DNA from: Geosiphon pyriformis uo1
Lineage: Eukaryota; Fungi; Glomeromycota
DNA: 34,746 nt
Assembly: GCA_016748015.1 (NCBI GenBank)
Contig: JAAOMT010000430.1
Coordinates: 49,594-84,339 of the forward strand
Direction of reading: 5' to 3'
Program-made: the position numbers and the translations under genes
In this document: piece after piece, positions 1-34,746 of the stretch
Numbering within the stretch: position 1 is the first letter of the stretch
Layout of the letters: each line of letters opens with the position of its first letter
The notes under the pieces: model-generated
Told to the model about the DNA's origin: nothing
The model's input: only the letters and a program-made list of their open reading frames with translations
Databases searched by the model: none

Positions 1-492
1 CGAAAACAAAATTTGGACACCAATTAGTTTTTGCCAAATTTGATCAGTAGGAAAACAATAGAATTTGGTCATACACAAACGCGATCAATGTCTAAGCTTG
101 GATTTGAATAAGAAACATCTGTGAGATTCCCACCGCTATATCTATAATATTATCTGCGAGACACCTGCCAAATTTTATCTGCGACATTAGGGTAGGAAAA
201 CAATAGAAGTTGGCCATACACGAACGCAATCAATGTCTAAGATGGGAGATTTGAATAAAGAACATCTGCGAGACTCTAACCACTATGTCTAAAATATATC
301 CGCGAAAGACACTGCCAATTTTGATCTGCAACGTCAGGGTAAGAAAACAATAGAATTTGGCTATATACAGATGCAATCAATGTCTAAGCTTGGAGATTTG
401 AATAAGAAACACCCGCGAGACTCCAACCACTACGCCTAAAATATTATCTGCGAAAATAAAATTTGGACATTAATTAGTTTCTGCCAATTTTA
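1..492. repeat. Tandem array of diverged ~146-bp units upstream of the Gly-rich secreted gene
   Basis: GTA(G/A)GAAAACAATAGAA.TTGG...ATCAATGTCTAAG...ATTTGAATAA...GAGA.TC...ATC.GCGA starts at 47, 192 and 339 (periods 145 and 147). Bases 1-42 (cgaaaacaaaatttggacaccaattagttt) recur at 451-492, implying a ~450-bp higher-order unit that runs off the left edge. No ORF. Confidence 0.93.
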
Positions 493-564
493 TACAAAAG
501 CGCAAACAGATTTCAATGACCCAAGTGAGTTTGAACCTGCGAATTTTCCGAAAGCAACTTTTCT

Positions 565-572
565 TATAAAAG
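565..572 (+). promoter_or_regulatory. TATA box (TATAAAAG) of the Gly-rich secreted gene
   Basis: Canonical TATAAAAG 111 bp upstream of ATG 676, followed by a pyrimidine-rich tract; A-rich start context (aagaaatcATG). Confidence 0.65.
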
Positions 573-595
573 AGACGCTCATTCTCTCCACCTCA

Positions 596-637
596 ACTCT
601 TCACTCTTCACCCTTCACTCTTCACTCTTCACTCTTG
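596..637 (+). repeat. (ACTCTTC)~6 heptamer CT-rich tract in putative 5' UTR
   Basis: actcttc actcttc acccttc actcttc actcttc actcttg lies between the TATA box and the ATG. Confidence 0.85.
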
Positions 638-675
638 ACTTCTCTAATCTTCAAAATTTTGAAAATAAAGAAATC

Positions 676-981
676 ATGATAAATTACCTCAAAAAACTTA
701 TTGGACTCACTTTGATCCTATCAGTCTGTCTCTTTGTTTTATCTAGCGCGTTACCACAAGACGGCGGTAACGCCTACGCCAATGGCATCGGCGGAGACGG
801 CAACGGCGGCGACGGTGGTAACTACAACGGCAACGGTGGCACGAACAAAGGCAACGGTGGCAAGAACAACGCCAACGGTGGTAAGAACAACGGCAACGGT
901 GGTGATGGCAAGGGCGGCAATGGCACTGGCGGGAAGGCCTACGGCGGCAATGGCGGTGTTAAGTACACCTACTATTGTAAG
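676..981 (+). CDS. Secreted glycine/asparagine-rich repeat protein (3' end lost in gap)
   Basis: Signal peptide MINYLKKLIGLTLILSVCLFVLSSA|LP, then GGNAYANGIGGDGNGGDGGNYNGNGGTNKGNGGKNNANGGKNNGNGGDGKGGNGTGGKAYGGNGGVKYTYYCK. No stops; GC-rich GGC/AAC codons against an AT-rich background. The terminal GTAAG (977-981) could be an intron donor. Confidence 0.85.
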
Positions 982-1780
982 NNNNNNNNNNNNNNNNNNN
1001 NNNNNNNNNNNNNNNNNNNNNNNNNNNNNNNNNNNNNNNNNNNNNNNNNNNNNNNNNNNNNNNNNNNNNNNNNNNNNNNNNNNNNNNNNNNNNNNNNNNN
1101 NNNNNNNNNNNNNNNNNNNNNNNNNNNNNNNNNNNNNNNNNNNNNNNNNNNNNNNNNNNNNNNNNNNNNNNNNNNNNNNNNNNNNNNNNNNNNNNNNNNN
1201 NNNNNNNNNNNNNNNNNNNNNNNNNNNNNNNNNNNNNNNNNNNNNNNNNNNNNNNNNNNNNNNNNNNNNNNNNNNNNNNNNNNNNNNNNNNNNNNNNNNN
1301 NNNNNNNNNNNNNNNNNNNNNNNNNNNNNNNNNNNNNNNNNNNNNNNNNNNNNNNNNNNNNNNNNNNNNNNNNNNNNNNNNNNNNNNNNNNNNNNNNNNN
1401 NNNNNNNNNNNNNNNNNNNNNNNNNNNNNNNNNNNNNNNNNNNNNNNNNNNNNNNNNNNNNNNNNNNNNNNNNNNNNNNNNNNNNNNNNNNNNNNNNNNN
1501 NNNNNNNNNNNNNNNNNNNNNNNNNNNNNNNNNNNNNNNNNNNNNNNNNNNNNNNNNNNNNNNNNNNNNNNNNNNNNNNNNNNNNNNNNNNNNNNNNNNN
1601 NNNNNNNNNNNNNNNNNNNNNNNNNNNNNNNNNNNNNNNNNNNNNNNNNNNNNNNNNNNNNNNNNNNNNNNNNNNNNNNNNNNNNNNNNNNNNNNNNNNN
1701 NNNNNNNNNNNNNNNNNNNNNNNNNNNNNNNNNNNNNNNNNNNNNNNNNNNNNNNNNNNNNNNNNNNNNNNNNNNNNNNN
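982..1780. other. Assembly gap (799 N)
   Basis: Run of N. Confidence 1.
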
Positions 1781-3510
1781 NAATATTTCTTCTTAAATTT
1801 ATATTGTTTTTAATTATTTACTTTTGATTATTTATTAGTGGATTATTTTAATCAATAAAATAAAAGTAATAATCTTTGTAAAATCATCAAAAGTTATTTT
1901 CTTATTTATTATATAACAAATTACATTTTTTTGTTCTAAGAAACAAAAATTTATTTTATGACTTTTCTTAAAAATAATTTAAACAAATTGAAAGTCATTC
2001 TTTATACTTAATTTGCTTTCTGCTTGAATAAAAATTTAATAAACCATTTTGAAAATTTTGAAATTAATTTTTTATTGAAAATTCAGCTGACATTTATACT
2101 GCTTATTTAGTTTACTTTTTAATGAAATCTATTTTGAAAACAACAAATTAATTAATTACTTTATTCGATTAACCAATAACTATTTAATTTTGAATACTTA
2201 AACAATTAAATTTATATATGTATAGCTACTTATTGATTATTCGAATTTTTTTTTAAACCAGAAAACAAAAGCTATTAAACAACTTTTATTTTGACTTTTT
2301 TAAAAAAATCTGATATTTTAAAAACTTTTATATATAAATTTATGATTATTGTAAATAACAATATATTGCGAGTTTTTTAAAACATAAAAGGTATTTCAAC
2401 TAATACAATAATATATTAATTTTATTCTTTAGAATAATTTAGTTAAATGAAATAAGGATTGTTATTGTTAACTAATTAATAAAAATTACAAGCTTTAAAT
2501 TATTGGTAAGTATTTTTAGCTACATAGATTTTCCAAAATACTGTAAATAACATTAAAAATAATTTATTGGGTTTTTATTAATACAAATAAAAATAATGCA
2601 TTCAAGACCTTTATAAAATTATAATTAAGCATGTCAAAAGAATTCAAAAATTAAACTTAAAAAAATTGAATTAAAAAACAAGAAATAATTTATCCTTAAA
2701 AATCTAAAATCAATTTATTATACACTTTTTGGTTTCATTTTGCTTTAACTTTTGCTTTAGCTTTTGTTTTTTAAATAGCTACCAAATTTTTTTCTGTATA
2801 AACATATAATTTAAGTAAACAGATTAACTAATAATTTTGTTTGATTATTGATAATATTTGCCCAAATAGTCTTAAAAAATAAAAAACCTCAAAATAAACT
2901 TTAATAGAAACAATAGTTACAACTCTATTTTAATTATAAACAACGAAATTTCGGTTTTTTAATTTATTATTATTGTTAAATGCTTTTAAAAACAATTCAA
3001 AAAAATAATAGATTTTTAATTTTAACCAATAATTAATGTTTATAATAATAATAATAATATCTTGAAATTGCCCAAATTATATTTGGTCAAATTAATGAAA
3101 TGTGCATTAAAAACAACATAATATATTTGAAAAAAAAAACTATATAATAATTATTAACAATAAAGAATTCAAGAAAGCCAAGACTTTATTAATTTACAAG
3201 TTATATAAATTATATATTTGCTGTAAAAAACAATTTATAGTAATTAGGTACCAATATTAAAATATTATCTCAGAAAGAATATAACAATATTTTTAGCAAT
3301 AAAACAAAATTAATAATAAAAAAATTATTGAATTCAATAATCAATTTTAAAATAAAGTAAAATATGAATAATAGTAACTTTTATATTAAAAACAATTGCC
3401 ATATTAAAAAAAGATTAAAATATTTTATTATTTTCTTAAAAAAATGAAACTTTGATAAAATAAAATTAGGTATTTCTTGTCTAATAACCTCCTTGGGTTA
3501 ATTATAAACC

Positions 3511-3895
3511 ATGTCTTCAAAATCAGCAATTGGAATTTATCTTTATACTGCCTTGCAATTCATTCCAAAGAAATATTCAAATTTTTAACAATAAGCAATT
3601 TCATAGCATCGAAAGAGTTGGAGAAATTGGATTGGAAAGCTATTTAGTGCCAAGTTGATAAGAGGTGGTAATTTGCGATTTGCATTGAAATAGGTAAAAA
3701 AAATCTCTGAAAGTAATATTTCTGATTTGACAAAATTTATTAAAGTATAAAGTATAATATCAGTTTCAAAGTATATTTATCATATAAAAAAACTCTTATT
3801 CAACATTATTTTACAAAAATACAATTTTTAAGAAGCCCAAGCTATCATGAAAATGGTATTTAAATTTTATGGTGTCATAAAACCTTGGGAAAGAT
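3511..3895 (+). pseudogene. Protein kinase N-lobe remnant
   Basis: Fragmentary translation: KQFHSIERVGE..G...SAKLIRGGNLRFALK* (subdomains I-II), GT donor near 3693, then H-E-N..KFYGV.K (subdomain IV-like) near 3845-3880. Frameshifts and stops present. Confidence 0.5.
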
Positions 3896-5599
3896 AGGTT
3901 TAAAGTCAATATATAAAATACATTTTTGAATTTCAATTTTAATATCGAAGAAAGTTTCCGAATTGCGATAGATAGTTGAAATATATACATGCTAAATTTA
4001 AGTTAAAGTAAGCAAATAGGAAGAGTTTAGATAGTATTTTTATAACTTTTATAAATTATTTATTATTTATTATAATGCCATTATATGTTTCTTTTTCTTT
4101 CGCGAATAAGTTTTCAAAAGATTATTCATTTGTTTATTGTAAAATTATTTAAGGATCGAATAATATTTTTGAGAAATAAAATTTTTTTTACAATATTTCT
4201 ATTAATTTTCTCTATAAAATTAAGTTTCATTGACTTACAATTTTCGCTATGTTTAAATTTAGTTTGCAATAATTTTTGCTCATAATTTTATTCTCCCAGC
4301 TCATCATAAATTTTTATTATAACATTCAACTTGCATAGGAATAATTTTAATTAAGCGAATATTAGCATGTTAATTGATAAATTTTATTCACAAGAAATAA
4401 ATTTATAAAAATTATTATATTTTATAGTTTATTGAGCAAAACATTTAATAAATTAATATCGTTTAACGTAAAAATATTATTTATATTATTAGGTTTTAGC
4501 CTCATATTTTAATATTCTCATAATGAAATTAATTACATTCATACATTATTCAAAAAATATTTTTGAGAAAATTATTATTTCATCTCTAACTCAATATGGT
4601 GGTCATAAACCCTTGGAAGGATTCACAATGAGTTGCAAATAGTATCATTGATTTTTATTCCTCTAAAGATATTAATGGCTGAAATAAATAAAAATGTCAA
4701 TTACATTTTTTATTATCTTTTTGCTATTTTTAATGTGAAATAGTAATTAGAGTTTAAGTTCTGATTGGCGATAAAAAAGACCAAAGTTAATTAAAATTAA
4801 CATAATTAAAGGAATTATTCAGATGAATTTATAAATATTAATAATTATTTAAAGTATCATGATTTAATTAATCAATATTATTGAACCAACAAGTAAAATA
4901 TTAAAAATATTCATGTAAAATAAATCTCTTTAAACTATTCTGCAATAATATCTTTATAGATTTTGTTGCTACTTCTTTTCCCTATTCTTAGCCCTTCAAA
5001 TTAGTTTTTTTTTACATTTCATTTTACAATAATGAAATAAACTACCTACAATAATTCTAATTATTTATGCAGTTTTTTTTCAACTTGAAAATTTAAAAAA
5101 TTGTACATTATAAATTTTCAATTAATTCGTGAATCCGACTATTAACTCAATTAATTTCAAGCTAATTAAACTTTATTAAGAATTTCTAAACTTTCAAAAA
5201 CATAATCTATTTTAAAACACAACAATTTTATTGTTAACATAATTTAAAATAAAACAAAATTTCATATTGTATTAATATATTGACTTATTTTGTTTTTATA
5301 AATTTTTAATTTTATTATAATACTATATTTTTTATTAGCACATATCATGTTAATAGAAAAATACTATAATTTAATTTTTCTTCAACAAAATTAGTTTTGA
5401 AAATATGATTTATTTTTTTATTTAAAATAAAAATTTAATTTTAATTCGTAAAAATAAACTATTTTAAATTGAAAGATTTTTAATTTAAAATTATTTAGGA
5501 ACTTTTTTTATTATTGACAAATGAATTGATTTATCAAAAACAACAAAATATAAATATTTGTAAGTCTTAAAATTTTTAAAATCTTATTATTTCATGGAG

Positions 5600-6530
5600 T
5601 AAAAACTGTAATATTCTAATTTTTTTGAATATAAAAATGGATGCATAATATAACAGGGAAATAGTTGTAATTAGTGTATTACATAAAAGAGTTTCTATAA
5701 ATTTAGATAATTGTACAGGAATTTCAGCTAATTGTAGATGAGAATATCTATGAATATTAGCTTTATCTCTAATAAGAACATTTGGATGTAAAATATTCCC
5801 TGCTATTTGCACTCCAACAATTCAAATTGATTTTTATCTAGTTTAAGAACTTTGCAAACATAATACATACTATCATTGATTTGTATGTTCCATCATTTAA
5901 CAAGTTTGCAAATTCAGAATTGAAGATTGTATTAATTTAAATGTCCTCGAAAAAGGATAAAAGTTCTTTTACAATACTTGAAATTTTCTCTTCAAATTCT
6001 TTCCAAGTTCCATTATGATAAGTTTTTGGGGTAATATATTCTGGTAATCATGACAAATAAAATTTGATGCGAATTCTTCATATATTTATTCAAATTTTTT
6101 TGTAAGAATAGGCTTTTTTTTCTGAATTGGTTTCTAATAAAAACATTAATAAAATGGTATGTTCTAAAAAAAACCTAATAAAGTCTTAAAGAGTACCTTT
6201 TTACATTTGTTGGTAATATTTCTATAATTTCTGATTTGCAATTTGTAATTTGACTTGCTAAGAGATTCTTCCAGGCTAATTTTTGAATAGGTATAATATT
6301 TAAGGTGAAATGTAAATGCTGAAAAAAGGGGTGTGGTGTCTTCTAAGCTTTTTTATTCCATTCGTTACGCAAGCGAATTTGTGTTGTAAGATGATTGGCA
6401 CATGGAATACATAAAACATGATTTCACCTGCAATAATAATCAGGAGACAAAACCTGAGACAACTTCGTTCACAATAATCCATCTGATCATATCTAGATCT
6501 TTAAGCGATAATAATAAGAAGTGACATGTT
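5600..6530 (-). pseudogene. Decayed unknown gene with Cys/His (RING-like) motif
   Basis: Minus-strand fragments YYCR*NHVLCIPCANHLTTQIRLRNEW (about 6440-6355) and ORF 5576-5812; locally higher GC; many stops. Confidence 0.25.
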
Positions 6531-7675
6531 CTGCAAATATTTCCCCTTACAATTATTTTATTATTCTTTGTCTGTTACTCTATTTTATTTCACAACGAAA
6601 AATATTTGTTTATGCTATTTATTTCCTTCCATAATCAGGAAACTAATTAAAAAATGAATTAAATCCTCGTTGGCTTAAACGTTCTCCATTCATGGTGAGA
6701 GTCTTTTTGCTATTTTCCATACAAATAAATCAGCTTTTTTACATCAATTTTACCGATTTCGAAAAGATTTATGCTCTTATAAACAATTGGGTGGTGATTT
6801 TAAATTCTAGCCCAATCGAAAAAACAATTTCAATGAAATACTAAAGAATTTCATTTCTGATTACGATTAGTCTGAGAAAAGTTGATTTTTGACATTTATA
6901 ATTTTATTTTGTTCCTCTATTTCCACGCCAGAAATTTTAATTATTAAGAATTTTTCCACCATCAATGAAATGAACAACGGTAACCAGCCCACCCGCCCAA
7001 TAAATTATTCAAAGAACTTGGAGCTTGGATACAGTAATCAAATAATGGTGTTTCAGATAATTGTTCCAGCCTGATCACCTACACAGGTCGGGGTTTCTAT
7101 GTTAAAAATTTGGCACAATAACCACTTTCAAATGTAACACATGAAATTCATAATAATGATGAATCGGGCTTTTAGAATGGGGCAATAGTTTCTCAATTTT
7201 GAATATAAGATTAGCAATTTAAAGAAATATATTCACCAACGAATAAACTAAATTTGCAAGAAATCTTTGAAAGTCTTTAATATCTTTGTTTTAATATACC
7301 GGCGCGAATAAATGCATTATGTGAATTCTTTTTTTCTAAACTTTTCCAATATCAACTCATAAATTTTCATGAAATTTGAAATGTGAGACATATTAATTAT
7401 TTTATTCTCAAGTTACAGAGATAAATTTTTAAGGTTAAATAATTTTTAACATTAAAAATAAGTATCAAAGGATGTTTGAAGTTCAAGCAATATAAATACA
7501 GACTCACTTTATTGAAATAATTAAATAGTTTTTGAATTGTCATTGTCAAAGCTTTTCAAGATTTAAATTTTCAATTGGATTCTGAATAAATTCTCTTATT
7601 GAGACACAAGAGTGCATGTATGCATGCAGCAAAGATCGGTATTTGCACATTATTAAAGTCAAGAAAAAATCAAAA

Positions 7676-7698
7676 AACCAACCAACCAACCAACCAAC
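7676..7698. repeat. (AACC)n microsatellite
   Basis: aaccaaccaaccaaccaaccaac. Confidence 0.85.
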
Positions 7699-9057
7699 AA
7701 CTTGGGGTTTTTGCATTGGACCTATGCTTAAAATTTGAATGAAGCTTATTCACAAAAAAATATTCATAATAATATCCAAGATTAATCATTATAAAACTAT
7801 ATTAGACATTGACAATAATAATCAAAAATGCCAATCTCTTCTAAATTCAGAGATTAATTACACCATTATATGCAATTAAAAATTTTGCTGAAATGTTAAT
7901 TAATGTAGTAGCTCTAAGTATTTAATCCTTTTATTCACGATTTAAGATATTTTTAGCAAACGCTTTTTGCTTAACAATAAAAACTTAAATTAAAAATGTT
8001 TGCTTGTTTTTTTAAGAAGGTGATAAAAAGAATGAAGATGAACTATTTTAAGTAAAGAGCTTTCTTGAATTTTCAAATTCAAAAAAAGTTGAATCGCATT
8101 TCAGAAGTTCACAATACTTTGGGTTTCTTATATTATTTATTTACTGAAATATTCATAAAATTAACTATTTTTAAAAGTCATTGTGACCTTTATTTTTATT
8201 CAAACTTTCAAAATAATCTTTAATTCAATTTCGATTGAAAATTGAAATGAAAATAATCTTCCCAGAGCTTAAAAAATTTGAAATTTGAAAATTAAAAGGA
8301 ACAAAACATATCGAAATTCTGTAAATTAAAAGAAAGTTTCTAATGGTTGAAATATTTTTTTCCACATTCAACACGGCTTTGAACATAAATCCATTTGATA
8401 AGAATTCTGCAACCCGGAAAAAACTGATATTAGAATTGCAGAAAATTTTTTAAAAAAAAAGCTTATGCCAAATTAATAGTCCCATAGGATATATTATTTT
8501 TTATATCAAGAAGAATACTTTGAAAAAAAGAATAAAAGTATTTCATTTCTTTGTAAATGAAATATTGAAATGTGTTATGTTATTTTATGCTAATAGCTCC
8601 AACTTTCTTTAATTTTATATATATCTCAAAAAGAAAGTTCATAAAAATAGAAAGTTTTATTATTTATTCTCATTAAGAATTTTTGATTGTTTTTTTTTAA
8701 CTTGGAAATTAAAGTAACTATGAAGTTTTAAAACACTTAAAAAGTCAATTGTCTTTAACAATTCTGAATTATATTTAACAAATATTTAATCATAAAACTC
8801 AAAAATTTTAACCAGTAGGCCGAAAAATATTGACTTAAAAATATTCTCAACAAATTATCAAATATTATACTCTATATCATATTCATTATAAATAATAAAA
8901 AAGATTTCAAAATTTTATATTTGGCAAGGTAATTTTGAATTTTCAAGAATAAAATATTTCTTTTTTTTTTATTCAATATATTTTTATTTCCAATCAACTT
9001 GGTTTTTTCAGTGTTCCAATATCCGAAAAAGCTAAAAAAAACTTTCTGGGGGTAATA

Positions 9058-10243
9058 CAGTCTGGTAAGAAAAAAATTGGAAATATAAAACAATTACTAT
9101 GTCTTAACTAATGTACCAAATTACATAAAACAACTTTTACTAGAAAGTCAAATACCATATAATTTTATTAAAAAAATAATAAACTATTTGTCTCTAATTC
9201 ACTACGATTTTGAGGCATTCTTTTTTCTACATTCTTTTTAACAATAGCCCAAAGGTTTTCTATTGGGTTTAAGTCGGGACTATTAGATGGCTACCCCAAC
9301 AAATCAGTTGTATTCTCAGCAATAAACTCTTTGGCAAGCTTGCTAGTATGCTTGGGATCATTATCTTGTTGGAAATGCCAATATCCCACAGCATTGCTCT
9401 AATTTCAGATAAGTGGTTACGAAGAATATCTATATAAACTTTAGCATTCATTATTTGAACAAAACAGAATAAACTAGTCTTTCCTTTTTCGTAGAAACCC
9501 CCCTCCCCCCCCCCCCTTACGCGAGAATTTTTGTTCGATCTTTAGACATAGGACGAATTGGTCGAGTAACTTTATGCCAATGTTTTACCGTGTTTTGAAA
9601 AAGTTGAAAAGATGTTTCGTCAGTAAAAATTGTTCTTTTCCAATTGTCGCTAAGGTGTTTTTTGGCCCATTCTACATGTTTTCACTTATGCTCTTCGGTC
9701 AGCATTGGAGTTGCTCTAGGAAGACTTTTTTTATAATTAAGGTTGGATAAATGATTTTGAATAGTAACATGAGAAACATTTATTCCCTTCTTAGCCAACT
9801 TTATTGCTAAATATCTAGACGAAACTGAGGAATCTCTACAAATAATCTGCCCTAATACTTTCGAAGAATTTCCCATAATCTTTCTTGGCCGATCATTACC
9901 ATTCGCATGCTTTATTGTTCCTTTTTTTATGAGTTTTTCGAGGATATTATAGATCGTAGAAAGGGGTATATTCGTTTTATTCTGTATTTCTTTCGCCTTT
10001 TGTATTCCTTGCTTCCAAAAATGTAATACGACTTGCCGTTGCGTTTCTTGCTTTGAAGTCGGCATTTCAAAGACAAGTTTTAAAAAAAATTATTAGTTAA
10101 TACGCGAGAAAATATTTTTAGAGCTCAGCCACTTACCTAATATTCTGTTTCCATTTTTACCGTCACAAAACTTACCAAAAATGGTTAAACCAAACGCAAT
10201 ATTAGTAGATTCATATTTTTCCAATTTTTTTCTTACCAGACTG
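9058..10243 (-). mobile_element. Full-length Tc1-type (IS630-Tc1-mariner) DNA transposon, 1186 bp, with TIRs and TA target-site duplication
   Basis: Perfect 26-bp TIR CAGTCTGGTAAGAAAAAAATTGGAAA at 9058-9083 and its reverse complement at 10218-10243; TA at 9056-57 and 10244-45; internal transposase. Confidence 0.95.
9195..10065 (-). pseudogene. Tc1-family DDE transposase, disrupted
   Basis: HTH N-terminus (MPTSKQETQRQVVLHFW...IPLSTIYNIL), stop after EEHK, then WKRTIFTDETSFQ, FQQDNDPKHTSK and [18 protein letters not shown]. Poly-G expansion and frameshifts. Confidence 0.92.
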
Positions 10244-10449
10244 TATTATCAATATTATCAAGAAAAATGAATATACAGATATTCTTTTAACTAAATGAGA
10301 AATTCATGCTTAATCAAATCAAATCAAATCAAATATCTATTATAATTATTTTTCAACAAGATCATTATTATCAATATAATTTTATCTATTATATTATATT
10401 TTTTGACGAAGCCTTTTGTAAGCTCAATAAATTCTAAAATTTTATTCTA

Positions 10450-10510
10450 TTACTTGACTCTACAGTGCCTTGATTTGGTTCCGTATTCAACCACATGCTC
10501 ACCGATTTAA
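10450..10510 (+). pseudogene. Short fragment of the last exon of the multi-pass membrane family at 23064-24490
   Basis: tacagtgccttgatttggttccgt (YSALIWFR) matches the reverse complement of about 23139-23162 (tatagtgctttgatttggttccgt). Confidence 0.55.
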
Positions 10511-11019
10511 AACCAAAGAAAACAAATAATTTCAAATTTAGTTAATTTTTCTTTTCGAATTTAATTATTTTTATTAAAAGTATTCTCTAAAAAAAAAAAA
10601 TTTTTAATCATATATTATGTTTCCTTCAAATCAAATTGGGAATTATTTATATTAGCATTTAAGAACTTAAAAACCTAATGTTGAAATTAAAACTAGACAT
10701 AAAACAGTTATTACAGAAAGGTTTCAAATGAGTTTTTATGCTCTTAACTTGTAACAAGTGAAATTTCATAATTTTTAATAAATATAAAATTTTACTTTGA
10801 TTTTTTGGGTCTAACATTTTACTTATTAATTTCTAAAAACTCATACTAAAAAATTTATAACGCTGATAAAATAAATAATTTTTAAAAACAAACAACATAA
10901 TATCGGTCAATTAATTGTATAAAAATCAGCGCTGACTTGAATTTATGCAAAATGCTTTTCTCCCTCTCAAGACTGCAGATTGAAATATCAATATTTCAAA
11001 AGCTTCTTATATTTTACTA

Positions 11020-12295
11020 ATGTCACCCCAACAACATTTTTCAAGCTCTATCCAATGATTTCGGGAATTTATTTAACACTCAGAAGTTCTCTGATGTTAA
11101 AATTGTGGTTGGCGAAACACCCAATATCTGAACTTTTCATGCTCATTCACAAATTTTAGATTAAAAAGGAAAATAATACCATTATCTTCCCTAAACCTAA
11201 TATTTCTCCTAACATTTTTGAGATAATTTTCAGGTAAGGGTTTTCATTTGCTTTAAAGTATTTTGGCCAATACAAATTTATATGTTTTATTTTCCTGTAA
11301 AGATATATTTATAATGGCGAGATTTCTCTTGATAAACATGGAGTTCCTACCATTTTAGAAGTGATTTTTACCGCTGACGAGCTTATCCTAGAGAACGTTA
11401 TTGATTACCTTGAAGACTATTTGATTGAACACCATCCAAAAGAGCTAGAAAATAATTTTGCCACTTTGCAAAAAACTTTATTTATGCATGATTCTTTCAA
11501 AAAGTTACAAAATTTCTGCACCGAAATAGCTGCTAACAATCCAGCTATGGTCTTCAATTCCCAAGATTTCACCTTTCTAAGTGAAAATGCTCTTTCCTCA
11601 ATATTAACCCGGGATGATCTAAGTATAGAAGAATCTGAAATATGGCAAAAAATTGTGGAATGTGGAGTTGCTAAATTGGATAACAATATTCAGACAAAAA
11701 ACGTTATTTACTGGACAGATGATAACTTTAACGCCTTTATGGAAATCATTGAAGAATTTCTACCTTTAATCCGGTTCTTTAACATATCTTCAGTTGATTT
11801 CTATCACAAAGTAAAACCATTTGCGAGAATCTTACCTGGAACTTTATATAAAGATCTTTTACATTATTATCTCGTACCGGGTAGTCATCAAAAGTCTGTA
11901 GATGCTAAGCCATTACGATGTTCTCGATCAAATATTGATTCAGAGCTTCTTCAATTGCATAATATAAGATAGCTTGATAATTGGATTCAAGGCAAAAACG
12001 AAAATACTCCTTTTGAAAACGAATGTAGCAATAATTTTGAATTACTACTTCGGGCAGTCGAGACGAATTCACTCCAGCCGATTTTCATCGATTATATGAT
12101 GATAAAGGAGCATAATAAAAGTGAAAGTGACTGGTCAACTAATTGGGATTAAGTGGCAATGATTTTAAAAATAGTCCAGGGTGCTGTTGTAAAATGGAAA
12201 TAATTTATGAGCATGATATAATACCTGGATCAGAAAATTAAGAGGTAGAATTTTTTGTCGAAGAGTATGAGGTTTTTCAAATCATAAAAAGATAA
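11020..12295 (+). pseudogene. BTB/POZ-BACK-TLDc protein pseudogene
   Basis: LSNDFGNLFNTQKFSDVKIVVGETPNI*TFHAHSQIL; GT-AG intron 11234-11302 splitting FEIIFR/YIYNG; ADELILENVIDYLEDYLI; BACK region LSSILTRDDLSIEESEIW...LPLIRFFNIS; TLDc FELLL.GSRDEFTPADFHRLYDDKGA and terminal FVEEYEVFQI. Internal stops, frameshifts and deletions. Confidence 0.9.
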
Positions 12296-12854
12296 ATTTG
12301 CTTTTATTTACATTTTCTGAAGGTTATGTTACCTATCTCAGAAATTTCTAATGACAGAGTATTCTATATGCTACTCTCTTATTACTCCCACCATAAAGTT
12401 AAAAGAATAACATATTATCCATTTTAATTCAAAAATACTTTAGAAATTATAAGTTGAAATAATAAAAATAACCTTTGACATTTAGGTTTTATCACAGACC
12501 AAAACCATAAAAGGCTTTTTAACTGAACAGCATTAGAAATATAACTTTCAAGTGCATATTTGTGTTTCCCCTACCAATTAAAATTTAAATATTATGCGCT
12601 TTTGTATTAAATACTTTAATAAGTTTTCTATAAAAAAATTTGAGAGCTCAAAACAAGTAAAAATTTTCTTCATAATCTCATTTTTGCATTTTTTAAAAAA
12701 TAAAATTTTTTGAATCAAAATTTCACTTATAAAAGTAGTGATCAAAACTAATTTGACAAAAATAATTGCAAAACTATTACCTTTAAATGAATAAAAGCTA
12801 TTAAAAATTCAATTCATTTTAAACTTAAAATAATAATAATTATATTCAAAAATA

Positions 12855-13050
12855 TATAAATTCCTTACTTTTCCTTTAAAATAATAAAATTGCGACAATA
12901 GCAAATTTAATTGAATAAAATATTTATTCTTCCCAAAAATTTAAAAAATATTAAAAGATATACAATTTGATAAAAATTTAATATTGAAGATTAATTCATG
13001 CTCACTCATGTTTAATTTGGGACCCGATGGCCTCATATAAAAAAAACTAC
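12855..13050 (-). pseudogene. Fragment of the multi-pass membrane family (paralog of about 23965-24180)
   Basis: Colinear identity: tacaatttgataaaaatt...ttcatgctcactcatgtttaatttgggaccc...ctcatataaaaa versus tacagtttaatagaaatc...ttaatgctcgctcacgttgaacttggaaccc...ctcatctaaaaa, including the intron and NFW-E/K exon start. Confidence 0.65.
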
Positions 13051-13159
13051 TATATTTTAAATGTTTAAAAAATTCGTAAAAAACTCGCACGTGTATCAAA
13101 ATTAAAAACCTCAAAATTAAAATTTGCTTTAAAAGATTTAATTTTAAAGCTCTTAATCT

Positions 13160-13313
13160 ATCATTGTTCCAAAGTATGGTGCTGTATGTATAAAATCACC
13201 CGGTATATCATTTATTGACTGGCCAGCATTGCATTCCTTTAAAAATTAAAGTTTTATAAAAAATAAATTTCGGTAATAATAACGACACCAACAACAACAA
13301 CAACAACAATAAT

Positions 13314-13349
<36 letters not shown>

Positions 13350-13810
13350 CATAAACAAAGACTACCTCATTTTCTCCAGACATACCACCATCTAGAGATA
13401 AGTTTAGGGGAAATATCTTACGCTGTTGCCAACTATTTGACCCATAGTCAAATCCTCTACACTCATAGAATAAATCTTTTCGAATATATACCTCTGGTTC
13501 ACATTCCCATGATAGCGAAATCCAAAAATCTGTCTCTGAATGTTCCCAAAGATCATTATTATTGATCTCACGCAGTTGGAAAATGGGAGATGATCGTTAG
13601 AATAGGTGATTCGTACAACATCTAATAGTTTGTTAACCAGTCGGGCAAATCCAACATTACCAACCCTTGGAGCACCAAAGGTAATAACTCGGGTTTTGAT
13701 TTCACTTGTATTAGAATATGAATGGCTAGATAAGAAAATTTGGCCATATTCCCAGCTAGTGAATATTCAAAGTTGCTAATTTGGCGAAAATATATCTTGG
13801 GCACAATCAT
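13160..13810 (-). pseudogene. Class-3 lipase-like (alpha/beta hydrolase) pseudogene, internally deleted
   Basis: NFEYSLAGNMAKFSYLA, then RVITFGAPRVGNVGFARLVNKLLDVVRITYSNDHLP, WEHSETDFWI, and a final exon ECNAGQ...IHTAPYFGTM. Intron about 13240-13365. Confidence 0.8.
13275..13352. repeat. Compound (CAA)n/(AAT)n microsatellite in lipase intron
   Basis: caacaacaacaacaacaacaataattataataataataat... Confidence 0.9.
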
Positions 13811-13849
13811 AAAACACCTCAAGACTTCTTCAGTTGCTTGAATGATCAA

Positions 13850-15900
13850 AGTTCAAAGTGTTCGTTAGCTATATTTTACTCAGCTTTTTTTTAGAACATG
13901 GGATTAGAACTATTCCTAATTCAACAAAAGCCTTTTTAGAATTTCGGTAAACAGCAAATGCAGAAGATGCCTTTGGACAATACTTCTCAAAATCTTGTTA
14001 TGATAATGGAATCGGTACTTCACAAGATCGAGGAAAAGGATTTAAATTCTATTCAAAAGCAGCAGAGATGGATATACAAATACACAATACAATTTTGCAT
14101 TTTGTTATGAATATGGAGAAGGAACGACGAGAAATTTAGAAAAAGCATTTGAACTCTATTCAAAAGCTGCGGAGGCAGGAAGTTTACTTGGGAAAATTGG
14201 TCTTAGAGCATATAATTGAAATCAATTGGAAACAACCAAAGACCAGGAAAAAGTGGGGAATCCGAATCCACAAACCAGTATTGGAACGTATTATCAAAAT
14301 AGATGGGAAATAGTGAAAAATTTAGAAGAAATATTTCAATCTATTTAAAAACAGCAGAGGCGAGAAATGAAAATACACAATATGGCTTTGGATGGTGTTA
14401 TCAAAATAAATAGGGAAATACAAAAAACCTCGAAGAAGCTTTTGAGCTCTATTTAAAAGCAGCGAGAGCAAATAACTTATGTTATCAAAGTGATTTTCCT
14501 GATTTGAATGTCTATAACTTTACTTTAGAGGATCAATCTGGAATATATATTATTTTAAGATTCTAAAATCGAGGCTTTAAATACTCAGATAATTTGAAAT
14601 GGAAATTTTTAGATTTCAAAGCTTTCTTTGATCAGTTTTCAGATGAATTCAAGTGTTTTAAATGTAGTAACTTGGGTATAAGCATTAATGGATCTCTTAT
14701 ATGTCCATTTTGTGATACTGATGAAAGGGAGGATATCTTTTAAAAGCTTGATTGCTGAAATTTCTAGAATGCTATAGACCATTAAAAGATCCATTTTGGT
14801 GTGAATCTTGTGAGTCATCACAATTTTTAAAGATTTGCCAAACATGGAATAGTGGAAATGATAATATATAATATATACACAGTGTAATTCTGTAAACTGT
14901 CAAGGCTATTTGGAATGGATTTCTCCCGATGAGATTATATTTTTAGACCAGTTAGGAGCTGGAGGGTTTGGTATTGTTAAAAAAGTTAGAAGGGGGAGAG
15001 GCAAAATTCTATTTTGGGACAAGAAAAATCAAAAGCATGAACGAACTGGGGTTACAAAAGTTGCATTGAAGTATCTTAAAGATAGCCAAAATATTAATTA
15101 TATTAATTCAAATGAGGTATTTCCTTTCAAGAAATCTATGTGATTTTTATTATCCCTATTACTTTTCTAACACTGAAAACTGTATTTGTATAGTTTATTG
15201 CGCATCATAAAAGGGCCACTTGCAAATACATCCTTGAATGCTATGGAATAACCAAAGATGTTACAACCAATGGATTTGTTATGATTTTACCATTTGTGGA
15301 ACACGAGGACCTCAGAGTTGAACAAAGATATTCTTACTTGGAGCATGATTCTTCGTATTCTTTTTCAAATTGCTGGTGACCTAAGATTTATACACGGATC
15401 AAAATTGGCGCATGGGTAGTTTGTTTCACATCTTCATTGTGCTTATTGCAAATACATCTTTTAATATTATAGAATTGCAAAAGATATTATAACCAATGAA
15501 TTTGTTATAGTTTCACCATTTGTAGAGCACAGGTATCTCAGAGCTTTTCTTAAGATGAATGAAGAAACTTTTACTTGGTATATTCTTCTTTTTATTCTTT
15601 TTCATATGGCTAATGGCTCGGAATTTATAAATGATTCAGAACTAATACATGGGATTTGCATCCTGGAAATATTGTTGTTTTGAAAACAAACCCCTTAAAA
15701 GTAGTTATTTCTGATCTTGAAATTTGTCCTCCTGCTAATTACGCTTCACGGTCTAGCAAAATTCATGGTATTCTTGAGTATCTCGCACCTGAGAATTGTA
15801 AAAGAGCTCCTCAGATAAATTCTCGTGATATATACAGCTTTCTTATTCATTTTCTGTGAAATCATTTCAAGAGAAAGACTTTTGAATAATAAAGATTCTA
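13850..15900 (+). pseudogene. Sel1-repeat + CxxC Cys-rich linker + TKL-type protein kinase pseudogene
   Basis: Sel1 repeats at 13850-14480 (CYDNGIGTSQDRGKGFKFYSKAAE; QYNFAFCYEYGEGTTRNLEKAFELYSKAAEAG); linker CFKC..CPFC..WCESC..TWNSGND at about 14650-14861; kinase LGAGGFGIVKK, VALKYL, intron 15117-15193, LECYGIT, H.DLHPGNI, ISDLE, EYLAPE, DIYSF. Many frameshifts and stops. Confidence 0.85.
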
Positions 15901-16439
15901 TTCACGTGTGTTTTTATTTCGGCAACATAAATTCATATTGTCTTGATTACTGCTGTTCGCGATAACTGTAACTTTTATGAATTTATCCGTGAAAAATACT
16001 TAATTCTGAGGGATACAAAGTGGTAATCATGATATGACAAGATATATAATTTTAATTATTCTCACATATGGTAGACCTTTCATTCAGTATATTTACCAAA
16101 GAAAAAATATTTTTTATTTCAATCATGATATTAATTATTTATGTTTTACCTTTAACTATAAAATAATTTAAAACAAATAAAGAATTGAAAGTCTTATTTT
16201 ATCAGATCATTAGTCAAATTATTTTTTGTTTTTTCATTTTTCTAAAAAATACAATTGAAATTTCTTTTATATTTATCCTGCAAATTTTGGATGGGAAGCA
16301 TCTTGTCAAAATCTCATAATTGATATTAAAAAGTCCTTAGATACACGTTAGGGAATAATAAATATTAATTTCTAAAATTTCAAAGTTTCCTACAAAAAAA
16401 TTAAAACAACTTAATATTCGGAATCATTGTTAAAATAGT

Positions 16440-16890
16440 CATATTCTTGAAAGCCGGAATTGCTTTTGGGGCGATGGAATATGATTTCGATTATTTCACA
16501 ACGGATCATCAAAAACACGAAATGGGAGACGGTCTTTATTCACCTGTGCAATCCGGGTTTGTTTCCACACTTTTTTATAGCCGTTGAGAAACTTATAAAG
16601 GATTCACATCTGAAAAGATTAAAAAGTTTTGAATCGAAAAAGTCAACCAAATTGAAATGCCCACATTTACAGGCTTCGATTATGGAGTTGGTAAATAAGT
16701 TTACTTTAAAGTTTTATTTTTTGTAAACGATGATGATTTACATTGAAAAAAAGTCAGTTTTCGCGGTATTTACTGCGCTCGAATTTAAAAGATCTCGTCC
16801 AGAAGCAACCGTAAATCTCATCACTTTCGGTCAGCCACGAATTGGAAATGATATATTTGTTTACTACACGGAAGATGCCTTATGATCCAA
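16440..16890 (+). pseudogene. Class-3 lipase-like fragment
   Basis: VQSGFVSTLF...TFTGFDYGV, GT donor at 16691, then VFAVFTALEFKRSRPEATVNLITFGQPRIGNDIF; frameshifts and truncation. Confidence 0.75.
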
Positions 16891-17549
16891 TTGGAAAGTT
16901 TTGGTAGGGTAGAAAAATTTTCAAAAAACCATTCTCCAATTTGAACTAATTAATAAATAAATAAAAGGGTTGGTTAGATTATCAACAAAAAATACTTATA
17001 AAATCTTAAAGAATGTTGTAATTTTAATCTTTTTAACTTAATGGTTCTGATTTTTTTACTTGCAACTTTTCAACATTTGTTTACTTCTGATTTTAATTTT
17101 CTTAAGGCTCAAATCTACTTTTCAATTTTTTTAATGCCTTTATCTTGGAAAAACTAAATTTTACTTTGAAAGTATTAACAAGTCTTATTTATTCAGACTT
17201 TTTATGCTAATTGCCAGGGTACTTTTGATAAATTTATAACTATTTATCAAAGTCAATAATGTCAATAGTGTCAAGAGAATATAGATATTTGAACACTGCT
17301 TTGTGAGAAATTCACCAAGATTCCCATGGATTTTTGATTATGTTTTGCTCTTATTTAGAAAATGTAGTATAAAATCTAAAAATAGCAGTTCGCTTGATAA
17401 TACACATCTAAATAAATGACTAATTCGGAAATCTTTTGAAAGAAAATGATTGGTCATTATTTTATCTCAGAACATGATGAATTTAAAAATCAGATAATAA
17501 AATAGGAACCCAACTTATGTTGTTTGAAGAGCATACTGAATTCTTTTAA

Positions 17550-18620
17550 AGATTTTGCCATTATTGTTTCAATATTCATATACTTTGTATTTTACTTTTG
17601 GTCACATTAAAATTCTGAAGGCTGGATAGTTTCTCATAAAGCCCTAAAAATTCAAAATCTCTATAAACAGGATGGAAATCTCACTTTCCTTATAGTGGTC
17701 AATTGGAAAAATCAAAGTTCCTTTCCAATTCAATCGAATCACAAAACGATCTCAATCAGCTTATAAAACTTTAATAGATCCTAAAATAGGGTTTTTAACG
17801 CTTTAAAAAGAATCGGCATACCTTTGCAAGTGATGCCTATTGCGATTTAGGAAGTCGGCGTATAAACGGTTTGATCCTTTTAGAATAAAACAATTGATTT
17901 ATGTCAACTTCATATCAAATATTATTTTTTGTAACTTTTCACTCTTTAGTCAAATACAACTTTATCACAAGTAGAAGCCTTAATGCAGCGTTAGTTGTGT
18001 ACTTTCGCAGGACCAGTAATTATTTGTCATTTTTGAAATAGTATGTTAGAATCAAATTCACTAAATTAAAATTTATTTATTTATTTCTTAGAAAAATTTC
18101 CTGGCGCGATGAGATTGATAGACAAATTGTATTTCAAGTGAAAAACTTCCCAACATATGATGATATTCATGTTAATAAGCCAGTCATGGAACTTATCGAC
18201 TCTGTCTTTCCCAGTATTTTAAAAAATATACGGAAATATTTAGAAAAAAAACCCTCGAATACGACACAAATTTTGTTCACTGGGCATGCTATTGGTGGAG
18301 ATTCGGCAAACTAGGAATTTTTTTTAGTTTCGATAGTAAAAACCTGAAATAGATATGAATGGAATTGGACAACATGTTATAACATTTGGAGCTCCAAGAA
18401 TTGGAAATGAACAATTCAGTAGATTTGCAAATATTTTAATTACGCATCATCGCATAACCCATGGAAATGACCATGTCCCACACTCTCCTTTGGCTAAATT
18501 GGGGTGGAATAATTTTGGGATTGAAATCTGGACTTGAGCCATTAGAAAATTGTAATTGTCCCGATGATGACGATGATGATTATGATGTTAATTTTCATCC
18601 ATATTCCTATTGGGATTTGA
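17550..18620 (+). pseudogene. Class-3 lipase-like pseudogene
   Basis: FASDAYCD (about 17822-17850), ALVVYFR, ILFTGHAIGG (18270-18299), VITFGAPRIGNEQFSRFANILITHHRITHGNDHVPHSP...WNNFGIEIW; several introns, stops and frameshifts. Confidence 0.85.
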
Positions 18621-19054
18621 CTATTCATACTTTTTGACCCATTTTTGCATTTAGAACATGCAATCTTTTCGCTGTCAGTCTTTTTATCAATCATTAAAAG
18701 CTTGTTCCTTGGCTTTGATTTTTTGGTTTTTTGCTATGTGAATAGTTTTGAAAGCTATATTTCTATTTTCGGTCAGTTGGATAGTTAGTAAATTTAATAT
18801 ATTTATAGTTTAATTTCTGATTTAGGTTTGATTCTTTGATAATTTACCATTAATTATTCAAAATTTGCCAGTGAAAAAGTATTATTTCTTATTAATTATT
18901 ATGTATGCTACCAGTCCAGTGTTGAAAAGAAAAAAAATATTACGAGAAAAAGAATACTGATAAAAGAAATATGAACATATTAATTATCTTTGATTTTTTA
19001 TAGAACGCTTTGAATTTTTATTTTTCAAACAAATGAATAAGTCTTCAGGTTTTT

Positions 19055-19150
19055 TCTGATTGTGCTCAAGATATTATTTCACCAGGTTAGCAACTTTTGA
19101 TTATTCACTAGCTGAAAAAATGGCCAAATTTTCTTTGACGACAATCAATG
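19055..19150 (+). pseudogene. N-terminal fragment of the same lipase-like family
   Basis: attattcactagctgaaaaaatggccaaattttct (YSLAEKMAKFS) matches the reverse complement of about 13733-13767 (YSLAGNMAKFS). Confidence 0.6.
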
Positions 19151-19689
19151 CTCCATCAAAGCCAGTCGAGGAGGTGAAGTTGCGTTTTCAATTGATGAAG
19201 TTGAAGACATGATTTTCAAGCAATACAAATTGATTATGAAAACTTTGAATATTTCATATAGATAAAAAAAGCATTTTAAAGAGTTCATTTTGCTAATAAA
19301 TAAAAATTTTAACCTAAAAATAGACGCTTATTTCATTCTTTTATTGACTTTCTTAAACGGGTAAAGATCTTCTGAAACTCAAGGCGGTTTCAAATAGATT
19401 TTTTTGGAATGTTCAATAGTTTATTGATAGATTTCTTTGCATAATCTAGTTCTAAGGTTCCGGATAGGCCTAGCAACTTCTTTAATAGCAGCTTTCGCTT
19501 GCGTAAAGTTTTTTATCTTAGATTTTAGTGAGTTGATACAACCAATTTAATCTATATGTTTTAAGCGTCTTTTACCTCAATTATTAAATGAATATTAATG
19601 TTAATACATATGCGTATCTACTAATCAACATATCCAGAATTTCAACCCACTTGGCAAATATTTTTATTACTAGAATTATGCATAGCCAA

Positions 19690-19915
19690 TTTTATACTGA
19701 ATTCTTTAAAATCACTTATCTATGATTAGAAAAATTCTAGGAAATAAATGACAGTTTCAGTAAGATAATGATCCAAAACATAAAAGTCGGATTGCTCAAG
19801 AATTTTTTGCCGAACATATGCCTGATGTCATAGATTGGCCAGCTCACAGCCCAGATTTAAATCCTAGTGAAAACTTATGGGCTATTGCTAAAGGTAATGT
19901 AGAAAGACAAATCTC
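19690..19915 (+). mobile_element. Tc1-family transposase remnant (second D to E region)
   Basis: FQ*DNDPKHKSRIAQEFFAEHMPDVIDWPAHSPDLNPSENLWAIAKGNVER; no TIRs seen. Confidence 0.85.
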
Positions 19916-20296
19916 GAGCAATCAATCAAGTTAATCAGATCAATAAAAAGGCAGTGCAAATTCGCGATCGAAGCTAATGGTGTTATCGCAAACATTAAGT
20001 CTGTTTTTTTTTTAAAAAAAATAATTAATGAAAAGTGATTTCCAATCATATAAGTGAGGTATATGCATTGTGTTTGGAATGCGTAACGACGTTTTGCTCC
20101 TGTATTTTGCCCCAAAAATACGCGTTTTCCAGCTATTATCTTCCCAACACCCTTTTTTTTGCTTCTAAAAAACTTGCCTATGTGGCTTTTCACATACACT
20201 TCCACTGTAGTACGATTCATTGTTGGGACTGGGCCTGACAACTACCAAAGATTGTTATGCATATAGCTCTTATTGAGTAACACCTTCTTTGCATTC

Positions 20297-20609
20297 CTCT
20301 TTGGTTTACTGCAAACCGTTCACACAGTCTAATGCCTTAAAAGACTTTATGAGTTATTAAGAAATTGGAATGTAATATACCAAATTCGTAAAGAAGACAT
20401 ATGTAACATCTCTACTTATAGTCTTTCAATAAAATTGTAGAGGTTAAATATTCTTATAAATCTCCTGTTGTGTTTCTCTTTGGTTTGCTGCAACCCATGC
20501 ATACAGTCTGATGCATTAAAACCCTTTATGAGTTATTAAGAAATTGGAATGTAATACATGTAACAGCTCTACTTATAGTCTTTCAATAAAAGTTGTAGAG
20601 GCTAGATAT
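20297..20609. repeat. Tandem duplication (period ~179 bp) upstream of the small secreted peptide gene
   Basis: ctctttggttt.ctgcaa...acagtct.atgc.ttaaaa...tttatgagttattaagaaattggaatgtaata...atgtaaca.ctctacttatagtctttcaataaaa.ttgtagagg.ta.atat at 20297-20451 and 20476-20609; the second copy lacks ~22 bp. Confidence 0.92.
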
Positions 20610-20748
20610 GCTTGATCTCGTCTCCTTAAAATTTATAATCATGTATCAATAAATTTAATTTGATAATGTTGAAAATTTTATTTTGAAAAGTAAAACTCAT
20701 AAATTTATTAAATCCATTTCAAGCTGAAATCAAACGAGAAAAATCTTC

Positions 20749-20756
20749 TATAAAAG
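20749..20756 (+). promoter_or_regulatory. TATA box (TATAAAAG) of the small secreted peptide gene
   Basis: TATAAAAGA 139 bp upstream of ATG 20888; same motif as at 565; start context caaaATG. Confidence 0.6.
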
Positions 20757-20887
20757 AAGGTTGAAGGCTCACTAAAAAGAAAGTACCTTTGAAACCAATC
20801 AATTAAATCACCAAATATTTCTTTAATATATTCAAATTTCCAATAAATAACTTTTTTGCTTTTCCTACCAATTTTAATTTTTCCAAA

Positions 20888-21148
20888 ATGTTTAACTTAC
20901 GATTTACTCGTGCATCTATTATTTTTTTGGTGGCAACAATTCTTCTCACACATCTCTTCGTCTCGGCTCTACCGGCTCCAATTACCGCGAAGAGGAACCC
21001 TAATGGCTTGCTTAGTGATCTTACTAATAGTAATGTTGGAAGTATTGCTAATAGTAGTATCGGAAGTCTTACTAACAGTAATGTCGGGAGTATTGCTAAC
21101 ACCGGGAATGGTAATACTATCGGGACTGGCAACACAGTTACTCTTTAG
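20888..21148 (+). CDS. Small secreted protein: signal peptide + pro-region + Kex2 (KR) site + 50-aa Asn/Ser/Gly/Thr octad-repeat peptide
   Basis: MFNLRFTRASIIFLVATILLTHLFVSA|LPAPITAKR|NPNGLLSD-LTNSNVGS-IANSSIGS-LTNSNVGS-IANTGNGN-TIGTGNTVTL*. Intact single exon. The 48-nt repeat (21020 and 21068) differs only at synonymous positions over LTNSNVGSIAN. Confidence 0.85.
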   Translation: MFNLRFTRASIIFLVATILLTHLFVSALPAPITAKRNPNGLLSDLTNSNVGSIANSSIGSLTNSNVGSIANTGNGNTIGTGNTVTL

Positions 21149-23063
21149 TGGATGATAATCCTAAGTGCGGGGTTTCAATCTCAAAATGGTTACTGAAATA
21201 GTCATTATTTTTATAAACAACTTATTTACACATCTTTTGTAATTTCATTTCATCTTTAAAGTAGGGAATTGTTTTCAACCATGGTTAAATTATTAGTTGC
21301 TCAAAAGACTTGTTAGCTATAATTACAAAGTTCATAAAAAAACCTTATTTAACAGTTAAATTTTTTCAAAAAACAACATGAGACACAAATTTATTAATAT
21401 AAAAATTACTTTTATTATTAAAATTGATGATTTAGTTTTTTGTAGAGGGAAAATTTAATCAAGAGTTTTTTCTTACGAAATTTCACTGTTAAAGAGCTTT
21501 ATTGAATATGTAACTATTAATCTCATCACAATTTGAGCAGTTTGTAATTAATATATAAAGCTAATGTTTTTACAACAATAAATCCGAAAGGAATTTTGTT
21601 TTTTTGTCTAAAAATGCATAGGTTATAAAATAAAAACTGATATATTATTAATTCAGTACAAAAAAATCGGGTTTTATTTATTTGACCTTTTTTTTGAATT
21701 CGGTTATTACATAATATTTTTTTAAAAAATAAGCTAAAAACTAACAATAAAAAAAACCCATTATAAACATGCGCTGTTATGAACTTTCTAATTGATTAAA
21801 TAATTTTTGTAAAATGGTTTCAAGGATTCATTTCTTGACTGGCAACATCCTAATTGCATGAATAAACAATTTTAATAAAAATCAAGTAAACTAGGTTGAA
21901 TCAATTTTGAACTGACTTAATTCTCGAGTGAAGCGATTGAAACAAAAAATTCGTTCTATTTTGCGTAGAAATTTTTTTATAAAAAACAATTTTATGTTTT
22001 GCATTATAATTGTAAATATGATAATAAAATATTACAATATATACTTATTTACTTAAAAATTACTCGTTAATTAAATTGTAATTATGAATATCTAAAAAAT
22101 TTTGTTTGAAATTATTTTATTTTAATAGTATTATTTTTTCTAAACATATATGTATTGTTTAAAATAATTTTAAAAAAATCTATAAGGTATTTAAAGTAAA
22201 ATATTTTTAAATCAAACCATATTTTTTATTTTTTTAAATTTTATGTTATAAATTTTTAAGAATAGTTACTTGAGTGTTTTAGTTAAATATATTAAATTTC
22301 AAGTATTATAATTTTTGACTTATTCAAAAAACCATTTTTATATATATTATAAAATAAAATTGTATTAATTTTTTTATTATTGATGTTTTCATTACAATTT
22401 TTTTGTTAAACATTTAATTTACTTAAACCAAACCCATTTCAAGATCTTGTCTTCTCATGATAATTGCTTAAAAAAATGAGTATAAATTTTTTGAATCACA
22501 ATAAATGTTTTTTTAAACTAATTTAGAAATAAATTTAACGAGATAATTTCTAATATCTCGAATTAAGATTTTTTTAATTAAAGAAGCTATGACTTGAAAA
22601 GTTCTGACAAAGAAAAATGTATTAAAGATTGAAATTAATCTAAACTTAAAATTATAAGCCCAAACTAAAAATAAACATAATAGAAATTATATTTATTATG
22701 TGACAAAGTAATTATCAATTGCCAAGGTTAAAAAAAACTATTTATATTTTCCTATTATAATTGCTATTTTCAATTCATAATGAAAACCAATAGCCCCCAT
22801 TCTTTGAGGGCTCGAAAGTGTTAATCGCAATTAGATCTTATAAAAGAAAATGGATAGCACACATCTATAAATTTAAACAATTTCAATTTTTAATTAACAA
22901 ATTTATATTTATAGTATATATCTATAATCTAAATTATATAGAAAATAAGCTGCGTCTTTTTTTTATATTTCTGTTTTCTTTTCACTATAATTATTGTTAA
23001 ATTCAAAGCTAAAATTATTAAACAAAGAAAATCATTGCACTCATAATAACAATTTCAAAAAGT

Positions 23064-23279
23064 TTAATTTAAACCAGTATTTATCAAGTCAAATTCATTC
23101 GTTTCCTCGCGTTCAACTCGTGAAAAAGTAGTTTGATCACGGAACCAAATCAAAGCACTATAAAACCGAATAATAATATTAATTGTTAAGATAACTGAGC
23201 TCATAATGAGACTCATTATAGGAATAATTTCGTATGCAATGGTGTTTTGCTGGTACATGACCTATTTGAAATAATAGTG

Positions 23280-23317
<38 letters not shown>

Positions 23318-24490
23318 TATTATTATTATTATAAGATATTTAATTTGGTGAAGCGTCAAAATTTTGAAAAAAAAAGGCTAAATCTTTGAAATCAAACCTG
23401 AATTACAAATTGTGGAATACCCTCAATAAAAATATTGATGGTACTACCCCAAAAGATCAAATCTTCAAGTCTTTTGGAAATCGGTGCACTGAAAATCCCT
23501 AAGTTTGTATACTTTGAATGCAAAAGATTCAGAGCATCTATATCAGCAGCAGATAGTATAGTAAATAAGGCAGCGGGCTTGCCAAATTGCCGAAACCATA
23601 CAACATATTCACTATTAATGCTAATCTCATTGATTATGATGTATCCTGCCAGTCCTGTGTTGAAAAGAAAAGGTATTGCTGTTCAAAGAAACATTTACGA
23701 ATTAATTATCTTTGCTGTTTTTAAATTTTTAATGCATTTACAATTTACAAATTAATTACCTTGGTAAATATAAAAATCCCACATCTTTTCCGTTTATTAT
23801 AGTGAATGTGATGTCAACTATGATATCGACTAGAATTAATGTAATAGAAACAACTGCAAAGCTATTACCCTAAAATTAGTAAAAGTTATTAAAATATTTA
23901 TTTAATTTTAAACTTTAAATCACAATAATTAAATCCCAATATAACCGCAAAAAAATAAATCAAATACCTTTGGATTTTTCTTTTTTCCTATAAAATATAG
24001 AGCCATTAATATTATTGCAATAAAAGGAATTGCAATTAGATGAAATTTAAATTCTTTCCAAAAATTTGCTAAAAACAAAAAATTATTAAATGATATACAG
24101 TTTAATAGAAATCAAATAATGAATATTAATTAATGCTCGCTCACGTTGAACTTGGAACCCAAAAGTCTCATCTAAAAAGCCCGTGTATGAATAAGTGCTA
24201 ATGGGAGTGAACCATTTATTCTCGATTAATGCATTGAGGTAATGTGCAATTTCCATTGGATTTTTAGAACCGCTTTTTGAAGAAATTTGAAGTAGTAATA
24301 TTTCTCGGCCTACTGATTCTGATTTAGATTTATCAGTCTTATGATCAATAATTTTGATACGACTTCTTTAAACAGGAATTGTAAAAGATAATTGATCTTC
24401 AAGTGTTTTTTGAAAACTTCTCGTTCGTTTTTAATTTTGTTGAAATCCGAGAAATTTGTATTCAGACGTAAGAATCCAATCAGGGTAGCT
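23064..24490 (-). pseudogene. Multi-exon multi-pass membrane protein with XK-like ExxPQxxxQ motif; 5'-truncated, probably pseudogene
   Basis: Exons: TLIGFLRLN...IPV*RSRIKII...YLNALIENKWFTPIS...FLDETFGFQ / NFWKEFKFHLIAIPFIAIILMALYFIGKKKNPK / GNSFAVVSITLILVDIIVDITFTIINGKDVGFLYLP / ...WFRQFGKPAALFTILSAADIDALNLL...IFIEGIPQFVIQ / VMYQQN...YSALIWFR...GLN*. GT-AG introns (e.g. 23262-23397). In-frame stop at 24368-70 and a nearby frameshift. Confidence 0.8.
23270..23333. repeat. (AAT)n switching to (ATT)n microsatellite in intron
   Basis: taataat...aataattattattattattat. Confidence 0.9.
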
Positions 24491-26299
24491 TAAATCAACA
24501 ACAATAAATATGATGTATTTTAGTTAGATAGGGACCTTAAAAATTTTCTAATAGAAAATAAACAATTAACCTTCCCAGTAAAAAAAAGATTTTCATAAAA
24601 ATGTTCATAAAATAACCATAATTTATTTTTTTTATCTAAAAATGTATATTATTTGTTCATAATTTGAAATAATTTTGAGTTGGTTATTTTTGCGATACAT
24701 AAAATGTACACTAAATGTTCATATAAAGAATAATATTCCATTTTTTGTCCTTTAAAATGAATATTATCAATTTATATTTACAATAAATATCCATTACATT
24801 TTTTTATTATTGTTAATTGTCTATAAAATATACAGCTTCTTTATCAATTATATAATAGATATAACCAAGTTTTATAAATCCTACACAATGATCAATTGCA
24901 AATACATCAATAAATTTATATGAACTATATATTGAAAAAGATAACAATCCAATATTATCTTTTTCAATATTAGCAGTCCAATGAATATAAGCAAGCATGT
25001 AAATTTCTCAATTAAAATTATAAACCAAATAGTATTCAATATTTCCATAAAATTTTTGTGTCACATATTCTGGTTTTCGTTTAGGAAATGATGCTCATTT
25101 GTCTATTTCCATCATAACTTATATAAAATTTATAAGTTAAATATTGCATTAAAAAATTTCAAAGTATACAAATTACATACCAAGACAGAATAATTAGTTC
25201 GAGCCCAATCTTGATTTTTTTTAATCCCATTTTGATACAATAATATGTCCATTTTTGGTACATAATCGTCCATATTTTGTGCCATATGGAGAAAAAGACT
25301 AATAATTATTCATTATTACAAGTTTTTAAATTATAAAAAAAAATAAAAACTTACCTTTAATTTTCGATTGTCTATATTATATAGAACAGAAAAATGATCT
25401 TTAATTTTTTTAATTCTGTCTGACTAAGAATATTTTTTTTTGATGGAAAATAAAATTTTTCATTCACTTTAGGTAGAGAAAATATAAAATGTTTTGCATA
25501 ATCTTTGTCTTGTTGAAGAGGAAAGATAGTCATATAAATAGTAGTGTAAAATTGTAGATGATTAAACATTTCCCAGATATGAACATTATTAATGATGTTT
25601 TTGTATAGATAAAGATATGATTAGGCTAAAGAAACAAGCATTCTACATACTCATTTTATAGGAAATTAACAAGTGGCCTAACATAGACCAGTTTTTTCAA
25701 TACTATCTACAATATGTAACAACTTATGAAAACATAACTTCATTGTACTGTATTGTTTCTCTTGACCACAGTAATAATATTTGTAAAAAAGATCAATTCC
25801 ATTTGTAAATACTTTATATTAAATTAATAAAGCAATAAATATTTATTTACCTTTCATAATAGTTATAAAAAACCGAAATAATAATCAAATATTATCCATA
25901 TTTTGTGCAGTTAATGTCAACTTTTAACACAAGCATAAAGCTTTAAAAAAATTGCCCATCTCTTATAATATCTTTGTGGCATTTGCCTTTTTAAAAGAGA
26001 CAAAAAATATATTGTGATTTATAAAGTCTATTTTCAGCCTTATATCTATTATAATAAAGAACAATTTTGTATAGAGATTGTTCAAATAAGAGAGGCAGTA
26101 TTGTTTGATAATAACTTATTACAACTCCTATTTCTTTTCATGTATTTTTGTTAAATACATAGTCTCCATTATTCTGACCACTTTTTTTTAAAAAAAATTA
26201 CCTGTTCAATGTTTGAACATATATTCAACAATGTTTTTATAAATAAAATACATTATATTAATTGAAAAAGAATCTGAAAAATATATTGCTTTTAAATTA

Positions 26300-26392
26300 A
26301 ATAATATACTTTGATCTTTTATTCCTATTATTATGAAAAAATAAATATTATACTTTGATCTTTTATTCTTATTATTTTGAAAAAATAAATAT
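26300..26392. repeat. ~43-bp tandem duplication
   Basis: tatactttgatcttttattc.tattatt.tgaaaaaataaatatt occurs twice. Confidence 0.85.
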
Positions 26393-26889
26393 TAATAAAA
26401 ACAATTAATACAAAATATTAACAATAAAAACATATCAAATTCTAATATTAATTCTGCTTTGTCTTTTTTCAAACTGACTGTTTTTATTTGAAAGATTCAA
26501 TTTTTAAATTGTTTATGAGTTTATAAAGTAAATTATCTAGATCATATATTTGATACTGATTTTTTTCTAATAGATAGTAATATTGAAAAATATATATAAT
26601 TTGTATAAAGTCTATAGATATTACAAAAACAACATTTTTTGTATAAATTATGTTTTATAAAACTTATTAACTTTGTTAAACCAGGCATATTACCTGATTA
26701 TTATAAAACATAAGTATATAATAAAAAAGACTCTTTTTTAAATTTTTTATAGCAGTTAATTCCAACTAGACATATATTAAACAACAAAGTTAATATATAT
26801 AACTAATAGTCTATTAAATAAGATATTAGAATACTATCTTCTAATTCTTTAATTCTTGAATTATAGAAAACATAAATAAATTAAAATTT

Positions 26890-26977
26890 TTAGGTTTTTT
26901 TGAACCGAATATAATAACTATTATTATTAAGTTTTTTTGAACCGAATATAATAGCTATTATTATTAGGTTTTTTTTA
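26890..26977. repeat. ~38-bp tandem duplication
   Basis: gtttttttgaaccgaatataata.ctattattatta occurs twice, plus a partial third start. Confidence 0.85.
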
Positions 26978-27694
26978 ACACATTCCTGTAGATAAATATT
27001 AACATTAATTATTAAAACTACTCAGCAATTATTATTTTTAAAATATTTGATAACCATTAATAGAATTTATTAATACCACATTCTGATTATCTTAAAAGAA
27101 ACCTTTAAACACAAGTTTTTTGTATTTTATACTATTAAATATATCTCCAATTGTGCTATTTAAACTAAAACTTTGATGATAAATATAGTTTGCACGATAT
27201 CTTATGGTTCTAGAGTGTTTTAAATTTTAGTACTGAATTCTAAAATAATTTTTGATAGAAAAATAAGTCATTTAACATTGAAAACATGTTTTTTTCTCGG
27301 AATTTTAGTGTCGGACAGATATTATATTTGTCATAATCTTTGTATTTTCTGGTATATATATGGCAGAATTTAATAAACATATCAACTCATGTTGATTTTA
27401 TAGGCACTATAAATTTTAATGTCTCTTTTACTTAGTATAGATTAACAATGCTACTATTAACTGCTATTATAATTTGTTGAAACATGTTATCAGTTAAATT
27501 ACAGCAAAACTTGACCTTATATAATCTGAGTGCACAGTTATTCACTGAATAATTCTTTCTTTTGCTTAATATTTAATATGAATAGAATTATCAAATTAGT
27601 TTTAAGATAAAATAATAAAAATTTTTTTAAGTAACTATAAATACCAAATTTTTATACCAGAAATATTATCAAATGATTTATTTAAGTTAATTGA

Positions 27695-27845
27695 ATCAAA
27701 AATTTCAGAATTTAAAAACAATTTATGCTCAATATCTGAATAGTTCATAATTTCAAAATTCGAAAACAATTTAAATTCAATATTCAAATAATCTATAATT
27801 TCTGAATTTAAACCCAATTTAGGCTCCATATTAGAATAGTTACTT
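27695..27845 (-). repeat. 48-bp (16-aa) tandem repeat x3 inside the CACTA region
   Basis: NYSNMEPKLGLNSEII / DYLNIEFKLFSNFEIM / NYSDIEHKLFLNSEIF in ORF 27635-27850. Confidence 0.7.
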
Positions 27846-30246
27846 TTCAAATAATTTTTATTGATTATGTTTATACAATTTTTACTTATAATATAATTTT
27901 TTTAAAAAATTGAACTTCTTGGCAATTCATTTTTAGATCTTTAAATTATTGTATTAATATTAATACATATTAAAAAAATAAAAATAGGCTTTATATAAAC
28001 ATATCCAATAATCAAAATTTCAGAATTATTATCTGAACTTTCTTTAATATCAAAAATACTCAAACTTAAGCAACTTTTTAAATCCAAGTTGTTTTGTTTA
28101 CATTCTTTAATACAAAACTATCAATTAATAAAACAAGAAAGCAGACAATAAAAATTAATATTATTTTATCTAAAATAAGTTTTTAATATTTCATGATTTC
28201 AATCAAATATTCAAAAAGTTTTTACATAAAAATGAAGTCTACATTTTAATAAACTTGAAATAACTACAGTTTTTATTATCAAAAACTAAAATTATCAACA
28301 AGATCTTAAAAAATCATTTTAATTACAATTACTAATAAATAAAAAGATTGATATCTTGTAATATATATTAATTACTGCAAGCTTTTAATACAGGAGAATT
28401 TTCAAAGTATACAATAATAACTTTATAATTAAAACTATAACTTATTTCAAATAAATTTTAATTAATAAATATTGAAAAAAAAATTTGTATTTCTGGTATA
28501 ATTTAATTATTAATTATTTTCATACTATATATTAAATATAGATCACATAATAAACTACATTGTACTATATTAACAAATTTCTTACTTGACCAAAAAAACT
28601 GCCAAATTTAATTACTATTTATATATATTTATAGTACACAAATAACCTAGCCACATGTTATATTTTAGTTTTAAATCTTATTTTTTCTAATTTTTTTATA
28701 TTTATATAATTTATTATTTTTGAAATCCAAATTTTATTACAATATAAAAATAATAATTTTTTTATTTACTAATTTAGAAACTTAAATTTGCCAATAGCAT
28801 TAACTATTATTTTTATCTACTGTATTAAAATTCAATACTTCTTTGCTTAAGTTTAATAAATTATCTAAGTTTTGACCAATGTCAGATTTATTAGTATTAG
28901 TTTTATTTTAGAACATCTTTGATTTCATGTATAATATAGCTACTAATACTCTTCCAACTACATAAAAACATGTACTTCAGAGTTTCTATATTACCACATT
29001 TAAGATTTTTGATGTTGTAATATTTTTTATAATACAGTTTTTTTTTATCACAACTAAAGTGTTCTATATAAAGCTTTTATTAAATATGTAAACAAACCAG
29101 TTGTTTTTTTGTTTGTTGAACTAGATTTTAAGTTGTCATATTACAACAATTCTTTTTTAGTCAACTTTGTTCTTTATTATATTTTTAAATACTCTTAAAG
29201 ATCTAAGAAATTCTTAACCTAAGCAGTAGTAAGATTTCTAATATTTTTTTGATTTTATATGAATTGCTATTCTAGATTAATTGGTAAAAATTGTTTTTTT
29301 ATTATTATTAAATAACAGTTGGTTATAAAAACAAAGTTGATAAACTAATTTTCTATTTAAATAATATGTTATATATTGTATCAGTTTTTTATTTTTTGAT
29401 ACAAGAAAACCAGAGCGGCAGCTGGATAGCCTCTAAAGTAATAATTCAAAAGTGTAAAAAACTAGATATAAACTATACCTCTACTACTATAATTAATTGA
29501 ATAAATCAAATCTATATTCCACTAAAAATTAATCAAACCAAAAAAAGTTCAGAATCACAACTTAAAATACCAATTTTAACTGATAAATAAAGTGTTAATT
29601 TTTTTCTCGGATATTGCATTCATAATAAATATATTTGACTGTCTTGGTCTAAATAATGGCTTGACAATGCCTGGTTTACAAATTAAAGGTATTTGAAAAT
29701 AAATTAGTCTTAAATAAAAGTTTTTTAAAAAAAATTTAATATATATATATATTTCAAATATTGTTCATTAATGGGGTTCAATTTTATGAATATTCACCAA
29801 TTGAAGGCTTTTTAATAATAGCGTTTTACAGGGCAAATAATTATCTCAACCACATTTAAATTTTTAATCAAATAAAATTTTGAAATATTAATACTTCTTT
29901 ATTTATATTAGAAATTAACAAAAAGACAATGAGCTGCTAGAAATCCAAGACAAGTTTCAACTTATTTTAATGATGATATAAAGTTGCCCAAAGAATTTCT
30001 AGTAAGGTAGAGAGTTTTAAAGAAATTATGAGAATCTATAAGGGAAAAAAATTGAATGATTATGGTGCAAACCATTTATAATCATCAAAAATGTAGATCA
30101 GTCCGAAATTTTAAATGATGATCTTCATGTGTTTTTATTTATATAATTAAATTTTATTGGTTAATATACATGTGTTTTTAATATATTATTTATAATAAAA
30201 AATAAAATTTTATTAAATTTTATATAATATAAAACCAAATACAGTA

Positions 30247-32394
30247 TTACAAAGTTTGAATATTATTTAATTTGTCTAATTCTTCAAAAATATTATCTGG
30301 AATTCTTCTATGAGATTTATACTTTTTTATAGCATATTCTACTAATTTTCCACTAAGACCTTTTCTATAAAGATTCATATAACACCAACATTTTCTTGAA
30401 AATTGTCTAATAGTTATTAAAGATACTGATTCAAAACTTTCAGACACTGTGCTTTGTAATCTTTTCCATGAATAATCGCATTTGTTACATGCATATCTTT
30501 TAGCAGCTCCCCAATATCTTTCAATAAAATTTAATTCGCAATAAAATTTTGGAAAAAAAATGCACTTATGTCTCATACTTTTGATTAATTCTTCAATTGC
30601 ATTTTTTTGAGCAAGAAAATCAGATTCTCAAGATATTACTCGATGTGCACAACAAGAAACTCTTGAAGAATCTTTAATTTTTTTTTGTATTTTTGGTATT
30701 CTAATACTAATCCTTTTAATGGCCATTTTCCTCATTCTATTAATACTTGTTTAATTTCTTTAGGCAATCCTCGAAGTTTTTCATCTGAATATGTTTCCAA
30801 GAAGATCATCAATTGTAATTGATTATCTAATCCAAAAGAAGTATCTTGCATTAATGATTGCTTTCCATCTGGACTTAAATTCATTCTGTTTGCAATTAAG
30901 GCATCTTTACTAAATGCTGCATGATTAAAGCTATTATCGAAAGCAAATACAGCTGTACAATCTGAATATAATTTCTCAAAAATTAGAATTACTTTATATT
31001 TAATTTGTTTAAGAAGATGGTCTGCTGTCCAATAACCATCTTGATTTATACCAGGTTGCAAATAACATCATGCCTTTTCTGATATATTAGAATAGTTTTC
31101 TATATCCTTTTGTTGTAAACGTAAACGTCCATTAATTTCAATTAGAAATTCACTAACCATGATTGATCTTCCATTTCCTTTTTTTCTTAGTGGCAAATTT
31201 CCATGTTCAGCCCATATGCTATGCTTGTCATCATTTGAATAAAAGATGCATTCATTATAGACTACAAAAACTTTTTTTTTCTTTTTATTAAGTAAGTTAG
31301 GACATATTCAATTCATAAATTCACCTTTATACTTTGACATATATTTTTCATGCTCATATATTTTTTCTAAAAATTCTTTTCGAGATTGCAAAACATCATT
31401 TCTTTCATGTCCATCATAATATAAGCCTTGATGATGTTATTGGAATGAATAACCAAGAATTTTGAGCGATTTTACTGCAGTCATAAGACTAATAGTTTTT
31501 TCTTTCATTATTCCAATATTAGAAAACAATTCATGTTTGATGAATTTTTTAAATGTGGCTGAAGTGGCATTGAAGTTTTGGTTTCTAATTCAAATATGAC
31601 ATCTTTTCGCAATGCCTTCATCATCAATTATTCTAATCGTTTTTTGGTGTTTTTCATGTTTTAATGTTGGAAACTTATCATTAAGCAACCAATACTTTGC
31701 AAGATATTGAATTTTTTATGCTTTCCATATACTACCATCAATAAAAACTTTTGGGCAATTTTCAAACTGGCATTAATTTTTCCATGTCCATTATTATTAT
31801 TTAACAAGGTAAGATATTCAAAAATAGCTCTTTTTTAATTATATTTGAAGACAGTTAACTGAGCATGTTGTTTTTCTAAATGTTTTTTTAACTCTTGCCC
31901 TTTTTTTATTTGATTAGCATATGAATCAACCTTACTTTCTGAATTGCATGAAGATTCATTACATTCGGGCCATTGTAAGTCTGTAGTTTGAGCATCACTA
32001 ATATTAAAAAAGTGGTAATTTTTTTAGTTCCGGCTGCTGCTTTGGTGAATAAACTATTTGGTCCATATTTATTGTAATAGGTTGACTTTGGTATTTTTTT
32101 TGTCATGTAAAGGTCTTGCTTCTTTTTTTTTAGATGATTGTCATTTTTTCATACTAAACTGAGTTTTTTTAATTTTGTATTTATTCTAATTGCAGCTTCC
32201 ATATCTTTTATATCATCCCATTTACTGTTATCATCATTGCCCCACTTTCTATTACTAACATCCAGTCTGTTAAATTTATTTACTTCAATATCATGATCAT
32301 TTATTGAAGTGATATGATGTGTTTTTTTATATGATCTTTTTGCATTTCTAACTTGATTTTTAGCTTTTCTTTTTCCTTTAGAATTAAGTGGCAT
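30247..32394 (-). mobile_element. Decayed IS630-Tc1-mariner-superfamily transposase with long D-E spacer
   Basis: MPLNSKGKRKAK..., KHQKTIRIIDDE, GLYYDGHER.DV, VYNECIFYSND (HDE-like first D), LRKKGNGRSIMVSEF, DGYW, AVFAFDNSFNH (second D), CC, FFPKFYCELNFIERYWGAAKRY (E). Multiple stops and frameshifts; TIRs not identified. Confidence 0.85.
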
Positions 32395-32779
32395 TTTTTT
32401 ATGTAATATGATGTTAATCTAGTGTGTAATTGGTGCTTGGACAGAATTAAATGATTTGAACTGTGTAATGTTGTACAACAAAATTGTATCACAATAGAAA
32501 TGGCGTTTTTAATTCAGATATATATCTATTCTTTAAATCTCTTTGGTTTCAATTTAAACTTTAATTTCTGTTTTGTAGTTCTGGATAAGAAGCAATCAAA
32601 AAAAGCTCCTTCGGCATTCATCAAAAAAATTTTTTATTGGGATTGGGGAGATCATTTGAGCCGAAAATTCAGATGACATCAATAAAAATAGTTACCACAA
32701 AAACCTTTTCGACTTATGACAAAGAATTTGGGCGAAAAAGTCTAACATTGACAATTAAACAACCAACTTAAAAGAAACC

Positions 32780-33034
32780 CGATTTTCAAATTGAAGCCGA
32801 TCCCTCAGAGCTGATGAAAGATTTATTGCAAATGATTATTAATCAAAAAGATAGTAGGTAAGAATATTTGAGATAAATTTCAATTTTAGTATTACAGCCT
32901 AGTTGTGACCTCTCATTTTCATATTCAGTGGTCAACAATATGCCGAATTATTTATGGATTTACCGTCCAAAGAAAAATATCCAGAATATTATGATGTGAT
33001 CGAAGAGCCAAAATCCTTAAACATGATCGAGATT
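32780..33034 (+). pseudogene. Bromodomain fragment (RSC/polybromo/Snf2-type)
   Basis: DPSELMKDLLQMIINQKDS / intron 32858-32928 / GQQYAELFMDLPSKEKYPEYYDVIEEPKSLNMIE, matching helix Z and the ZA loop (F..LP....YP.YY..I..P..L). No downstream exon recognised; stops upstream. Confidence 0.75.
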
Positions 33035-34746
33035 GGTACTATGCACTTCTTTCCCATTGGTCACTTAATACTTAACATAGATGGAAGCAAAAATTTTAGC
33101 AAGTTTATTTAAAAGTGTCCCAAGTTTATTTAGCTTTTTTTTTTTGAAATCTTAAACTTTTATCGAAAGAATATTTGATGTATATCGATTTAATGAAATT
33201 TCAATAAAATATTGGCCAAATTGTACTTTTAATTTAAATTTTGTAAAAGTATTCTATTGGTATATTTATTACGTATATTTCGTGTGTAAAAGGGAAATAG
33301 TTATCATAATTCATTGGCTCAAATCATTTAATTATGATAAATATGGTAAAAAAAAAAGATTTATTTATTTATTGATTAATTTGTTTAAAACGACGAAAAA
33401 ATATTAATGCAGCCAAGAACGTTTATTGCTATCTAACTAAATTACCCTAATAATTATTGCTGTTTTAAACCACTCTTACCGGAACTTTGTGTGTGAACCA
33501 AAATGAAAATTATTTTCAATTTTATTAAAAATGATATATATATTTTATTATATTTTATATTGATATTAAATTATTTATATTTTAATTTTAAATCAATAAC
33601 AAAAATTATTAATATAAATTTTAAATTTTTAATATACAATAATTTAAGTTTTAAAAATTTAAAATTAAATAAATATATCTTTATCTTTTTGAATTAACAA
33701 CTAAATTGCTAATAGTAAAAATTTAGTGAATTTTTCAAGACACTTGAAAATCAATTCGCTTTTGACCATTCCATTTGAAAGGGGATCATATTAAAATCAT
33801 CAATCATGTGACTGATAAATTAGAATGTAAATCTTGGGCAAATTATTACTTTAAATATTTTCAACATATGATCTAAAAACGATTGAAAAGGAATCTCACA
33901 GGAATTACAAAAAATCTCAATAAACTTCTATAAACATGAATTCACGCACGGCTGTTGTAAATGAAGAGCCTGTTTTTTTCTTTTAAAATTTGATTTTTAT
34001 TAAATTGTATATCTTTTCCCTCAACAATTGATTCTTTTAGCCAATCTTTAAAAAAACACAAATTGAAGTTAATTTTAATTGCTATTATTAAACTCATTTT
34101 GACAGCTTACATTTAAAGGAAAAAGAACTTATAGGTATTTTGTTGTTACAAAACTTGAATTGAAATTTAAATAACTTAATAATTTCCAGTCGCTATTATT
34201 TTATTAATTTGATAATTGATATCATATTTTTTATAATAATGGAAAAGAAAATTTTTCAATTCACAATTATTTTTATCTTTGATAAAACAGGATATACAAA
34301 TATGCAACTAAAAAAAACTTTTGAATTTTGAAATTCTAACTATTTTAAATGAAGTCATCATTGAATCCTATTGAAGAAAATTATTCGTTTCCGAAAGCGT
34401 GACCTGCGAATCTTACCAAGAATCTCCCTTTTTTAATGTTGTCTTGAAATGCAATGTTTTTTGGAAATTTTAAATATCAAAATTTATATATTTTAATATT
34501 TTATTGGAAGGAATATATAAATCGAATATTCAAAGAATAACTGTGAAAACAAAACTTAATCTATCTTATCATGACGAGATTCTCAAGTCACCTTTAAAAG
34601 TAAACCTTTTGAATTTTTCAATCTTTCAAATAGCTTTTTCATATATACTTTATCAATTCTGACTGAATATGTAGTCAACTTTCAATTGTTTTACCGGATT
34701 TTGTGTCAGAATCAGTTCAGTCTCATTATTTTGATATATTTTAACT

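Follow-up and report, generated by a model that had tools for sequence, protein, structure and literature searches.

The window analysed here, a stretch of 34,746 nt of Geosiphon pyriformis DNA (assembly GCA_016748015.1, contig JAAOMT010000430.1, positions 49,594 to 84,339 of the forward strand), contains an intact ATG open reading frame (ORF) of 86 codons at positions 20888..21148 of the plus strand, exactly as reported in a preliminary description of this DNA. With moderate confidence, we regard this ORF as a single-exon gene of G. pyriformis for an 86-residue secreted pre-pro-peptide, which belongs to a lineage-specific, leader-sharing family of about 12 copies. The ORF with its features, the family, the mosaic pattern of identity among its members and the presence of genes for processing enzymes are established by the analysis presented here (Table 1).

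Table 1. Features of the ORF and of the surrounding gene unit (positions refer to the window)
Feature	Position	Strand	Basis
Signal peptide, residues 1-27	20888..20968	+	inspection (predicted cleavage between VSA and LP); AlphaFold helix 2-26
Pro-piece LPAPITAKR, residues 28-36, with dibasic Kex2-type end K35-R36	20969..20995	+	translation; candidate cleavage site
Asn/Gly/Ser/Thr-rich tail, 50 residues	20996..21145	+	translation, composition
Stop codon	21146-21148	+	translation
Repeated gene unit (promoter, 5'UTR, ORF, conserved 3' flank), 1.38 kb, about 12 genome copies	20597..21976	+	homology to other loci
TATAAAAG box, about 135 nt ahead of the start codon	20749..20756	+	read directly; putative promoter element
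Conserved non-coding 3' flank of the unit	21154..21976	+	59-98% identity to other copies
Hypervariable block, about 63% identity to the closest paralog	21018..21153	+	segment alignment
Three 24-nt (8-codon) tandem units inside a 48-nt repeat	21019..21099	+	repeat finding, Tandem Repeats Finder, residue self-identity

Architecture, predicted processing and annotation of the precursor

Inspection of the precursor reveals an n-region, MFNLRFTRAS, with two Arg, a hydrophobic core of 15 residues, IIFLVATILLTHLFV, and thereafter the sequence VSA, so that cleavage in front of LP would obey the -3/-1 rule. AlphaFold predicts residues 2-26 to form one helix (pLDDT 81-90). As stated in the preliminary description, the signal peptide and a short pro-piece ending in KR precede a tail of 50 residues, which contains one charged residue (D44) and no Cys. 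The tail is composed of 11 Asn, 8 Gly, 8 Ser, 7 Thr, 5 Leu, 4 Ile, 3 Val, 2 Ala, 1 Pro and 1 Asp, and opens directly after the KR with Asn-Pro, a possible Ste13-type dipeptide. Its C-terminus, GTGNTVTL, has no hydrophobic tail, and a GPI-attachment signal, which characterizes the AGL-type GPI-anchored proteins of AM fungi, was not seen on inspection. The eight conserved cysteines of hydrophobins are likewise missing from the tail.

The genome contains one match to the proprotein-convertase P-domain (53 bits, above the Pfam cut-off) and one gene with a DPPIV_N domain, which makes the presence of a kexin and of a Ste13-type dipeptidase plausible. We infer transcription, secretion, cleavage and a function of the ORF along the following lines: the signal peptide would direct the precursor into the ER, a kexin-type protease would cleave after K35-R36 in the late secretory pathway, and a Ste13-type dipeptidase may subsequently trim Asn-Pro. 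The product released to the extracellular space would be a peptide of about 48-50 residues that is rich in Asn, Gly, Ser and Thr, lacks Cys and is almost uncharged; it may be flexible, probably O-mannosylated and associated with the wall or an interface.

The layout of the precursor corresponds to that of the fungal Kex2-processed pro-domain (K2PP) proteins (Outram et al. 2021, PMC8528282), in which a signal peptide is followed by a short, disordered N-terminal pro-piece with KR, RR or LxxR at its end, this site lying in the N-terminal half; here, the signal peptide is followed by a short pro-piece with a canonical KR, LPAPITAKR, at residues 28-36 of 86. However, the known K2PP effectors of plant pathogens are folded and often rich in Cys, whereas the peptide encoded by the ORF comprises 50 residues of low complexity behind a candidate cleavage site. 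In addition, an aliphatic residue is preferred at position P4 of Kex2 sites (PMC8528282), and P4 of K35-R36 is Thr, which counts against the favoured reading. KEX2-processed repeat proteins (KEPs) such as α-factor and Rep1 of Ustilago are also secreted precursors with KR, and those trimmed by Ste13 carry an X-Pro dipeptide after the site, as does the ORF. The KEP pipeline, however, asks for three or more repeats with dibasic sites between them (Le Marquer et al. 2019, PMC6339444); with a single KR and no such sites between its repeats, the ORF is not a KEP. Its predicted architecture therefore fits the K2PP class rather than the KEPs.

The G+C content amounts to 40.6% in the ORF and to 23.6-23.7% in both flanks, and this excess of about 17 points stops at the bounds of the ORF, which argues for a real gene. 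The length of the ORF alone is not decisive for its coding status because the window contains eight ATG ORFs of at least this length. The main rival explanation, which is tentative and somewhat unlikely in our view, is that the ORF represents a silent or decaying paralog, for which the unit was copied together with promoter and leader, the payload drifted and the reading frame stayed open by chance. Both the number of ORFs of this length in the window and the repeat-rich surroundings speak for this explanation; however, 86 open codons amid DNA of about 24% G+C, with the excess confined to the ORF, are difficult to reconcile with it.

Another point in favour of decay is that the ORF is unannotated, since neither an exact look-up nor a word-indexed search of 5.8 billion proteins found an entry for it in the protein collection. 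The latter search also returned no homolog outside Geosiphon, and a profile of the ORF and its paralog had the paralog itself as its sole match among 1.84 billion representative proteins. No homolog was found in JGI metagenome contigs, no usable match among ESM Atlas features, no Pfam family at E values up to 10, and a single low-complexity match (E 1.5) among PDB sequences. The three runs returned by a sequencing-run search were all of DNA type and came from one study; the lack of an RNA run would agree with a silent paralog, but is weak negative evidence at most; neither the homolog nor the transcript searches could prove absence. The closest paralog, L002, was identified by exact look-up as KAG9299834.1, the hypothetical protein G9A89_003378 of G. 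pyriformis (97 aa), and is annotated with the same single-exon model, which supports the favoured reading. The pro-piece LPAPITAKR is identical in L002, and every indel between the ORF and L002 is in frame, which argues against decay. The motif ALPAPITAKRNP(N/D)GLLS is kept only in this paralog (L002/L014), which continues with a second KR and whose Asn/Gly-rich tail is a different one. The ORF had initially been proposed to encode, without being annotated, a pre-pro-peptide that is secreted and carries a Kex2-type site, and this appears to be the case. Both the KR and the NPxGLLS behind it are kept in the closest paralog.

The repeated gene unit and its divergent mature part

The genome, in which protein and DNA searches revealed the copies of the unit, comprises 128.3 Mb in 792 contigs. 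Seven other loci are homologous to the window from 20597 onwards; the homology extends to 21976 in three of these and stops a little earlier in the rest. The TATAAAAG box is retained in most paralogs and in the GN-rich relatives L009 and L012, and retention of the TATA box and of the leader is a further argument against decay. No conserved ORF was seen in the 3' flank when its ORFs were listed. Upstream, different copies of the unit adjoin different dispersed repeats, and the sharp 5' edge of the unit is the junction at which these repeats abut. In the window, the region just upstream (19400-20596) belongs to a dispersed repeat of which the genome contains at least 40 partial copies, and another dispersed repeat is found at the same place in L014, L016 and L017. 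At the 5' edge, positions 20401-20455 and 20558-20613 form a local direct duplication with a spacing of 157-158 nt, each copy of which contains an inverted repeat, CTCTAC...GTAGAG, followed by GCTAG/GTTAA. A simple repeat with a period of 3 nt at 23270-23334 matches similar microsatellites beside several paralogous units. A transposon origin of the 1.38-kb unit was rejected as there are only about 12 copies, no terminal repeats were detected and the 5' edge is explained by the abutting repeats. The window as a whole is gene-poor and contains transposon remnants; its recognizable features include a Tc1/mariner-type transposase HTH fragment (9685-10065, minus strand, PF01498, 32.5 bits), a BACK-domain fragment (11361-11969, plus strand, PF07707) and the longest ORF of the window (676-1827, plus strand, 383 aa), which has no Pfam match.

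Identity across the copies ranges from 82 to 98% in the 5' flank, from 79 to 99% in the signal-peptide exon of those copies that keep it whole, and from 56 to 98% in the 3' flank; the 33 nt of the exon that remain in L020 are 67-79% identical to the other copies. The signal peptide of the window copy shares 85-88% nucleotide identity with six of the seven other aligned copies and 79% with the deleted copy L020 over these 33 nt. The stretch coding for the mature peptide can be aligned in one copy only, and the tails of the copies are compositionally unrelated: those of L004 and L007 are acidic and rich in Gln, Glu and Asp, and that of L005 is hydrophobic. According to the favoured reading, the copies would combine a common promoter, leader and 3' flank with unrelated, fast-changing mature parts. 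However, at least four sister copies are clearly broken (L016 lacks the ATG, a deletion in L020 covers the start, and frameshifts occur in L019 and L011) and others have short unrelated tails, which speaks for the decaying-paralog explanation.

Comparison of the window with L014 (G000:C469:120718-124095) reveals about 98% identity on both sides of the payload, namely 98% at 20955-21017 and about 98% at 21154-21700, and about 63% in the payload itself (21018-21153); further outwards, the values are 85% for the 5' flank, 88% for the signal peptide and 87% for the distal 3' flank. Likewise, the flanks of L016 and L017 are 96-98% identical, whereas their payloads share about 48% identity. The 5' flank and signal peptide of L014 are 97-99% identical to those of L016/L017, whereas it shares 98% identity with the window copy in the pro-piece and the proximal 3' flank. 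L014 is therefore a mosaic and the copies exchange DNA; judged from these identities, it is a clear recombinant, which shows gene conversion among dispersed paralogs on different contigs.

These patterns could also be read as a diversifying payload cassette of toxin, antimicrobial or effector type, the targets of which could be the Nostoc partner or competing microbes, an idea that we consider unlikely. It is favoured by the low identity of the payloads between nearly identical flanks, by the exchange of segments of window type and L016/L017 type in L014, and by a Ts/Tv ratio of about 1, which is not RIP-like, so that RIP-type hypermutation of the payload was ruled out. However, between the payload and that of the closest paralog, the increase in dN (0.44; ratio about 1.3) is matched by that in dS (0.35), and positive selection alone hence fails to explain the payload; moreover, repeat slippage renders the central alignment unreliable. 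The corresponding values for the leader are 0.109 for dN and 0.073 for dS (ratio about 1.5), and with such ratios in tail and leader, there is no sign of purifying selection between the copies, which fits the decay of the paralog. Some of the payloads also sit in broken copies. Gene conversion that homogenises the flanks and halts at the heterologous, slippage-prone centre may produce the same picture in the absence of selection and is the simplest account of the sequences, diversifying selection on the payload being possible.

More doubtful is the notion of a leader-cassette family, in which promoter, signal peptide and 3' flank are frozen by conversion and the payload of 130 nt evolves at more than ten times the rate of the non-coding DNA beside it. 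Conotoxins and amphibian skin peptides are families with conserved leaders and hypervariable payloads, and the unit resembles them in that signal and flanking DNA are conserved and the mature region is far more divergent than the neighbouring non-coding DNA. In contrast to these peptides, the family described here is known from DNA alone, dS is equally raised, so that positive selection is not evident, and conversion of the flanks can account for the pattern.

The octad repeat and the predicted structure of the tail

The 8/16-residue (24-nt) periodicity that was initially noticed in the tail was confirmed by tests at both the nucleotide and the residue level. Tandem Repeats Finder reports a period of 24 nt with 3.2 copies and 78% matches at 21024-21099, a separate repeat search found three copies with a spacing of 24 nt, and the self-identity of the residues has its maxima at lag 8 (0.35) and lag 16 (0.37), with values of about 0.1 elsewhere. 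Fixed positions of the octad are occupied by hydrophobic residues, with Gly, Asn and Ser in between. The duplicated copies had been described to differ only at synonymous sites, which was taken to suggest selection on the protein. This is correct for the 11-codon block LTNSNVGSIAN, which contains four synonymous and no non-synonymous differences, an outcome that four random substitutions in this block would produce with a chance of 0.002-0.008; however, the block was picked post hoc, and the 16-codon repeat extends over five further codons, which contain four non-synonymous differences. The four synonymous differences in the duplicated block speak against a decaying paralog, but the case for selection on the protein is weaker than originally claimed, considering a dN/dS ratio of about 1.3 towards the closest paralog. 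Conservation of KR and octad in homologs, as envisaged in the preliminary description, is seen for the KR only: the closest paralog, the sole paralog with a related tail, keeps the KR, but has lost the periodicity and register of the octad.

It was further suggested that the released 50-mer stacks its 8/16 units as a β-solenoid or amyloid and has a surface-coating, hydrophobin-like or ice-binding role, which we judge to be very improbable. In its favour, the periodicity is real, hydrophobic residues recur at fixed positions, and the tail is rich in Asn and poor in Pro. GN-rich proteins have been associated with amyloid characteristics, and a low content of Pro and Gly is used as an amyloid criterion for repeats (PMC8786786). 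Weak periodic strands are also present in the AlphaFold model of the GN-rich relative L009 (pLDDT about 58); however, this model is of low confidence and has no significant structural match in the PDB. In the AlphaFold model of the ORF product, a monomer calculated with a two-sequence alignment, residues 47-86 are without secondary structure (pLDDT about 45) and are preceded by a low-confidence helix at residues 38-46. Through Pfam, PDB sequences, the ESM Atlas and the profile search of 1.84 billion proteins, the ORF product could not be connected to any ice-binding, ice-nucleation, HET-s or repellent family. Furthermore, the tail comprises only about three short units and the periodicity is lost in the closest paralog. 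In the fungal secretory pathway, many of the Ser and Thr residues of the tail are probably O-mannosylated, which also argues against stacking. The proposal of a β-solenoid, amyloid or ice-binding peptide thus found no support in the disordered tail and the family searches; the amyloid idea is unsupported rather than refuted, because a monomer model cannot exclude intermolecular stacking.

Relationship to the GN-rich proteins and meaning for the family

Schultz et al. 2022 (PMC8786786), citing the thesis of Hoffrichter (2018), describe GpRIC1-3 of Geosiphon as secreted, disordered, GN-rich proteins, which account for 22.3%, 5.0% and 3.0% of the reads of a cDNA library and all of which carry KR as possible Kex2 sites. 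Relatives of the GpRICs occur in Paraglomus and Ambispora (PMC8786786). GN-rich ORFs are matched at 77 places in the genome, which collapse to a few dozen loci, and the family alignment shows that a strict unit of 13 residues, NGNxNGNxNxGxx, makes up these ORFs. A short pro-piece with a dibasic end behind the signal peptide is the norm in this family: it is present in 14 of the 22 ORFs that were extracted, with KR at residues 25-32 in ten and RR in four more. L062 (G000:C773:420270-423749) and L064 (G000:C771:44135-47659) contain KR at residues 32, 99, 166 and 233, and this strict spacing of 67 residues identifies them as predicted true Kex2 repeat precursors. Of 12 GN-rich ORFs that were looked up, not one is present in the protein collection, and most of the GN-rich family therefore seems to be unannotated. 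Exact look-up found no match of genomic ORFs to RIC accessions, and a search with a 283-aa GN-rich ORF returned hypothetical proteins of Ambispora and Geosiphon as well as bacterial GN-repeat proteins, with no RIC name among them. The 13-residue repeat is also found behind signal peptides in bacterial proteins (Mesorhizobium, metagenomic); these matches are P0008, P0003, P0007, P0002 and P0004, two of which have a C-terminal, hydrophobic, anchor-like tail.

The promoter and signal peptide of the window copy (20623-20981) are homologous to those of the GN-rich locus L009, with 63% identity over 364 nt (E 1.7e-23), and the L009 protein matches the ORF product with an E value of 5e-4. The ORF product also comes from the same organism as the GpRIC and GN-rich proteins and shares with them the signal peptide, the KR and an Asn/Gly-rich, Cys-free and Pro-poor tail. 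However, its tail has a period of 8/16 residues, is rich in Ser, Thr and Ile and contains 38% Gly and Asn, whereas the RIC unit is a strict 13-residue repeat, and the protein is much shorter. A derivation of the octad from the 13-residue unit could not be demonstrated, as the DNA similarity is no better than that of codon-shuffled controls. As part of the favoured reading, both leader and promoter would have their origin in the GN-rich genes, whose features agree with what has been published on the RICs. Since the leader is homologous and the tail lacks the 13-residue GN repeat, the ORF represents a divergent, leader-sharing offshoot rather than a typical RIC.

To our knowledge, Geosiphon is the only fungus that houses cyanobacteria, and we know of no function for its secreted GN-rich proteins, which are among its most abundant transcripts. 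On present evidence, the gene described here adds modestly to a known family and does not represent a novel type of structure; of greatest interest is the combination of a conserved leader and a hypervariable payload with clear gene-conversion mosaics. The family leader is also joined to short, non-GN payloads that were missed by the genome annotation, and these payloads diverge far faster than the surrounding DNA. The family thereby offers a small peptide, accessible to synthesis, with which functional testing can begin, as well as a defined set of loci at which it can be asked whether selection or gene conversion underlies the diversity of secreted peptides in Glomeromycotina. Provided that the payloads are expressed and that selection keeps them different, the family would constitute a toxin- or antimicrobial-like diversifying system in an early-diverging symbiotic fungus, in which the cassette might target the cyanobacterial partner or competitors, and the ORF described here would be a payload that gained an octad repeat.
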